Source: Gemmatimonadota bacterium (GTDB lineage: Bacteria; Gemmatimonadota; Gemmatimonadetes; Palauibacterales; KS3-K002). From it: DNA of 64,000 nt. The notes under the pieces are model-generated. The model searched no databases and had not been told where the DNA came from. It saw only the letters and a list, made by a program, of their open reading frames with translations. The stretch spans positions 1 to 64,000 of the forward strand of contig JBDHJS010000017.1 of assembly GCA_039586795.1 (NCBI GenBank). Direction: 5' to 3'. Numbering within the stretch: position 1 is the first letter of the stretch; every line of letters starts with the position of its first letter. A program made the translations under genes and the position numbers. Positions 1 to 64,000 of the stretch are shown here, in pieces.

Positions 1-725
1 AGAAGCTCAAGAATCTCCTTGTTTTGTTTCGTTAGCTTGTACTCAACACCGTAGGCATGGCGAACGAAGAAGAGTGGCAGCAGCACAATGAGCAATCCAC
101 CGATTCCAAGCTGCGCAAAAGCGAACACGACAAACAGAGAGAATGAACTCGACGCCAGTTCATTTGCGAACGCCACCGGGCCAAGTTCGCGCCAAATGGC
201 CCGAAGTCGTTTTCCCGTGTCGAGCGCGATCACAATACCCACGAGCGTGGTGTTGATCAGGAAGTAAGTGACTATCAGACCGCCGAGCGGCAGAACAATC
301 GGCCACAGCACGAATTCATCCGCGTGGTGACTAACTGGTCCGCCTAGCGCCCGGTAGACAACCGCCCCACACCCTATCGCCAGCGATATCTGAGCAATAT
401 TGAAGACGGCTTTAACCGGATTCTGCTTTAGAATGAGAAACTGCGATATCGTCTGAGAGAGAATGGTTGAAAGGAGTGCTACGACCGGCCCGAACAAGGG
501 GACCGTAGCGACGGTTGGGATTAGGGAAACGGAGAAGACGGCTCTGCCAGCCGAGAAGCGCACACCGAGGCCTTCGGAGACAACGGTAATCACCATTAGA
601 GCCGAAATGCCAGACCATGCCTTGGGGTCGTTGAGCGGTATCTCGTAGTTAGGTACGATGAGTACCGCAACCGCGACTGCCGCGATTGCCACAAAGGCAA
701 CGTAGGCTAGTAATGATCGTTTCAT
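1..725 (-). CDS. Multi-pass membrane sensor protein, 5' part only (runs off window); probably MASE9-type sensor with a downstream HD-GYP domain
   Basis: Absent from the ORF track because it has no in-window stop. Manual translation from ATG 725 is open to base 1: MKRSLLAYVAFVAIAAVAVAVLIV...KQNPVKAVFNIAQISLAIG...YFLINTTLVGIVIAL...GLLIVLLPLFFVRHAYGVEYKLTKQNKEILEL. About 7-8 hydrophobic segments. The output domain is inferred, not seen. Confidence 0.8.
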   Translation of the reverse strand, partial: MKRSLLAYVAFVAIAAVAVAVLIVPNYEIPLNDPKAWSGISALMVITVVSEGLGVRFSAGRAVFSVSLIPTVATVPLFGPVVALLSTILSQTISQFLILKQNPVKAVFNIAQISLAIGCGAVVYRALGGPVSHHADEFVLWPIVLPLGGLIVTYFLINTTLVGIVIALDTGKRLRAIWRELGPVAFANELASSSFSLFVVFAFAQLGIGGLLIVLLPLFFVRHAYGVEYKLTKQNKEILEL

Positions 726-766
726 AGCTCGGCGTTGAGAACGAAAGAAAAACCCCCAATCAAGCT

Positions 767-835
767 CTAGCCCCAAGTAATAGTTCCGGCAAACAAGCTC
801 GCCATTGCGAGCAACATCCGGAGCAGCCACGCCAT
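767..835 (-). CDS. 22-aa hydrophobic small peptide MAWLLRMLLAMASLFAGTITWG
   Basis: ATG 835 to TAG 769-767, preceded by AAAGGAGGTGAA (852-841); AGGAGGT lies 8 nt from the ATG. Below the ORF-track cutoff. Confidence 0.75.
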   Translation of the reverse strand: MAWLLRMLLAMASLFAGTITWG

Positions 836-840
836 GGAGC

Positions 841-852
841 TTCACCTCCTTT
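841..852 (-). promoter_or_regulatory. Extended Shine-Dalgarno for the small peptide
   Basis: Minus strand reads AAAGGAGGTGAA-GCTCC-ATG. Confidence 0.85.
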
Positions 853-895
853 CGCGGGATCATGTCACGCTGGTTTCGCTAGTCCAGCGTGCGGG

Positions 896-933
896 TACTT
901 CCGCTCCGCTAAATTCGGCTACTTCGCTCCGCT
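896..933. repeat. Direct repeat pair TACTT(C)CGCTCCGCT
   Basis: 896-910 TACTTCCGCTCCGCT and 920-933 TACTTCGCTCCGCT. Confidence 0.7.
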
Positions 934-1040
934 TCCAGTGACGCGTCAGCTAGAGCAGGATCGGGGGTTTTTTCTCACTCACGGGGCAGGCGGGGTACCC
1001 AGTGTCGTTAGGGCTCCTTTCGCTAGGTCACCGGTCCGCG

Positions 1041-1781
1041 TCAGCGGACCGACAGTATCCAGCGATTCGTGGCTTGCAGGGTCGCCAGAATCGCCGCGTG
1101 TTCCGTCGATTCATTGACCGGCGCGGCGCCGGCCAGATATGTCCTTGTCCTGCCCGATAGGCCGTACAGTGCCGTGACGACCACCGGGACATCAAATATG
1201 TCAATTAGCTTCACGCCGTCGAGGGCGAAGTTGAGATCGCCTTTTTCGGCCTTTTCGAGGGCGAAAAGGACCGCCTCGGCAGCGGCGTTCAGCCGGCCGC
1301 GCTCGATATCGGTGCCTTCTGCTTCGCCGATGAACTTCTCGCCGTCCAGGGTCAAGCGCACTCGACAGATGATGCTCTGCGGCATCTTCCGCTCGAACTC
1401 GTAACCCTCGAACAGGTAACGCCGCAGGGCAGTGCCCGACGGCCCGATCCCGATGACCTTGTTCGTCGCGGCGTTCGCCGTGCCCTGGGTTTGGGCGACG
1501 CTCACCTTGCGGTGATCGACTTTCAGGCCCAACTGGGCGAGCAACGCCGACTCGACGTTTCGTACCGTTTGCTTTGGCGTCACCGAATCGTTGGTGAGGA
1601 TATGTATCTCCTCGATCCGACCCGTCGGGTCGGCCACGATACGAGCTGACACTACACCGGTCAGCTCCCCTAACAGCGCCTCCGCTCGCTGAAGCTGCTC
1701 GGGGTCACTGCCGCTGGTAAATGCTTCCAACCGCCACGCCTCACCGAAACTGTGTTCGTTTGCCTCCACGGCCACACCCAT
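1041..1781 (-). CDS. Conserved hypothetical two-domain protein; C-terminal domain paralogous to 17908..18477
   Basis: 246-aa ORF with EEIHIL...PKQTVRNVESAL...VDHRKVSVAQ in the N-domain and FIGEAEG...AAILATLQATNR in the C-domain. Confidence 0.8.
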   Translation of the reverse strand: MGVAVEANEHSFGEAWRLEAFTSGSDPEQLQRAEALLGELTGVVSARIVADPTGRIEEIHILTNDSVTPKQTVRNVESALLAQLGLKVDHRKVSVAQTQGTANAATNKVIGIGPSGTALRRYLFEGYEFERKMPQSIICRVRLTLDGEKFIGEAEGTDIERGRLNAAAEAVLFALEKAEKGDLNFALDGVKLIDIFDVPVVVTALYGLSGRTRTYLAGAAPVNESTEHAAILATLQATNRWILSVR

Positions 1782-1822
1782 GGCTGGTCACCCGGCGGGG
1801 AGATGTCCGGGAGAGTTAGTGA

Positions 1823-3550
1823 CTAGTTCGCGATTCTGATCGCATCGCCGCCGGAGCGCTTGGCCTCCAAAAGCGCTTCATCGGCAGCGGCCAGCATCTC
1901 GTCGTAACCGGCGGTCAGGGATTCCCCCGGCCCGACTTCAGCGATGCCCACACTGACGGAGACCCCCATCTCGGTCCCGTCTTCGCCCGTGGCCCGAACC
2001 TCGGCCACACGGGCCCTTATCTCGCTTGCGACCCTCAGCGCGCCGTTCTTGTCGCCGTCCGGCAGGATGATCACGAACTCATCGCCGCCGAAGCGGGCCG
2101 CGAAATCGTTGGCGCGGATCGATTCCTTGATCACCGCCGCCACGTCACGCAAAACCTGGTTGCCGGCCGCATGTCCCAGCCGGTCGTTGACCGGCTTGAA
2201 GTGGTCGAGGTCGAGAAAGACGACCACGAACTTGCCGCCGGTCCGCCGCACCCGGGCGCATTCCTCGAGGATCCTGCTCCGCAAGACCCGGTACGAGTAA
2301 AGCTGCGTCAGCGCATCGTAGGCGGCTTCCTGCACCGCCGTCTCGTACCTTCGCGCCTGGAAGAACGGACAAATGTCCAGACGCGCCCGCGCCCTCAGTA
2401 CCGCCGCTGCGAACGACCTGCATCCTGTGAAGCCGCAGGCGCCGCAGTCCCAATCCTTGCCGTTGTTGGCGCGACCGATGCGCTGCTCGATCAGCGCCTC
2501 TACCTCGGCTTCCGTCACAATGCCGCCGTTGCCCGCCGGCTGCCGATCGGTGGAGAGATCGACCGGTTGCTTGACGTCGATCACCGGGACCGACGCCCGG
2601 GGCGGTTCGGCCTCGGCCGCGATCTCGCGCCGCAGGTAGAGCTGCGACTTGGGGCCCATGACCGGGTGGTCCAGATCTCGCTCGTAGACCAGCAGGTCGA
2701 TGAACCCGAGCTGCGGCTCGCCCGCGGAGCGCTCCACGGCCTCCGCGATCGCGGAAACCTCCTCCAGGCCTCGTACCTTCCGGAAGCGGCGCGAGTTACC
2801 GCGCTCCTCTTCCAGAACCGGCAACGGCATGCCGCCCGCCGTGGACAGATAGCGTTGCCGCCCAACCGTCTCCCGCTCCAGCTGCAGTGGCTGCTTGAGC
2901 GGCGCCGCGCCGTGCTCGTCCAGCAAGCACTCCAGCTCGGCGAAGGTGATGGACGCGTCGATCGGCCTCTCTTCCTCTTCGGGCGCCCCGAAATTGCCGA
3001 TCCCGCAGTACACAATCTTTACGCCATCACCGTGAATCCGGTGCAGGTACCGGGCTTGAGCCACGGCCGGCGTCACCACCGGCGCCATGAACGGCATCAG
3101 CTCCGGGTACCTGCGCTTCACATACTCCACCACGATGGGTGAAGTAGAGCGAATCGTCGTCCGGTCCAGCCCGTCGCGCCACAACCTCAGGTACTCATGC
3201 GCCACGAGCTCGTCGCCCAACACTCCCGGGTAAACCGCCCGGAATCCGGCGGCGTAGCAGGCATTAAGCACCTGCTCGGCCGTCGCCGGGTGGAAGTGGA
3301 CGACGGACTCCGTTCCCAAAATCAGCACCGCGGCCCGACTGTCGAGGTGCTTGCGGGCGGCCGCCAGATCGCCAGTTGCGTCGATGGCGTCATGTTGGCA
3401 GGCCGGCACGCAAAGGCCGCATTCTATGCAGCTTTTCTCGACGATTTGTAGGGTGCCGTCCTGGGTCTGCACCGCTTCAACCGGACACACCCGAACGCAC
3501 GCCATACATTCGACGCACCTCGACCGGGCTATCCGGAATGTCAAGCTCAT
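1823..3550 (-). CDS. Diguanylate cyclase with N-terminal 2x[4Fe-4S] ferredoxin, [FeFe]-hydrogenase-like and Fe-S domains
   Basis: CVECMACVRVCP and CIECGLCVPAC; DCGACGFTGC...DICP; DLDHFKPVNDRLGH...GN; RAND-FAARF-GGDEF. Confidence 0.9.
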   Translation of the reverse strand: MSLTFRIARSRCVECMACVRVCPVEAVQTQDGTLQIVEKSCIECGLCVPACQHDAIDATGDLAAARKHLDSRAAVLILGTESVVHFHPATAEQVLNACYAAGFRAVYPGVLGDELVAHEYLRLWRDGLDRTTIRSTSPIVVEYVKRRYPELMPFMAPVVTPAVAQARYLHRIHGDGVKIVYCGIGNFGAPEEEERPIDASITFAELECLLDEHGAAPLKQPLQLERETVGRQRYLSTAGGMPLPVLEEERGNSRRFRKVRGLEEVSAIAEAVERSAGEPQLGFIDLLVYERDLDHPVMGPKSQLYLRREIAAEAEPPRASVPVIDVKQPVDLSTDRQPAGNGGIVTEAEVEALIEQRIGRANNGKDWDCGACGFTGCRSFAAAVLRARARLDICPFFQARRYETAVQEAAYDALTQLYSYRVLRSRILEECARVRRTGGKFVVVFLDLDHFKPVNDRLGHAAGNQVLRDVAAVIKESIRANDFAARFGGDEFVIILPDGDKNGALRVASEIRARVAEVRATGEDGTEMGVSVSVGIAEVGPGESLTAGYDEMLAAADEALLEAKRSGGDAIRIAN

Positions 3551-3601
3551 AGTCCCAGGGGTAGCCGGACAGACTACTAGAATTGAATGGCGGGGTATCC
3601 C

Positions 3602-3631
3602 ATACTAGGTTTCGGGCCACCCCCTTGTCAA
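3602..3631 (-). promoter_or_regulatory. Putative sigma70 promoter for the cyclase locus
   Basis: Minus strand TTGACA (3631-3626), 18-nt spacer, TAGTAT (3607-3602). Confidence 0.55.
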
Positions 3632-3648
3632 GCTTACAGAACAGGGCC

Positions 3649-4134
3649 GTGAAGAAACATTTGTTTCCCCTCCTGACGGTGATCGGCGTCGCCGCTCTCG
3701 GCGGTTGCCCCTCCGGCATCGAGCCCGTTCCCTTTCAAGGCATCGGCGGCACCATATCCTTCGTCGGTGATGTGCCCGACAACACCGATTGGGTCCGTCT
3801 CATCGTCTACCGGAGCACGCCACAAGACTCCGCCGACTTCCTCGGCTTCGTCGCCTTCACGGACACACTGCCGCTGGCCCGCACGAACACTCCGTACCTT
3901 CTCGGCCTGGAGGCCGAGGAATACGGCTGGCTGCCCCTGGTCTGGAAAGAGAAAGACGCCGACCTGTCGGCTGGCTCGCTCAGAGTCCTCGGCTGGTACA
4001 CGGCGGGCGGCGGCCCCTTCGACCCGCCCGCTTCAGTCACCGTCGAAAGCGGCAAGGAAACAGATGAAGTCGACCTGGTCGGCGACTTCGACAATATGCT
4101 GACCCCCGAAGAAGTGCTGGAGCTGCTCCGGTGA
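3649..4134 (+). CDS. Putative lipoprotein
   Basis: GTG 3649 gives MKKHLFPLLTVIGVAALGG-C (signal peptide and lipobox). Stop overlaps the next start (GTGA). Confidence 0.75.
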   Translation: MKKHLFPLLTVIGVAALGGCPSGIEPVPFQGIGGTISFVGDVPDNTDWVRLIVYRSTPQDSADFLGFVAFTDTLPLARTNTPYLLGLEAEEYGWLPLVWKEKDADLSAGSLRVLGWYTAGGGPFDPPASVTVESGKETDEVDLVGDFDNMLTPEEVLELLR

Positions 4135-6320
4135 GACGCTTCGCACCTGCCCTGATACTGATCCTTTGGGCAGCGCCCCTGCCCGCCCAGCAGACGGGCG
4201 TGGTGGAGGGTCGGGTCACCGACGTCGAGTCCGGGGTGCCGGTGGCGACTGCGCTGGTGCGCGTGGTCGGCACCGTGCTACGAACCTTCGCCGACGACTC
4301 GGGCCGCTTTGTGTTGCGTGGAGTGCCGACGGGGGAGCAACGGCTGAGAGCGGAGCGGATCGGCTACGTACCCGGTGCAACCACCGTTCAGGTTCCGGCC
4401 GACGGCCGAGTCGAGGTCGAGATCGTGATGTCGCCCGAGCCCGTGGCGCTCGGCGAGATCATCACCGTGGCGACGCGGCGGACGACCACGACACTTGATG
4501 CTCCGATCTCGGTCTCGGTGATGGAGGAGCCCGAGATCATGCTCCGGGTGCCGGAAACTGTGGCGGACGCGGTGGCCTACGTGCCGGCGGCCCAATTCGT
4601 CGGCGAACAACTGAACATTCGCGGCCTGTCGGGCTATGCCCGGGGTACAGGGAGCCGGGTACTGCTGTTGATCGACGGGGTCCCGGCGAACGCCGGCGAC
4701 AGCGGCGCCATTAACTGGGATGTGATCCCGCTCACCGAGGTCGAGCGGTTGGAGGTGCTGAAGGGACCGAACTCGGCGCTCTACGGGACAGGGGCGCTGG
4801 GCGGCGTGGTGAACATCGTGACGGCCCGGGCGCCCGAGAAGCCTTTGACCCGGCTCCGATTGGTGGGCGGCCTCTACGACAATCCCCCGCAAGAGGACTG
4901 GACCTGGTCCAACGAGACCCAGGGCTTCCTGTCGGGCGAACTGAGCCACGGCCGCCGGGTGGGGGACTTTGGGTTCTGGCTGCGCGGCGGCCAGTGGTTC
5001 GACGATGGCTACCGGCAGCGCGGCGACCTGGAGCGAACGAACCTGGCGGGTGAGGTGGAATGGGCGGGCGCGTCGGACACGGTAAGCGTCTTCGGCTCGT
5101 GGGCCCGGGAAGACTACGGAGCGGCGCTGCTGTGGTGCATGCGCGGAGAGTGCCGTGATCCATACCAACTGGCGTTCCAGCCGCTGAAAATTCCCCTGGA
5201 CGCAAGGGACGACCGCACCCGTTCCGACAAGACGCGAGCGTTCCTGGGGCACCGGCACAACTGGAGCGAGACGCTGAACTCGTTCTTCCGTCTCTCCTAC
5301 CAGCGGAACGACTGGGAGACCGACTTCGGCAACGACACGGTGGGCTCGGTCTCGAACGTGTACGGCGGCGAGCTGCAATTCGACTGGCGCGCGGCGAACT
5401 GGATCTACCTGATCACGGGCGGCGAAGGCACCTACACGCCGGTGGAGGCCAACCTGTTCGGTAAGCACGACCAGTCGATCGCCTCGGGCTACATCCAGGG
5501 CGAGTTCGAGTTGGGCAGGTGGGTCACGCTGACGGCGGGCGCTCGCTACGACCAGGTGTGGATGGATGGCGGCAACTACTCGAGCCAGGTGAGCCCCCGG
5601 GCGGGGGTCGTCCTGGCACCTTATCCGGTGACGCGGATTCGTGCGTCCGTGGGCCGCGGGTTCCGGGCGCCGACCGTTGCGGAGATGTTCACGGCGACAG
5701 AGGTGGGCGGATTCCTGGTGATCCCGAACGACTCGCTATTACCGGAGCGCTCGTGGGCGGCGGAGCTCGGAATCCAACAGCTTGCCGCCTCGTGGCTCTC
5801 GTTTGATGTGGCGGGCTTCTTCTACGATCTGGCCGATTTCATCGAGGCGGACACGACGGCCACGTCGGAGGGTGGGATCGTCATCCAGTTCGACAACCTG
5901 CCGAAGGCGCGGATCGCCGGCGTCGAAGCGATCGCCGTGATGTCGTTCCTGCGCGATCGGCTGCGCGGGCAGGTCGCCTACACCTACCTACTCACGGAGG
6001 ACCGGGTGACCGGCGAGCCGCTGGCCTACCGGCCGCAACATCACCTGCTGACGGCGAGCGGGACATTCACGTTCCGCGGCCTGGAGTTCGGCGCCGACTA
6101 TCGTTACGCCTCGCCGTACGATCATGTTAAGGTGTTCACGAGCCCGGTGACGGACCCGATCGTGGCCATGAGCGTCCTGGACCTGCGGATCGCCTACCGT
6201 TTTGGCCGGCAAGTGATCCGTTTCATGGTGGACAATTCGGCCAATTACGCTTATACAACAATAGAGCGGAATATGGAGCCGGTCCGACGCTACACGTTGG
6301 GACTTGATATCCAATTCTGA
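4131..6320 (+). CDS. TonB-dependent receptor with carboxypeptidase-regulatory-like N-terminal domain
   Basis: Signal peptide, VEGRVTDVESGVPV, plug motifs VLLLIDGVP and ERLEVLKGPNSALYGTGALGGVVNIVT, C-terminal Phe. Confidence 0.92.
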   Translation: MRRFAPALILILWAAPLPAQQTGVVEGRVTDVESGVPVATALVRVVGTVLRTFADDSGRFVLRGVPTGEQRLRAERIGYVPGATTVQVPADGRVEVEIVMSPEPVALGEIITVATRRTTTTLDAPISVSVMEEPEIMLRVPETVADAVAYVPAAQFVGEQLNIRGLSGYARGTGSRVLLLIDGVPANAGDSGAINWDVIPLTEVERLEVLKGPNSALYGTGALGGVVNIVTARAPEKPLTRLRLVGGLYDNPPQEDWTWSNETQGFLSGELSHGRRVGDFGFWLRGGQWFDDGYRQRGDLERTNLAGEVEWAGASDTVSVFGSWAREDYGAALLWCMRGECRDPYQLAFQPLKIPLDARDDRTRSDKTRAFLGHRHNWSETLNSFFRLSYQRNDWETDFGNDTVGSVSNVYGGELQFDWRAANWIYLITGGEGTYTPVEANLFGKHDQSIASGYIQGEFELGRWVTLTAGARYDQVWMDGGNYSSQVSPRAGVVLAPYPVTRIRASVGRGFRAPTVAEMFTATEVGGFLVIPNDSLLPERSWAAELGIQQLAASWLSFDVAGFFYDLADFIEADTTATSEGGIVIQFDNLPKARIAGVEAIAVMSFLRDRLRGQVAYTYLLTEDRVTGEPLAYRPQHHLLTASGTFTFRGLEFGADYRYASPYDHVKVFTSPVTDPIVAMSVLDLRIAYRFGRQVIRFMVDNSANYAYTTIERNMEPVRRYTLGLDIQF

Positions 6321-6330
6321 GGGGGGGACG

Positions 6331-6987
6331 ATGCGGTGCATCGGGAGAGGATTGGCGTTGTGTGCGGCGGTCGTGACGCTGGCAGCGTGCGGGGGCGCTC
6401 CGAGAGGCGTGCCTATCACCGAGTTGGAGCCGGTGCCGACCAGCACCGTGAAGCCCGGCGACATCGTTGTGATCGAGTTCTGGCAACAGGAAGCGCTCAC
6501 CGGCGAGCGGGTGGTCGACCGCTCCGGTAATATTCACCTCCCGCTCATCGGCCCGGTTAACGTGGCAGGGCTCGATTCTTATCAGATCCAGGACAGACTC
6601 ACCGACTTCTACAGCCAATACTATTCCGATCCCCTGATCGTTGTGAGCGTACGATTGGGCGTGAACGTGACCGGCGAGGTCCGGGAACCAGCGCGATACG
6701 CGGTGGACCCATCGTTCACGGTGCTGGACGCGCTGGGCCTGGCGGGTGGTCTAACGTACGACGCGAAGGAAGAGGAAATCGAGTTCAACCGGGGCGGTCA
6801 GCGCTACATCCTCAACCTGAACGAAGCGCAACTTACGGAGAATCCGGACCTGTTACTGCTCCAATCCGGCGATTGGATCTACGTCCCGCGGAGTTTCTGG
6901 ACGCTGCAACGAACGGCGATCTATTTGTCGATGACGTCAGTCACGCTGTCGATCATCGCGATCATCGTGTCGATCTCGAACAACTAA
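6331..6987 (+). CDS. Polysaccharide biosynthesis/export (Wza-like Poly_export + SLBB) lipoprotein
   Basis: Lipobox [67 protein letters not shown]-terminal hydrophobic helix. Confidence 0.85.
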
Positions 6988-7997
6988 CAGCTGCGGTCGA
7001 CCGCCGCGGCCACCCGTCTCAACTCGCTCATCATCTTCTCGAACATCGGCGGCGTCAGCGACTGGGCGCCGTCTGACAACGCTTTCTCCGGCTCGACGTG
7101 CACCTCGACAATGATCGCATCCGCTCCCGCGGCGACGGCGGCACGCGCCATCGGCAGAACGTGATCTCGTACGCCCGTTCCGTGGCTGGGGTCGGCAACG
7201 ACCGGCAGGTGGCTCCGCGACTTAGCGACGGGTATCGCGCTCAGATCGAACGTGTTGCGCGTCGCGGTTTCGAAGGTGCGGATGCCGCGCTCGCAGAGCA
7301 GGATGTCGGGATTGCCGCACGAGGCGATGTATTCGGCGGCGGCCAACCACTCGTCTAGCGTCGCCGCCGGGCCGCGCTTCAGCATGACCGGGCGACGCGA
7401 ACGGCCGAGCTCCCTGAGCAGTGTGAAATTCTGCATGTTGCGAGCGCCGATCTGCAGGATGTCGCAGTAGTGGGCGGCCAGAGGGATCTGCGACGGCTCC
7501 ATCACCTCGCTGATCGTCAGCAGACCGTTGGCGTCCGCCGCCTTCCTCAGCAAATAAAGACCTTCTTCACCCAAACCCTGGAAGCTGTAGGGGCTGGTGC
7601 GCGGTTTGTAGGCGCCGCCTCTGAGGATCTTTGCGCCCGCCTTCGCGACGGACTCGGCGACGCGGTTCACGGTCTCTTCATCCTCGACCGAGCACGGCCC
7701 CGCCATCACCACGATCTGCTCGCCGCCGATGATGACGCCGTTGCCGACATCGATCCGCGAGTCTTCGGGCTGGAACCCACGGCTGACCAGCCGATACTCG
7801 GACCCGGAGACGGAGAGCTCGGCGATGCCGGGGAGCCCGTCGAGCAGTTCGGGGTCCGGGGTCCGGCCGACACCCGAAACGCCGAGGATTACTCGTTCGA
7901 CGCCAGAGCGGCGCGCGGTGAATCCGGCCGCGGTGATGGCGTTCACCACATCGGCGATCTGGCCTTCCGTGGCGTTCGATTCCATGACAACGATCAT
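6984..7997 (-). CDS. aroF: 3-deoxy-7-phosphoheptulonate (DAHP) synthase, type I-beta with N-terminal regulatory domain
   Basis: [52 protein letters not shown]. Confidence 0.95.
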
Positions 7998-7998
7998 C

Positions 7999-8820
7999 TC
8001 AAGCGTTCTCCGTTCTGCTACCCACCATGCGGATCCCGTTCATCAGTTCCTCGGTCTTCGCTCTCACCGCGCCCACGGCCGCATCGGGCGCGGAGTTTGC
8101 CGCCAGGTCGACGAACGCGCTGCCGACGATGACGCCATCGGCAACCCGGGCGACGCGACGCGCATCGTCAGCCGTCGTCACGCCGAACCCGACAGCGATG
8201 GGGAGCTCACAAACAGCACGCGCTCGTGCGACCTCTGCCTCCAGCGTTTCGCCTACGCCGCCGCTCGGCCCGGTAACGCCGCGCCGGCTGATCAGGTATA
8301 GGAACCCCGTGGATGCGGCCGCTGCGGCGGCCAGCCGCCGTTCGCTGGTGTCCGGCGCGCTCAGGCAAATCGTGTCGATTCCTGCGGCGTGAGCACGGCT
8401 CCACAACGACTCCGAATCCTCCGGCAGCAGATCGGGGACGAGGAGGCCCGCCGCGCCGGCGGCGGATGCGTCTTTGCAGAAGATTTCGGCGCCGTAGGCG
8501 AGCACGGGATTCAGCGCGGTCATCAGCACGATGGGAAGCCCGGGGTCCTTCGCCAGCTCGGGCAGGACTTCGATGATGCGGCGCGTCGTGATGCTGTTGG
8601 CCAGGGCGCGGGTGTAGGCGGCCTGGATGATCGGGCCATCGGCCAGCGGATCGCTGAACGGGATTCCGAGTTCGATGATGTCCGCGCCGCCTTCGGCGGC
8701 GGCGCGGACGAGCGCTACAGTCGTTGCAAGATCGGGGTCGCCGGCGGCGAGATAGGCGATCAGGGCTGCTCGGTTCTCGGATCTTGCGCGTTGGAACGCT
8801 GCTTGGATAGTTGCTATCAT
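7999..8820 (-). CDS. trpA: Tryptophan synthase alpha chain
   Basis: [45 protein letters not shown]. Confidence 0.95.
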
Positions 8821-8846
8821 CGGCCTAAGACCATCTTGGGTCGATC

Positions 8847-10007
8847 CTAATCGGCATCATCACGAACAACATCCTTGTCCCCTCGTCCCGACAGATTCAC
8901 CAGCAGGACCGATCCCGATCCAAGCTCCTGCCCCCACCTCATCGCATAGGCCAGAGCGTGGCTCGACTCCAAAGCCGGGATGATCCCTTCACTCTTGGAA
9001 AACGCCGAGTAGGCCGCCGTCGCTTCCTCATCCGTCACCGATACGTAGCGGGCGCGCCCCGTCTCCTGCAGCCAGGCGTGCTCGGGGCCAACCCCGGGGT
9101 AATCGAGACCGGCCGCGATCGAGTGCGTCGGGGCAACCTGTCCATCATCATCCTGGAGCACGAAGGAGAGGGAGCCATGGAGCACGCCGGGCGTTCCGCC
9201 GCCCAGCGATGCGGAGTGACGACCCGTCCCCAGTCCTTCGCCGGCCGCTTCCACGCCGACCATCGGGACTTCGTCATCGATGAAGGGATGGAAGAGCCCG
9301 ATGGCGTTGCTGCCACCGCCAACGCAAGCGACGAGCCCGTCCGGGAGTCGACCCAACTCTTCGAGGATCTGCTGCCGCGCCTCGCGGCCGATGACGCTCT
9401 GAAACGTCCGGACCATCGCCGGGTAGGGATGAGGCCCGACGCACGATCCGATGACGTAGTGGGTATCCCGATACGACCCCATCCAGTCGCGGATCGCCTG
9501 GCTGGTCGCGTCCTTCAGAGTCTGCGATCCGCTGTCCACCGGTATCACCTCGGTTCCCAAGAGCTCCATGCGGATGACGTTCAGGCGCTGCCGCTCCATA
9601 TCGATGCACCCCATGTAGACCTGGCAGGGGAGCCCGAGCAGCGCGGCGGCGGTCGCTGTGGCAACACCGTGCTGGCCGGCGCCGGTCTCGGCGATCAGGC
9701 GCTTCGCGCCCAGCGTTTTGGCCAGCAGAGCCTGGGCGAGTGCGTTGTTCAGCTTGTGACTGCCGGTGTGGGCGAGGTCTTCGCGCTTCAAGAAGATCGT
9801 CGCGCCGCCGGCAAGCTCGCCAAAGCGGCGGGCGCGGAAGAGGGGAGTTGGTCGTCCGACGTACGTCTTCAGGAGCTTGTCGAGCTCATCGCGGAATTCT
9901 TGGTCGCTCCAGAGGCGCTCGAAGGCGCTGGTTAGGTGGTCGAGGGCGGGGACCAGGGTTTCGGGGACATAGCGTCCCCCGTACTCGCCGAAACGGCTCG
10001 GGATCAT
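8847..10007 (-). CDS. trpB: Tryptophan synthase beta chain
   Basis: [55 protein letters not shown]. Confidence 0.97.
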
Positions 10008-10684
10008 CTTGTTAACCGGATCCTGCGGTCGGCTTCACGAACCGCCGCGACAAAGGCTTCGATCATCGACGCATCCTTCACTCCGGGTTCGGACTCCACA
10101 CCCGACGAAACATCAACACCGCCGGGCCGCAGCTGTCGGATCGCCAGGCCCACGTTATCGGGGGTCAAACCTCCGGCCACGATGACCCGGTCAAGCGGCC
10201 ACGGCAGCACGCCTGCCTTTGACCAATCGAAGGTCCGGCCGGTCCCTCCCATCTGTCCATCGAGGGGCGGCGAATCAAGGAGGAAGGCATGGGCCGGGTA
10301 GTCTTTATTGTTCTGGAGTTCGCCCTCATCCGTGACGTGAATCGCCTTGACGACGTTCGACTCCACACTGCGGGCGAGCTCGGCGGGCTCGCTCCCAGAG
10401 AGCTGGACCCAATCCAGGCGCAAGGCGGCAACCGCTTCACGGATCAGCTCGATCGGCTGGTCGGCGAAGACGCCGACGCGTCGGATATAGCCCGGCGTCG
10501 AACCAAGCACCGCTTTCGCTTGTTCCAGGTCCACCTGTCGCGGACTCTCCGCGAAAACGACGCCTAACGCGTCGGCGCCCGCCTCCATCGCTCGCGCCGC
10601 ATCCTCGGCGCGGGTCAACCCGCAAACCTTGATGCGCGTTCGTGAACTCGGCTTTGCGTGGTCCGAACCGAAATGCACGATCAT
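10004..10684 (-). CDS. trpF: Phosphoribosylanthranilate isomerase
   Basis: [34 protein letters not shown]. Confidence 0.95.
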
Positions 10685-11475
10685 CGCTCGACTCCCGAAA
10701 GCTCCGAGGTTCTTTTCGCACGCGCCTCCGACTCCAGTCGCAGGAGCGACTCGCCGACCAGTACGGCGTGAGCCCCGGCATCGCGGACGCGCCGTACGTC
10801 GTCCGCGCTCTTGATTCCGCTCTCGCTGACCAGCGTCACGTTGCCGGGGACTCGCTGCGCAAGACGGTCCGTAACCTCGAGATCGGTCGTCAACGTTCCC
10901 AGGTCGCGGTTGTTGATGCCGATCAACGTCGCCCCAACATCGAGCGCGCGCTCCAATTCCCTTTCATCGTGGACCTCGACCAGTGCTTCGAGCCCGACTT
11001 CTTTCGCGCTCTCGACCATCGCCTTCAACTCGAGGCGCGACAGGATGCGCGCGATCAGCAATGCGGCGGCTGCACCAGCTAGCCGGGTCTCGAAGATGCC
11101 GGCGATGTCGACGATGAAGTCTTTACGCAACGCGGGCAGCTGAACCGACTTCGCCACCGCCCGCAAATCGTCCAACGATCCGGCGAAGTCTGGCTTGTCG
11201 GTAAGAACCGATAGCGCGGCCGCCCCGTTCTCGTGATACATGAGGGCCACATCCTGGGGCCGCTCTCCTTCGGTCAGCTGGCCGGCGGACGGACTGCGCC
11301 GTTTGAATTCGGCGATCAGGGCCACGTGATCGCCTGCGCGGAGCGCCGCCTCCAGTGAACCGACTCGGTCCCGGGCCTTCGCACGCTCGCGTAGCCGGTC
11401 AAACTCTCTAGGCCGCGGAGCCTCCCGGGCCCGGAGCAACCTCACCTGTCGCGCCTTCTGGTCCAGGTATCCCAT
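10681..11475 (-). CDS. trpC: Indole-3-glycerol-phosphate synthase
   Basis: IAEFKRRSPS, LSVLTD, LRKDFI, IGINNRDL, VSESGI. Start placed at ATG 11475, just after the trpD stop. Confidence 0.95.
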   Translation of the reverse strand: MGYLDQKARQVRLLRAREAPRPREFDRLRERAKARDRVGSLEAALRAGDHVALIAEFKRRSPSAGQLTEGERPQDVALMYHENGAAALSVLTDKPDFAGSLDDLRAVAKSVQLPALRKDFIVDIAGIFETRLAGAAAALLIARILSRLELKAMVESAKEVGLEALVEVHDERELERALDVGATLIGINNRDLGTLTTDLEVTDRLAQRVPGNVTLVSESGIKSADDVRRVRDAGAHAVLVGESLLRLESEARAKRTSELSGVER

Positions 11476-11480
11476 GCCGA

Positions 11481-12575
11481 TCAGCCTTGCCCCCAACCGG
11501 GAATTCCGCCGTCGACCTTCTCCGCTTTCGCTCGTGTGCCGCCCTCCCGCTCGCGCAGCGCCTGCGAATAGCCGAGGAGCGAATCGAGTCGATGCAGTGC
11601 GGCGCCGGAATCGATGCTCTTGCGAGCCAGCTCGACGCCCTCGCGCAGATCTTCCGCGGCGGCGGCCGCGACGATCGCCGCGCCGGCGTTGAGGAGCGCG
11701 ACCTGGCGTGGTCCGCCATCCGCACCTTCGAGGACTGACCGCAGGATCCCGGCGTTGGTCGGCGCATCACCGCCACGAAGACTCTCCATGGAGCCGATGG
11801 ACAACCCGACATCCTCCGGGGCGATCGAGTATTCCTTCACCTCCGATCCGGTCCACTCGGCCACGAAGCTCGGTCCAGTGATCGTCAGCTCGTCCAGTCC
11901 ATCGCTGCCGTGCACGACCAACGCTCTGTCCACTCCGAGGTTGCCGAGGACCGCCGCCAGCTTGGGCGCCAACGCGCCATCGAAGACGCCCATGATCTGC
12001 GCCGTCGCACCCGCCGGGTTGCACAGCGGGCCCAACACGTTGAACACGGAACGCAGACCCAGCTCGCGGCGCGGGCCCGCCGCATGTCGCATCGCCGAGT
12101 GGAAGGTCGGCGCGAAAAGGAACGTCATCCCCACCTCGTCGAGGGCGCCCGCCGCCTCAGGCCCGGCCATATCGACCTGCACGCCCAGCGACTCGAGCAC
12201 ATCCGCCGAGCCCGTCTGACTGCTGATCGCCCGGTTGCCGTGCTTCGCCACCCTGCAATCGGCGCCCGCCGCGATGAAGGCCGCGGTGGTCGAGATGTTG
12301 AACGTCGACGACCCGTCACCTCCGGTCCCACAGGTGTCGAGCAGCTTCGGGTAGTTGTGCGGCACCGGCATCGCCTTGGCCCGAATCGCCTCTGCGCACC
12401 CGGTGATCTCATCCACCGTCTCGCCTTTTGCGCGCAGTCCCATCAAGAACGCGCCGATCTGAGCCTGGGTCGCTCCGCCGTCCATGATCACCTTCATCGC
12501 CATCGCTGACTGCTCCCGCGTGAGATCCTTCCTCGCAGCGAGCGCGCCGAGCACGCTTCGAAACTCGTCGCTCAT
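11481..12575 (-). CDS. trpD: Anthranilate phosphoribosyltransferase
   Basis: DTCGTGGDG, FNISTT, KHGNRAISS, GSADVLE, GSDGLDE. Confidence 0.96.
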   Translation of the reverse strand: MSDEFRSVLGALAARKDLTREQSAMAMKVIMDGGATQAQIGAFLMGLRAKGETVDEITGCAEAIRAKAMPVPHNYPKLLDTCGTGGDGSSTFNISTTAAFIAAGADCRVAKHGNRAISSQTGSADVLESLGVQVDMAGPEAAGALDEVGMTFLFAPTFHSAMRHAAGPRRELGLRSVFNVLGPLCNPAGATAQIMGVFDGALAPKLAAVLGNLGVDRALVVHGSDGLDELTITGPSFVAEWTGSEVKEYSIAPEDVGLSIGSMESLRGGDAPTNAGILRSVLEGADGGPRQVALLNAGAAIVAAAAAEDLREGVELARKSIDSGAALHRLDSLLGYSQALREREGGTRAKAEKVDGGIPGWGQG

Positions 12576-12578
12576 GAC

Positions 12579-13175
12579 CTAACCCTTTCGCCAACCTGCC
12601 GTTGGATGCGTCGCCAACCTCAAGAAGTTGGACAGGATCATCTCCCCGTCCGGCGTGAGTATAGATTCGGGATGAAACTGCACCCCCTCGAGTGGATATT
12701 CCGAATGCCTCAACCCCATCACGACGCCGTCATCGCTGCGCGCCGTGACCGTCAATTCTGAAGGCAGCGTCTCCTCAACAACGGCGAGTGAATGGTAGCG
12801 GCCCGCCTCGAACGGGTTGATCACGTTGGTGAACACACCCTTCGAGTCGTGTTCGACCTGACTCGTCTTTCCGTGCATCGGGCCGGGCGCCCGTTCGACC
12901 CGTGCGCCAAACGCTGCGGCGATGACCTGGTGCCCGAGACAGACACCGAGCACCGGACAGACCGGAGCCATCGTCCTCACTACATCGATGGAGTTGCGCG
13001 CGTCGTGGGGGCCGCACGGGCCCGGCGAAACGACGACACCCGCCGGCTCACGGGCGCGAACTCCATCCGCATCGATCGCATCGTTGCGATATACCTCGAC
13101 CTCGGCGCCCAACGCGCCCAGCATCTGGACGATGTTGTAGGTGAAGGAGTCGTAGTTATCGATCATCAGGATCAT
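12579..13175 (-). CDS. trpG: Anthranilate synthase component II (glutamine amidotransferase)
   Basis: IDNYDSFTYN, SPGPC, GVCLGHQ, RYHSL, QFHPES. Confidence 0.95.
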   Translation of the reverse strand: MILMIDNYDSFTYNIVQMLGALGAEVEVYRNDAIDADGVRAREPAGVVVSPGPCGPHDARNSIDVVRTMAPVCPVLGVCLGHQVIAAAFGARVERAPGPMHGKTSQVEHDSKGVFTNVINPFEAGRYHSLAVVEETLPSELTVTARSDDGVVMGLRHSEYPLEGVQFHPESILTPDGEMILSNFLRLATHPTAGWRKG

Positions 13176-14677
13176 TCTGTCGCTCCGGACAAGCCCAACG
13201 CCGCCATCAGCGCACGCGCCTTATCGTTCGTCTCTTCCAGCTCCTTCTCCGGCACCGAGTCCGCAACGATCCCGGCGCCCGCCTGCACGTGCGCCTTCCC
13301 GCCATGCACGATGATCGTGCGAATCGCGATGCACGTATCGAGGCTCCGTGCCCCGAACCCGACGTACCCGATCGCTCCGGCATAAGCGCCGCGGCGAACC
13401 GCCTCCAGCTCCTCGATGATCTCCATCGCTCGGATCTTCGGAGCGCCGCTCACGGTGCCCGCCGGGAAACAGGCCTCGAGGGCACCGAGCGTGTCGACGT
13501 CGTCGCGCAAGCGGCCGGTCACCGTCGAAACCAGATGCATGACGTTGCGGTAGCGCTCCACCGACATCAGGGTAGGCACGTGGACGCTGCCCGGAGCGCA
13601 GACGCGACCGAGGTCGTTGCGGCCCAGGTCGACCAGCATCACGTGCTCCGCTTTCTCCTTCGGATCGGCGCGCAACTCCTCCTCGAGCCCCGCATCCTCG
13701 TCCGGATCCTTGCCCCGTGGCCGAGTGCCGGCGATGGGACATACCTGGGCCGCATCGCCCGCTGCCCGGATGAGCATTTCGGGGCTCGCACCGACCAGCG
13801 CGACTTCCGGAAACTCGAGGAAGAACATGTAGGGGCTGGGATTCAACACGCGAAGTGCGCGGTAAAGGCGGAACGGGTCGCCGTAGATCGGAAGCGTCAG
13901 CCGTCGGCTGAGCACGACCTGGATGGCGTCGCCGGCCAGGATGTACTCCCGAGCCCGCGCCACCGCGTCGACGAATGTGGCGTCGTCGGGCGCGCGCTCG
14001 GCGCTCTTGAGCAACATGTCGGCGTCATCGGCGCTGCCCATCGTCTCGAACGGCGGCGGCGGCGCGGCGCGGCGCAAGGCGTCCGCCAGTTCTTCGACCC
14101 GGGCGATCGCGCGATGATAACCGTCCTTGCGGGGTGTGTGCGGCGGAATGACCGACACGACCATCATGCGCTGCTTCAGATGGTCGAAGATCAGCATCGT
14201 CGCGTAGCGAGCGAACAGCGCCGCGGGAAACGGAGAGGCATCGGGGAGATCGCTGGGCAGCCGTTCCAGGCTGCGCACGAAGTCGTAGCCCAGCGCGCCG
14301 ACCACGCCACCGATGAACCCCGGCAGCCCGTTTCCGGGGTGGTGGATCGGCGCGTCACCGACCAGCTGTCGCAGCGCTTGGATCGGCGTGCCTTCGTACG
14401 AGGTGACGCCGCTCTGCGTCTCCACCGTGCCGCGATCCAGATCGGCGCGCAGCACCGAGTCCGGCCCCACGCCGATGAACGAGTAGCGACCGAGGCTGCC
14501 GTCTTGCTCGGCGCTCTCGAGGAGGAAGCCGGTACCGCCGCGACGCAATTTTAGGAAGGCGGAGATCGGCGTCTCGGTGTCCGAGGGCAAGGCGCGCCAG
14601 ACCGGAATCGACGCGTCGATCGGCGCCGCGAGGACTTCCTCCAACGAAGGTTGTAGCTGCTTGTGGAACACGATCAT
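13172..14677 (-). CDS. trpE: Anthranilate synthase component I
   Basis: FLLESAE, GRYSFIG, NPSPYMF, PIAGTRPRG, EHVMLVDLGRND, PAGTVSGAPKIRAM. Start is ATG 14677 or GTG 14671; the ORF-track start at 14719 lies inside the terminator. Confidence 0.95.
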   Translation of the reverse strand: MIVFHKQLQPSLEEVLAAPIDASIPVWRALPSDTETPISAFLKLRRGGTGFLLESAEQDGSLGRYSFIGVGPDSVLRADLDRGTVETQSGVTSYEGTPIQALRQLVGDAPIHHPGNGLPGFIGGVVGALGYDFVRSLERLPSDLPDASPFPAALFARYATMLIFDHLKQRMMVVSVIPPHTPRKDGYHRAIARVEELADALRRAAPPPPFETMGSADDADMLLKSAERAPDDATFVDAVARAREYILAGDAIQVVLSRRLTLPIYGDPFRLYRALRVLNPSPYMFFLEFPEVALVGASPEMLIRAAGDAAQVCPIAGTRPRGKDPDEDAGLEEELRADPKEKAEHVMLVDLGRNDLGRVCAPGSVHVPTLMSVERYRNVMHLVSTVTGRLRDDVDTLGALEACFPAGTVSGAPKIRAMEIIEELEAVRRGAYAGAIGYVGFGARSLDTCIAIRTIIVHGGKAHVQAGAGIVADSVPEKELEETNDKARALMAALGLSGATE

Positions 14678-14690
14678 TCCTCGATCCATC

Positions 14691-14739
14691 AAAAAAGAAA
14701 GCGGGCGCGGTCCCCTCATCGGGAGAGGAGCGCGCCCGC
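14691..14739 (-). terminator. trp attenuator intrinsic terminator
   Basis: Minus strand GCGGGCGCG-CTCCTCTC-CCGAT-GAGGGGAC-CGCGCCCGC followed by TTTCTTTTTT. Confidence 0.92.
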
Positions 14740-14764
14740 CTTGGGCATTTCCGGGGTCCGTCTG

Positions 14765-14869
14765 CTAGCCTGAAGACCCCCGGATTCCGCGCACCACTCC
14801 CTGCGGCCCGGGCCACCACCAGGCCCACCAGCCGTTGCCGGAATACCGATGAGAGTGATACGTGTTCAT
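14765..14869 (-). CDS. trpL: trp operon leader peptide, 34 aa: MNTYHSHRYSGNGWWAWWWPGPQGVVRGIRGSSG
   Basis: Five TGG codons in six positions, directly upstream of the terminator and trpE. Confidence 0.92.
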   Translation of the reverse strand: MNTYHSHRYSGNGWWAWWWPGPQGVVRGIRGSSG

Positions 14870-14879
14870 GAGGCGGACC

Positions 14880-14908
14880 AAGCTAGGGCCTGAGGCTCAC
14901 GCGGTCAA
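14880..14908 (-). promoter_or_regulatory. Putative sigma70 promoter of the trp operon
   Basis: TTGACC (14908-14903), 17-nt spacer, TAGCTT (14885-14880), ending 10 nt before the trpL ATG. Confidence 0.65.
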
Positions 14909-14976
14909 GCTTTCGGTGCCGCCGCCCTTGCCAGCGGCCTGCCTTTTGCGTTAGATGATGCCGGCCCAGACAATCA

Positions 14977-15004
14977 GTGGACGGTGGACGGTAGGCGGTA
15001 GACG
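14977..15004 (+). repeat. Four tandem heptamers GTRGRCG
   Basis: GTGGACG GTGGACG GTAGGCG GTAGACG. Confidence 0.75.
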
Positions 15005-15045
15005 GTTAACCGCCGCGACCATCGAATACAGACGTTGGAGGAGCA

Positions 15046-15312
15046 GTGCCCAGGAAAGTCCGCGCTGCCAAGCGCAAATTCGACGCGCCCAGCGGGCGCA
15101 AATGGGAAGCCGAGTTCACCATGCACGCGGGCACCGACGAGCAGGCGCCCAATCTGCTGGTGATCTTTCGTGACCCGGTTCGGGGCGAACCCGACCGCTA
15201 CAACACCCTGCCGGCCGGCTCGCCGAAGATGCCCAAGGAAGCGGCGAAGGCGATCAGCGACGAAGAGCTACGGAAGCTGCTTCAACGTTCCGTGCCTCTG
15301 AATAGGACGTAG
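15046..15312 (+). CDS. Small hypothetical protein, paralog of the next gene
   Basis: GGAGGAG RBS before GTG, GC3-rich codons, RKF...WEA and SDEELRKLL motifs. Confidence 0.75.
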   Translation: MPRKVRAAKRKFDAPSGRKWEAEFTMHAGTDEQAPNLLVIFRDPVRGEPDRYNTLPAGSPKMPKEAAKAISDEELRKLLQRSVPLNRT

Positions 15313-15323
15313 GAGGCGGCGCC

Positions 15324-15560
15324 ATGCGAAAGACCTTCATGGACGACCAGTTCGACGAGTGGGAAGCCTATGTCTCGGGCGGCCAGCCCGGCGCCAAACT
15401 GGCGGCGCAGCTGATGTTCGTCTGCATTTCGACGCCGTCGCGGCAGCCACGGCAGATCGTCCACGCCAGCGGCGACCCGGCGACAGCGGAGCACGAACTG
15501 TTTCACATGGACGAAGCGGCGTTGAAAGAGCTGTTCGCCAGCGCCGAACCTCTTCCCTAG
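15324..15560 (+). CDS. Small hypothetical protein
   Basis: AGGAGG RBS, RKTFMD...WEAY and DEAALKELF motifs. Confidence 0.78.
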   Translation: MRKTFMDDQFDEWEAYVSGGQPGAKLAAQLMFVCISTPSRQPRQIVHASGDPATAEHELFHMDEAALKELFASAEPLP

Positions 15561-15576
15561 CCCAGCGCTTCGCACG

Positions 15577-16599
15577 TTGAACATCCTGATCATCGGCGGT
15601 ACCCGCTTCGTCGGCCATTACACTGCAACGGCATTACACGAGGCGGGTCACTCCGTTTCCGTCTTCACCCGGGGACGTCAACCCATCGAACTGTCTGACG
15701 GCATTCAGCACATCATCGGTGATCGCGATAACGAGGCCGACCTGGAGGCGGCAGCCTCGGCGAACGACTGGGATGTAGTGTGGGACAACATGAGCTACAC
15801 GGCCGAACAGGCGACATCGGCCGTGAAGATCTTCAAGGACCGTTGCGCTCAATTCATCCACACGAGCACACTTGCCGTTTACAGCGTCTGCGACGGAATC
15901 ATCAGTCCTTATAGAGAGGCGGACTTCGAGCACGGCCGCGAGCTTCGAGAGCGGCTGGGTACTTATCCGTACGACTACGGCATCAAGCGTCGCGAGGGCG
16001 AGCGGGTCTTGATGGATGCGCACGGGAAGTTCGGCTTCCCGTTCGTCACCGTGCGTCTTCCCGCCGTGCTGGGTCCCCGAGACTACAGCCTGCGCGCCTG
16101 GTGTTATTGGCGGCGCATCCTGGAGGATGGTCGCATCATCCTGCCGGACGGCGGTATCGAGATGCACCGGTCGGTCTACTCGGGGGATGTGGTGGATGCG
16201 ATGTTGGCGATCATTGATCGAGGAGCGGAGATCGCAGGCAACGCCTACAACATCGCCGGCACAGAGATCGTGAGCCTACGCAGGTTCGTCGAGGATTCGG
16301 CGAAAGTACTGGGCGTCGATGTGGAGATCCTGGGGATCTCCCGCGCCGCAATCGAGGCGGCGGGCATCGATGTCGACAAGCTGTCGCCGTACACGATGTG
16401 GGGGGATCATTTGGAAGCGACCGCCAAAGCGCAGCACCATCTCGACTTCAAGCCGACGCCTTCCGCAAAGTGGCTCGCCCCTACCATCGAGTGGCATCTC
16501 GAGCACCGCCGCGATGCGGAGCCGCCGGGCTGGGACCTGAGGCCAGCAGAAAAAGATCTGGCCAAGCGCTGGACGAAGTTTCTCAGCGAGCTGTCCTGA
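15577..16599 (+). CDS. NAD-dependent epimerase/dehydratase family (atypical SDR)
   Basis: ILIIGGTRFVG Rossmann motif, YGIKR, AYNIAG. Confidence 0.88.
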   Translation: MNILIIGGTRFVGHYTATALHEAGHSVSVFTRGRQPIELSDGIQHIIGDRDNEADLEAAASANDWDVVWDNMSYTAEQATSAVKIFKDRCAQFIHTSTLAVYSVCDGIISPYREADFEHGRELRERLGTYPYDYGIKRREGERVLMDAHGKFGFPFVTVRLPAVLGPRDYSLRAWCYWRRILEDGRIILPDGGIEMHRSVYSGDVVDAMLAIIDRGAEIAGNAYNIAGTEIVSLRRFVEDSAKVLGVDVEILGISRAAIEAAGIDVDKLSPYTMWGDHLEATAKAQHHLDFKPTPSAKWLAPTIEWHLEHRRDAEPPGWDLRPAEKDLAKRWTKFLSELS

Positions 16600-17476
16600 C
16601 GCTTTCGCCCTCCGAATAACCGAGCTTCCAAACACGTAGCGTCGCGCCGCCGTCCGCCAAAGTGCGTACCGAGTAAAATATCGGTCCCTCTACGCCGATG
16701 ATGCGCTCGGGGTTCTGCAAGCCCAGGGCAATGGGCGAACCGTTCAGTTGGTAAAGATCGTAGAGGTACCCACCGCCGCGACGATCCTTGAAGGCGGCGA
16801 TCAACGGTCCGCAGGCGGTTGCGAATAGACCGCGCAGCGGCCTCGAGTTGTCGTCGGACGGTCCTGCCTCGTGAACAGTCGGCGTGAGGCAAGGAAACGA
16901 ACTGACAGAACTGGCTCGAAGATCATAGATGGCGAAAGAGTCGGTGGCCGTGTGGCCGAGATACACAGTGTGCCCGGCGACGGCCGAGTATGCGCGACCT
17001 GCCCCACCCCGAGGCTCACCGTACAATGATTCCACATGATCGCCGGTCGGTGCGTAGAGGTGAATCAAGTGGCCGGAGCCACGCCCCCAACCCGCACCAA
17101 CCACCGCCAACAGACGATCATCCACGTTGCAGACCTGGAGTGGTCGATCGAGCTCCGGCAATGGGAAGCGTCTAAGCGGCCTGCCACGATCGTCGAGAAT
17201 GACTATCGCCCGTCGACCACCGTCGAGGGCCGCGACCCAACGCCCGTGAAACGACGTCAGGCTGACCGGGCGTCGGAGTCCCGTGACGCTGCGACTGAAG
17301 ACTCGAAGCAGTTGACCCTCCTGCGAGTACACGAGGAGGATGCCGGCCCGGGCGTCAGCTACCCAGAAGCGTCCCGACGGAGCGGCTAGAACATCGGTGA
17401 CGGTGATGCGACCGCGGTAGAGTTGCAGCGGGATCGTTCGTATCGCGGTGAACGTCGCACCGAATGTATACCGCAC
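16583..17476 (-). CDS. Beta-propeller (NHL/6-bladed-like) hypothetical protein
   Basis: APSGRFWVAD, VYSQEGQLLR, ILDDRGRPLRR, LYAPTGDHV, LYQLNG blade-like repeats. Start uncertain. Confidence 0.6.
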   Translation of the reverse strand: MRYTFGATFTAIRTIPLQLYRGRITVTDVLAAPSGRFWVADARAGILLVYSQEGQLLRVFSRSVTGLRRPVSLTSFHGRWVAALDGGRRAIVILDDRGRPLRRFPLPELDRPLQVCNVDDRLLAVVGAGWGRGSGHLIHLYAPTGDHVESLYGEPRGGAGRAYSAVAGHTVYLGHTATDSFAIYDLRASSVSSFPCLTPTVHEAGPSDDNSRPLRGLFATACGPLIAAFKDRRGGGYLYDLYQLNGSPIALGLQNPERIIGVEGPIFYSVRTLADGGATLRVWKLGYSEGESVRTAR

Positions 17477-17907
17477 CGTCGGGCAGCCTTCCGCAGGCGC
17501 CGGTCTACCGGTGTCGCGGCCGGGTCGGGCTACGTTGATCTCACGTTTATCGACCGCTCTTCCTCCAGGCTTCGCGAGCGACTGTAGGACCGAGTACGCG
17601 CATATTCACATGTTTCCGCTCAATTGTGGCATCTGGACCTCAACAGATCATCAAGAGAGTCCGTTTCGATGGTCCGCCTACGAACGGAACGCCAGGCTTC
17701 GACACATTTTGCCGAATGTCCGGAGGTCACAGGAGCGCCGCCCGCCCGAGGCCGAAATCGGTATCGTTCAACTGGACATAGGGTTACGCCGAAGACCGGG
17801 TGGCGTAGAGACACCGGTGGCCAGATATTTGCCATGCAGGCAATAGCCTCCCCGCTCGTGTTTCTCTATCATCTGTGTGGCCCGAGGGGTTTGGTCTGAC
17901 AGAGAAG

Positions 17908-18477
17908 ATGAGCAACAGCGAGTTTCCAAAAGACTGGCGTAAGAAGTGGCCTTGGCCAGAGTGGCTGGCTGACGGCGGTCTTCCTGAGGAGCAGTTGATG
18001 GCGCTTCAGGAGGAAGCCGAGAAGACGGCCAACGAGTCGTGGATTTCCGGGGGACCGCAGGTTGTGCCCGCGGTGCCGCGGCGGCGCTACATCTATCGGG
18101 CGACCCAGATGACCCGAGTGGCGCCGAACTCGTACCGCTGCCGGGTCACGATCTTCTCAGCCAACGGTGAATTCACGGGTCAATCCGAGGGTCCCGAGTT
18201 TCCGGGAGCGCGGGCGGAGGTCGCCGCGCGTGCAACCCTGGACGCGCTGAACCGGGCCGAGCACGGCAGCGTGACCCTGGGGCTGAAGGGCGCCCGGGTA
18301 CTGCGCCTGTTCGAGAGTCCGATCGTTGTGGTCGGCGTCTACGGAATGACCACGGGGACGACACCGCTGGTGGGCGTCTGCCTGCTTGACACGTCGGTGG
18401 AGCAGGCGGCGACCCTGGCCACGCTCCAAGCCGCCGACCGCTGGCTGGCCTGGGAAGCGAAGAAGCGCACGACCTAG
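17908..18477 (+). CDS. Hypothetical protein; C-terminal domain paralogous to 1041..1781
   Basis: CRVTI...FTGQSEG...AARATLDALNRAE...AATLATLQAADRWL aligns with the C-domain of 1041..1781. Confidence 0.8.
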   Translation: MSNSEFPKDWRKKWPWPEWLADGGLPEEQLMALQEEAEKTANESWISGGPQVVPAVPRRRYIYRATQMTRVAPNSYRCRVTIFSANGEFTGQSEGPEFPGARAEVAARATLDALNRAEHGSVTLGLKGARVLRLFESPIVVVGVYGMTTGTTPLVGVCLLDTSVEQAATLATLQAADRWLAWEAKKRTT

Positions 18478-18501
18478 AGACGCTCTCGCCCGACCGCTGA
18501 T

Positions 18502-19605
18502 CTAAGCTGGGAAGACGTGTAACGCGGTTGCCTTGACCTGCGCTTCGACGGGCGAGCCCACATTAAGATTTAGCTCTTCCTGCGCGTTCCGCGTGATGAC
18601 CACCTCCAGGCTCAGCCCATCGGTTTCCAACCGCAAACGCAGCAGACCTCCAAGCGGATGAAGGCGCGTGATCTTCATCGCGAAGCGATTTCGCGCGCTA
18701 GTGGGCGACGATTGCGGTGGACTCAGCAGGACGTCCTCTGGCCGGTAGGCGACGCGCACCGGCGTGCCGACGTCCACCAGCCCGGCCGCCAACAACGCCT
18801 CGCCGGAGTCCAAACGAACGAGTAGCGTCCCCTCCTCCAGCTCTTCGACGACGCCATCGAGCATGAACTCGGCGCCGGTGAACGATGCGACGAACTGGGT
18901 GGCGGGCGCCTCGAACACATCGGCTGGAGGCCCGGTTTGCACGATTCGTCCGCCTTCGATCACGGCGACACGATCCGCCAGAGCGAACGCTTCACCCGGA
19001 TCGTGGGTGATCAGCACGATGGCGGGCGCGGAATGACGTACGATACGTTCGAGGTCAGCGAGCAGGCTTCGGCGAACCGTGATGTCGAGGTCGGCAGTGG
19101 GTTCATCAAGGAACAGTATCTCCGGCTTGACCGCCAGCGCCCTGGCGAGCGCGACGCGTTGCGCTTCACCGCCGGACAACGAATCGACGGGCGCATCGGC
19201 CAGATCAGCGATACCGAGCGTCAGCAGCGCTTCACGAACACGTTCGCGCCTGTCCGGCGCCGGCAGCCGCCGTGTCTTCAGTCCGAACTCGATGTTTTGA
19301 GTGACGGTACCGCGCCACAGGTATGGGTGCTGAAGCACCGCCACGGCTGCACGCCGAAGCCCCGGATCATCTCGAGCCACCTCTCGATCGTGAAAGAACA
19401 CACGACCCTCATCGGGTGTTTCGAGTGCGGCAAGTAACCTCATCAATGTCGATTTCCCCGCCCCGTTGGGTCCGAGGATCGCCAGCACTTCGCCGGCGAG
19501 CACTTCGATCGCCTCCACGTCGACGACACGTCGCCCGTCGTAGTCGCGTACCAAACCTTCCGCACGTAACAGAACACCGTTCACCGCACCGGCCCGGTCG
19601 TTCAT
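18502..19605 (-). CDS. tupC: Tungstate/molybdate ABC transporter ATP-binding protein with TOBE domains
   Basis: GPNGAGKST, LSGGEAQR, FLDEPT, C-terminal TSARN...VKATAL. Confidence 0.85.
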   Translation of the reverse strand: MNDRAGAVNGVLLRAEGLVRDYDGRRVVDVEAIEVLAGEVLAILGPNGAGKSTLMRLLAALETPDEGRVFFHDREVARDDPGLRRAAVAVLQHPYLWRGTVTQNIEFGLKTRRLPAPDRRERVREALLTLGIADLADAPVDSLSGGEAQRVALARALAVKPEILFLDEPTADLDITVRRSLLADLERIVRHSAPAIVLITHDPGEAFALADRVAVIEGGRIVQTGPPADVFEAPATQFVASFTGAEFMLDGVVEELEEGTLLVRLDSGEALLAAGLVDVGTPVRVAYRPEDVLLSPPQSSPTSARNRFAMKITRLHPLGGLLRLRLETDGLSLEVVITRNAQEELNLNVGSPVEAQVKATALHVFPA

Positions 19606-20321
19606 CAGCTGGTCAACGGGCGGCGCCGGCGCGGCTGCGCCTGCTGGACGTGAGTGATGAAGGCGTTCGCGGCGAAGGCGATGGCCAACAAGATCAACCC
19701 GAGGGCCATGGCAGTGGCAAAGCGTCCGCGTCGGGTTTCCAGTACGATCGCGGTCGTGATCACCCGCGTTTCGCCGTGTACGTTTCCGCCGACCATCATC
19801 ACGGCACCTACCTCAGAGATGACAGCCCCGAATCCGGCAGCCACCGCAGCCATCAGAGAGAGCCGCGCCTCGCGCAGGTGCAGAAGTAGCGCAGCCCAGC
19901 GACTGGCGCCCAGGGCCCTGGCCTGCAAACGCAACTCCGGCGGCACCGACTGGACGGCGGCCAGCGTGATGGCGGCGACATAGGGCGCGGCCAGAACGAA
20001 CTGAGCGGTGATCATCGCGCTTGGCGTATAGAGCCACTGCAACTCACCAAGGGGCCCCTGGCGTGAAAGCATGATGTAGACGAAGAGACCAACGACCACG
20101 GGAGGCAAAGCCAGGCCCGTATTCACAAACGCTACAGCGACGCCGCGGCCGGGAAACCGTGCAAGGCCGAGCCATGTACCCAATGGGATGCCGATGATCA
20201 GGCCGAGGAGAACAGCCATGCCGGAGACCTGGAGCGAACGAGCGATGATGCCCCAGAGGTAGGCGTCGCCGGTCAGCAGCAGATTGAGAGCTTGTTTGAT
20301 GGCGTCCGCGAATACGTCCAT
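19605..20321 (-). CDS. tupB: Tungstate ABC transporter permease
   Basis: LPPVVVGL, GFGAVISEVGAVMMVGGN...TRVITTAIVLETRRG. Confidence 0.88.
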   Translation of the reverse strand: MDVFADAIKQALNLLLTGDAYLWGIIARSLQVSGMAVLLGLIIGIPLGTWLGLARFPGRGVAVAFVNTGLALPPVVVGLFVYIMLSRQGPLGELQWLYTPSAMITAQFVLAAPYVAAITLAAVQSVPPELRLQARALGASRWAALLLHLREARLSLMAAVAAGFGAVISEVGAVMMVGGNVHGETRVITTAIVLETRRGRFATAMALGLILLAIAFAANAFITHVQQAQPRRRRPLTS

Positions 20322-20361
20322 TGGGATAGTTTCGGCGCCAGCGCCTCAGAGCGCCAGTACG

Positions 20362-21183
20362 TCAGCGTGACGGTGAGTTCGCGTTAGGCGTGAAGAGTGC
20401 CATGCCAAACCGATCAACGCCGAACTCGCCGATCAACTCCTGGGCTTCCGCCGAGACAATCCAATCGGCAAAGATACGAGCACCCTCGGACTCCGACGCG
20501 TCGCTGACGATCATGACGGAGTACTGGTTGGTCAACGCCGAATCACCCTCGATCAAGACAGAGAGATCCAGTCGATCGCGCAGACTGAGGTAGGTTCCTC
20601 GGTCCGCGAGTGTGTAGGCGCCCTTTTCGCTTGCCATCATCAACACGGCGCCCATACCCAGTCCCGCTTCCACGTACCATACGCCAATCGGCTCGAGCTG
20701 CGCCGCCGTCCATAGGCGTCGCTCCCGGGCGTGTGTCCCCGACTCATCGCCGCGCGAGATGAAAGACGCCTCCTTGCGGGCGATGCAAGCGAGCGCATCG
20801 GCGGCACCAAGGTCAGCACACCCTCGTGCCGGCCCATCAGCCGGCCCGACGATCACGAAGTCGTTGTACATCACACGGCGGCGCGACTCACCGTGTCCGT
20901 TTCGCATGAACTGCTCTTCCGCCTCGGGAGAGTGGGCCAAGACGATATCGGCGTCTCCCCGCGCGGCCAGGCGCAGCGCCTCGCCCGAACCCACTGCGAT
21001 GACACGAACGCGGAACTCCGAGTGCGCTGCCGTAAACGCGGGAAGCAGATAAGCGAACAGGCCTGAGTCTTCGGTGGACGTTGTGGATGACAAGACGATC
21101 TCTCGTGGCTCGTAGCCGCAGGAGACGTAGAAAAGGCCCAGCGTGAATGCCAGGCCGAGAAATCTGAGGATGCGTTGTCGCAT
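20362..21183 (-). CDS. tupA: Tungstate ABC transporter substrate-binding lipoprotein
   Basis: STTSTEDSGL, AVGSGEAL, MYNDFVIVGP, FISRGDESGTH, YTLADRGT. Confidence 0.88.
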   Translation of the reverse strand: MRQRILRFLGLAFTLGLFYVSCGYEPREIVLSSTTSTEDSGLFAYLLPAFTAAHSEFRVRVIAVGSGEALRLAARGDADIVLAHSPEAEEQFMRNGHGESRRRVMYNDFVIVGPADGPARGCADLGAADALACIARKEASFISRGDESGTHARERRLWTAAQLEPIGVWYVEAGLGMGAVLMMASEKGAYTLADRGTYLSLRDRLDLSVLIEGDSALTNQYSVMIVSDASESEGARIFADWIVSAEAQELIGEFGVDRFGMALFTPNANSPSR

Positions 21184-21203
21184 AGACTGATGATCGCCTC
21201 TTG

Positions 21204-21707
21204 CTACCCTTCCTCCTCACCGCCCACACGCTGATTGCGGATCTCGAGATACGGATAATCATCTCTATACTTTGCCGCAATACGCAGGCGCACCTGCCCC
21301 CCGCGACTCGCCGGTAGCGAAATGATGCAGCCGTTGTAGCTCGATGCGAAGATGAGATGCCAGTCGGTCTCCAGGTCTACGGCCTCGAGGAATGCCTTTA
21401 GTTCGGCCGTATTGTGGGCGCTCATCCTGTCTTCGAGCCCTGAATCCTGGTCACTTTCGGCGTCGTCCGGGGAGCTCGCGTGCTGAAGCTCGAGGTATGG
21501 GGTTCCATCGCTGAACTTGGCGGCGACGTAGAGTTGGGTATCCCCGCCCTGCTTGGCCGGTAATGTGACTATGCAGGCGCTGTAGCTGGATGAGAAGATG
21601 AGCTGCCAATCACCCCCGAGCTGAGAACCCTCGAAGAAGTTCTTGAGCTCGGCCGTGTTGTGAGAACTCATCTTGCTGATCAGCGTCGTCTGCTTATCGT
21701 CGGCCAA
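21204..21707 (-). CDS. Hypothetical protein made of two tandem 64-aa repeats
   Basis: GGAGG 8 nt upstream of TTG 21707. Repeats start MSSHNTAELK (21671) and MSAHNTAELK (21425). Confidence 0.8.
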   Translation of the reverse strand: MADDKQTTLISKMSSHNTAELKNFFEGSQLGGDWQLIFSSSYSACIVTLPAKQGGDTQLYVAAKFSDGTPYLELQHASSPDDAESDQDSGLEDRMSAHNTAELKAFLEAVDLETDWHLIFASSYNGCIISLPASRGGQVRLRIAAKYRDDYPYLEIRNQRVGGEEEG

Positions 21708-21811
21708 GTAAGGTGCCTCCAGGTGTGAGGTGAGAGGATCGACTAACGCTAGCGCCACGAAGGCAGGCTGCAAAAAGCTAATGAGGGTAGGCGGAGGCTA
21801 CAAGGCCTGTT

Positions 21812-23314
21812 TCAGTCTTCGCTGCGTTCCTGGTGAGAATGTTCTTCACCGTCGAAGGTCATCACGATCGGTCGATCGTCATCGTAGGTCTCGAGATGGA
21901 TGGGCCGCTTCCAGATCCGAAAGAGGTTTTCCATTACTTCCTGCGCGTAATCCAGCCGAATCGGAACCCCCTCGTAGCGATGCCAGAGGACCAGTTCGCC
22001 CCGGTTCAGGAAGTTCCCGTCGCGTACGAAGACGAAAGGCTGGCCGAAGTTCGTGAGCTGAAAAAGCAGTGCCTTCTTGATCTCGTCGAACGAGCGGGTC
22101 GATATCTGGTATTGGTTGGTCGACTCGTTGTAATCGTAGACGAACAACTTGTGCTTGTGACAGAACTCGGGCGTTAGAAACTCGTCGATGAAAGTGACGT
22201 CGTTGTAGAATCCGCGGACCTGGAAGATCTTCTCACGCCCCTCTCCGGCGCCTGTGTCCCAGCTCTTACGCGCGTCGTAGTCGTCGCAGGATTCCCAATC
22301 CAAGCCGTGGCGACCTTTGTTCCAGCGCTCTTCGATGTCCCTGAACAGCTCGATACCCAGCTTGTACGGATTCAACCGGCCGGGCTGTGTGGCCACGGTC
22401 CCGCTGTGGTGATCGGCGTAGTCGATGAGCTCCGAGTCGTGAAGCGCCTTCTCCGTCATGATCGTCGAGTGCCAGTAGCTCGCCCAGCCCTCATTCATGA
22501 TCTTGGTGCGACCTTGCGGTGCGAAGTAGTAGGCCTCCTCGCGAACGATCCCCAGGACCGTGCGTTGCCAATTGGGGATTGGAGCGTGCTCGAGCAAGAA
22601 CGCCAGAATGTCCTTCTCGGGCTTGACCGGGAAATGTTCTTCCTGTTTTTGCTCCTCCTTCAGTCGTTCGGCTTCGGCTTCTAAGACGTCTTCCGGGTTG
22701 ATGTACTCGTCCATGTACTCCTTGGCGGCGAGACGCCTGGGCTGGACCTTGCGCGAAGGGTGCTCCGGGTCCTCGTACCGCGCGTCTTCGCGGCGGCGGC
22801 GCTTGATGTACGGTGCGTTGTAGTCGATCAGATTATCTATGGAGTGGCAGATGTCGAGAAAACTCTCCACTTCGTCTTCGCCATAAACCTCCATGTAGCG
22901 GCGGATGCGCGTGGCGTGATTCGCCATCTCATCCACCATCTTTCGGTTGGTGTGGGCGAAGGAATAGTTGTTCTTGAAGAAGTCGCAGTGCCCGTATACG
23001 TGGGCCATGACCAACTTCTGGTCGACTAGCGGATTCGCGGCCAGCAGGTAGGCATAACACGGGTCGTTGTTAATGACCATCTCATAGATCTTCTGCAACC
23101 CGTACGAGTAGCCCTTTGACAGAGCGTAGTATTCCATCCCGAAGCGCCAGTAAGGATAGCGCATCGGGTAGCCGCCATAAGCGGCCACTTCATTGATCTC
23201 TTCCCAGTCGAGGACCTCGAAGACCACATCGAAAAAATCGAGACTGTATCCGTGAGCGTAGCCTTCGATCTCTCCCTGTAGTTCTCGAAGCTCCCGCGAT
23301 AATCTCTGAGGCAT
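21812..23314 (-). CDS. spoVR: SpoVR family protein
   Basis: IYEMVINNDPCYAYL, AHVYGHCDFFKNN, TKIMNEGWASYWH, LNPYKLG. Confidence 0.93.
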   Translation of the reverse strand: MPQRLSRELRELQGEIEGYAHGYSLDFFDVVFEVLDWEEINEVAAYGGYPMRYPYWRFGMEYYALSKGYSYGLQKIYEMVINNDPCYAYLLAANPLVDQKLVMAHVYGHCDFFKNNYSFAHTNRKMVDEMANHATRIRRYMEVYGEDEVESFLDICHSIDNLIDYNAPYIKRRRREDARYEDPEHPSRKVQPRRLAAKEYMDEYINPEDVLEAEAERLKEEQKQEEHFPVKPEKDILAFLLEHAPIPNWQRTVLGIVREEAYYFAPQGRTKIMNEGWASYWHSTIMTEKALHDSELIDYADHHSGTVATQPGRLNPYKLGIELFRDIEERWNKGRHGLDWESCDDYDARKSWDTGAGEGREKIFQVRGFYNDVTFIDEFLTPEFCHKHKLFVYDYNESTNQYQISTRSFDEIKKALLFQLTNFGQPFVFVRDGNFLNRGELVLWHRYEGVPIRLDYAQEVMENLFRIWKRPIHLETYDDDRPIVMTFDGEEHSHQERSED

Positions 23315-23324
23315 GTGCGTGTGC

Positions 23325-24455
23325 CTACTTGCCTTTGCCGAGGAAGTCCTTGATCGAGTCTAGAATCGCGTCTCGATCCGGGATTTGCGATAGGACCAGC
23401 TTCTCGTCTTCCACGTTCTCGCTTAGCGATTCGTAGAATTGGCCTGAACCGTACCGGCTCTCGACCTGACCGTAGCCGAAGAGATTCACTGGAGGCAGCA
23501 GGCGTTCCTTAAGCAACTCGTAGCAACGCTCGTCGTCGCCTCCACCCCAATTGTCTCCGTCCGAGAAATGGAAGCAGTAGATGTTCCACTCGTCGGGATC
23601 GTATTCGGCCGCGATGATCTTCGCCGCCAGCTCGAACGCGCTTGAGATGCGCGTGCCGCCCGACTCACGTGTCGTGTAGAATGTCTCTCGGTCGACCTCG
23701 GCCGCGGCGGCATCGTGAACGACGTAGCGATTAGCGATGCCGTGGTAGTGTGCCCGAATCCAAGTATCGATCCAGAAAGATTCGATGCGAACGATCTCCT
23801 TCTGTTCGTTCCCCATCGAGCCCGATACGTCCATCATGTAGATGATTACGGCATTGGCGACGGGCTCGGGTTCCTCCTTCCACGAGCGGTAGCGGTAGTC
23901 ATCGCGGACCGGCATAACCATGGGGGCACGGTGATCGTAGGAGCCGGAGGCGATTTGTCGCTTCAGCGCCTGCCGGTAGGTGCGCTTGAACGATCGCAGA
24001 CTCTCGGGGCCGGTGCTGCGAACCGTCTTGTAGCGGCTCCGGCGACTCTTGATCGTGCGGCTCCCACGAGGCTCGATACGCGGCAATTCCAGCTCTTCGC
24101 CTAGCAACTCGGCCAGCTCCTGGATCGAGACTTCGACCTCCCGGATGTGAACGCCCGGCTGGTCACCCGCGGAGCCAGCGCCGCTCTGGTCGCCCTGGCC
24201 GAGGGGCGCGCCATCTTCGCCCTCGCCCTGTCCGACGCCGGACATCTGCTTGCGTCCATACTTCAGGTGCGGCAGCTCGATCTGCGGCAATGGGATCGAC
24301 ACCACCTCGCGCCCGCGCTTGCCGATCAGCTCGCCGCGGGTGATGTGTTTCCGGAGGTCCTTCTTGATGCGACCCCGGATGATGGCGTCGAACCGCTTCT
24401 TGTCCCGCTCGATTCGCTTGATGGACGAGAAGCCGCTGAAGATCTCTCTGGTCAC
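23325..24455 (-). CDS. DUF444 (YeaH/YhbH-like) vWA-domain protein
   Basis: [41 protein letters not shown]; lies between prkA and spoVR. Confidence 0.92.
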
Positions 24456-26572
24456 TCTTCTTGCTCTTTCACGTCCCCGCGCGCGAAGATGCTCGCCACG
24501 AAGTTGAGGACGTCCGTAGCGCAGATGTCGCAGTACCCGTGATCCCGAATCAGGCGACCTTTAACGACGTCGATCTTCTCCTGCGATTCCTTATCCATGA
24601 CCGAGGACACCAAGCTGGTGAGCTTGATGGAGTCTTTTTGATCCTCGAACAGCTTGAGCTCGAGCGCTTTCTGTAGCCGGGAGTTAGTCGTGTAATCGAA
24701 CGTCTTGCCCTCGACCGCCAGCGCGCCGATGTAATTCATGATCTCGGCGCGGAAGTCGTCCTTGCGGCCTTCCGGTATTTCGATCTTCTCCTCTATCGAC
24801 CGCATCAAACGCTCGTCCGGGTCCTCGTATTCGCCGGTGTATTTGTTCTTGACTTTTTCCTTCTGTGTGTACGCCTTGACGTTGTCGATGTAGTTGGAGC
24901 ACAGCCGGGAGATCGCTTCTTTGTCCGCACTGATGGCACGTTGGACCTCGTTCTTAACGATGTCTTCATACTCTTCACGCACGGTGGTCAGTAGCTCGCG
25001 GTAGAACTCGCGCTGCTCCTCGCTGGTGATCAGCGAGTGGTGTTTGAGTCCGGACTCGAGCTCTTTCATCACCATGAACGGGTTGACGCAACCCTCCTCG
25101 ATATCGGCGACAAGGCAGTTCGAGATCTTGTCCTGGATGTAGCGCGGCGAGATGCCCTGCATACCCTCACGCTCGGTCTCTTTGCGAAGCTCCTTGACGT
25201 TATCCTCCGTGAAGCCGGGGAGCGTCTTGCCGTTGTACAGCTTCAGCTTCTGCAAACGTGTGAGGTTCACCTTCTTCGGTTCCTCGAGCCGCGTGAGCAC
25301 GCTCCACATGGCTGCCATCTCGATGGTATGCGGAGCCATGTGCTTGCCGCGCACGCGCTTGTTGCTGAAATCGCGCTCATAGACATCGATCTCCGCGTCG
25401 AGCTGTGTCACGTACGGAATATCGATCTTGACCGTTCGATCCCTGAGCGCCTCCATGAACTCGTTGTTTTGGAGACGGCGGTACTCGGGTTCGTTTGTGT
25501 GGGCGATGATCGCTTCATCGATGTCTGTCTGCGCGAACTTCTTCGGCTTGATCTTGTGCTCCTGCGAAGCGCCGAGTAGGTCGTACAGAAAGGCAACATC
25601 CAGCTTCAGGACCTCGATGAACTCTATCAGACCGCGGTTCGCGATGTTGAACTCACCGTCGAAGTTGAAAGCGCGCGGATCGGAGTCGGAACCGTAGATG
25701 GCGATCTTGCGGTAGTTGATGTCGCCAGTGAGTTCTGTCGAGTCCTGGTTCTTCTCATCCTTCGGCTGGAAAGTGCCGATCCCCACCCTGTCCTGCTCCG
25801 TGAGCAGCAGCCGCTTTACGCGCACATTCTCGATCACCTTTGTCCAGTCGCCTTCGTACCGATCCATGTAGTGGTTGAACATGAACCGACACGCGGGACA
25901 CAGATCGCCTTCCACGCTAATCTGGAGGTAGTCCTCCAAGCTCTTGTTGATGTGATCGAGGTACACCTGTCTGAAGTTCACCGGGATGAGGTGGAGCGGC
26001 TCCTCGTGCATCGGGCAAGGCATGCCTTCTTCCTGTGCGCGTATCGCCGCCTCGGCCGAACCGGCAAGCTCGTCGGGCAGCCGCGGTGCGGCAGCACCTT
26101 CACCCACCCACCAGAACGTGTACAGCGCGCCGTCCGCCGTGCGCGAGTAAGCTTCCAGCCCCTTCTTCAACAGTCGCACAATCGTCGACTTGGCGCTGCC
26201 GACGGGGCCATGAAGCAGAATGACGCGCCGCTCCGGTCCATAGCCCATCGCTGCCGCCTTGATGGTTTGGACTAGCTTCATCAAGGAGATATCGAGCCCA
26301 AAGACGGCGTCTTTCCCATTCTCGAACGGGTCCTCGAAGAACTTGTAGTGCGTGATCTTCTTCTTGTACTCCGTATACTCCTCGGTTCCATACGACTCGA
26401 TCATGTCGTACATCCGCTGGAAGGCATTGCGCGCGACCAACGGTTCCTCGTGGAGAAGCTCGAGGTACTCGGAGAACGAGCCGTCCCAGTGGAGATCTTG
26501 ATACCGGCGAGCATCCTGCTTCTCGCGAATCAAGCCAATGATATCCATGCCTTTCTCAGCCATCCCGCTCAT
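24452..26572 (-). CDS. prkA: PrkA/YeaG family AAA+ serine protein kinase
   Basis: [51 protein letters not shown]. Confidence 0.95.
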
Positions 26573-26726
26573 CTCCCTTTAGTAAAACCTACTACAATTA
26601 TCTATATATCTGATTTCGCGCTCGACAATCACGAATCGTTCCTGCGATGTCGGCTCTCCCTTTGCTCAGACTGCCCCTTAGTGTCCCCTACACAAGCCTA
26701 ACACCCGAGTTCCGCTTGCGGGAGCC

Positions 26727-27455
26727 TCAATGAGAGTGATAGCCATCGACTGCCTGACGGAGCAGTCGGTCGATGGGCGAAGAGGAGCGCGGGAAGAAGA
26801 AGCGATCTGAAACGTGGTTGAGTGCGCGGCGAACCGCGCGAAAACCGTCCGCTACATCGAGGTAGATCCGCGCCAGGTCGAATTGGTCCGCAATGCCGAA
26901 CCCGCTCGCCATGCGAAAGCCTGTGGCGCCTAAGTCCTCGTAGTAAGCGAAACCGGGTGCACCGTGTCGGTGCACGCGGGCAACAACGTAGTCGGGAAAC
27001 AAACCCGACAGCCACAGCGAGTAGTTACCAAGATGAGCCTGCAAGAGAAACTTCCTGCGCTCAGACTTCTCCTCCTCCATGTGAGTAACCAGATCGATCA
27101 AATAGCGGTACGTAGCGTCATCGTGTCGAGCGATCTGGTGAGGGCGGCCATTAACAGCGAATTCAAGAATCAAAGCTGCAACGTAGTCCGCTATGTTCGG
27201 ATCGTTAAGGCCCGACTCTAACAACGTGTGCCGAACCATCACATAGAAGGTCAGCCTAGGTGATACCGCGCCGACGCTATGATCCTCCATGATGGCGGTA
27301 AGAGTCTCCGGATGGTCGAGTAGTGAATCAAGGCCTTCTTCCGTCAATTGCATTTCCAACGCACGTCGCTTCCGCCCGGTTCTCTTGTGAAGAACGCGGG
27401 CCAGAATACGGATCTCCTCTTTGCCAAACGACGCACGCACATTGGGAATGATCAA
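26727..27455 (-). CDS. Conserved hypothetical protein upstream of prkA
   Basis: 242-aa ORF with AGGAGG upstream of a TTG start; ADYVAAL, HLGNYSLWLSGLFPDY, YYEDLGATGF. Confidence 0.75.
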   Translation of the reverse strand: MIIPNVRASFGKEEIRILARVLHKRTGRKRRALEMQLTEEGLDSLLDHPETLTAIMEDHSVGAVSPRLTFYVMVRHTLLESGLNDPNIADYVAALILEFAVNGRPHQIARHDDATYRYLIDLVTHMEEEKSERRKFLLQAHLGNYSLWLSGLFPDYVVARVHRHGAPGFAYYEDLGATGFRMASGFGIADQFDLARIYLDVADGFRAVRRALNHVSDRFFFPRSSSPIDRLLRQAVDGYHSH

Positions 27456-27739
27456 TTGCCGCCTCCTGCAAGGTTACGGGCGCTACTGTACGCTATCACT
27501 CCGCCTCCATTACCTACCCTATAACAAAGACCCGGGTCCCGCGCGTTCCGCACGATGAGAAGAAGGTGAAGGTTTGTCGACGCAGGAGCGAAAGACCTGA
27601 GATCGAAAGTCTATTGGAAGGTACTGCTAAGCGGGGGACACCCATCCACTATGAAGTACACCGAGCGAAGCGTCAAGGTTCTGTTGTTCAACCCGGTTGA
27701 CAAGGTAAGGATGGCTGTGGGTGCAGGCCACGCTGCGTC

Positions 27740-27838
27740 ACGAGTAACCTCAGCGTAGATCTCTTCCAGGCCCACAGGCTTGAGCCTCAGCGAGCGCAAC
27801 GGGATACCGTGGAAGTAACCGGCGACCTCCTCGAGCTC
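27740..27838 (-). pseudogene. Possible orphan 3' fragment of an ABC transporter ATPase gene
   Basis: LEEVAGYFHGIPLRSLRLKPVGLEEIYAEVTR resembles the C-terminal LE(E/D)xF/Y helix of ABC-2 ATPases. No upstream ATPase motifs. Confidence 0.35.
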
Positions 27839-27839
27839 G

Positions 27840-28088
27840 GTCTTCTTCGGAAAAGAGGTGACGACCGCCGCCGTCCTACGGCACGTCCGGCAGCGTCGCG
27901 AGGAGTTGAAGTCCGAACTGGCTTTGTTCGCTTCTGTCGAGGCCGGGCTGCGCACGGAGCGGAGCTCGTCGCCGGGCTTGCCCTATTGGTTATTAACGAT
28001 CCGCCAGGGGATACTCGTGGACGAAGCGCTACTCGAGTGGTGCGACGATGCTGAGCGCGAGCTGGAGCGGCTCCAGGATGCTCGCTGA
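27840..28088 (+). pseudogene. Truncated PadR-family regulator (C-terminal domain only)
   Basis: VFFGKEV...PYWLLTIRQGI...EALLEWCD matches PadR C-terminal domains. An in-frame TAA lies 8 codons upstream and there is no winged helix. Confidence 0.65.
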
Positions 28089-28120
28089 ACGAGTCGCGCT
28101 ACGATGGGCACCAGATCTGT

Positions 28121-29272
28121 CTACAGCGAAACCAATCGCCCGGCTGCTTCCTCCAGCACGTTGATGGTCTTGCAGAAGGCGAACCGCACCTTGTCGCGCC
28201 CCTGATCCGGATCGCTGAAGAAGCTGGAACCCGGAACCGAAGCGACGCCGACGTTCTGCGCCAGCCAGACCGCGAACTCATCATCCGGCAAGTCACTGAG
28301 CCGCGAAAAGTCGGCGAGTATGTAGTAGGAACCCTGTGGGATGCGGCACTCGAATCCTGCATCGACGAGTCCTCGGTACAATACGTCGCGGCGTTCGCGA
28401 TACTCTCGCGCGAGCGTGGCGTAGTACGCTTCTCCCAACTCTTCGAGTCCGACCGCGCACGCCTCCTGAAGCGGTGCCGGCGCGCCCACGGTTAGAAAGT
28501 CGTGCGTCTTCTTTATCGCCGCGGTGAAGTGCGCCGGGGCCACGATGGAGCCGACGCGCCAGCCGGTCACACTAAAGGTCTTGGACGCGCCGCTCACGGT
28601 GACGGTGCGATCGCGCATCCCGTCGATCGTGGCGAGGGAGACGTGTTCACCTTCGTAGATGATGTGTTCGTAGATTTCGTCGGTGAACGCTACGGCATCG
28701 TTCTCGATACAAAGATCGGCGATGACTTCGAGCTCCTCGCGACTGAAGACATGACCCGTGGGATTGTTCGGTGTGTTGATGATTATCCCGCGGGTGGCGC
28801 TACTGAACGCCGCGGTCGTCGCTTCAACGTCCAGTCCACCGTCGGCTAGCGTGGGCACGAAAACCGGCCGGGCACCGCACAGGATCGCATCCGGTCCGTA
28901 GTTCTCGTAGAACGGCTCGAAGATGACCACTTCGTCGCCGGGGTCGACCAACGCCAACATCGCGGCGGCCATCGCCTCGGTCGCCCCGCAGGTCACGGTG
29001 ACCTCCGTCTCGGTATCGACCTCCATACCGTAGAAGCGCCGATACTTGTCAGCCAAAGCTCGTCGAAGCCGTGGCGAACCCCAGGTGATGGCGTACTGGT
29101 TGACGTCGGCGCGGATCGCGTCGCACGCCGCTTCTTTCAGTACATCTGGCGTCGGGAAATTCGGAAAACCCTGAGCCAAATTTATTGCGTCGCATTCGAT
29201 GGCCACCCGGGTCATTTCGCGGATGACAGACTCGGTGAAAGTGTGTGTGCGTTGGGCCGTGCGTGGTTCCAT
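28121..29272 (-). CDS. PLP-dependent aminotransferase class I/II
   Basis: INLAQGFP, VTCGATEA, NTPNNPTG, DEIYEH, SKTFSVTGWRVG, RFAFCK. Confidence 0.93.
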   Translation of the reverse strand: MEPRTAQRTHTFTESVIREMTRVAIECDAINLAQGFPNFPTPDVLKEAACDAIRADVNQYAITWGSPRLRRALADKYRRFYGMEVDTETEVTVTCGATEAMAAAMLALVDPGDEVVIFEPFYENYGPDAILCGARPVFVPTLADGGLDVEATTAAFSSATRGIIINTPNNPTGHVFSREELEVIADLCIENDAVAFTDEIYEHIIYEGEHVSLATIDGMRDRTVTVSGASKTFSVTGWRVGSIVAPAHFTAAIKKTHDFLTVGAPAPLQEACAVGLEELGEAYYATLAREYRERRDVLYRGLVDAGFECRIPQGSYYILADFSRLSDLPDDEFAVWLAQNVGVASVPGSSFFSDPDQGRDKVRFAFCKTINVLEEAAGRLVSL

Positions 29273-29293
29273 TTTTCCTCAGATGAACATTGA

Positions 29294-30652
29294 TCAACTG
29301 CCCTGTACCGGTACCAGCGTTGCATCTTCCTCCACCGCCGCCCGCCGTCCCGCCTCCAAATCCACCCGCGAAAGCAGCAGCATGCCACCGATGAAGAACA
29401 CAACCAGGCCGAGTATCCCGTACCGGCCCGAGCCTGTCACCGCCGCCACCCAGCCGACTAGGAAGGGCCCGACGATCCCGGCAAACTTTTGAAAGACAGA
29501 AAGGAAGGCAAAGAACTCCGACGACTTCCCCTTGGGCACGAGCGTCGCATAGAGCGACCGGCTCAACGCCTGCGCCCCGCCCTGCACGGTCGAGACTCCA
29601 ACAGCCAGCGCCCAGAACTGCCAGGCCGTCGTCATAAAGAAAGCGAACACACAGATGACCGTGTAGACGACGAGGGCAATGTAGATGCCGTTTCGAGCTC
29701 CGATGCGGCCGGCCAGCGAACCGAAGGCAAATGTGAACGGGATGCCCAGGAACTGTACTAAAACGAACGCACCGATAAGGTGTGTCTCGCTAATACCCAG
29801 CTCGGTCCCGTAGATAGATGCCATCTTGATGATGGTCCCGATCCCATCCGCGTACAGCCAAAAGGCGATCAGGAAGAGCAGCAGCTCCCGATGCTGGCGC
29901 ACCTGGCCGATGGTGTCGAACAGCCGTCGGAAGCCAACGCCCAACGGATTGGTGCCACTCCGCTCGCCTTCCTCGAGGCGGCGGGGCGGTTCACTAACGT
30001 GACGGAAGAGCGGGATCGAGAAGCCTAGCCACCAGACGGCGACGCTGACGAACGACAGTCGCGACGCCATGCCCGTGTCCGCGAGGCCGAACAGGTCGGG
30101 TTTCATGATCATCGCGAGATTGATGGCGAGGAGTACGCCGCCGCCTACGTATCCGAGGGCGTAGCCGGCTGTGGAGACGCGATCGACCTCGTCCTCTGCG
30201 GCGATATGCGGAAGGAGCGAGTCGTAGAAGACGTTCGCCCCAGCGAATCCGATGTTGCCGGCGATGAACAGCGCTGATGCTAGGACCCATTCCCCCTCGG
30301 TAACGAGATAGAGGGATGCGGTAGCGATCACGCCGAGGCTCATGAACCCGGCCAGGAACCGCTTCTTCGCACCGAGGAAATCGCCCATCGCGCCGAGCAC
30401 CGGCGAGGCCAGTGCAATGATCGCCAGTCCGATGGCCGTCGTGTAGCCCCAGTACGCGGTGGCCATGTTCTCCGGCATGTGACTGGCAGCGACGCGGCCG
30501 AAGTAGATGGGTAAAACGGCGCCCATGATGGTCGTGGCGAACGCGGAGTTGGCCCAGTCGTAGAGCGCCCAACTGCGAAGCTCACGTCGGTGCAACCCCA
30601 AACGATCGAGCCAACCGCGAGAAGCCGTCTCCGAGTTACCGAGCTCGTTCAT
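29294..30652 (-). CDS. MFS transporter, UMF1/ATG22-like
   Basis: WALYDWANSAF, VFYDSLLP, GYALGYVGG, GGAQALSRS, SEFFAF. Confidence 0.9.
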   Translation of the reverse strand: MNELGNSETASRGWLDRLGLHRRELRSWALYDWANSAFATTIMGAVLPIYFGRVAASHMPENMATAYWGYTTAIGLAIIALASPVLGAMGDFLGAKKRFLAGFMSLGVIATASLYLVTEGEWVLASALFIAGNIGFAGANVFYDSLLPHIAAEDEVDRVSTAGYALGYVGGGVLLAINLAMIMKPDLFGLADTGMASRLSFVSVAVWWLGFSIPLFRHVSEPPRRLEEGERSGTNPLGVGFRRLFDTIGQVRQHRELLLFLIAFWLYADGIGTIIKMASIYGTELGISETHLIGAFVLVQFLGIPFTFAFGSLAGRIGARNGIYIALVVYTVICVFAFFMTTAWQFWALAVGVSTVQGGAQALSRSLYATLVPKGKSSEFFAFLSVFQKFAGIVGPFLVGWVAAVTGSGRYGILGLVVFFIGGMLLLSRVDLEAGRRAAVEEDATLVPVQGS

Positions 30653-31991
30653 CGTTCCCTCCGGGTTCGCCAAGTATCTCATCCAACTCAGCGACGATTG
30701 CGTTGCGACGCTCCGCCAACCGATCGCGCAATCCTGGGCGTCGAACGACCTGGAAGAAGAGCCTCACGTCCTCAGCCACTTCTTCGCGGCGTTGCCACCA
30801 TCGAAGCGCGATCAGACCCAGCATCGGGGTCGCCGCGCCGGCGATGATTGCCCCCAACCATCCAGCGAACGCAGCGGCCACGCCGATCCAGACCACGTAC
30901 ATCGCCGGATAGACCACTACACCCGTCAGCAGTTTCACGGTAGCGACGGTCTCGATCGGCGGACGCATGATCCGCGAAACCAGACCGGACAAGAAGTAGG
31001 GAAGATACCACGCAAATGTCCCCGCCGCCGCCAGTGGTAGGGTCAGCCCAAGTCGAATCGCTTCCCGAGACACGTAACGGATCACGCGTCCCCGCTCATA
31101 GCCCGGCGGCACATCGGCGTCGCCACTTCCCAAACGCTCCAACAGGCCTCGGTACCGCCGTAGCTGGCTCGCCAGACGGTCCCAGCGTTCCGGGTCGCAC
31201 GCTTCCAGCGACGCGAATGACTCGGCAAACTTCTGCAAGCGCGGCAGTCGTGATAGCATGGACTCGCGTTCGCGCCAGCTGGTCTTGCCGCGGGCACGGC
31301 TGTACAACAGGTCGGCAGTTTCCACCAGTTCCCGGTGCGCTTCCTGCGAGAGGTTGAGCGTCTGACGCGACAGCCCCGCTCCGATCGCCCGGTTGAGCGA
31401 GCGAACCGCGGCAGCACGATCTGATTCGTACGCAGCTCGCCAATCGGCCACCGGAATCGGATCGCCGATGCCGACGACTACCCGGCTCCGAAAGCGGTGC
31501 TTCCTTTTATAGGCCAACCCGATTGGCACGATCCTCACTCCCAGCCGCCAGTCCGAGGCCTCCTCTGCCGCGAGAGTCATTCGAGCCACACCGGTCTTGA
31601 GCGGGGCGAGTGCCGGGGCGGAGTGGCTCTTTCCCTCGGGAAACGTGAGTAGCGCGTGTCCAGCGGCTAACGAGTCTACGGCTTCCTGAAAAGCCAGCTT
31701 GTTTCTGTGAAGCTGTTCGGGATCATCCTGAACTCGATAGAGCGGAAGAGTGTCCAGCGATCTCAATACGCTGCCGAAGATCGGAATCTCGAAGAGCGGC
31801 GCCTTGGCCAAAATACGGACACGCCGTCGCGCCGCCTTCATCGAAAGCAGCGGATCCATCAGCATGTTGGGGTGGTTGGTGACGATGAAGACCGGGCCCT
31901 CCGGAAGATCACCTCCCACCCGCTCGATACGGTAGAAGATCCCGGATGACCAGACGGTCGCCTTCGAAACTGCTCGTCCGATCAAGCCCAT
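30636..31991 (-). CDS. Lysophospholipid (PlsC-like) acyltransferase with C-terminal TM helices
   Basis: NHPNMLMD (HX4D), LAKAPLF, FPEGKSH, LKTGVAR, IVPIGL. Confidence 0.88.
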   Translation of the reverse strand: MGLIGRAVSKATVWSSGIFYRIERVGGDLPEGPVFIVTNHPNMLMDPLLSMKAARRRVRILAKAPLFEIPIFGSVLRSLDTLPLYRVQDDPEQLHRNKLAFQEAVDSLAAGHALLTFPEGKSHSAPALAPLKTGVARMTLAAEEASDWRLGVRIVPIGLAYKRKHRFRSRVVVGIGDPIPVADWRAAYESDRAAAVRSLNRAIGAGLSRQTLNLSQEAHRELVETADLLYSRARGKTSWRERESMLSRLPRLQKFAESFASLEACDPERWDRLASQLRRYRGLLERLGSGDADVPPGYERGRVIRYVSREAIRLGLTLPLAAAGTFAWYLPYFLSGLVSRIMRPPIETVATVKLLTGVVVYPAMYVVWIGVAAAFAGWLGAIIAGAATPMLGLIALRWWQRREEVAEDVRLFFQVVRRPGLRDRLAERRNAIVAELDEILGEPGGNDERAR

Positions 31992-31993
31992 CT

Positions 31994-33082
31994 TCAGTTG
32001 GAGTTCAGATGGATCATTTGAACGCGGTTGGTGACCCGTTGGTCACCGAGCATTCCGCCGACGATGATGAGGCGGTCTTCAAGCACGGCGAAACCGCGGT
32101 GATCCATCGACGGAAGGGTCTTGTCAGCGAGCGTCTCCCACGCGCCGGTCTCCACGTTGTAGGCGAAGAAGGCCACCGAAGGACCTGAAGGCCGGCCGTC
32201 GTAACCGATCCCATTATAGTTGTATGGGTTGTCGGTACCGCCAGCGAAGATCACGCGCTGGCCAACACCGAGCGATGCCATCCGATAGAGCGGCGACCCC
32301 GGGTGAGGCGGAAGCTCGCGCCATTCGATTCGCGTAGGATCCTGCGGATCGATCGACCCCAGGTAGGCAGCACCAGTAATTCGGAATCTCGGAGCGACAT
32401 CATGCGTGCGGACACCGTCTGCGAATACGATCGCATCGCCGGCGATACCGCCCGCGTGGCCGAATACCGGTGCACCCGGTATCGGTGTCGCCGCCTGCCA
32501 GCTATTGGTGAACGGATCGTAGATCTGCACGTCTCTCACGTTGTCTGTGTCGTGCCATCCGCTGACGAGATAGATGAGCGAATCCCGCCAGACACCAGAG
32601 ACCGCATCATCAACTGGCAGCGGCATCGGTTTACCAGCGCTCCAGACTCCGGTGGCTGGATCGTATATGTCGAGATCGGGGAGTGACTTTTCGCTTCCGT
32701 CTTCGGCCACCGTGTAGCCACCGAACAGATAGATCTTTCCATTTACCGATTGGGCCGTGCCGGCGATTCGCCCAGCACCGGGGCCTGCAATCTCTGACCA
32801 CTCAGCGTCGCCGACAACGTACTGGAACGCCCGATCGTGGATCCCGGAGAACAGTCGGGTTGAGTCGAGACCCAGGAAGCTGAATACCAATTCCCGTCCG
32901 TCCACCGTCGCCGCTGCGACGGCGTTGTTCGTCACCGGCGCTGGCATGACCGGAAGCTCGCTCCACGATCCAGCCAGCTCTGAGAGTTGATCCGCATCGG
33001 AGCGTCCGGACGATTCGGCCCCGCCATCGCAAGCCGATATGAGCACGACAGTGACAATCGAATTGAGTACTCGACTTCGCAC
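31994..33082 (-). CDS. Kelch-repeat lipoprotein
   Basis: ISAC lipobox; repeated GKIYLFGG, IYDPATGVW, IYDPFTNSW, VIFAGG, LIIVGG. Confidence 0.85.
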   Translation of the reverse strand: MRSRVLNSIVTVVLISACDGGAESSGRSDADQLSELAGSWSELPVMPAPVTNNAVAAATVDGRELVFSFLGLDSTRLFSGIHDRAFQYVVGDAEWSEIAGPGAGRIAGTAQSVNGKIYLFGGYTVAEDGSEKSLPDLDIYDPATGVWSAGKPMPLPVDDAVSGVWRDSLIYLVSGWHDTDNVRDVQIYDPFTNSWQAATPIPGAPVFGHAGGIAGDAIVFADGVRTHDVAPRFRITGAAYLGSIDPQDPTRIEWRELPPHPGSPLYRMASLGVGQRVIFAGGTDNPYNYNGIGYDGRPSGPSVAFFAYNVETGAWETLADKTLPSMDHRGFAVLEDRLIIVGGMLGDQRVTNRVQMIHLNSN

Positions 33083-33162
33083 GGCTACGCCTCCTTATTG
33101 TGACCACAACAGGGCTGCGCTAGGATTGTTGAGAGTGCATAAGATAGACAACGGGGTTGACC

Positions 33163-36100
33163 ATGACGAGCGTTCAGGACCTCAAAGATCTAGCCCGGCT
33201 GTCCGCCGATGTCGCCGTTCCGAGGCTCGAAGAAGCACTCGCGGAGGCTGGCGGCATCGGGCCACTCGATGAGGCATCGCTCGAGCTGGACCGCGAGATC
33301 ATCCGGTTCATCCGCGACTCGGGAAGCCGCGACACGATCCTCGAGACGTTGGATCTCGAGAGCCTCGCAGCGCTGTTAGAGAGGTGCGTGGAGCGGGTCG
33401 AGGAGAGGGATCCGCCGGACCTCGCCCTCCGGGAGATGACCTGGGATGCCCTCGACCTGGTCCGCTACTCCGCTGTGCTTCGCCGCATCGATGCAGGCGG
33501 CGAGACCGGCCTATGGGAGCAGCGGACCCTGACAGCCATCGAGGCTTCCCACTTCACCGTCGGGCCGCTGGTCAGACATCGCGCCCGCACGTACGCGGAT
33601 AAGGTCCTGTTCGAGATACCGAAGCGGACGGGCGGTGAGAGCCTGACGTACGGACAGGTCGCCAAGCGGATCGACACTCTGGCTCGCGGTCTACTTTCTC
33701 TTTATCACCCGGACCCGCCCGAGCGGATCGCCATCCTGTCCGAGAATCGCCCGGAGATGGCGATGCTCGACCACGCCTGCCTGACGTCAGGTCTTGTCAA
33801 CGTCATGGTGCCGGCGAACGCCACGGACGCGGACGTGGGCTATATCCTCCGCCACGCGAGGATCGGGACCGTCGTCGTCTCGAATCGCGAACAGCTGGAC
33901 AAGGTCGAGAAGAACCGCGCTTCGCTTCCCGATCTGAAGCACGTGGTAACGATCGAGAGAATAGGTGATACATCGGGCAAGCTCCTGGCGTTGGCGGATG
34001 TGGAATCACAGGCGGACCAGGTACCGGCGTCGCTAGTCGAGGAGCGATCCAATGCGGTCCGAATCGATGATCTGGCGACTGCGATGTACACGTCAGGCAC
34101 CACCGGCATGCCGAAGGGCATTCAGTACTCGCATCGCAACCTGGTCTTCAAGCGGTTCGCCCGCGCCCTGGCACTGCCCGAGATCGGCGACGGGGATGTG
34201 TTCCTCTCCTACTTGCCGCTGTTCCACACGTTCGGTCGGTACCTGGAGCTGATGGGATGCGTCTTCTGGGGCGCAACGTACTGCTTCCTGCTCGACCCGG
34301 CCGTTGACGCTCTGATAGCCGGAATGAAGCGTTACCGACCCACCGTCTTCATCAGCGTGCCGCGCAAGTGGATCCAACTATACGAGTCGATAACAAAACG
34401 CGCTGATCCGCTCCACGCCCCGGATGATGAAGTCCGTGTAGCGGTGAACGAACTAACCGGCGGACGACTCAGGTGGGGACTATCAGCTGCGGGCTACCTC
34501 GATCCGGACATCTTCCGGTTCTTCCACGAGCACGGCGTGCAGCTACTGAGCGGATTTGGCATGAGCGAAGCGACCGGTGGCATTACTATGACCCCACCGT
34601 TCAAGTACAAGGACAACTCGCTTGGCGTTGCGCTGCCGGGGATCGAAGTGAAGCTGGCGGAGGATGGCGAGCTCATGATCCGAGGTCCCTATGTAATGAT
34701 GGGATATCTGGATCCGCCGGATGAGGAACCATCCTTCGACGAAGACGGTTGGTTTCGCAGCGGTGACCTGATGCGGATGGATGACGAAGGGCACATCCAG
34801 ATCGTCGACCGCAAGAAGGAGATCTACAAGAACATCAAGGGCCAGACGATTGCGCCGCAACGGATCGAGAACCTGTTTCGCGAGTTCGCGTCCGTTGGTC
34901 GCGCCTTCCTGGTTGGAGACCATAGAGAGTACAATACACTGCTTATCTACCCGAACCCGGAGTACGACGAACTCGATTTTTCATCCGCGTCCGCCCAAAT
35001 GGTACGCGATCACTTCCGCTCGTTGGTAGTTTCGGTCAACGAGTTCGTAGCTCCGTTCGAGCGGATCGTCGACTTCGCTATCATCGATCGTGATCTCGAT
35101 GCGGACAAAGGCGAACTCACACCGAAGGGAACACCACGCCGCAATACCGTCGTCGACAATTTCGCCGACGTTATAGAAACGCTCTACCGAAGGACCGACC
35201 TCAGCGTTGGCGGCGTCGACATCACGCTACCTAACTGGTTCTTTCAGGCGCTGGGCCTTACAGCACAGGATGTTCGCGTCGATGGGGAGTCGCTGACACT
35301 TCCATCACTTGCAACGAAGCTAACCGTACAACGGCGAGCCGATGCCGAAGTTCAAATAGGAGCCTGCGTCTATCGGTTCGCCAGCCGCGTGTTGAATCTG
35401 GGTGCCATCCTCGCAACGCCTCGTTTGTGGCTGGGCAACGACGAGCTTGTCGCCTTCGCGCCATTCGATCTCGACGATCGCCAGCGCCCCGGGCGTACGG
35501 CGGACGAGATCCAATGGGCCGGTCGAGCCGCGCCATTCAAGCCGTCGGCAGCGGACTGCGAGGCACTGGAACGGGCGAACCACCAAGCGGAATGGACTCT
35601 GCTGGACCTGGATCAAGCGGCGAGAATGCTGGTCTCGACGGACGAAGCGTGCGCGATGGGTGCCGTCCGACTGTTCGAGCGCATTCTGACGGCGTCCGAA
35701 GACGGTGCATTGGCCAGACCGGCGCGCTTTCTCCTGGCTCGCGGGGCGGAGATCTCGTCCGAGGACGTTAGACGGCGGGCTTTCCAGGTCCTTGTACCGC
35801 ACGAGCGGGTGGCGCGATTCCGCGATACGGTTGGCATGTTCTTGGAAAGAGACCCGGAGTTGTTCGACTCCGAGACGCGCGCCGTCCTCTGCGAACGGAC
35901 GCTTTCTGAATCGAAGATCGACGCTTTCATCCAGCTCGCGTGGGAAGCGTGCACAAAACCGGAGATGGACGAGGCGGACGCAAAGCTCGCTTCCTCGTTG
36001 GTCGACTTCCTCGCCGAGTACGGTGGCGGCCATCCAACTCGCTTCCGTCAAATCAGAGCGTTCATGGTGCGAGTGAACCTGTTCGCGCCCAGCGACACGA

Positions 36101-37935
36101 TGCGGGTACATGCGGGTGAGGCGCGGCGGCAGATGCGTGACGGGTTTTTCCAGTGGCTGGGACCAACGCCGCGCATTGCCGTCGACACGGAGACCGGTCA
36201 GGAGTACCGGTGGGAAGACGTGATTGTGTTCGAGGAAGGCGCAGATCCGGAGGACAGACGTCGACTGCTGTCGGCGATCAAGAACACGCCGTTCCTCTCC
36301 GGATCGATCTTCCTCCTCTTCGGCGGCAAGGTGATCCGACTGGGTGACATACCGCCAGGTGGTGTTTGGGTGCGGCTGGCCGGCGAGCGATACGGCAAGC
36401 GCGTGTATCGAATCACGATCCAGACGCGCTCCGACGAATCGTACGAGCTTGCGGCGAACGTAAACACAGCGCTCACCGCCGAGCAGGTGCAGGAAGAGGT
36501 TGACTGGCTGATCCTCTGCGGTGAACACGAGAACAGACCGCCGGTGGTCGAGGAGTTCGGGGGCTACGTATCGGAGCAAGACATATGGACTGAAGAGTTC
36601 ATATCCGGCTCTACTCTGGATAGAGAGATGCGCCGATTGGCGCGTCGATCCGACGCCGTTGAAGGCATAGCCCAGCTGTGGCCGTTCCTGGCGTGGAGCG
36701 CGTTGAGCGCGTTCGTCGATTTCTGGGATCGCACCGGCCGGCGCTGCGAGATCTCCGCCCTGGCGCCCACCGATATCGTGGTGCCGACTCACGACTACCA
36801 CCGCGGCTCGCGAATCGTATCGCTGTCTGTCCGCTGCGATCATCGTGGCGTGTTGGCCATGCTCCAGTCGTTCAAGGACCAGTTCGTTGGTTCGATCGAG
36901 AACGACTACGACGACCTCAAGGGATTGGTGGGATGGGACGTGGTCTTCTCCTCGGCGTTGGAAGTACTGGGCGAACAAGAGGGCCTCGCCACCCTGGAGG
37001 GTGCACTGTTAGCGGAGACCGGCGCTTCCGACGAGCTGCGAAGCGCTCTGCGTGAGTATGTGGACACCGTCCGTCGCCGCGGTTTCCTGCCAATGCGACT
37101 CTACTTCGCCGCCAAGCGATATCGCCGCTGGGCACGTCTGGCCGAGGACGCTACCCTCGAGGCCAGCGCCCGCACCCTCCAGGAGTTCTATGACACGTAC
37201 GGCCTGGAGCGCCTTACCCGATCTTATCCCGAGGCTCGGCTTCGCTTCTTCCGTGAAACCGTATTCAGAGACAGTTCGCCTGCCCTGATCCAGGGCCTCG
37301 ACGATTTGATTCGGAAGGTGCGGTCAGGTGAAATGAGAGACGCTGAGCTCGCAGGTGCGGTCGCCGACCTGAGAACTCGACTGGAGGCGGATCCTGGCGA
37401 CGACTATTTCCTGGCTCGAATCCCGTTCGCCTATCTACGGCCGGAAGACGCCGTCGACTTCGTGAGCAGCGATATCAGTGGCGAATACCAAAGCGAGATC
37501 GTCGTCAGCCTCGAGGACGCGGATGGCAACGCGTTCCGAGTACGTCACGCCCTGTTGCCAAAGGAAGTTGAGCGACTGCATCGCCTGTTCCTCGCCGCCA
37601 AGCTCGATGTCCGATTTGGCCCCGAGCACAAGTACCTGGTGGCTATCAACGATCGAGAGCAGATCATCGGGGGCATCTACTATACCGTCGAAGAGGGTGG
37701 CACCAACGCACACCTGGAGAAGATCGTCGTCGCCGATCGCTACCGCAGGAAAGGCGTGGCGGACGGCCTGATGAAGCAGTTCTTCAACCGGATGCGCGCG
37801 GCGGGAGCGGAGACCGTGACCACCGGGTTCTTCCGGCCCGAGTACTTCTACTCGTACGGCTTCAAGATCGAGCGCCGTTACGCCGGCCTGGTGAAGAAAC
37901 TGGAGGACGAGGCGTCTACCGCGACGGCGAATTGA
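33163..37935 (+). CDS. Large fusion: long-chain acyl-CoA ligase-like AMP-binding domain, helical region, kinase-like region and C-terminal GNAT acetyltransferase
   Basis: YTSGTTGMPKG, SYLPLFH, GFGMSE, GWFRSGDL, IVDRKKE; C-terminal HLEKIVVADRYRRKGVADGLM...FYSYGF. Confidence 0.88.
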   Translation: MTSVQDLKDLARLSADVAVPRLEEALAEAGGIGPLDEASLELDREIIRFIRDSGSRDTILETLDLESLAALLERCVERVEERDPPDLALREMTWDALDLVRYSAVLRRIDAGGETGLWEQRTLTAIEASHFTVGPLVRHRARTYADKVLFEIPKRTGGESLTYGQVAKRIDTLARGLLSLYHPDPPERIAILSENRPEMAMLDHACLTSGLVNVMVPANATDADVGYILRHARIGTVVVSNREQLDKVEKNRASLPDLKHVVTIERIGDTSGKLLALADVESQADQVPASLVEERSNAVRIDDLATAMYTSGTTGMPKGIQYSHRNLVFKRFARALALPEIGDGDVFLSYLPLFHTFGRYLELMGCVFWGATYCFLLDPAVDALIAGMKRYRPTVFISVPRKWIQLYESITKRADPLHAPDDEVRVAVNELTGGRLRWGLSAAGYLDPDIFRFFHEHGVQLLSGFGMSEATGGITMTPPFKYKDNSLGVALPGIEVKLAEDGELMIRGPYVMMGYLDPPDEEPSFDEDGWFRSGDLMRMDDEGHIQIVDRKKEIYKNIKGQTIAPQRIENLFREFASVGRAFLVGDHREYNTLLIYPNPEYDELDFSSASAQMVRDHFRSLVVSVNEFVAPFERIVDFAIIDRDLDADKGELTPKGTPRRNTVVDNFADVIETLYRRTDLSVGGVDITLPNWFFQALGLTAQDVRVDGESLTLPSLATKLTVQRRADAEVQIGACVYRFASRVLNLGAILATPRLWLGNDELVAFAPFDLDDRQRPGRTADEIQWAGRAAPFKPSAADCEALERANHQAEWTLLDLDQAARMLVSTDEACAMGAVRLFERILTASEDGALARPARFLLARGAEISSEDVRRRAFQVLVPHERVARFRDTVGMFLERDPELFDSETRAVLCERTLSESKIDAFIQLAWEACTKPEMDEADAKLASSLVDFLAEYGGGHPTRFRQIRAFMVRVNLFAPSDTMRVHAGEARRQMRDGFFQWLGPTPRIAVDTETGQEYRWEDVIVFEEGADPEDRRRLLSAIKNTPFLSGSIFLLFGGKVIRLGDIPPGGVWVRLAGERYGKRVYRITIQTRSDESYELAANVNTALTAEQVQEEVDWLILCGEHENRPPVVEEFGGYVSEQDIWTEEFISGSTLDREMRRLARRSDAVEGIAQLWPFLAWSALSAFVDFWDRTGRRCEISALAPTDIVVPTHDYHRGSRIVSLSVRCDHRGVLAMLQSFKDQFVGSIENDYDDLKGLVGWDVVFSSALEVLGEQEGLATLEGALLAETGASDELRSALREYVDTVRRRGFLPMRLYFAAKRYRRWARLAEDATLEASARTLQEFYDTYGLERLTRSYPEARLRFFRETVFRDSSPALIQGLDDLIRKVRSGEMRDAELAGAVADLRTRLEADPGDDYFLARIPFAYLRPEDAVDFVSSDISGEYQSEIVVSLEDADGNAFRVRHALLPKEVERLHRLFLAAKLDVRFGPEHKYLVAINDREQIIGGIYYTVEEGGTNAHLEKIVVADRYRRKGVADGLMKQFFNRMRAAGAETVTTGFFRPEYFYSYGFKIERRYAGLVKKLEDEASTATAN

Positions 37936-38256
37936 GCTATCGATAGGACGAATCATTCGTGAGAGCGCGGGACAGTCTTGTACCTGCCGGGATACCGCTC
38001 TCGTTGCCGCCCCACCGCGTGGCAGAACGTCACTCCAGGCCGCCCATCAGCCGCGTGCCCGCCACTTCGCCGGCGCCGATAACTCGTTGATAAAGAACAC
38101 TTTACGGGGCCTACTTTATCGCGGCACCCCGGCACGAGTTATGCGTTCTTTAACCAAGTACGACTATATCCATAAGGAAGCCGGCGGCAATTACACAGGG
38201 CCGACCGCCTAGCGGGGCGAGCGGCTCGCTTGAAGCGTTTGTCAAAGGAGGCAACG

Positions 38257-39558
38257 ATGTCGCTACAGAAGACACTCGGCGAGAAGATTGATGCGTGGCG
38301 GCCGAGAACAGTTCGATTGCTCAAGGAGTTCGGAGACGTCAAGGTCAGCGACGTAACGATCGCCCAGGCGATCGGAGGCGCTCGTGGCGTAAGGTGCCTG
38401 GTGACAGACATCTCGTACCTCGATCCGAACGAAGGAATCCGTTTCCGCGGATATACGATTCCGGAGACGCTGGAAGCGCTTCCCAAGTACCCCGGCGCCG
38501 AGATGCCATACGTCGAGGGTCACATCTGGTTGCTGCTAACCGGAGACATCCCGACCGAAGCGCAGGTCAAGGAGCTGACGGCCGAGCTGCAGAAGCGGAG
38601 CGAGGTACCCGGCTACGTGTGGGACGTGCTGCGTGCCATGCCGCGGGATTCGCATCCGATGGCGATGTTCTCGGCAGCGATCATGTCGATGCAACGTGAG
38701 TCGGCATACGTAGCGGCTTACGAGAAGGGGATCGGCAAAATGGACCACTGGCAGCCGACGCTGGAAGACGCGCTGACCATCTGGGCCAGGATTCCGCAGA
38801 TCGGCGCCTTTATCTACCGCCTGAAGTACAAAGACGACAAACAGATCGATCCTGATCCGTCGCTCGACCTTGGCGGCAACTTCGCTCATATGATGGGGAT
38901 TGAGTCGCCATACGACGACGTGGCGCGGCTCTATTTCATCCTCCACTCCGATCACGAGAGTGGAAACGTCAGCGCCCACGCCGGCCACCTCGTCGGCAGC
39001 GCGCTCTCCGATCTGTACTACGCGACGTCGGCGATGGTGAACGGTCTCGCCGGCCCGCTGCACGGCCTGGCCAACCAGGAGGTCCTGCGTTGGATCCAAG
39101 GCGTGATGGACCAGATGGGCGGGAAGATTCCGAGCGAAGAGGAGATGAAGGAGTTCGTTTGGAATACGTTGAATTCCGGCCAGGTCGTACCCGGCTTCGG
39201 GCACGCCGTGCTGCGCAAGACCGACCCGCGCTACGCTGAGCAGCGCAACTTCTGCCTGAAGCATCTTCCCGACGACCCGATCTTCAAGTACGTGGATGTG
39301 CTGTACAAGGTCGTCCCGCCGATCCTGGAGGAGCAGGGCAAGGCGAAGAACCCGTGGCCGAACGTGGATGCGCAGTCAGGAGTAATTCAGTGGTACTACG
39401 GCCTTCGGGAGTACGATTTCTACACCGTACTATTCTCGATCGGCCGAGCGCTCGGCGTGCTGTCCAACATCACTTGGGACCGTGCTCTTGGGTATCCGAT
39501 TGAGCGACCCAAGTCAGTGACGACCGCGATGCTGGAAGACACGGCGGGCATCAAGTAG
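38257..39558 (+). CDS. gltA: Citrate (Si)-synthase, eukaryote/Geobacter-like type
   Basis: AAGGAGG RBS; GGARG, EGIRFRGYTIPE, HSDHESGNVSAH, GLAGPLHGLANQEVL, PGFGHAVLRKTDPRY, NPWPNVDA, IERPKS. Confidence 0.95.
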   Translation: MSLQKTLGEKIDAWRPRTVRLLKEFGDVKVSDVTIAQAIGGARGVRCLVTDISYLDPNEGIRFRGYTIPETLEALPKYPGAEMPYVEGHIWLLLTGDIPTEAQVKELTAELQKRSEVPGYVWDVLRAMPRDSHPMAMFSAAIMSMQRESAYVAAYEKGIGKMDHWQPTLEDALTIWARIPQIGAFIYRLKYKDDKQIDPDPSLDLGGNFAHMMGIESPYDDVARLYFILHSDHESGNVSAHAGHLVGSALSDLYYATSAMVNGLAGPLHGLANQEVLRWIQGVMDQMGGKIPSEEEMKEFVWNTLNSGQVVPGFGHAVLRKTDPRYAEQRNFCLKHLPDDPIFKYVDVLYKVVPPILEEQGKAKNPWPNVDAQSGVIQWYYGLREYDFYTVLFSIGRALGVLSNITWDRALGYPIERPKSVTTAMLEDTAGIK

Positions 39559-39565
39559 TCGAGAT

Positions 39566-39659
39566 GTAGATAGTTAGAATTGTAGACAAGTAGACCAGTG
39601 GATGAGAGGGACATCCGTCTCGTACACCGGTCTATTTGTCTACTCTTCTTTTTGTCTAC
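39566..39659. repeat. 94-bp imperfect palindrome built from GTAGAyAr octamers between convergent genes (possible bidirectional terminator or REP-like element)
   Basis: 39582-39600 vs 39625-39643 are 17/19 complementary; 39566-39573 pairs with 39652-39659. Confidence 0.8.
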
Positions 39660-40738
39660 TGGGAAGTCGAGATCACCGAGTCAAGCGCACCCATGACATC
39701 GGGCAAGTACCAAGCGCTGCAACCTCTCTTCATCGCCTCCAGCGCTTCGGAAGCCGACCGTGCTTCGCGATGCGCCCGCGACTCCGTAAGCGACACGAAT
39801 ATTTCGGCGGCGCCCACGATCTGTGCGCCGAACGGGATCTGTTCGCCGGACAGGCCTTCCGGGTAACCACTGCCGTCCAGGCGTTCGTGGTGGTATTGAA
39901 CGAAGTCAACAGCGCCTCCCAGGTTTGGAAGCGGTCGAAGGATGCTGGCGCCGGTCTTGACGTGGCCCTGAATGTGTCGGTACTCGTCATCGGTCAGCGG
40001 CCCGTTCTTGTGCATCACTGACTCGCGTATTGCGATCATACCGATGTCGTGCAGAAGGCATGCGACCCGTATCTCTTCTACGTCGGCGGAATCCATGGCA
40101 AGTTCGATGGCCATTCTTACGCCTAGTTCGGCAACGCGCTCGCTGTGACCTCTTAGGTACGGGTCCTTAGCCTCCATGGCACGGATGAGGGCCGTCAGAG
40201 TGGCAAGCGAGACCTCCTGAAGCTGCTCCGCCTGCAACTGGACTTGTTCGGTTCGCTTGTTTACCTCGGCGCGCAGCCAGGCCTCGAGCTGGTGTCGATA
40301 CAGCGCGTGGCTGCGACGGCGCAGCGCGCGCCTGACCGCCTCCAGCAGTTCATCCACCGGGACCGGCTTCTGTAGGTAGTCCTCGATGCCCAGCCGCAGA
40401 GACTCCACAGCGCTATTTGTATCTGCGGCTCCCGTCAGGACGAGAATGGCCAGGTCAGGATCCTCCTCCAGCGCCAGACTGGCCAGCTCCATCCCGTCCA
40501 TGTCGGGCATGCGGATATCGGTGATCAACAGGGAGACGCCGCCTTCTCTGATGCGAGGCAGCGCGCTTTGCCCGGATTCGAATACATCGACGGGATAGCC
40601 CTCGCGGCCGAGTACCTTGCTGAGCAGGTCGAGAACCTGAACCTCGTCGTCGACAATGACGACCGGCGAGTCTTCCGGGGTCGGGATGGCAGCGTTGAGG
40701 GCCGCCCGATCGTCTACGTCAAAAGGTGTCCAGTCCAT
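39656..40738 (-). CDS. Response regulator with HD-GYP phosphodiesterase domain (RpfG-like)
   Basis: IVDDE, ITDIRMPDMDG, YLQKP; EAKDPYLRGHSERV, LLHDIG, HHERLDGSGYP. Confidence 0.92.
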   Translation of the reverse strand: MDWTPFDVDDRAALNAAIPTPEDSPVVIVDDEVQVLDLLSKVLGREGYPVDVFESGQSALPRIREGGVSLLITDIRMPDMDGMELASLALEEDPDLAILVLTGAADTNSAVESLRLGIEDYLQKPVPVDELLEAVRRALRRRSHALYRHQLEAWLRAEVNKRTEQVQLQAEQLQEVSLATLTALIRAMEAKDPYLRGHSERVAELGVRMAIELAMDSADVEEIRVACLLHDIGMIAIRESVMHKNGPLTDDEYRHIQGHVKTGASILRPLPNLGGAVDFVQYHHERLDGSGYPEGLSGEQIPFGAQIVGAAEIFVSLTESRAHREARSASEALEAMKRGCSAWYLPDVMGALDSVISTSQ

Positions 40739-40879
40739 ACGCCGCTAACGGTGCATGTTATCGTTAGTCGAGATTTCGGGGTATCCGGCTAGGGATCCGG
40801 GCCGGGACGCGGCTTCACAAAATGCCGTACCTACTAACCCAAATACGTAAGATTTGTTTCCGCCGCCAGCACCCCAACC

Positions 40880-42781
40880 TCACTTCACAGCCTCGATGAT
40901 ACGCCGACGTTGGCCGGCTGTCAGCATGTCGCGGCCCACTACGCTTCTCACGATCCGCGCGACAAACGAGTACCCTCTCGCATCGGCGCTAAGCCAGCGC
41001 TGCCACTCGAGCTCGTCGAGCGCCGGACCCAAAGCGGCAGGATCGAGACCCGTTGCGTTCCCCAGGCTGGCGAACGTAACCGGCTCGTCGATGACCGCAG
41101 CCGCAGCGAGCACGTTCTGACCGTTCGGCGAAAGGCGGCGAAAGCCAACACGTACGGCCGCCGCAACGCCGTCCGGCAGTTCGCCGGGGAGCGACTGATC
41201 CAAAGTACGAAGCGGCTCCGGCCACGCGCCACTCGCGGCGCCAAGATCGAGTCCCAGCGCTACCGCGTGCAGCAGTTCGACAGCCAGTGTGGGCAGGCCT
41301 GCGGAATCGGTGGCCACACGCCGCGTTACGCGGTCCAACTCCACATCGTCATACGAGGGAAGAGCCCAACGGGCCAGCTGGCGGAGCGCCCGGTTCGGAA
41401 GCGGACCCAGTCGCAGAGATACTCCGGACAGGTCACGCCCGACGCGAGCACGCAGCTCGGCAATCTCCGGTCGTTCAGGATAAGTCGCTGCGGAAACCAT
41501 GACGAAGGTTGGCGTGCTTGCCAGGTCACGAAGCACGGCACCCAAGCCGAGTAGCGAGTCCCTGTCGAGCCACCCCGCGTCATCCACGAAAAGGAGGATT
41601 GGCTGTCGGCTGGCGAGGGCTCGTGCGACGTCGATGAAGGCGCGTCCAGGAGACATCGACTCGTCAGTCTTCTCCACATCGAACCGTTCCGCCCAACCCG
41701 GCAATCGCCGAGCGAGCGTCGCAATCGCGGCTGGCGTTACATCTTCTAGCCATGGCGCATCGAGAGGTACCCCTTGCGCCAAAGCGAAGGCGCCGTTCCA
41801 AGCCTCGTCCAGATCGGCTTCGACTGCTCTGGCAGTGGCCACGGCGCCTCCATCCAATCGCGCCCGGGCGAGCAACTCCTCTGCTAGGCGCGTACGTCCA
41901 GTGCCCGGGTCGCCTTCTATCAGTCCCAGCGTCGCATGCCTGTCGGCCAGGCAGCTCGACCATGCCGAGATGAGCTGCTCCAGCTCCCCTTCCCGGCCGA
42001 CCAACGGAGACCGACGCGTCTCCGCTCCCGCCGGTTCACCAGCGGCCCAGCGCTCCGGGAGCTTCCAGGTACGCTCGTGCCGAACACGCTCCGCCAGCTC
42101 CATCGTCTCCTCATCCGGCTCGACCTCGAGTTCTTCATCGAGGCGTCGTACCAGCGATTCAAAGACTGCCAGCGCGCCCGTACGGTCGCCAGCGATGGCC
42201 AGGCTGCGCATCGCGGTCCGCGCAGCAGCATCGGAGGTGCTATCAAAGCTGAGCGCCCGGCGCGCCGCGGCTGCAGACTCGCGTATCCTGCCGGCATCAA
42301 GGAGGTCATCGGCCCGATTGACCAGCGCATCGACCGACAGTTGTCGTAACCGAAAGCGCTCTGCGTGAAGCCAATCCTCCAACTCCGAACAACCGGGGAC
42401 AGCAAAGCCCTCCATGAAATCCCCGATCGCCAGATTGGCCGCGTCTTCCCAATTCCCGTCGTCGGTCAATTCCTCAAAGCGGTCAACGTCCAACTCAACC
42501 GTTCCCGGAGACAGTCTCACCTGGTCCCCTTCGCTCTCCAGAGCCGTGGGGCCCAGATACTTGCGAAGCACGCGCACCGCTTCGTTGAGAGAATGGCGAG
42601 CGGCGGGCTCCGGCTTATCACCCCAGAGCAGACCAACCAGGTGGTCTCGCGACCGCGTGAGCTTGGGAGAACGCGCCAGGTAGACCAGCAAGGCCAGGTT
42701 CTTCCGCCACAGCAACTCCGGCGCAGCCGTTTCGCCGGCCACCGAGATCTCTACCGGACCCAGAACGCGAACGGTGATCAT
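40880..42781 (-). CDS. SARP/BTAD domain + AAA/STAND-type ATPase regulator
   Basis: VRVLGP, LALLVYLA, SRDHLVGLLW, ARHSLNEA, EDWLHAER, PLVGREGEL, GDPGTGRT, LFVDDAGWLD. Confidence 0.85.
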   Translation of the reverse strand: MITVRVLGPVEISVAGETAAPELLWRKNLALLVYLARSPKLTRSRDHLVGLLWGDKPEPAARHSLNEAVRVLRKYLGPTALESEGDQVRLSPGTVELDVDRFEELTDDGNWEDAANLAIGDFMEGFAVPGCSELEDWLHAERFRLRQLSVDALVNRADDLLDAGRIRESAAAARRALSFDSTSDAAARTAMRSLAIAGDRTGALAVFESLVRRLDEELEVEPDEETMELAERVRHERTWKLPERWAAGEPAGAETRRSPLVGREGELEQLISAWSSCLADRHATLGLIEGDPGTGRTRLAEELLARARLDGGAVATARAVEADLDEAWNGAFALAQGVPLDAPWLEDVTPAAIATLARRLPGWAERFDVEKTDESMSPGRAFIDVARALASRQPILLFVDDAGWLDRDSLLGLGAVLRDLASTPTFVMVSAATYPERPEIAELRARVGRDLSGVSLRLGPLPNRALRQLARWALPSYDDVELDRVTRRVATDSAGLPTLAVELLHAVALGLDLGAASGAWPEPLRTLDQSLPGELPDGVAAAVRVGFRRLSPNGQNVLAAAAVIDEPVTFASLGNATGLDPAALGPALDELEWQRWLSADARGYSFVARIVRSVVGRDMLTAGQRRRIIEAVK

Positions 42782-42791
42782 TTCACCTCGA

Positions 42792-45704
42792 TCATCTTTG
42801 CAGGTCGTTGCACGCCAGCTCTGCTTGCGCCACCGCACTACTCAGATGAGAGGAAAGTCTCGGAGACGCCTGAGACCATAGCTCACTAACCCGAGCCAAA
42901 AGAGGGCAGGCCAGACTGTACTCCCCGCGATCGAAAGCGGATCTGCCCCTGAGATACCGTCCGAACGTCCCCAACGCCCAATCGACTTCGCCAGCCTGCG
43001 CCGGCTCGGTCACCGGGAAGCCGACAATATCGACAGCCTGATACCATCTCCACTCGCGTTCGGCTGCGGTGCCATCACCCAAACGCGTGAACCATTCGCC
43101 TCGCTTTAGATGAAGCGCGGCGCGCGCAAAGCTATCGCCGAGCCTACCCGGAGGTTCGGGGCCACCTTCCAGCTGGCTGGTCATCGCCTGTAGCTCCAAC
43201 AGAGCCTCGCTCTCCGCCAGCGCATCCCGTGGCCGACCTCTCACGTCCGCATCCATCGCTACCAGAAGTCCGTCAAGCCCGTCGTCCGTACGCGAATCGG
43301 AGGTAGCTTGCATTAGCCGAGCCCAGCTACCGCCGCGTGCCGTGTCGCCCTGCGCATACGCATCCATCGCCAGCGCCCACGCCGCACGGCGCGCGACGGT
43401 CGAATCACCGAGCAAGGCTTCCAGCTCTTCGCGAGCCCAATGCATCTCTTCGTCCGATGTCATCGGTATACCGAGGGCCGGGGGCAGTACACGCCACTCA
43501 GCCGCCTGTAGCCGACTCTCCGGTGAGTCGAACAGAGCGGCCGCCGAATCAAAGGCAGCCAGAGCCAGATCGGTCTGGCCCAGCATGAGATGGCCGAGCG
43601 CGGCAGCTTCGAACCCTCCGGCGCGGAACAGGCTCTGTACGGCCAACTGGCTCAGCAGTGAGCCGAGGCGCACCTGGGTGTTCGGGATATCAAATGAGCC
43701 GACCAGTCTCGAGATAGGGGCCAACCACTCAGGTGAAGAGAATACCGTGTCGGCCATCAACGCCTGCAGGTTGGACGTTGCCTGCTCCGGCATGAAGCGC
43801 GTCTCATACGCCAGCCAAAGGAGATCGGACGACGCCTGCCAGCCTTCTTCCAGATTCGCTGAAACGGCAGGCATGGCCTCCAGCACACGCAACGCATCTT
43901 CCGCCCGACCCAACCGAATGTATGCCCAGACCAAAAGAACGTAGGAGGAAGACCAGGAGGATCGGATCCTGACAGCCTCCTCGAGCACAGTGGTCGCATC
44001 TTCCAGCGACTCACCCCACAACGCTCCCCGATTGAATAGTTCCTCGCCAAGCAAGAACGTTGCGAAGTCGTCCTGCGGATACCGGTCAACCGCGTCTCTG
44101 TAGGCGGCGAGTCGAGCGGGCCCCGCCGGTTCCAGTTGCGCCGCCATCAAAAGGCTATCGGACGTACCTAGGTTGGAGGAATACCGCTCGAACAGGCGGC
44201 CGTAGTCCACTGGGTACGGCCCATAGTAACCCAACCATCGGTAGGCAGTGGCCAGGTGCCACCAGGCCTGGATGAAGGTCGAGTCATACTGGATGGCCCG
44301 CTCGTAGTGCTCCCGCGCCCGCGGCCAGTCGCCACGCTCGAAGGCTTTCTCGCCATTAGCGTAGCTGGTTAGGGCATCGGGGTCCCGAGTAAGACGTCGC
44401 ACCTCAGGATGCACGCCGCCCAGCAAAATGGTCTGCAGTCGGCGGGTGATAGAATCGCTTACCGAACCGAGGGACACCGCTTCCAACCGAATCTCTCCAG
44501 ACTCGGGATGCGTCGCGCCGGTCGCGTCGAATACACGCAGCTCGATCTCTGCCCCGTCTTCTTCGACAATGATGGTGGCATCGACCGCATATCTCGCGTT
44601 CAGTTCACTCGCGGCCTGTTGCACGGTCTCGATCCCGGCGGCTTCCGCCGCTGAATACCAGGGAAAGGACACGGTCGTGGGGACGATGCGGACGTCGGGT
44701 AGAAGCTCCAACTGATCTCTGACGATGAACGCGGCGGAGGTATCGTCAAAACTCTGGCTCGGTAGGCCTCGAACGCTGAACGGCAGGATCGCCAGGTCGG
44801 CGGCGTCGAGCGCAACCACAGGCCTCAGAGAGAAATACAGGATCGCCACGATCGCGAGGCCGGCAGCCGCCACTGGACCATAGCGCCAAAGCGGCCGACG
44901 GCGAGCGCCCGCCAGCCACCCGCTGCCCAACGCCGCACGGAACTCCGCCGCGCTCCCCCAACGGTCATCCGGTTTCCAGCTAAGCGCTTTGCGAAGAACC
45001 GGGACCAGTCGTCGAGGTACGCCTGACCAGTCGACCTCTTCACTCGTCGCTGCGATCGACCATCGCCGACCCGTAAGCGCCTCATAGACGATCATGCCGA
45101 CCGCGTAAAGGTCCGTCCTGTTGGTCGAACTCCCGCTCGCCTGCTCCGGCGGCATGTACGCTGGAGTTCCTATCCCTTGTCCCGGCTCCGTCAGAGGAGG
45201 TGAGTCGTCGTCCACCGGCTTCGCCAACCCGAAATCGCCCAGCAAGACTCGATCACCCACCAGAAAGACATTACCGGGCTTGACATCACGATGGATGATC
45301 CCGTGCTCATGGGCCGTCTCGAGCGCGTCCAACAGATCGCAACTCATGCGAACCGCAGCTTCTTCGCTCAACGGACCTCGTGTCAGGCGTTCGGCCAACG
45401 TCTCACCCTGTACATACTCCATCACGTAGTAGAACAGGCCGTCTTCTTCACCGGCGCTATGAACGGGGACGACATTGGGGTGATTGAGGTTCGCCAGGAT
45501 GCGGGCCTCGCGCAGGAAGCGCTCGGCCGCTGTGGCTGTAGCTAGCTCGGGCCGCAGGATCTTAACGGCGACAGAACGCTCGAGCGTCGTGTCCCGGGCG
45601 AGATAAACGGTGCCCATCCCTCCGGCGCCGAGTTCGCGCTCGACATCGTACTTCCGGGCCAGAGCGGCTCGCAGGCGGTTCGATACAGGGTCGGACATAC
45701 TCAT
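42792..45704 (-). CDS. Membrane Ser/Thr protein kinase with C-terminal TPR-like region
   Basis: LGAGGMGTVY, VAVK, IIHRDVKPGN, DFGLAK, GTPAYMPPE, one TM helix, LAILPF, TPR-like helices. Confidence 0.93.
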   Translation of the reverse strand: MSMSDPVSNRLRAALARKYDVERELGAGGMGTVYLARDTTLERSVAVKILRPELATATAAERFLREARILANLNHPNVVPVHSAGEEDGLFYYVMEYVQGETLAERLTRGPLSEEAAVRMSCDLLDALETAHEHGIIHRDVKPGNVFLVGDRVLLGDFGLAKPVDDDSPPLTEPGQGIGTPAYMPPEQASGSSTNRTDLYAVGMIVYEALTGRRWSIAATSEEVDWSGVPRRLVPVLRKALSWKPDDRWGSAAEFRAALGSGWLAGARRRPLWRYGPVAAAGLAIVAILYFSLRPVVALDAADLAILPFSVRGLPSQSFDDTSAAFIVRDQLELLPDVRIVPTTVSFPWYSAAEAAGIETVQQAASELNARYAVDATIIVEEDGAEIELRVFDATGATHPESGEIRLEAVSLGSVSDSITRRLQTILLGGVHPEVRRLTRDPDALTSYANGEKAFERGDWPRAREHYERAIQYDSTFIQAWWHLATAYRWLGYYGPYPVDYGRLFERYSSNLGTSDSLLMAAQLEPAGPARLAAYRDAVDRYPQDDFATFLLGEELFNRGALWGESLEDATTVLEEAVRIRSSWSSSYVLLVWAYIRLGRAEDALRVLEAMPAVSANLEEGWQASSDLLWLAYETRFMPEQATSNLQALMADTVFSSPEWLAPISRLVGSFDIPNTQVRLGSLLSQLAVQSLFRAGGFEAAALGHLMLGQTDLALAAFDSAAALFDSPESRLQAAEWRVLPPALGIPMTSDEEMHWAREELEALLGDSTVARRAAWALAMDAYAQGDTARGGSWARLMQATSDSRTDDGLDGLLVAMDADVRGRPRDALAESEALLELQAMTSQLEGGPEPPGRLGDSFARAALHLKRGEWFTRLGDGTAAEREWRWYQAVDIVGFPVTEPAQAGEVDWALGTFGRYLRGRSAFDRGEYSLACPLLARVSELWSQASPRLSSHLSSAVAQAELACNDLQR

Positions 45705-45843
45705 GGGCCAATCTGGAGACTGAGAGATAGCTTACTGGCGGCGATCGCTGTCGTCAATCCGTGGTGTAGAGCCCGACCCGGAGCCGCGAAGCTCTCGGTA
45801 GATCGGATGCGGTTCGTGAGGCGCTGAAGGAGTACAGTCTTCG

Positions 45844-46236
45844 TTACGGTTTACGCCGACGGATCTTTCGCGGCTCGTCGCCACCGCGAATACGCTGCTC
45901 AATCTCTCCGAGCAACGTGTCCTCGCCCGCCTTGCTACCACCGAAGAGGCCGTCCGTATCGGCCTGGCGGGACGCGCTGTACAGGTTGAGCCAGAGGTCG
46001 GCTTTCTCGCCAAAGCGGAGAATCGCGTAGAAGAAGCGGCCGCGACGCTCGCCACCGAAGAGTAGTTCGACGATGGCCGCGCCGATCGACAGCGGCATCA
46101 GCGTGATGTCGATGAGACCGTCAAGAAACAGCTTGAGTTGAAAGAGCAGCAGGTCGCGGACGATGACGAAGCGGGAAACGCCTTTCTCGTCGTCGGGTCG
46201 AGGGCTCACTCCACGTGGATCGCTCCGGTACGTCAT
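45844..46236 (-). CDS. Hypothetical membrane-associated protein
   Basis: RDLLLFQLKLFLDGLID...FYAILRFGEKADLWLNLY; GC3-rich codons from ATG 46236. Confidence 0.7.
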   Translation of the reverse strand: MTYRSDPRGVSPRPDDEKGVSRFVIVRDLLLFQLKLFLDGLIDITLMPLSIGAAIVELLFGGERRGRFFYAILRFGEKADLWLNLYSASRQADTDGLFGGSKAGEDTLLGEIEQRIRGGDEPRKIRRRKP

Positions 46237-46388
46237 ATTCGATGCGCTCTCTTTGCTGTGCACTGATTTGATCGGGTCGCGAATGATATGTCTTACCAAT
46301 AGACAAGCGCAGCGAAGCGTGTCAAGCTTTCGGGCGGCCAGCCGTCCGACTAGTGTATCAAGCACCCTTGTCGCGAGGAGATCACTTC

Positions 46389-47216
46389 ATGCAATTCGAT
46401 TCTGACACCAGCGCGTTTCGTCGAGACCTTCTGAACGGCCAGGTAGCGCTGGTCACCGGTGGAGGCACCGGAATTGGGGCCGGCATCGCCCGGGCGCTTG
46501 CTGCCCACGGCGCCGACATCGTTCTGGCCAGTCGGAGGCGGTCGCACCTGGAGCCGATGGTGGGCGAGCTCCAGGCTCTGGGCAGCGAAGTGCTTATTCA
46601 GAAACTGGACATCCGCGATCGCGAGGGCTGCGAGGCCGTGGTCGCCGAGACGCTGGCTCGTTTCGGTCGACTGGATATCCTGGTGAACAACGCCGCCGGA
46701 AACTTCTTGACGCGGTCGGCGGAGCTCTCGGAGAAGGGTTGGCGTGCGGTTGTGGACATCGTGTTGACCGGCACGTTCAACATGAGCCAGGCGGTCTATC
46801 CGGTGATGCGAGATGCGGGTGGCGGTTCGATCGTCAACATAACGACGACCTACGTCGATACGGGGGCGCCGTACATGGCACACTCGGGTGCGGCGAAAGC
46901 TGGGGTCATGAACCTGACGCGTACTCTGGCGGTGGAATGGGGTGCCGATGGAGTACGGGCCAACGCTGTGGCACCTGGATTAGTAGAAGAAACGGAGGGG
47001 GCCCGGCGATTGGCTGAATCGATTGGGCTCGTCGACGACTATCTTGCACAGGTTCCGCTTGGCACCCTGGCGCGGGCGGAAGACGTGGCAGCCGCCGTAT
47101 TGTTTCTCTGTAGTCCAGCCGCTTCTCACATCACCGGGGTCGAGATCACCGTAGACGGCGGCTCCAGCATCGGCGGTTTGTTCAAGCAGATCAGCGATCG
47201 GCTGCCATCACCCTGA
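46389..47216 (+). CDS. SDR oxidoreductase, 2,4-dienoyl-CoA reductase-like
   Basis: GAGGAG RBS; TGGGTGIG, LVNNAAGNF, HSGAAKAGV, LAVEWG, VDGG. Confidence 0.9.
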   Translation: MQFDSDTSAFRRDLLNGQVALVTGGGTGIGAGIARALAAHGADIVLASRRRSHLEPMVGELQALGSEVLIQKLDIRDREGCEAVVAETLARFGRLDILVNNAAGNFLTRSAELSEKGWRAVVDIVLTGTFNMSQAVYPVMRDAGGGSIVNITTTYVDTGAPYMAHSGAAKAGVMNLTRTLAVEWGADGVRANAVAPGLVEETEGARRLAESIGLVDDYLAQVPLGTLARAEDVAAAVLFLCSPAASHITGVEITVDGGSSIGGLFKQISDRLPSP

Positions 47217-47492
47217 CATATCGCCGAGCTTCTTGATCGTCGCGACGGAAGACATGGGCAACACGATCTGCTCGTGCTTCTTCCACACTCCTACCTTCGC
47301 CGCTTGCTTGACGAACTCTTCTTTCGAGCGACCGTCCTTGCCCTCTTCATGCTCGTCGACATCGAGGAGCACGACCTGCTGGTCGTTCATCTCCCAGCAA
47401 CGCCCGACGAAGATGCGGGGGCCAGTCGTATCGACGACCACGGTCATGCCGTGAAGCTCGCCCTTATCGCTGTGGAACGTACCCATCATCAA
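47208..47492 (-). CDS. Small hypothetical protein, possible Sm/LSm-like fold
   Basis: Abuts the bacilliredoxin stop; GMTVVVDT...FVGR...VVLLDVD...IVLPMSSVATI. Confidence 0.7.
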   Translation of the reverse strand: MMMGTFHSDKGELHGMTVVVDTTGPRIFVGRCWEMNDQQVVLLDVDEHEEGKDGRSKEEFVKQAAKVGVWKKHEQIVLPMSSVATIKKLGDMSG

Positions 47493-47921
47493 TCAGGATG
47501 TCGTCGCGCAGAATTCCTGTAGCGCCTTGGTCAGCTCACTCGCGACATCCTCTGCCGACCGGCCTTCGATCTGGTGGCGGGGAACGAAGTGGACCACCTC
47601 GCCATCACGGAACAGTGCTATGGACGGACTGCTGGGAGGGTACTCCGCAAAGTAGCTGCGCGCCTGGGCAACAGCTTCCAGGTCCTGCCCGGCGAACACT
47701 GTTGCCAGGCGATCGGGACGCGGTCCCTGTTCGATGGCCAATCGTACGCCAGGACGAGCCATCCCAGCGGCACAGCCGCATACCGAATTCACGACGACAA
47801 GCGCCGTCCCTTCTTTGGCCGCCATGAACTCGTCAACGTCCTGGGCGGTCATCAGCTCCTTGAAGCCAATGGCAGTGAGTTCCTGACGCATCGGCTGAAC
47901 GAGCAAGTTATCGTATGGCAA
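47493..47921 (-). CDS. BrxA/BrxB family bacilliredoxin
   Basis: AGGAGG RBS; PMRQELT, VNSVCGCAAGMARP, TVFAGQD, PPSSPSIAL, RHQIEGR. Confidence 0.92.
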   Translation of the reverse strand: MPYDNLLVQPMRQELTAIGFKELMTAQDVDEFMAAKEGTALVVVNSVCGCAAGMARPGVRLAIEQGPRPDRLATVFAGQDLEAVAQARSYFAEYPPSSPSIALFRDGEVVHFVPRHQIEGRSAEDVASELTKALQEFCATTS

Positions 47922-47996
47922 TGCTTCCTCCTGTTGGGGCGTCTCACGAAGCGGCCGATAATATATTTCGCACCGGCCAGGTTTCCAGTTCTCCGG

Positions 47997-48338
47997 CTAC
48001 GAGTTGGCCAACTCGTCGATCTTTGCCGCCATGATGAAGTCGTTCTCGTGAAGCCCCCCAATGGCGTGCGTATACAAGACCAGCGCTACCTCGCGATAGT
48101 GGATCTCGAAATCCGGGTGGTGGCCTTCCTCCTCCGCCAGATCGGCCACGCGGTTGACGAAGCGAATGGCCTCCGGGAAGGTGTCGAGCCGGAAGCTCCT
48201 ACGAAGTCGGGTGTGCCCCTCCTTCAACTCCCAGTCCGGCGTGGCGGACTGCAGGTCCCGGGCCTCTTCCGGCGTCAACGGCGGAACCCCACCCCTGCAA
48301 GGCGTACACGTTTTCCTAGCTAGCTCGCCAGCCTCCAT
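47997..48338 (-). CDS. phhB: Pterin-4-alpha-carbinolamine dehydratase
   Basis: CTPCRGG, AEEEGHHPD, YTHAIGGLHENDFIMAAKID; AAGGAGG RBS. Confidence 0.92.
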   Translation of the reverse strand: MEAGELARKTCTPCRGGVPPLTPEEARDLQSATPDWELKEGHTRLRRSFRLDTFPEAIRFVNRVADLAEEEGHHPDFEIHYREVALVLYTHAIGGLHENDFIMAAKIDELANS

Positions 48339-48398
48339 GGACCCTCCTTTTTCTGGCTAGAAATCTCTGTCCCTATGGATAAACGACGCGGGGAGCGA

Positions 48399-49103
48399 TC
48401 AGGTTTCTTCGGCCGGAGGCCGCTTAAGGGCGGCCAACCGAGAGCGGGCCGCCGCGGAGTGGGGTGAGTCGGGGTGTAGCCGCAGGAGGCGCTGCATCTC
48501 AGCCCTTTCACGCTCGGATTCACCCTGGGCCTCGTGGATGCTGGCGAGCCGTATCGAGATATAGGCATCCGTCTCCGGAGTGGTATCCGCGGCCTCACGA
48601 GCCCTGAGAAAGAACCGAACTGCCGTCTCCGGGTCATCTAGCTCCTGGAGACATAGGGCCGCTGCCCTCAGGCAGGGGCCGGGGTCGTCCGGATAGAGCG
48701 CCGCCTCCTCCTCCAAAGCCTGAACCGCCTCGGCGTGCGAACCGCGTGCCGCCAGCGCCTGGGCACGCCAGGAGGTCGGCGGCCGCGGGGACGAGTCGTG
48801 CGAGAAGTAGAGCCTGCCGATGACCGACGCGGTACCGCCGATCAAGTATCGGTACACGAACCAGTAGGCCAGCCACGGCCCGGCCAGGCCGAGGACAAGC
48901 CCCACCAGCAGGGCCATGGCCGGGCTCATTCCCCAAATCTCAGACGCGGCGGCCATGACCATCATGAAGAAGACGATGCTGGCAGGAGCGATCCAGAACG
49001 CCGCTTTAATGAATCGCGCCCGTTCCACGGCGTCGACGTCCTTGAGCGGTCGCTTACGCCGCTCGATCTCGCTTGCGTATTTACGGTCGTCCTTGTTTAC
49101 CAC
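48399..49103 (-). CDS. Two-TM membrane protein with C-terminal TPR-like helices
   Basis: Two hydrophobic segments followed by helical repeats ending HPDSPHSAAARSRL. Confidence 0.7.
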   Translation of the reverse strand: MVNKDDRKYASEIERRKRPLKDVDAVERARFIKAAFWIAPASIVFFMMVMAAASEIWGMSPAMALLVGLVLGLAGPWLAYWFVYRYLIGGTASVIGRLYFSHDSSPRPPTSWRAQALAARGSHAEAVQALEEEAALYPDDPGPCLRAAALCLQELDDPETAVRFFLRAREAADTTPETDAYISIRLASIHEAQGESERERAEMQRLLRLHPDSPHSAAARSRLAALKRPPAEET

Positions 49104-49818
49104 GGGACTTTCTAGGCTTCCGCGCCCGCCACGCCTCGCGGAGCGCTGTCTGGATGATCTTACTCCCCGCCCTGATCGTTCCCAAAACCGACCCGGAAAT
49201 CTTCGAGCGACCGGCTGGCCGCGGCAGGTGTGAAACCGGCACCTCGGTAATCGAAAGGCCTTCTGCGACCGCCCGCGCCTGCATTTCGACGTTCCAACCG
49301 TAGTCGCGGTCCTTTAGGGCGAGTCGTTTCAAAGCGTCGAAACGAATGGCTCGGAAAGGACCGAGATCACGAAATCGATAGCCGGCGATAGTACTGATAA
49401 TCCAGCAAGCCAGTCTATTACCGAACGAAACGTGGGCCGCAGTATCTTTGAATTGGCGATAGCCAATCACGAAATCAGCTTTGCCGCAGGCGATTGGCTC
49501 CAAGACGACCGGTAGCTCGTCGACCGGCTCCGACCCGTCTGCGTCGATGAATGCTACGACATCGGGTGGGCCGATCTGCTCCATCGACGCGAGTGCCGCG
49601 AGACAGGCGGCCCCATAACCGCGTCTCGCTTCGAATACGACGCACGCTCCATGCGCCGCCGCCTCGGCGGCCGTGCCGTCCGTCGATCCATTGTCGGCAA
49701 CCCAAACGACGTCCACAATATCGCGCGGAATGGAATCGAGTGTGGCGCCGACGACGCCCTCTTCATTCAGCGCGGGCATCACGACGCCGATCGAGAACCC
49801 CTGGAAAGATATCGCCAC
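49081..49818 (-). CDS. Glycosyltransferase family 2 (DPM-synthase-like)
   Basis: VVMPALNEE, ADNGSTDGT, RGYGAACL, FIDADG, DLGPFRAI, YGWNVEMQ, GRSKISG. Start uncertain. Confidence 0.9.
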   Translation of the reverse strand: MAISFQGFSIGVVMPALNEEGVVGATLDSIPRDIVDVVWVADNGSTDGTAAEAAAHGACVVFEARRGYGAACLAALASMEQIGPPDVVAFIDADGSEPVDELPVVLEPIACGKADFVIGYRQFKDTAAHVSFGNRLACWIISTIAGYRFRDLGPFRAIRFDALKRLALKDRDYGWNVEMQARAVAEGLSITEVPVSHLPRPAGRSKISGSVLGTIRAGSKIIQTALREAWRARKPRKSRGKQGRP

Positions 49819-49933
49819 TCTCCTTGCATGGTGATCGGTTGCGAGGATGAACGGATAGCGAGCCCGATCGCCCGGCGCAATCGTTAGCCCGCTCGACTCT
49901 GGTGCCGACAGACGTGTAATGCTAAAGAGTAGC

Positions 49934-51256
49934 ATGAACGGTGACGGCACCCAGCAGAGAACGGCGAGCCATCTCGTAGCCTTCACCGGCCTCGGCGTGG
50001 CGATGGCTCTCGTCTATGGGTCGCTAACGTCTCTAGTCCCATATGAGGAACAACCGGCGCTCGTGACGGCGAGCGCGCTTCTCGCCTTCGCACTTTACCT
50101 CTGCGCCGTGGGCGTCGCCGGCCAAATCTCCGGGCGCCTCGCGTTGCTAATCGCTCTGCTGCTGGGAGCGGTGTTCAGAGCTCTGCTGCTAACCGAGCCC
50201 CCATTCCTCAGCGACGACTACTTTCGTTATCTGTGGGACGGACTGGTCCAGACCAACGGGATCAACCCGTATCGCTTCGCTCCGGCGGACACTGCGCTGA
50301 CCGGAATCGACGACGCGCTGCGCTCGCAGGTGAACCATCCCGACGTGCCGACGATCTACCCGCCACTGGCACAGTTCATGTTCTTCCTCAACGCCACGCT
50401 GGTCGGCGGCTGGGTGGGCCTCAAGTTGATCTGGCTGGCATGCGATGCAGGGATCGCCGCGCTTTTATACCGACTGGTTCCGGCGGACCGCCGGCTTCAG
50501 ATGTGGACTCTGTACTGGTGGTCACCGCTGGTGGTGATCGAGATTGCATGGAGCGCGCATCTCGATCTACTCGGCGTGCTGCCGCTCGTGGTGGCGATAT
50601 GGTTGGCCAGGTCGGGGCGTGCGCACTCGGCCGCCCTCGGAGTCAGTCTCGCCGCCGCGGCGCTGGTCAAGTACTTCGCTGCGGCGCTTTTGCCCAACGG
50701 GACCCGCGGCGGCTCGACGCCGACCACGGTGGCAGCGTTTTCGGCCGCCGCAATCCTCCTGTACCTGCCTTACGCGGACGCCGGCGCCCGGCTCTTCGAG
50801 GGACTCCTAGCGTACGCCGAACACTGGCGATTCAACGATAGCCTGTACGGTGTGCTTGCTTGGGTCGTGCCTTCCGGGTGGGCGCCGCGTGCGATCGTCG
50901 CCGCAATCGTATTGCTAGTCGTCGCGCAATCGGTGCGTAACGAATGGACCCTCGAGCGAACCGCCTTCTGGCTGATCGGTACAATTCTGCTGCTGTCACC
51001 GACCGTGCACCCGTGGTACCTGGTCTGGATAGTCCCGCTGATCGCGATTCGTTTCAGCCGCGCCTGGCTCTTCCTGACGGGCTCCGTCTTCATCTCCTAC
51101 TACGGGCTAGAAACGTACCGGGAGATTGGCATCTGGCCCGAACCCTGGTGGACCAAACTGGCCATCTACGGTCCGTTCTTCGCCATGCTGATTGCAGGCA
51201 CCTGGTCGGGCTCGTGGCTGCAAGCGGCCGCAGAGGGATTCAAGTCACGACGGTGA
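49934..51256 (+). CDS. Polytopic GT-C fold glycosyltransferase (GT87/DUF2029-like)
   Basis: LSDDYFRYLWDG, GINPY, VNHPDVPTIYPP, WSPLVVIE, HLD, WRFNDS, SPTVHPWY. Confidence 0.85.
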   Translation: MNGDGTQQRTASHLVAFTGLGVAMALVYGSLTSLVPYEEQPALVTASALLAFALYLCAVGVAGQISGRLALLIALLLGAVFRALLLTEPPFLSDDYFRYLWDGLVQTNGINPYRFAPADTALTGIDDALRSQVNHPDVPTIYPPLAQFMFFLNATLVGGWVGLKLIWLACDAGIAALLYRLVPADRRLQMWTLYWWSPLVVIEIAWSAHLDLLGVLPLVVAIWLARSGRAHSAALGVSLAAAALVKYFAAALLPNGTRGGSTPTTVAAFSAAAILLYLPYADAGARLFEGLLAYAEHWRFNDSLYGVLAWVVPSGWAPRAIVAAIVLLVVAQSVRNEWTLERTAFWLIGTILLLSPTVHPWYLVWIVPLIAIRFSRAWLFLTGSVFISYYGLETYREIGIWPEPWWTKLAIYGPFFAMLIAGTWSGSWLQAAAEGFKSRR

Positions 51257-52616
51257 CCGCGGCCCGATTACGTCGGCGCGCCATGCTGCCGACAGCGACG
51301 GCGGTGAAGCCGTATTGGAAGAGCAAGAGAAAGGGTATGGACGCGTAGAGTCCGTTCGCCAGAGCGTAGGCGATCGCGATCGCTACGTATACGGCAAGAG
51401 CGGATTCGACTGCGGTACCCAACCAGTTGTTCCTGGGCCGGTACCCCACCCTAGCGCTACCCCGCTTGGGCGTTCGAACAAATTCCGGCTCGCCCCGACG
51501 CGCCAAGCCCGCCAGTAGGGCCCTGGCATTGTTGACCGACAATCCGATCCCCAACGCGAGAATCACCGGCACGTATAATAGGACGGCAAGCAGAAGCAGC
51601 GGCCATCCGTTTTGGAGGCGCACAATGGCGGCGGGAAACACCAGCACGGCCACAGCCAGCGTGAGCAGCGACGGCATGTAGGACGTCAGGTGCATGATCG
51701 CCTCCAGCTTCACACGCCACCCATGGCCATCGCGCAAGAGGTCGGGAAGTAGTTTGCGAGCTGTCTGCATCGAGCCCTGCGCCCACCGAGCCTGCTGGGT
51801 CTTGAACGACGTGATCTCGGCCGGTAGCTCACCGGGCACGACCACGTCGGGCAAAAAGACAAATCGCCAGCCTTTCATCTGTGCTCGGTAGCTAAGGTCC
51901 AGGTCCTCGGTCAGCGTGTCGGACTGCCAACCACCCGCTTCGCGCAGGCATTTGACACGCCAGATCCCGGCGGTACCGTTGAAGTTGAAAAAGAGACCGG
52001 CTGCGGCGCGAGCTCCGTGCTCGATGTGAAAGTGGGCGTTCAAGATGAGCGCCTGCGCACGCGTGAGCCACGAGGCGGTCTCATTCAGGTGCCCCCAGCG
52101 CGCCTGCACCATCCCGACTCCTGGATCCGCAAAAGGAGGCAGCAATAGGCGAAGCAGGTCCGGCTTGGGAACGAAATCGGCATCGAGCACCAAAACGAAT
52201 TCTCCGGCTGCCCGCTCGAGGCCATGAGCGAGAGCACCCGCTTTGTAGCCGGTGCGACGAGCGCGGCGAACATAGCGCACGTCGACGCCGGCGCCTCGGT
52301 GGTACGCGACTCGGCGGCGTGCCAACGCGGCGGTCTCGTCCGTCGAGTCGTCAAGCACCTGAATCTCGAGCCGGTCGCCAGGGTAGTCCAAAGCACACGC
52401 CGCATCGATCAAGCGCTCGACCACGTATCGCTCGTTGTAGATGGGAAGCTGAACGGTCACACGCGGTCTCCACTGTCCTGGACCAGGCGGCCTCGGGCGC
52501 CCGACGCTCATGCTTCGACGGCGGTAGACATACAGCAGCCAGCCCCTATGGAGACTATAGATGACGAGGGCCGCCAGGGTGCCGCCGTACGCGATGAGTA
52601 TCAGCTGGCCGAGCAT
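51240..52616 (-). CDS. Cellulose-synthase-like GT2 glycosyltransferase
   Basis: VTVQLPIYNE, QVLDDSTD, GYKAGAL, DADF, TLTEDLDLSYR, QQARWAQG. Confidence 0.92.
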   Translation of the reverse strand: MLGQLILIAYGGTLAALVIYSLHRGWLLYVYRRRSMSVGRPRPPGPGQWRPRVTVQLPIYNERYVVERLIDAACALDYPGDRLEIQVLDDSTDETAALARRRVAYHRGAGVDVRYVRRARRTGYKAGALAHGLERAAGEFVLVLDADFVPKPDLLRLLLPPFADPGVGMVQARWGHLNETASWLTRAQALILNAHFHIEHGARAAAGLFFNFNGTAGIWRVKCLREAGGWQSDTLTEDLDLSYRAQMKGWRFVFLPDVVVPGELPAEITSFKTQQARWAQGSMQTARKLLPDLLRDGHGWRVKLEAIMHLTSYMPSLLTLAVAVLVFPAAIVRLQNGWPLLLLAVLLYVPVILALGIGLSVNNARALLAGLARRGEPEFVRTPKRGSARVGYRPRNNWLGTAVESALAVYVAIAIAYALANGLYASIPFLLLFQYGFTAVAVGSMARRRNRAAVTVVT

Positions 52617-52922
52617 CTGAAACCCGAGATCATATTAGACATGACACCCGACTTTACATCGTGGGGTGCGTGGCCGCCAGCGCCTTGACGGCATCGCCCC
52701 CGTCTCATAGGTGTGTGGTCTGATGTTTCGAGAACTGTCATCGAACACTCACGAGATCGTTCGGTTCCCGGGAACCGATCTGCGCGCGCGACTGTTCAGA
52801 CCGAGCCAGGACAACGTGGCTCGCCGACGAACGGTGGCGAGCCAGCGAAATAGACCACTGAACTGGAGAAAGATTTGGCGGTGGCTGTGGGGCTTACCGA
52901 CTCTGCTGCGACGGTACGGACC

Positions 52923-53636
52923 GTGAAGAAATCGAGCACCGGACGACGCCTGGGGCTACGTGCCCTCCTGCTCGCCGTTCTTTTCCTCGGCGGATTGGCA
53001 CTGTTCCGCTGGACGCCGCTTTCACAATACGCCAACCCGGAAGTCATCGCCGAGTTTTTCCGAAGCCTCGGCACGCCCTGGTGGTCGCCGCTGGTCTTCG
53101 TGCCGTTGTACGCGTTCAGCGTGGCGTTCGGGATGCCCGGCACGATACCCACGCTGGCGGGCGGTGCGATCTTCGGCGTGGCGCGCGGGATGTTGTTCAA
53201 TACGATCGCCGCCAACCTGGGCGCCTTGTTCGCCTTCCTGGTCGCACGCTACCTGGGTCGGGATTTCGTTGCGAAGATTCTCAAAGGCAGAGCGGCGATG
53301 TTGGACGAGAAGATCGGCGACCACGGGTTCGGGACGATGCTATACCTGAGGCTCATCCCGCTCGTCCCCTTCAACGCATTGAACTTTGGAGCTGGCCTTT
53401 CACGTATTTCGTTGCGCCACTACGTCCTGGGCACACTCATCGGAATGCTGCCCGGCACCCTAGTCTACACTTACTTCGCCGACGCCCTCATGGTCGGAAC
53501 GGGCGAAGCCCGCCGCGAGGCCTTCATAAACTTCTTGATAGCGGCGTCCGTGCTGGTGGCGTTTACCGTGTTGACGTGGTGGATCCGAAAGCGACGGTCA
53601 GCGCGCTCCGTCCTTGCCAAGCCAGGCGAGAATTAG
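52923..53636 (+). CDS. TVP38/TMEM64 (DedA/VTT) family membrane protein
   Basis: PGTIPTLAGGAIFG, AFLVARYLGR, LRLIPLVPFNALNFGAGL, GMLPGT. Confidence 0.9.
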   Translation: MKKSSTGRRLGLRALLLAVLFLGGLALFRWTPLSQYANPEVIAEFFRSLGTPWWSPLVFVPLYAFSVAFGMPGTIPTLAGGAIFGVARGMLFNTIAANLGALFAFLVARYLGRDFVAKILKGRAAMLDEKIGDHGFGTMLYLRLIPLVPFNALNFGAGLSRISLRHYVLGTLIGMLPGTLVYTYFADALMVGTGEARREAFINFLIAASVLVAFTVLTWWIRKRRSARSVLAKPGEN

Positions 53637-54641
53637 TCCACCGCCGACCCCGACCGTGACGTAGTTGTTAAAGAAACGCCAGACCGCCGTGTAGGGAACG
53701 ATGAGCCCGGGCGTCAAGAACGGCGCCATGATGGCGGCGACGATCACCTCTCCTATGCCGGCGCCGCTGGGCACCGGGATCACGAACAGTAAGTACTGGA
53801 CGACGATGTGGAGTAGCATCACCTCGCGGAACGGTGCTTCGACGACAAAGCCTCGCAGGACTACATAGCCCAACACGAAACGTGAGCCGAAGTGGATGAC
53901 TCCGCTCAGCACCGCCAGCACGAAGTTCAGTTTGCCCGACTTCCAATAAGCGACGATGCCGACGTGTATCTCGTCGAATTGATGAAGCACACGCGCAATG
54001 CGCGGGTGTTCGGACCCCATCGTGCGCCGGATCGCGCTGCGAGCGACGCCCGGCAGGAGCGCGAGCCCGACAATCACCACCACACCGATCGCGAACAGCC
54101 AGGCCGACCATCTGAACAGTGCGGCGGCTGAAAGGTTGGCGATCGGCAGGCGAATCTCCGCCACGGTTCCGGTGGCCCCCAGCGCCCAGGCGACGAGTCC
54201 AGCCAGCGAGAGAAAGATCACGTTCGACAGGAACGACATGGCGTTGACGGCGGCGGCGCGGCCGAAGCTGACGCCCTGTCGCATGAGGCCATAGACCGTT
54301 CCGGTTGCGCTGCCCGTCGACGACGGAGTGATATACCCCATCGCAGTATTTACCACGCTGATCTGCGTACATTCATAAAAGGAGAGGCGACTCTCGTGTG
54401 GGCCGGTCAGCGCTTTGAAGCGCATCCCGCCGCCGATCCAGCCGAGCACAGCAAGCCCGGCGGCGGGTAGGAACCACTGCGGGTTGAACTGCTGTAGGCT
54501 GGATAGCTCCTGCGCCCAATTCTTTGAAACCAGGAACAGGAACATGAAGCCGACCACAGACGCGGCGGCGAAAATGACTAGCCCCCATCGGATGACGGAG
54601 ACCGGTATCCCGGCGACGTTAGTCGGTCGCTTCTCCCCCAC
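53598..54641 (-). CDS. Lysylphosphatidylglycerol-synthase TM region (flippase-like) family protein
   Basis: Multi-TM; YITPSSTGS, PVPSGAGIGE, VWRFFNNY. Confidence 0.75.
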   Translation of the reverse strand: MGEKRPTNVAGIPVSVIRWGLVIFAAASVVGFMFLFLVSKNWAQELSSLQQFNPQWFLPAAGLAVLGWIGGGMRFKALTGPHESRLSFYECTQISVVNTAMGYITPSSTGSATGTVYGLMRQGVSFGRAAAVNAMSFLSNVIFLSLAGLVAWALGATGTVAEIRLPIANLSAAALFRWSAWLFAIGVVVIVGLALLPGVARSAIRRTMGSEHPRIARVLHQFDEIHVGIVAYWKSGKLNFVLAVLSGVIHFGSRFVLGYVVLRGFVVEAPFREVMLLHIVVQYLLFVIPVPSGAGIGEVIVAAIMAPFLTPGLIVPYTAVWRFFNNYVTVGVGGGLILAWLGKDGAR

Positions 54642-54665
54642 CCCGTTGCCCGCGTTCAGTCGAGC

Positions 54666-55208
54666 CTACCGACGCGGCCAGACCTGTCGGCCTGTGAGGT
54701 GCAGGTAAGAACGCAGCCAGAAGCTTGGGCGTTCGTGATACCTGTAGCGAACCGTCCCACCATCGCTCGTCTTCACGTCGATAGGCGAGCGTCCGCGCAG
54801 GATGATCCGATCGTCGCGACACACACTGAACTGCATCGGGCGTTCGCTACGCATACGACGCTGGCGCTGTCTACTGGCCCGGACCTGGTGACGCGATTCG
54901 CGTCTGCGTTGGCGACGCTCCCTCAGCTCACCGGCACGTCTCTGAATGGAGTCGACCCGGTCGCTCCACGCATCACGCCCGGCGCGAGCGCTGCCTCGGG
55001 CTCGCTCACCCGCCTGACGAAGGCGCGTCCCGGTTCGACGCCGAGCTTCGTCCGCATACTCGGCGGCGCGACCCGCCGTTTCGCCCAGCGTGCCGCTGGC
55101 CACTTCAACCGCTTCGACGAACCGATCCGCCAGTCTCTCGACGAACGACTTCCGGCCCGCTAGTCCCAACAGTTCGAACAACACTTTCTTTTCTCCGATC
55201 CGGTTCAC
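54666..55208 (-). CDS. Arg-rich hypothetical protein
   Basis: GTG 55208 overlaps the upstream TGA; helical Ala/Arg-rich middle. Confidence 0.55.
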   Translation of the reverse strand: MNRIGEKKVLFELLGLAGRKSFVERLADRFVEAVEVASGTLGETAGRAAEYADEARRRTGTRLRQAGERARGSARAGRDAWSDRVDSIQRRAGELRERRQRRRESRHQVRASRQRQRRMRSERPMQFSVCRDDRIILRGRSPIDVKTSDGGTVRYRYHERPSFWLRSYLHLTGRQVWPRR

Positions 55209-55795
55209 AGCAACTGTATTAGCTGCTGCGGATCCAGCTGCTCCCAATCCATCCCGACAACCACATGGGCCAACCCGGACTGCGCGATTCTCATCTGAGC
55301 CGCCCGGCGACCCCAGAAATACGTGGCGATCTCTCCGACGGTCGCCGGCGTTGGCTGTTTGGTACCCTGAACAGCCAGATGCCGCACCGGCTTACCCTCG
55401 AAGAGCGATGCCTCATCATCAAAATCGATGCCGTACATCACCTGGACCCCAAACGACAGGTCCCGGATGTGGTCCGGTCGGTCTCCGGGCCAACGGTTCC
55501 AATCGCGCTCCAACTCCTGCAGATCGATCCAGTTCTCTCGCTGCTCGGCATGAACACGCAATTGCCGCGCCACATGCCGTAGCTCGATGGCGCCCGGCGA
55601 CAGGTCGACGATCTCTTGGCCCACGTATCCCGGAGGCCTGGGATCGATAATGATCCAGTGACTAGGTCCGGGTGTGCTCCCGCGGTCGAATGAAAACGGC
55701 ACGAATTCTGTATTCCTGGGGCTGTGACCCCTTCGTAATCGAATAACCGATCCCTTGCACACTCCTAAGATCTGTCCGCCGGCCACCGCGGGCAA
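55205..55795 (-). CDS. Hypothetical protein (true start probably near 55624)
   Basis: The C-terminal 140 aa look protein-like and are coupled to the next gene. The N-terminal part is doubtful. Confidence 0.55.
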   Translation of the reverse strand: MPAVAGGQILGVCKGSVIRLRRGHSPRNTEFVPFSFDRGSTPGPSHWIIIDPRPPGYVGQEIVDLSPGAIELRHVARQLRVHAEQRENWIDLQELERDWNRWPGDRPDHIRDLSFGVQVMYGIDFDDEASLFEGKPVRHLAVQGTKQPTPATVGEIATYFWGRRAAQMRIAQSGLAHVVVGMDWEQLDPQQLIQLL

Positions 55796-55993
55796 CCGCT
55801 ACTCTCACACTACGAACTTCATCTCGTGGCCGTTTCCGGCTCCTCGGACAGGCATGCCAGAACACTTGACCCCGTTACCCGCGGAGGCCCAGACTTCAAC
55901 GACACCGCCCACACGGTGGATCTGGCTAGGGAGCGTCGAGCGGTCTGGGACAGAAATAAGCCACCGGCCAGAGGTCACCAGCCCCCTGGGAGC

Positions 55994-57445
55994 ATGGAAA
56001 TGCGTAACGCTTTTCGTACTTGCCTGTCTCTCGTCGCAACCGTATCGATGGCCACACCGCTCGCCGGCCAAAGCGCGGATCCAGAGAAGCTGCAGCTCGA
56101 GCCCTGCACATTGCAGGGCACCGAGTACGAGGTCCGCTGCGGAACCTACACGGTTTTCGAGAACCGAGACGCCGCCTCCGGCCGCACGATCGATCTCAAC
56201 ATCATCGTTCTCCCGGCACGTAGTGAAGACCGCGAACCCGACCCGGTCTTCTACCTGACCGGCGGACCCGGCCTTGCCGCGACGAAGGTTGCGAGCGGCA
56301 TGCGCTTCGCCTGGTACGGCGACAAACGGGACATCGTGCTGGTGGATCAGCGCGGCACGGGCAAATCCAACGGATTGGACTGTGCAATCGTCGCCGATGA
56401 GAACGATCTCCAAGGCTACCTCGACCCCGCGTTCAGGACCGAGGTGTTCGAGCCATGCCGAAGAGAGCTCGAGAAGATCGCGGACCTCACGCAGTACACG
56501 ACGCCGATCGCGATGGACGACCTGAACGAGGTCCGTGAGGCGCTGGGCTACGACAAGATCAACGTAATGGGCGGGTCGTACGGCAGTCGGGCGACGCTCG
56601 TCTACATGCGACGGCACCCGGAAACGGTACGGACGGCGATCGTGAACGGTGTGGCGCCGATCGCGTTCCGCAATCCGCTCTATCACGCACGGGAAGCGCA
56701 GGACGCGCTGGAACTGACGTTCAGAGAGTGCGCCGAGGAAGAAGCGTGTCACGCGGCGTTTCCGAATTTGGAGCGCGAGTTCGACGAAGTCATCGCGCGG
56801 CTGGAGCAGCAGCCGGCAACAGTCTCTTACACGGATCCCAATACCGGCCAGACCGTCGACCTGCAGATGACTCGATACGCTTTTGCCGAAGCACTGCGCA
56901 CGACGCTCTACTACATGCCCGGCGCCCGCAATGCGCCTCTGCTCATCCACAAGGCATACAACGGCGACTATCAGTTTTTCGTCGAGACGGGCATGCAGTC
57001 GAACCGCGCGATCGTCGACATGCTGCAGTTCGGAATGCTGTTGTCGGTGACCTGCCCCGAAGACCTGGCGCGAATCGAACCCGACGAGATCCCCGCCCTG
57101 ACGGACGGCACGTTCCTGGGCGATAACCGGGTACGCAACCAGATGGCGGCCTGCGAGATTTGGCCGAAGGGGAATGTCCCGGACGACTACGGCGAGCCGG
57201 TTTCGGTCGACGTGCCAACGCTGGTGCTCTCCGGCACGAACGACCCGGTGACGTCGCCGCGCTGGGGCGATGAGGCGGCCAGCCATCTACCGAACAGCTT
57301 GCATCTCGTCGTGCCGGCGGCGCACGGCGCCAGCGGACCCTGCGTAACCTTCATCTCGGCCCAGTTCCTGAAGGAGGCGTCGGTCGACGATCTCGATACC
57401 GCCTGCGTCTCGGAGATCAAGCTACCCCGATTCCGGACCCAGTAG
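55994..57445 (+). CDS. Secreted alpha/beta-hydrolase, TAP-like peptidase
   Basis: Signal peptide; LTGGPG, DQRGTGKS, GGSYGS nucleophile elbow, GTNDPVT, PAAHG. Confidence 0.9.
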   Translation: MEMRNAFRTCLSLVATVSMATPLAGQSADPEKLQLEPCTLQGTEYEVRCGTYTVFENRDAASGRTIDLNIIVLPARSEDREPDPVFYLTGGPGLAATKVASGMRFAWYGDKRDIVLVDQRGTGKSNGLDCAIVADENDLQGYLDPAFRTEVFEPCRRELEKIADLTQYTTPIAMDDLNEVREALGYDKINVMGGSYGSRATLVYMRRHPETVRTAIVNGVAPIAFRNPLYHAREAQDALELTFRECAEEEACHAAFPNLEREFDEVIARLEQQPATVSYTDPNTGQTVDLQMTRYAFAEALRTTLYYMPGARNAPLLIHKAYNGDYQFFVETGMQSNRAIVDMLQFGMLLSVTCPEDLARIEPDEIPALTDGTFLGDNRVRNQMAACEIWPKGNVPDDYGEPVSVDVPTLVLSGTNDPVTSPRWGDEAASHLPNSLHLVVPAAHGASGPCVTFISAQFLKEASVDDLDTACVSEIKLPRFRTQ

Positions 57446-57458
57446 GCCAATGTGCTGG

Positions 57459-58676
57459 TCAGCGGTTGCCGGATGCCATCTTGCCGGCATCGGGGAGCGA
57501 GCGTAGGCGGAGCATGCTGGTGATTCCGAAGACCGGGCCGATCACCAGTATGGTGAAGGCCCACTCCCAGCCGATCCGATCGACCAGAGGCGGGACGAGC
57601 CGAATGGTCAGGAGCGTCAGCAGGAAGCCGAGGCTCGTCTGCATCGTCAACGCGGTACCGACGTAGCGGGAATCGCTGAGCTCGCTCACCGCCGCGCTGA
57701 ACTGCGCGCTATCCGCCACCACCGTGAACCCCCAGATCAAACAAACGAGAGTCACGAGTAACGGCGACTGAAACAGCAAGCCGACCACCAGCGCGCAACT
57801 GCCGGAGATCAACATGCTGGCAGCGGCAACTCGGGTCCTTCCGAGACGATCCGCCAACCGTCCGGCGATGACGCAGCTCGGGCCACCAATCGCCACCGCC
57901 GCGAAGCCCGCCAGTCGCGCGCCGGTCTCACTCCAGCCGGCCTGCTGGTAGGCCGCGAGCAGGAAGATGGGGACCCAGGTCCACATCGCGTACAACTCCC
58001 ACATGTGGCCGAAGTATCCGAAGTTGGCCAGCCGCAGCGGCTGATTCTTGAGCGCCTCAGCCGCCTGCCGCGGATCGAACGGCGCGGTAGCCGAGAGCAA
58101 CGGACCCTGCCGGACGAAGAGCCCGGTCAGCAACGATCCGACCAAGGCCGAGGCGGACGCGATCAACAGGACGGGCCGCCAGGGTGGAATTCCCACCTCA
58201 CCGCCAACGACGGGAAGCGCGGCGAAGAGGTGCGGTAGCGCCGAGCCGACCGTGAGCGCGCCGACCAGGAAGCCGATGCAGAGGCCCCGGTCCTCCTTGC
58301 ACCAGGTCGCCATCAGCTTCATACCCGGTGGGTACACTCCGGCAAGCGCCATCCCCGTAAGAAAGCGTAAGACGATGGCGGCCCACGGGCCGTCCACGAA
58401 CAACGCGATGCCGGCGTTGAACGCGGCGCCCAGCAACGCGCTGAGGGCGATCAGCCGGCGCGCCGGGATCCGATCGGCGATGTTGAGTGATGCAGAAAGC
58501 AGAGCCCCGACCACGAAACCGAGCTGCACGCTCATCGTGAGCCAGGAAGCCTCGGCGCCGCTCAGGCTCCACTCCGCTCGCAGCTGCGGCACGACGGCCG
58601 AAGCCGAGAACCAGAGCGACATCGCCAGCATCTCTCCGACGGCCAGCAGCCAGAGGCTTCGCCATTTCTCACTCAT
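57459..58676 (-). CDS. MFS transporter
   Basis: GGAG RBS before MSEKW; about 12 TM segments; LAGVYPPGMK, GYFGHMWELYAMW, VADSAQFSA. Confidence 0.9.
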   Translation of the reverse strand: MSEKWRSLWLLAVGEMLAMSLWFSASAVVPQLRAEWSLSGAEASWLTMSVQLGFVVGALLSASLNIADRIPARRLIALSALLGAAFNAGIALFVDGPWAAIVLRFLTGMALAGVYPPGMKLMATWCKEDRGLCIGFLVGALTVGSALPHLFAALPVVGGEVGIPPWRPVLLIASASALVGSLLTGLFVRQGPLLSATAPFDPRQAAEALKNQPLRLANFGYFGHMWELYAMWTWVPIFLLAAYQQAGWSETGARLAGFAAVAIGGPSCVIAGRLADRLGRTRVAAASMLISGSCALVVGLLFQSPLLVTLVCLIWGFTVVADSAQFSAAVSELSDSRYVGTALTMQTSLGFLLTLLTIRLVPPLVDRIGWEWAFTILVIGPVFGITSMLRLRSLPDAGKMASGNR

Positions 58677-58894
58677 AAGCACGCCGCTCCTCGATCGAGA
58701 GCGACAATATGAGCATCTGTGATGGGTGTGGGACAGAGGGAGGTAGTGACTCAATCGTCCTCCGCTGCACCACAACCCGTTACTCCAGTGTCCTGTGACT
58801 CGGCCAGGCAGTAAGTTATCTATTCGTAAACCGGCATTGGTTGGGCACGGAAGGGGTCCCAACCGCGTTCTAGTTTCGGGTGCGTACACGATCT

Positions 58895-60484
58895 ATGACT
58901 GATTCCGCGACTCGAAAGCCGCAGCGGCTGGCCGCGATCGACATCGGCAGCAACACGATCCGACTCGTGGTCGTGGAAGTCGATGCGGACGGGACTTACC
59001 GAGTGCTGGATGAGGAGCGCGAACAGACCCGGCTGAGTCGCGGTCTGCAGAAGACCGGCAAGCTCGACAAGGATTCGATGGAGAGATCGCTGGAAGCTCT
59101 TGGCAGGATGAAACAGATTGCCGACGGCTACGACGTAGCAGAGCTCCGGGCCATTGCCACCGCCGCCGTTCGTTCAGCGAGCAACCGTAGAACGTTTCGC
59201 CGCCAAGCCGCGCGTCGTCACGGCCTGGACGTTCAGGTCGTATCCGCGCGCAACGAGGCACGGCTCGCGTTTTTGAGCATGGGCCGGCAGTTCAATCTGG
59301 ACGGCACGCCCGTAGCGATGGTCGATATCGGTGGTGGCAGCGTCGAGATCGTGCTGGCTGCCGGCACGGTTGTGGACCGCATCTACTCGCTTCCGTTGGG
59401 CGCCGTCCGTCTGACGGAAGGCTTCGGCGAGTCCGACCCATGGAAAGACCGCGACTGGCGCAAGCTGAACAAAGCAATCGACAAATCAATCAAGCGTCGA
59501 GTCGGAAAACCCCCGATCAATCCGCAAGTCATGGTTGGCAGCGGCGGAACTTTTACCGCGCTAGGCGGGATGGTGAAGTACGAACGGGAGGGACGCGCGG
59601 ATGGGGTCCAGGGATACCCGATCGCCCGGGCCGAGGTCGTATCTCTAGTCAATCGGCTACGCGAGATGCCGGAGGAATCGCGAAAGCAGGTTCCCGGCTT
59701 GAGCCCCGATCGGGCGGACATCATCGTTGCCGGTGCGGCCGCGATAGCGCGGCTCGCCAAGCACCTGGGCTGCCGCCAGATCCTGGTCAACGAAGGTGGA
59801 GTTAGGGAAGGTCTCCTGCTGTCCATGATCGCCGAACGCACCCGTGGCAAGCGAATCCCCGGATCCCAGTTCAAAGATCGCATGGAGTGGGTGCGGCTGT
59901 TCGCCAGAAAGTGCGGTTCGAACGAGATGCATTGCGACCACGTAGCGTTTCTGGCGACGCAGATCTTCGACGGACTCCAGGAAACGTATGAGCTAGAGCC
60001 CGAAGGCCGCGAGCTTCTCGTGGCGGCAGCGTTGCTGCACGAGATCGGCTACCTGATCAGCCACGCGAAGCACCACAAACACGCTTATCATCTGATCATG
60101 CACGGAGACCTGCCGGGCTACTCGGCTCGTGAGGTCGAGTTAATCGCCAACATCGCCAGGTATCATCGGCGGGCGTACCCAAAGAAGTCACACGAGAACT
60201 TAGCATCGTTGGGAAAGGCAGATCGCAGGATGGTGCGGCAACTGAGCGCAATCCTCCGCGTCGCCGACGGCCTGGACCGTACGCATGCCCGAACGATCAC
60301 CGCGATAGCCGTCGAGCACGATGACGACGCAACACGGTTACTGCTAGAGTCGCAGATGCAGCCGCGGGTAGAGATGTGGGATGCCGATCGAAAGGCCGGG
60401 CTTTTCGAAAAGGTCTACAGATCCGAACTTGAATTTCATTGGGTCGAGCGCGACGAAAAGCCGGCACTGCGATCGGTCAGCTAA
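58895..60484 (+). CDS. ppx: Exopolyphosphatase Ppx/GppA with C-terminal HD domain
   Basis: AAIDIGSNT, ATAAVR, DIGGGSVE, GSGGT, RADII, GVREG, ALLHEIG, LRVADGLD. Confidence 0.93.
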   Translation: MTDSATRKPQRLAAIDIGSNTIRLVVVEVDADGTYRVLDEEREQTRLSRGLQKTGKLDKDSMERSLEALGRMKQIADGYDVAELRAIATAAVRSASNRRTFRRQAARRHGLDVQVVSARNEARLAFLSMGRQFNLDGTPVAMVDIGGGSVEIVLAAGTVVDRIYSLPLGAVRLTEGFGESDPWKDRDWRKLNKAIDKSIKRRVGKPPINPQVMVGSGGTFTALGGMVKYEREGRADGVQGYPIARAEVVSLVNRLREMPEESRKQVPGLSPDRADIIVAGAAAIARLAKHLGCRQILVNEGGVREGLLLSMIAERTRGKRIPGSQFKDRMEWVRLFARKCGSNEMHCDHVAFLATQIFDGLQETYELEPEGRELLVAAALLHEIGYLISHAKHHKHAYHLIMHGDLPGYSAREVELIANIARYHRRAYPKKSHENLASLGKADRRMVRQLSAILRVADGLDRTHARTITAIAVEHDDDATRLLLESQMQPRVEMWDADRKAGLFEKVYRSELEFHWVERDEKPALRSVS

Positions 60485-60497
60485 CCATGATAGACCG

Positions 60498-61004
60498 ATG
60501 GATTTGATCATCGTTAGGCACGCTATCGCGGAAGACCGGGAGGCATTCGCAGCGAGGGGCGAGTCGGACAGCCTGCGCCCTCTCACATCGAAGGGGCACA
60601 AGCGAATGCGTCGGGGCGCCCGGGGCCTAAAACAAATCATCCCCCAGGTCGACCTGATCGCAACCAGCCCGTTGGTCCGCGCGCGCCAGACTGCCGAGAT
60701 TCTGGGGCACATCTACGACAACACGGTCGCAATCGAGATCGCCGAGCTCGAACCGGGCGCCAGTCTGGAGAGCATGTTGCGCTGGCTTCAGAACCAACGA
60801 TCTGATGCGACGATCATGCTCGTCGGCCACGAGCCGTTCCTCAGTATGCTGATCTCCTGGTTGACGACGCGATCGGATGACACGTTTCTGGAATTCAAAA
60901 AGGGTGGCGCCTGTTTCATCACTTTCGATGAGGGTATCTATGCCGGTGGGGCCACGATGCAGTGGCTTGTGACACCGGCACAGTTGAGAAGCCTGAGCGC
61001 CTAG
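60498..61004 (+). CDS. sixA: Phosphohistidine phosphatase SixA
   Basis: IVRHAIAE, RPLT, TSPLVRARQTA, LVGHEP, FKKGG. Confidence 0.9.
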   Translation: MDLIIVRHAIAEDREAFAARGESDSLRPLTSKGHKRMRRGARGLKQIIPQVDLIATSPLVRARQTAEILGHIYDNTVAIEIAELEPGASLESMLRWLQNQRSDATIMLVGHEPFLSMLISWLTTRSDDTFLEFKKGGACFITFDEGIYAGGATMQWLVTPAQLRSLSA

Positions 61005-61005
61005 C

Positions 61006-62031
61006 ATGGCCACCGTAGGAACAGACGAGCTCGACCGGCCAGTCGGCGAGACGGCACGCCGCCTTGCCCTCGCATGGCTTGCCGAGGCGGACGACGCGCT
61101 CGATCGCTTGCATGACCCGGTTGACGTAGATGCTCTTCACGATTTCCGCGTAGCGCTTCGCAGATTCCGCAGCACCCTCAGAGCCTATCGTCCGTACCTG
61201 AAGGGAAGTGGTCCAAAGAAGGCGAGCCGCCGGATTCGCGACCTGGCATCAGCAACGAACCCGGGCCGTGACGCCGAGGTGGCCATCGTTTGGCTCGAGA
61301 AGCAGGCGGACGCCATGAGCCAGGACGAACGTCCAGGCTACGATTGGCTGCTGCGCCGTTTAGAAGCCGAGAAGGTGCGCTGTTACGATGAAGCCCGAAA
61401 GCGCATCGCTCGAGATTACCGTGACACGCGGCGCCGGATCGCCCGCCGGCTGTCCGACTTCGAGGCAAGCTGCGAAGACGCCGTTGGTCCAGACCAAAGG
61501 TCTTTTGCTCTGGCAACGGGAGAACTGATCCTTGATCACGCGGATGACCTGAAGGCGCTGCTCGCCACTATAAGATCGCCTGCTCACGAAAGCGAAGCGC
61601 ATGATTCGAGGATCGCGGCAAAACGGCTGCGCTACCTGATCGAGCCGCTGAGACGATCGGTGGACGGAGTGAAGCCGTTAGTGATACAACTCAAGTCACT
61701 CCAGGATGTTCTGGGAGAGCTGCACGATACGCACGTTTTGGCAGCCGAGATCGCCGATTCGATGCCTGCGGTCGCGGCGGAACGAGCCGGTCGGCGTCAC
61801 GTGCCCGCTACAGACCCCGTGGGCTCGACCACCGCAGAGGGCGTTGTCGATGGGGCGGTCGGCTTGCTCGCCCTAGCGCAACGGTTGCAGCAACGACAAC
61901 GGGCGCTACACGAAGATTTCACTTCGAACTGGTTGGCTGAGGAATCTGTGTCTTTCTTCCGCGGCCTTACGACACTTGAAAGACGGCTACGCCAGAGGGG
62001 TGAGTACGACCCCGCGCGCACTATCCGGTAG
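61006..62031 (+). CDS. CHAD domain (polyphosphate-binding) protein
   Basis: LHDFRVALRRFRS, RDAEV, HDSRIAAKRLRYLIE, LQDVLGELHD. Confidence 0.9.
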   Translation: MATVGTDELDRPVGETARRLALAWLAEADDALDRLHDPVDVDALHDFRVALRRFRSTLRAYRPYLKGSGPKKASRRIRDLASATNPGRDAEVAIVWLEKQADAMSQDERPGYDWLLRRLEAEKVRCYDEARKRIARDYRDTRRRIARRLSDFEASCEDAVGPDQRSFALATGELILDHADDLKALLATIRSPAHESEAHDSRIAAKRLRYLIEPLRRSVDGVKPLVIQLKSLQDVLGELHDTHVLAAEIADSMPAVAAERAGRRHVPATDPVGSTTAEGVVDGAVGLLALAQRLQQRQRALHEDFTSNWLAEESVSFFRGLTTLERRLRQRGEYDPARTIR

Positions 62032-64000
62032 CCTGCTCGCCGAGTTGCGGGCGAGTTCGTGAAACAACATTTGAGAGCGTACGGCCGACTCCCCGGCCTC
62101 GGGACTCACGCGCTCGTACGTGCCGTCGCTCAACAAGCGCCGAGTTTTTACGTTGTCGGCGAGACAGACCGGGAGCAGTTCGCTTGCGATGCGTGACTTG
62201 AGCCGCGGGTCGTCGACCGGGAAGACCAACTCGATACGCCTGTAGAAGTTGCGAGGCATCCAGTCCGCGCTTCCCAAGAGGATCTCCGGGTCGCCCCCAT
62301 TCTCGAAATAGAAGATGCGGCTGTGCTCGAGGAACTTGTCGACGACGCTGGTGACACGGATGGTCTCCGACACCCCGCGGAGACCAGGGCGCAGGCAGCA
62401 TATCCCGCGCACCAGCAGGTCTATCTGCACGCCGGCGTGTGAGGCGTCGTACAGAGCGTCGATAAGCGACGGTTCAACGAGGGCGTTCATCTTCGCGACG
62501 ATCCGCGCCGGTCGGCCTTGCTCCGCGTTGCGACGTTCGCCTTCGATCATCTCGATGAGTCTCTCTCGCAGGCCCCTTGGCGCGACGAGAAGCTTCTTCC
62601 ACCTATGCCCTTGCGAGTATCCCGTCAGCAGATTGAACAGCTCGCTCGCGTCTTCGCCCACGTCCGGGTCTGCGGTGAACAACCCGATATCGGTATAGAT
62701 CCGCGCCGTCGTTGGATTGTAGTTACCGGTAGCCTGGTGCACGTAGCGCCGGATTCCGTCTGCTTCGCGTCTCACCACCAGAGCCAGCTTGCAATGCGTC
62801 TTGACGCCGACGACTCCGTACACGACGTGCACACCGGCCTGCTCTAGCGATCGCGCCCAGGCAATGTTGTTCGCTTCATCGAAACGCGCCTTCAATTCAA
62901 CCAGCGCTGTGACCTGTTTGCCATTGTTGGCGGCGCGAGTCAGCGCATCGAGTATCGGGCTGGATACGCTGGTGCGATACAGCGTCTGCTTGATGGCCAG
63001 AACGTCGGGATCTTCCGCCGCGGCCTCGATAAAGTCCACTACGGCGTTGAACGATTCGTAGGGGTGGTGGACGAGGATATCTCCCTTCCGAATCGAATCG
63101 AATAGATCCTTCCCTTGTGCCAGCGCCGGTGCCGTCCTTGGTACGAGGTGTTCGTACTTCAGATGACGATGACCATCGTTCAAGTATAGGGAACTCAAGC
63201 CGGTCAGATCGACAGGTCCATCCACGACGTAGATGTCGCGAGGCTCCAGCTCGAGGGCCTCGCCCAACAGCTGCATGAACTTGTCATCTGCCCCGGCGCC
63301 GATCTCAAGGCGCACAGCTTCCCGGCGTCGACGTTCACGAAGCGATTCCTCAATCGCATTCAGCAGGTCTTCGACCTCATCCTCATCGATCGTCAGGTCG
63401 GTGTTGCGTGTGACTCGAAACACCGTCTGCGCGGCGATTCGGAAACCGCCGAACAGATCTCCGGCGTGTGCGGCAATCAGGTCCTCGAGCAGGATGAACC
63501 GCTGGTTCCCATTCTCTTCCGGCAATTGCACTGTCCGCTCCACGACCGATGGTACCTGTACGACGCCGAACAGTTGCTTGAAGGCTCCGGAATCGATGCT
63601 CTCGAGCAGCATGGCGATGTTGATGCTCTTGTTGTGGACGTGCGGGAACGGGTGCCCTGGATCGATGGCCAGCGGTGTCAGGATGGGGTAGATGCGATCC
63701 GCGAAATACTTCTCGACATGCTCGCGCTCGGCATCCGACAACTCGCTGTAATCGACGCATTCAATTCTGTGCGCTGCCATCGCCGGCATGACTTCATCGC
63801 GGAGCACGCGGTACTGATCGGAAACTAGCGAGTGGGTCCGTTTGTCGATCCGATCCAGTACAGTATACGGGTCAAGTCCATCGGCCGCGTAGTCCTGCGG
63901 CTCCACCCCGGCGCGCAGTTGCTCTTTGAGGCCCGCAACACGGACCTCGAAGAACTCGTCCAGGTTCGAGGAGAATATCGAGAGGAATTTCAGGCGTTCG
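61987..64000 (-). CDS. ppk1: Polyphosphate kinase 1 (5' end outside window)
   Basis: Frame open to the window edge (ERLKFLSIFSSNLDEFFEVRVAGL); DPGHPFP, HHPYESF, IKQTLYRT, ELKARFDE, KTHCK, FLEHSRI, SADWMPRN. Confidence 0.97.
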   Translation of the reverse strand, partial: ERLKFLSIFSSNLDEFFEVRVAGLKEQLRAGVEPQDYAADGLDPYTVLDRIDKRTHSLVSDQYRVLRDEVMPAMAAHRIECVDYSELSDAEREHVEKYFADRIYPILTPLAIDPGHPFPHVHNKSINIAMLLESIDSGAFKQLFGVVQVPSVVERTVQLPEENGNQRFILLEDLIAAHAGDLFGGFRIAAQTVFRVTRNTDLTIDEDEVEDLLNAIEESLRERRRREAVRLEIGAGADDKFMQLLGEALELEPRDIYVVDGPVDLTGLSSLYLNDGHRHLKYEHLVPRTAPALAQGKDLFDSIRKGDILVHHPYESFNAVVDFIEAAAEDPDVLAIKQTLYRTSVSSPILDALTRAANNGKQVTALVELKARFDEANNIAWARSLEQAGVHVVYGVVGVKTHCKLALVVRREADGIRRYVHQATGNYNPTTARIYTDIGLFTADPDVGEDASELFNLLTGYSQGHRWKKLLVAPRGLRERLIEMIEGERRNAEQGRPARIVAKMNALVEPSLIDALYDASHAGVQIDLLVRGICCLRPGLRGVSETIRVTSVVDKFLEHSRIFYFENGGDPEILLGSADWMPRNFYRRIELVFPVDDPRLKSRIASELLPVCLADNVKTRRLLSDGTYERVSPEAGESAVRSQMLFHELARNSASRLPDSARGVVLTPLA

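Follow-up and report, generated by a model that had tools for sequence, protein, structure and literature searches.

Several peptide pheromone systems of bacteria, ComS/SHP-Rgg, Phr-Rap and agr among them, consist of a tiny precursor gene with a variable C-terminal core adjoining the gene for the cognate signalling protein. The locus described here likewise pairs a tiny gene for a hydrophobic precursor, variable in its C-terminal core, with a signalling neighbour; it differs from the SHP, Phr and agr systems in having a c-di-GMP enzyme of the membrane as that neighbour, where they have a cytoplasmic Rgg/Rap protein or a histidine kinase, and in that a structured RNA surrounds the tiny gene. 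The protein-gated leaders of TRAP, HutP and PyrR carry repeated short single-stranded motifs (NAG-NN spacing). Our locus shares such motifs, a helix resembling a terminator and a neighbouring gene for a candidate ligand-binding protein, but there are only two to three tandem repeats plus one in a loop, and the predicted fold of the candidate reader, a 246-aa protein, is unrelated. MgrB and SafA, which act on PhoQ, are small membrane modulators of sensors. The peptide encoded here is likewise a single hydrophobic helix whose predicted site of action is a sensor in the membrane, but it is shorter, is co-encoded with the sensor and has a phosphodiesterase as its predicted target.

The CD1980.2 small proteins of C. 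difficile lie under c-di-GMP riboswitches, according to the accessible part of the source, and are similarly membrane associated, RNA controlled and tied to c-di-GMP (PMC13724677). In a comparison by description only, they differ in being downstream effectors of a known class I riboswitch, for which there was no Rfam match here. The sensor domain MASE9 precedes HD-GYP in TM1467 of Thermotoga maritima and HdgA of Streptomyces venezuelae; in the accessible part of that study, two of its short segments form an intramembrane hairpin, no ligand is given and binding within the membrane is suggested (10.1101/2021.11.05.467447). The main text of that study contains neither "peptide" nor "Gemmatimon". 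A literature search, with most subscription papers outside its coverage, listed no paper on the peptide, the RNA or the 246-aa protein.

Results

The window (the whole stretch of DNA analysed, 64,000 nucleotides) is the start of contig C105 of a Gemmatimonadota genome. The original prediction placed four co-oriented genes behind a TTGACA-18-TAGTAT promoter, two of them, for a 22-aa peptide and a multi-TM sensor, being missing from the ORF track. All were present on the minus strand: the predicted sigma70-type promoter (positions 3602 to 3631), a 575-aa Fe-S diguanylate cyclase ORF (1823 to 3550), the 246-aa ORF (1041 to 1781), the micro-gene for the peptide (767 to 835) and the sensor ORF (1 to 725). 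Promoter, genes and synteny were conserved in Gemmatimonadota. Neither of the two outcomes named beforehand as counting against the prediction, a sensor lacking any signalling output domain or a failure of synteny and small ORF to be kept in relatives, was observed. The promoter sequence occurred as a single site within positions 1 to 6000, where 0.8 are expected by chance, so that the match is not significant alone; a TTGACA-17/18-TANNAT site was located 52 to 69 nt upstream of the cyclase gene in 11 of 11 relatives checked. As the window begins at the contig start, the sensor ORF is truncated at 241 aa, C105 holding no more of it, and the leftward extension that had been proposed failed, the window start overlapping no other contig.

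Pfam detected MASE9 (PF20972) in the truncated sensor at 36.4 bits (cut-off, 24.3). In all 16 relatives whose available DNA reached far enough, HD-GYP followed MASE9, the window chain ending just before that region, and a second copy of the sensor on contig C64 also has HD-GYP. The HD, HHE.YDG.GYP and RPYR motifs were intact in the relatives and in the C64 copy. These findings support the proposal that the complete sensor would end in HD-GYP; PF20972 is shared with the TM1467 and HdgA phosphodiesterases, as is, in relatives, the output domain.

The upstream ORF has the domains of an Fe-S GGDEF cyclase, as predicted, with Pfam matches to Fer4, Fe_hyd_lg_C, FeS (PF04060) and GGDEF (PF00990, 133.8 bits, above the cut-off). 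The GGDEF and DxDxFK motifs were intact in 11 of 11 cyclase sequences and an RxxD site was present. GGDEF domains usually have G-D after GH..; all 11 sequences have G-N. The N-terminal matches correspond to a 2x[4Fe-4S] ferredoxin. Twelve cluster cysteines were invariant in the same 11 sequences, in which the hydrogenase-like part has a single other invariant cysteine, C98. The H-cluster cysteine motifs of [FeFe]-hydrogenases are TSCCP, MPC and ExMAC..GC; these were absent from the cyclase, where the aligned stretches read STSP, YSG/YCG/YAG and YERD, and TIGR04105 scored 81.9 against a cut-off of 450. Judged by these alignments, the hydrogenase-like domain is degenerate and lacks the H-cluster cysteines.

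The 246-aa gene was present in 106 of 151 genomes of the phylum. The cyclase gene lay directly upstream in only 70 of these 106 and was not seen in the 1.5-kb flanks of full-length Armatimonadota loci; the oldest unit consists of the 246-aa protein, the structured RNA, the peptide and MASE9-HD-GYP. The Fe-S cyclase is an accessory to this cassette.

The RNA leader, on the minus strand, comprises two tandem AGCG(G/A)AGCG repeats (901 to 934), a covarying hairpin P3 with UAGCG(A/G) in its loop (866 to 891) and a long-range helix, P1, around the micro-gene. The 5' arm of P1 lies at 959 to 976; the 3' arm with a U-tract (744 to 761) follows immediately after the micro-gene stop and is terminator-like in the window's own family. 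No match to the leader was found in Rfam 15 at gathering score (window, 14 loci and 7 loci). Outside the phylum, the leader was met again in Armatimonadota, in Bacillota and in loci of actinobacterial type, and its AGCG repeats form the densest cluster of the motif in the genome. A further AGCG cluster, C73:17728, was rejected as a second element: it lies inside a coding frame and was not matched by RNA model R2. In 26 loci chosen without regard to the motif, AGCG(A/G) occurred 3.7 times on average compared with 0.69 in shuffles, and in 22 of the 26 the count was reached by no more than 5 of 200 shuffles. Hairpin P3 had 57 distinct 5' arms across 66 loci, from a set of 71 that was partly motif selected, so that 66/71 is not a frequency; two-sided changes were seen in 7 of 7 pairs in an alignment that was fitted to the structure. 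A model built from six own-family sequences gave 37 matches in 73 loci, all within the leader and 7 of them in Armatimonadota.

Folding of the window leader element gave a z score of -4.71, and in 56 of the 77 loci P1 ranked above 38 or more of its 40 shuffles. All 14 own-family loci carry the U-tract at the P1 3' arm, compared with only 8 of 42 others, so termination at P1 is not general. The peptide start was more closed than in shuffled leaders in 68 of 79 loci; at the window locus itself the ribosome site was not (8.5 versus 9.8 kcal/mol). A folding test of the proposed switch failed: forcing the AGCG motifs to be unpaired opened the ribosome site no more than did random blocks (n = 79, P = 0.26).

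One metatranscriptome contig spans 754 to 963 with no differences. It is not evidence of a separate RNA, because a DNA run has a similarly isolated contig (777 to 977) and a sister run contained only part of the 246-aa gene. The pattern used on metagenomes was loose, 66 of the 80 analysed loci looking like chance. A peptide of the kind encoded here was noted in 7 of 38 short loci.

The micro-gene has a strong Shine-Dalgarno sequence, AAGGAGGTGA (842 to 851, minus strand), and a GAAAGGAGGT-type site is invariant in relatives. The small ORF was present in 23 of 27 loci of relatives, which upholds the proposed 22-aa ORF; of the four misses, two have the peptide elsewhere in the genome, one falls at the end of a contig and the last could not be scored. 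The window peptide is hydrophobic with a C-terminal G-x-I-x-W-G core, in which positions 18 and 20 vary within a fixed frame. All groups of peptides are hydrophobic, and of the 81 distinct peptides 64 have W among their last five residues. Two loci carry the core twice, the copies differing at third positions only (3/3 and 2/2), and a third locus has an exact duplication of an overlapping unit. In a Nonomuraea record with neither the AGCG leader nor the 246-aa protein, a loss that rests on one genome, a similar 34-aa W-ending ORF precedes MASE9-HD-GYP. The retention of W and of hydrophobicity, the synonymous duplications and the persistence of the Nonomuraea ORF argue, at the level of sequence, that the peptide product itself matters. 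Weighing on the other side, own-family peptides differ by more nonsynonymous (586) than synonymous (367) codon pairs.

These features bear on whether the peptide is instead only a cis-acting leader, whose translation, with a possible pause at the Trp codon or a PPP tail, would open P1 so that the phosphodiesterase is made, the product being irrelevant. Such a role would fit an ORF inside P1 whose stop codon marks the beginning of the 3' arm, the P1 G-C core ending 14 to 15 nt past the stop in every one of the 14 own-family loci, the W adjoining the stop and the aromatic-PP tail of 11 of 21 Armatimonadota peptides. It does not fit a hydrophobic helix kept across phyla, cores duplicated with synonymous changes or a Nonomuraea peptide that persists without the RNA, and we consider it rather unlikely.

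A signal-peptide-like N-region was found in all 32 peptides from Armatimonadota, Bacillota, actinobacterial and metagenome loci, 23 of which have an [AGS][GS]A site; in these traits they resemble the precursors of short hydrophobic pheromones. Among 15 own-family peptides, 6 have a charged N-region and none has an AGA site, as would be expected of an uncleaved, constitutive membrane subunit that assists folding or dimerization of MASE9 and carries no signal, the RNA keeping the stoichiometry. The constant adjacency of peptide and sensor and the intramembrane hairpin formed by two short MASE9 segments, as described in the accessible part of 10.1101/2021.11.05.467447, are in keeping with a subunit. 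This role is nonetheless improbable, as sister-family peptides of 14 to 16 aa are short for a membrane span and the core varies at positions 18 and 20 but keeps its frame.

The predicted model of the 246-aa protein had a pLDDT of 85.6. Its C-domain (residues 120 to 245) has a (beta-beta-beta-alpha)2 fold of the LeuA/CimA regulatory type, 3f6g matching with a Z score of 10.3 and an rmsd of 3.0 over 110 aa, and Foldseek returned a LeuA match to the protein (E = 3.5e-5). In the model, this fold is shared with the allosteric regulatory domain of LeuA/CimA (3fig, 3f6g), but the 246-aa protein is only 12 to 15% identical, has no Pfam match and is not attached to an enzyme. The PF08502 profile found nothing in the genome at E of 1 or below, while 14 of 14 controls were detected, and no family was assigned by Pfam (including 106 members), a PDB sequence search or the Atlas. 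The predicted N-domain (residues 24 to 99) has an alpha-beta-beta-alpha-beta topology but not the GxxG loop of KH type II RNA-binding domains; its top structural matches were CDF C-terminal, ANL, BolA and EscJ domains, ring-building ones among them (Z scores of 7 to 8.7), and no KH protein was among the 50 structural matches listed. The family has 2,965 cluster representatives at E of 0.001 or below. The original prediction had called this protein an adaptor; the gene stands, but the LeuA-type fold changes the label, the model looking like a ligand-sensing regulator that may act on RNA.

Association with the RNA points in that direction. An RNA match (E < 0.001) was found in 26 of 61 genomes, all 26 of which have a full-length 246-aa protein, and in a sample of the phylum 41 of 43 RNA-bearing genomes also have it; this co-occurrence is largely linkage among kin. 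Phylum-wide, model R2 was insensitive under strict filters, 65 of 106 protein-bearing genomes having no listed match. The gene is beside the RNA although divergent in L152 and L185 and although convergent in G052. The Nonomuraea record, in which both are missing, and four fusions of the C-domain alone to GGDEF, none of which has the leader, also favour a link between protein and RNA. The 246-aa protein travels with the RNA and is the candidate reader of the leader.

Two metagenome loci, L170 and L211, have the RNA with no 246-aa protein within 1.3 kb, and four of five matches to the C-domain alone are fused to GGDEF. Both observations, together with the lack of a KH match among the structural matches listed, would suit an adaptor working at the protein level, or a ligand sensor, that serves the cyclase or the phosphodiesterase, the AGCG RNA being read by a general host protein or, riboswitch-like, by a metabolite. 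Repeated single-stranded motifs at variable spacing in general suggest a protein reader, and no second strong RNA-model site occurred in any of the 61 genomes, unlike a global regulon; an adaptor with a separate reader thus has a low probability.

Described readers were also considered. TRAP was rejected, PF02081 being absent from the genome and detected in the Bacillus subtilis control, as were CsrA-type GGA loops, the invariant core here being AGCG and the loops AGCGA, AGCGG or AGAGA. Chemistry of the agr type, agr being among the systems originally cited for comparison, was not upheld: the window peptide has no Cys (5 of 81 peptides do), and its neighbour is a MASE9(-HD-GYP) protein, not a histidine kinase. 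AgrB had no match in the 97.8% complete genome, no control genome passing the cut-off either, and no TPR/Rgg receptor family was found in the flanking genes. The cassette is not a member of the agr or TRAP systems. Type I toxin mRNAs are marked by a short hydrophobic ORF, a strong Shine-Dalgarno sequence and long-range end-to-end pairing, all present in the enclosed 245-nt unit, but a toxin-like mRNA placed before the sensor by chance is highly improbable given one strong copy per genome, a link to MASE9-HD-GYP fixed across phyla and few charged residues in the peptide.

Discussion

Gene order, the RNA fold, peptide conservation and domain content form the basis of the model that we propose. 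The 246-aa protein would sense a small ligand by its LeuA-type domain and bind three to five single-stranded AGCG motifs, a step that we hold to be slightly favoured. Binding would set initiation at the micro-gene, and translation to the stop would disturb P1; undisturbed P1, ended by a U-tract in the own family, would halt or weaken read-through towards the sensor. For these last events taken together the case is evenly balanced. Protein-AGCG binding would in this way set the amount of peptide and enzyme made. More confidently, the hydrophobic helix probably brings the C-terminal G-x-I-x-W core, cleaved or not, to MASE9 in the membrane, tuning c-di-GMP breakdown. The redox-sensing Fe-S cyclase may have been added upstream in part of the phylum as an opposing activity. 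That both halves hold, the W-ending core acting on MASE9 and the 246-aa protein gating expression via the RNA, falls just short of an even chance. Counting against it are the failed folding test, the window locus with a ribosome site no more closed than in shuffles, the scarcity of the U-tract outside the own family, the kinship behind much of the protein-RNA co-occurrence, the RNA of L170 and L211 with no protein gene close by, the single genome behind the joint loss, the N-domain matches without a KH protein among those listed and the excess of nonsynonymous codon differences.

A wider reading, which is bold and on balance unlikely, is that these loci represent a multi-phylum class of peptide signalling acting directly on c-di-GMP and gated by a ligand-dependent, AGCG-reading RNA-binding family. 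A W-ending core of 4 to 8 residues would be cut off, leave the membrane and be read by the cognate MASE9 phosphodiesterase in the producing cell or in cells nearby, each lineage having peptide-sensor pairs of its own.

MASE9 is widespread and without a known ligand, and the cassette offers a candidate in the form of a 5- to 7-residue core. Rfam has no match for the AGCG leader motif, and the family of the 246-aa protein, large but without a name, gains a concrete predicted job. Versions of the cassette in the cultured Natranaerobius thermophilus and Subdoligranulum variabile make the steps testable. If the core is exported, peptide signalling would be wired straight to c-di-GMP turnover, diderm phyla included; if the peptide signals to the sensor and the protein reads the RNA, the cassette would constitute an undescribed form of control of c-di-GMP.

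RESULTS

A folded leader RNA is the element missed by the original prediction. The 205 nt 5' of the micro-gene, a 22-aa ORF detected by ORF scan at 767-835 on the minus strand, are conserved, and long-range pairing of 976-959 with 761-744 on this strand produces a helix, P1, enclosing the ORF. The window element has a folding z of -4.71. A plain 19-sequence alignment showed pairing in 92% of the P1 cells and two-sided changes in 5 of 14 pairs; in 56 of 77 loci, a contiguous helix outperformed 38 or more of 40 shuffles. P1 encloses tandem AGCG(G/A)AGCG repeats together with a hairpin. The hairpin stem varies widely, with 57 different arms across 66 loci that were partly picked by the AGCG motif, while its loop retains UAGCG(A/G). 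For 26 loci chosen without the motif, the motif count was 3.7 versus 0.69 in shuffles, and the window's leader is the densest motif cluster of the whole genome. A covariance model of 6 sequences detected leaders only, with 37 matches in 73 loci, and no Rfam family matched this RNA. At window position 977, two DNA runs and relatives have ~20 extra bases; the window thus has a small deletion or assembly collapse there, in a hairpin that is family specific and borders P1 on its 5' side.

The AGCG core was also found 5' of similar peptides in Armatimonadota, with a peptide in 22 of 23 full-length loci (17 by script and 5 by eye), in Natranaerobius and Subdoligranulum, and in 14 of 80 metagenome pattern matches. 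DUF5317-type membrane genes lie beside the cassette in Bacillota and one actinobacterial-like locus (L080, annotated; L170 and L211, by eye).

The predicted peptide gene was borne out by a small ORF in 23 of 27 relatives' loci and in 26 of 29 MASE9 loci across the phylum, with SD and hydrophobicity as the sole criteria in the latter. The 81 distinct peptides are hydrophobic and 14 to 39 aa long, with W among the last five residues in 64 and Cys in 5. In the window's own family, the C terminus is G-x-I-x-W-G, with x variable. The peptide core is duplicated in two loci with differences at third positions only, which points to selection acting on the peptide product. Precursors outside Gemmatimonadota resemble signal peptides (early K/R in 32/32, an [AGS][GS]A site in 23/32); own-family precursors do not (6/15 and 0/15, respectively).

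In 68 of 79 loci, opening the peptide start cost more energy with the native leader than with shuffled ones (13.1 versus 9.5 kcal/mol), and clade-specific anti-SD helices adjoin the repeats. No such excess was seen in the window's own locus. Forcing the repeats to be unpaired opened the start no more than did random blocks. A U-tract 3' of P1 was present in 14 of 14 own-family loci versus 8 of 42 others; attenuation may therefore be a local trait.

The 246-aa protein (1041-1781, minus strand) had no sequence match in Pfam, NCBIfam, or PDB. Its predicted structure was confident (pLDDT, 85.6), with two domains. By structure comparison of the model, the C-domain resembles the CimA/LeuA allosteric domain (Z, 10.3; E, 3.5e-5). 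The N-domain fold, alpha-beta-beta-alpha-beta, is a common one (Z of 7 to 8.7 to CDF, ANL, BolA, and EscJ). N-domain residues R47, K70, R74, and R91, conserved in 85 to 96% of 194 sequences, would be compatible with RNA binding. A stand-alone LeuA-type C-domain paralog (38% identity) lies at 17875-18477 on the plus strand, 5' of an ABC transporter ATPase gene. Many relatives also have similar stand-alone copies, and in the Armatimonadota loci L104, L105, L106, and L108, the C-domain is fused behind a GGDEF domain. In loci L049, L056, L068, and L077, an extra gene, helix-turn-helix-like at its N terminus and with a receiver-like part (both by eye), separates the 246-aa gene from the RNA.

Among 61 genomes, all 26 with a strong RNA match also had a full-length 246-aa protein, and 2 of the 28 with the protein had no RNA match (one contig end, one not scorable). 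In the 14 true metagenome loci, the 246-aa gene adjoins in 11 (divergently in two of these); two others lack it within 1.3 kb, and one is unassigned. Nonomuraea retains the peptide and sensor; neither a leader nor a tblastn match to two different 246-aa homologs was found there. This co-occurrence of protein and RNA is suggestive but reflects mostly linkage among kin, plus one joint loss.

The window spans the initial 64 kb of contig C105, part of a genome of 4.68 Mb; related records belong to Gemmatimonadota. Upstream on the minus strand, the ORF scan detected a 575-aa Fe-S cyclase (1823-3550), and a promoter sequence match lies at 3631-3602. This match was by itself no better than chance (1 observed versus 0.8 expected) and was conserved in 11 of 11 relatives; the four-gene locus with a promoter stood as predicted. 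Upstream, at 3583-6320 on the plus strand, are a divergent gene for a 183-aa lipoprotein-like product and a gene resembling those of TonB-dependent receptors (assignment by eye), which are conserved in the own family. Nearby, 6984-14719 contains aromatic amino acid genes, identified by eye as DAHP synthase, trpA, trpB, and trpE-like.

GGDEF, RxxD, and twelve cluster cysteines were invariant in 11 cyclase sequences. In these, the hydrogenase-like middle lacks the H-cluster cysteines, making redox or cluster state a more likely input than H2 catalysis. In a phylum sample of 151 genomes, 106 had the 246-aa gene and 75 had MASE9; 73 of the latter also had the 246-aa gene, the remaining two being contig edges. 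As 70 genomes carry the cyclase gene immediately 5' of the 246-aa gene (gene coordinates compared by eye) and none was found within 1.5-kb flanks of full-length Armatimonadota loci, the cyclase is an accessory of the cassette.

The membrane ORF, running from 725 off the contig end on the minus strand, is MASE9. Among the 27 relatives' loci, the cyclase was upstream in 25 and MASE9 was visible in 19. The window copy is cut by the contig end; HD-GYP followed MASE9 in frame in 16 of 16 relatives' loci with enough DNA, supporting the predicted output domain. A second MASE9-HD-GYP gene with intact HD-GYP motifs, its N terminus cut by the contig end, occupies the last 1.3 kb of contig C64 of the same genome (L001:11626-12849, minus strand). 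The two copies share 62% identity, indicating that C64 carries a second copy or allele rather than the missing half of the window's sensor. All 13 comparisons placed the relatives nearer to the window's copy. A convergent STAND-type regulator follows the C64 copy, and the same gene lies 3' of the sensor in four relatives. C64 is probably the continuation of the window locus, through either tandem duplication or two alleles. In window 1-725 and relatives, GC3 of MASE9-HD-GYP was low (0.52 to 0.64 versus 0.76 to 0.83 in neighboring genes) and MASE9 was faster diverging (56 to 68% versus 72 to 79%). This segment is a frequent break point of assemblies.

DISCUSSION

On the tested features, the cassette is not a member of the agr, RNPP/Rgg, or TRAP systems. 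By analogy, it may resemble pheromone-receptor or small-modulator pairs in pairing a peptide with a sensor, here joined to a putative protein-gated leader. That the peptide is an exported signal seems unlikely. No description of this peptide, RNA, or protein was found in the literature searched. As judged from sequence, the cassette, for which a mechanism is proposed, is a real and undescribed module of multiple phyla.

Follow-up and report, generated by a model that had tools for sequence, protein, structure and literature searches.

A 22-aa hydrophobic peptide is encoded directly upstream of a membrane sensor gene in the window, by which we mean the whole 64,000-nucleotide stretch of Gemmatimonadota DNA analysed here. 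The ORF is conserved and carries a coding signature, the gene order around it is maintained, the RNA in which it lies shows covariation, and the peptide co-diverges with MASE9, the membrane domain of the sensor. Modelling predicted an ECF S-component fold for MASE9 and, for a homologous pair, a peptide-MASE9 complex. We give an even chance to the hypothesis that the peptide is held in the membrane, where, by binding the pocket of the adjacent MASE9 domain, its Gly..Trp tail would tune c-di-GMP hydrolysis.

Table 1. Features of the locus, with positions in the window
Feature	Position	Strand	Basis or remarks
MASE9 membrane sensor domain (ECF S-component-like model)	1..725	minus	Pfam, model; relatives
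P1 long-range stem, 3' arm	748..771	minus	holds the peptide stop codon, ends in a U-rich run
22-aa peptide gene (hydrophobic helix, FAG, tail T-I-T-W-G)	767..835	minus	ORF, homologues, synonymous bias
Shine-Dalgarno (SD) sequence of the peptide gene	842..852	minus	partly paired in folding models
8-bp covarying hairpin, UAGCGA loop	866..891	minus	covariation, folding
Four AGCGR words in two AGCGGAGCG repeats	901..933	minus	candidate protein-binding sites
P1 long-range stem, 5' arm	949..973	minus	encloses leader and ORF
Conserved unnamed 246-aa protein	1041..1781	minus	N-terminal alpha/beta domain and LeuA/citramalate-synthase-type regulatory fold

The small gene and its conservation

The preliminary description had reported a 22-aa ORF preceded by AAAGGAGGTGAA-GCTCC-ATG and separated by 41 nt from the sensor ATG, and had left the strand unstated. 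All of these elements were present on the minus strand, with the peptide ATG at 835, the stop codon ending at 767 and the sensor ATG at 725. The sensor reading frame is open back to an ATG at 863 and this extension overlaps the peptide ORF, so it would mask the peptide in an annotation; it is inconsistently kept among relatives. The genome contains 900 SD-led ORFs of 12-45 aa; 48 of them are hydrophobic, and a single one of these 48, the window peptide, ends in a small-small-x-W tail. The exact peptide was absent from a collection of 15 billion proteins, in which three of ten family peptides looked up were present, unnamed or as 'hypothetical'. An environmental allele differed by 9 synonymous and 4 amino-acid changes. 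In contigs from runs X2 and X10 the upstream gene was covered identically and the peptide and sensor were uncovered, a gap that proves nothing at a contig depth of 2-4x.

A MASE9 profile found matches in 161 of 301 Gemmatimonadota genomes, a tally that takes in one unpublished genome (G187) otherwise unused. The first loci were supplemented with 80 further matches from the list, four duplicates and one locus without upstream DNA were dropped, and 120 distinct loci were examined. When an SD-led ORF with a hydropathy of at least 1.5 was sought in loci with at least 250 nt upstream, 107 of 114 had a peptide ORF. With a relaxed rule (hydropathy 1.2, 200 nt upstream), applied identically to control genes, a peptide ORF preceded the sensor in 114 of 117 loci versus 39 of 1957 control genes. 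Among the 114 picks, the one at L054 was in the wrong frame; the true peptide there was found under the first rule. Two of the three missed loci had the peptide behind a weaker SD, as judged by eye, and the third (L009) was without the cassette; there, in genome G015, the sensor lies behind a kinase-like gene with neither leader nor peptide. A search for such peptides beside sensor homologues, as proposed in the preliminary description, was positive in 114/117 Gemmatimonadota loci and, among the matches listed, in 59/64 loci of other phyla. The same description held that orthologues with a broken reading frame or ribosome-binding site would speak against a gene; both were kept, except for one deletion, at L014 (genome G005, 1268-1324), which removes the peptide tail, the 3' arm and the sensor start.

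Gemmatimonadota peptides range from 14 to 35 aa and their hydrophobicity is kept. A Trp lies within four residues of the C-terminus in 100 of 114, and 55 of the 59 peptides of other phyla, among the matches listed, had a terminal aromatic residue. In the window family, tail positions 18 and 20 are variable between fixed G, I/V, W and G; in two loci (L212 in G009, L024 in G291) the tail motif is tandemly duplicated. Comparing 22 disjoint close pairs of peptide genes, 166 of 323 changes fell at third codon positions, and codon changes comprised 105 synonymous and 134 non-synonymous ones. The SD, start, stop and synonymous bias being kept, comparative analysis indicated that the ORF is a conserved protein-coding small gene, the translation of which we infer. 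Scanning 102 of the 113 Gemmatimonadota members and 16 peptides of other phyla with Pfam and NCBIfam returned no peptide match over cut-off; one of the 16 gave a below-cutoff match to the Phr N-terminal model (E 0.006).

The module consists, in order, of the 246-aa protein gene, a leader with a predicted RNA fold, the peptide and MASE9-HD-GYP; the 246-aa protein gene is upstream in 100 of 113 Gemmatimonadota loci. A locus search with a broad MASE9 alignment yielded no conserved seed, and other phyla were reached using the 246-aa protein as bait, which limits the sample to sensors adjoining that protein. The best 80 of at least 586 genome loci were analysed together with 2 plasmid records, with labels of Bacillota, Actinomycetota, Armatimonadota and Atribacteria; the MASE9 query itself had no match in plasmids. 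Among the matches listed, a membrane HD-GYP gene lay within 1.5 kb in 64 of the 74 bait loci with enough downstream DNA, as found with a sensor profile in which HD-GYP columns were included; of two cases checked with Pfam, one had a confirmed MASE9. Within the same matches, 59 of the 64 sensor-bearing loci had a peptide by rule and the other 5 by eye, and the 10 loci lacking a sensor showed one doubtful ORF and no AGCGRAG word, which argues that leader and peptide are linked to the sensor and not just to the bait. Natranaerobius, Thermosediminibacter and Clostridium punense, cultured Bacillota among the matches listed, carry the module, so a peptide-sensor test would be easy. Six Armatimonadota-type loci (L145, L148, L150, L152, L153, L167) encode peptides with a clear signal-peptide-like N-terminal part and a long Pro-rich soluble tail of at least 20 residues; on sequence features these appear to be the best cases for true secretion. 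One actinobacterial locus also contains a raiA RNA motif (L165, 1326-1543), some 1.5 kb ahead of the module in the upstream direction.

The RNA element and the upstream protein

Comparative evidence placed the ORF inside a covarying RNA element that the preliminary description had overlooked. The arms of the long stem are complementary in the window (z -3.5). Across 108 Gemmatimonadota loci, cognate arms paired with a mean of -34.4 kcal/mol, compared with -23.6 for shuffled and -22.7 for non-cognate arms; the corresponding values in 60 loci of other phyla, among the matches listed, were -26.2, -17.2 and -17.8 kcal/mol. Cognate arms beat all six shuffles in 100/108 and, among the matches listed, 44/60 loci. 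The word AGCGRAG was present in 108/108 Gemmatimonadota leaders and in 57/60 others (among the matches listed), against means of 0.02-0.03 in sensor genes, and a helix of at least 6 bp closed an AGCGR loop in 113 of 169 leaders (among the matches listed) versus 14% after shuffling. In 15 same-order sequences, double changes were found at 11 of 18 pairs, a result matched by 0 of 500 shuffles in a test that favours the structure because this was derived from the same alignment. SD zones were predicted to be about 65-70% paired on average, a value with no matched null, and the window SD was only partly paired. A U-run followed the stop codon in only 40/108 Gemmatimonadota and 31/60 other loci (among the matches listed), so that termination is not a rule across the loci. 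No consensus structure emerged when 72 leaders from different phyla were aligned on sequence alone; stem lengths vary among leaders, and anchored tests were therefore used instead.

The genome contains a single copy of the full leader pattern. Rfam covariance models gave no credible match in window 600-1200 at E <= 10 and no match over the leaders of 12 other loci. Term searches in the main texts of three ncRNA-discovery papers (PMC11109978, PMC8632094 and PMC6429828), the supplements of which could list the motif, returned no description of it. Viral contigs contained 120 matches to the core RNA pattern; 3 had an SD and start, and none encoded a family-type peptide. The leader is reminiscent of TRAP, ANTAR and CsrA targets. 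Regulation by CsrA was rejected: csrA had 0 matches in the genome (97.8% complete), with positive control searches. A DNA inversion between the arms is unlikely, as the orientation is the same in every locus examined and the arms pair with G-U wobbles; DNA operator repeats of fixed spacing are also unlikely, the spacing being ~14 to 25 nt.

Other elements were observed around the leader. Runs X1 and X15 contained near-identical contigs with 20 extra bases immediately 5' of the long stem, at window 977 on the minus strand, comprising an SD-like word and a 3-codon start-stop ORF that ends at the 5' arm. ORFs of 2-4 codons just 5' of the long stem were found in most family relatives; the 3-codon ORF may represent a second ribosome-based switch, lost in the window strain or in its assembly. 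Between the stem and the 246-aa gene there is a further family-conserved block (window 980-1030) with a GAAAGGAG word and a GC-rich hairpin; many other families also have an AGGAG word before the long stem. Elsewhere in the genome, a four-copy repeat with long flanking inverted arms (C33 at ~23939, minus; C80 at ~71651, minus, 73414, minus, and 76688, plus) carries a AGCGGAGC word together with a hairpin whose UAGCGA loop resembles that of the leader; it is probably a small mobile repeat.

Modelling of the 246-aa protein predicted a LeuA/citramalate-synthase regulatory fold for its C-terminal part (Z 10.3, rmsd 3.0, 110 residues aligned) and an alpha/beta domain at its N-terminus, the match of which is unspecific (Z ~8). 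Sequence searches of the Atlas and the PDB returned no named relative. The protein is a candidate regulator of the RNA leader and may bind RNA. Four family-genome proteins (L215, L216, L218, L219) have only its C-terminal LeuA-type domain. Directly upstream on the same strand, window 1823-3550 encodes an Fe-S cluster/hydrogenase-like GGDEF cyclase, a possible redox-controlled counterpart to the phosphodiesterase.

The MASE9 sensor and its pairing with the peptide

The sensor gene leaves the contig after 241 codons, at the junction where relatives begin HD-GYP. The window sensor scored over the Pfam MASE9 cut-off (36.4 bits vs 24.3, E 6.7e-9). HD-GYP follows MASE9 in relatives, with intact motifs in 112 of 113; this part of the window copy is absent from the assembly. 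The MASE9 model (pLDDT 94) had a best structural match with Z 13.1 and rmsd 3.5 over 160 aligned residues, and ECF S-components and their kin filled the top 15 rows (Z 8.4-13.1, ~13% identity; a Z near 13 can arise among helical bundles). Foldseek gave the same ranking, with a best E of 1.4e-3 and no match at E <= 0.001. MASE9 is thus predicted to have an ECF S-component fold, the match spanning most of the domain. S-components bind a single small ligand in a pocket that faces outward.

The sensor gene is less GC-rich than its surroundings, as the preliminary description had judged by eye: its GC is 0.54 and its GC3 0.61, compared with 0.62-0.66 and 0.76-0.84 in four neighbours, and values as low occur in 4 of the genome's 185 hydrophobic ORFs. 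In 73 of 78 loci MASE9 has a lower GC3 than the upstream gene; the HD-GYP part has the same GC3 as MASE9 (0.64). Being phylum-wide and shared by the HD-GYP domain, low GC gives no sign of fast evolution; recent horizontal transfer was rejected as its cause on the same phylum-wide distribution. Low GC3 is an old trait of the whole sensor gene and perhaps reflects low expression.

The same genome (G000) has a second MASE9-HD-GYP gene (L002, C64:31628-32850), 62% identical and with its 5' end cut by the contig end, which could be a tandem copy or a second allele of the window sensor. A convergent gene for a TPR-bearing regulator of 1123 aa comes after it, as it does in relatives. Genome G044 also has a second MASE9-HD-GYP copy, cut at nearly the same residue. 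Contigs end within the 1.7-kb cassette in 8 of 12 family genomes (by eye), versus 1.3 expected from mean contig size, which is a hint of allelic diversity.

In 53 disjoint pairs, MASE9 was less conserved than HD-GYP in 52 (identity 0.57 vs 0.78; peptide 0.58), a comparison of rates made without an unrelated membrane protein as control. Divergence of the peptide correlated with that of MASE9 given HD-GYP (rho 0.55, p 2e-5) and not with that of HD-GYP given MASE9 (rho 0.00). These alignments suggest that peptide divergence tracks MASE9, not HD-GYP, to which adjacency and joint recombination could contribute. The earlier proposal of a fast-evolving sensor domain agreed with this divergence in excess of that of HD-GYP. 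Co-prediction of peptide and sensor, also suggested there, gave weak support on one natural 31-aa homologue with its own sensor (L081; score 0.46 vs 0.00 for the best control). At least 97% of contacts agreed between runs and the partner pLDDT was at least 68. Among solved pairs 116 of 157 reached the mark for a complex, as did 2 of 215 mismatched ones; at scores of 0.60 or below it was reached by 18 of the 157 solved pairs and by both passing mismatches. The ligand/receptor pair of the preliminary description was sustained in part, as regards a conserved gene, its fixed link to the sensor, a pocket-type fold and a weakly supported complex, but not as regards export, cleavage or a diffusible ligand.

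We hypothesize that the small gene is translated into a hydrophobic peptide that, in Gemmatimonadota, would stay uncleaved in the membrane. The pocket of the adjoining MASE9 domain, S-component-like in the model, would bind the short tail of the peptide (Gly..Trp), and this binding would tune c-di-GMP breakdown by HD-GYP. The long stem may seal off the peptide message as a unit that is stable or terminated, which would let the peptide outnumber the sensor; the AGCGR repeats may bind a protein, most simply the 246-aa neighbour, which would open the SD. Ribosome gating through the long stem may act additionally. Against this reading, some members have only 14-16 aa, too few to span the membrane fully and still carry the tail. 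A broader proposal, which we regard as unlikely, is that the S-component fold serves in several phyla as a strain-specific peptide receptor wired to c-di-GMP breakdown, with peptide synthesis gated by a protein-bound RNA switch whose reader is a LeuA-type amino-acid-sensing protein.

Alternative readings and known systems

The peptide could instead be a pheromone precursor that is exported and cut after the small-residue motif, releasing a tail of 4-6 residues that diffuses and binds MASE9 on neighbouring cells as strain-specific alleles. This shares the ligand with the membrane-held peptide and differs in cleavage and diffusion. A ligand of 4-6 residues suits an S-component pocket, and the variable positions 18 and 20 among the fixed tail residues of the window family agree with alleles of this kind. 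So does the excess of assembly breaks in the cassette (8/12 vs 1.3), which allelic mixtures would cause, although such breaks may have other causes. Outside Gemmatimonadota, simple patterns found a basic N-region in 58/59 peptides and an AGGA/ASA-type motif in 51/59, and a DUF5317-like gene, encoding a candidate processing protein, followed in 47/74 bait loci (all among the matches listed); the single below-cutoff Phr match points the same way. In Gemmatimonadota, however, the two patterns were found in only 20 and 7 of 108 peptides, respectively, DUF5317 was found in 0 of 101 genomes, and the loci inspected had no conserved exporter or protease gene beside the cassette, although a general peptidase encoded elsewhere might act on the peptide. 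The N-terminal part of the peptide, earlier described as a signal or membrane anchor, mostly lacks signal features in this phylum. We consider a diffusible pheromone a rather doubtful explanation. It is quite improbable that the ORF acts purely as a leader uORF, with a ribosome at its stop melting the stem to allow transcription or translation of the sensor gene and the peptide itself inert. The stop codon does overlap the 3' arm, with a U-run at the arm end in the window, and the long stem is kept across phyla; low sensor GC3 (73/78 loci) is frequent in weakly expressed genes, and in S. venezuelae HdgA ranks with the c-di-GMP proteins of lowest expression in the available text of PMC6205966. 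Such a role needs neither amino-acid constraint nor co-divergence with MASE9, and the peptides keep their hydrophobicity at lengths anywhere between 14 and 35 aa. The terminal residue belongs to the aromatic class (W, F, Y) and is not one codon, which argues against Trp-codon sensing.

A type I toxin, proposed as an alternative in the preliminary description, fared poorly and strikes us as highly improbable. It would involve a paired-end mRNA with a hidden SD and a membrane-damaging peptide, and the locus does have a small hydrophobic product, long-range 5'-3' pairing and a partly paired SD, similar to traits listed for aapA1-type loci in the source text available. Against it, the last 8 residues have a net charge of 0 or below in 96 of 108 Gemmatimonadota peptides, while most type I toxins have cationic C-termini, with exceptions (PMC8309996, available text). 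A consensus scan of the opposite strand found neither a promoter nor a terminator for an antisense RNA, the genome has the full leader pattern at a single place and in fixed synteny with a signalling enzyme, and there was no family-type peptide among the 120 viral matches to the core motif.

Collectively, the module would be a form of peptide control of a membrane sensor and is absent from the literature searched; the search, with subscription papers outside its coverage, returned no description of a peptide-MASE9 module and no papers on DUF5317. MASE9 is an orphan sensor domain, present in several phyla besides Gemmatimonadota, and the peptide is its first candidate ligand or partner. If true, the membrane-held mechanism would connect a peptide directly to c-di-GMP, put the S-component fold to use in signalling and bring in a cis RNA motif that Rfam lacks.

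By Pfam, the window sensor is a member of the MASE9-HD-GYP group (T. maritima TM1467, S. venezuelae HdgA; PF20972), with HD-GYP seen in its relatives. The available text of the MASE9 preprint (10.1101/2021.11.05.467447) suggests intramembrane ligand binding, names no ligand and does not use the word 'peptide'; unlike the present locus, it features no peptide gene, RNA element, upstream protein or S-component fold. As for type I toxin mRNAs such as aapA1 and hok, in the descriptions available, the window combines a small hydrophobic ORF, long-range pairing and a partly hidden SD; it differs from them by having no cationic tail, no antisense RNA seen and a fixed link to a signalling enzyme. The window product is also tiny, hydrophobic and plausibly bound to a membrane sensor, like MgrB and SafA. 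MgrB-PhoQ and SafA-PhoQ are pairs in which small membrane proteins regulate membrane sensors; here the target is an HD-GYP enzyme and not a histidine kinase, the gene lies in a conserved RNA and the peptide has no family match over cut-off. Phr/Rap, SHP/Rgg and AgrD/AgrC are peptide pheromone systems, with which the locus shares a short precursor, a hydrophobic N-terminal part and a variable short tail beside a putative fast-evolving receptor. Unlike in these systems, that putative receptor would be an S-component-fold membrane domain fused to a second-messenger enzyme, and no AgrB, thiolactone Cys, exporter or protease was found beside the window locus. The predicted MASE9 fold best matches ECF S-components, like RibU, BioY, ThiT and FolT; MASE9 differs from these in being fused to HD-GYP, and its ligand would be a peptide instead of a vitamin.
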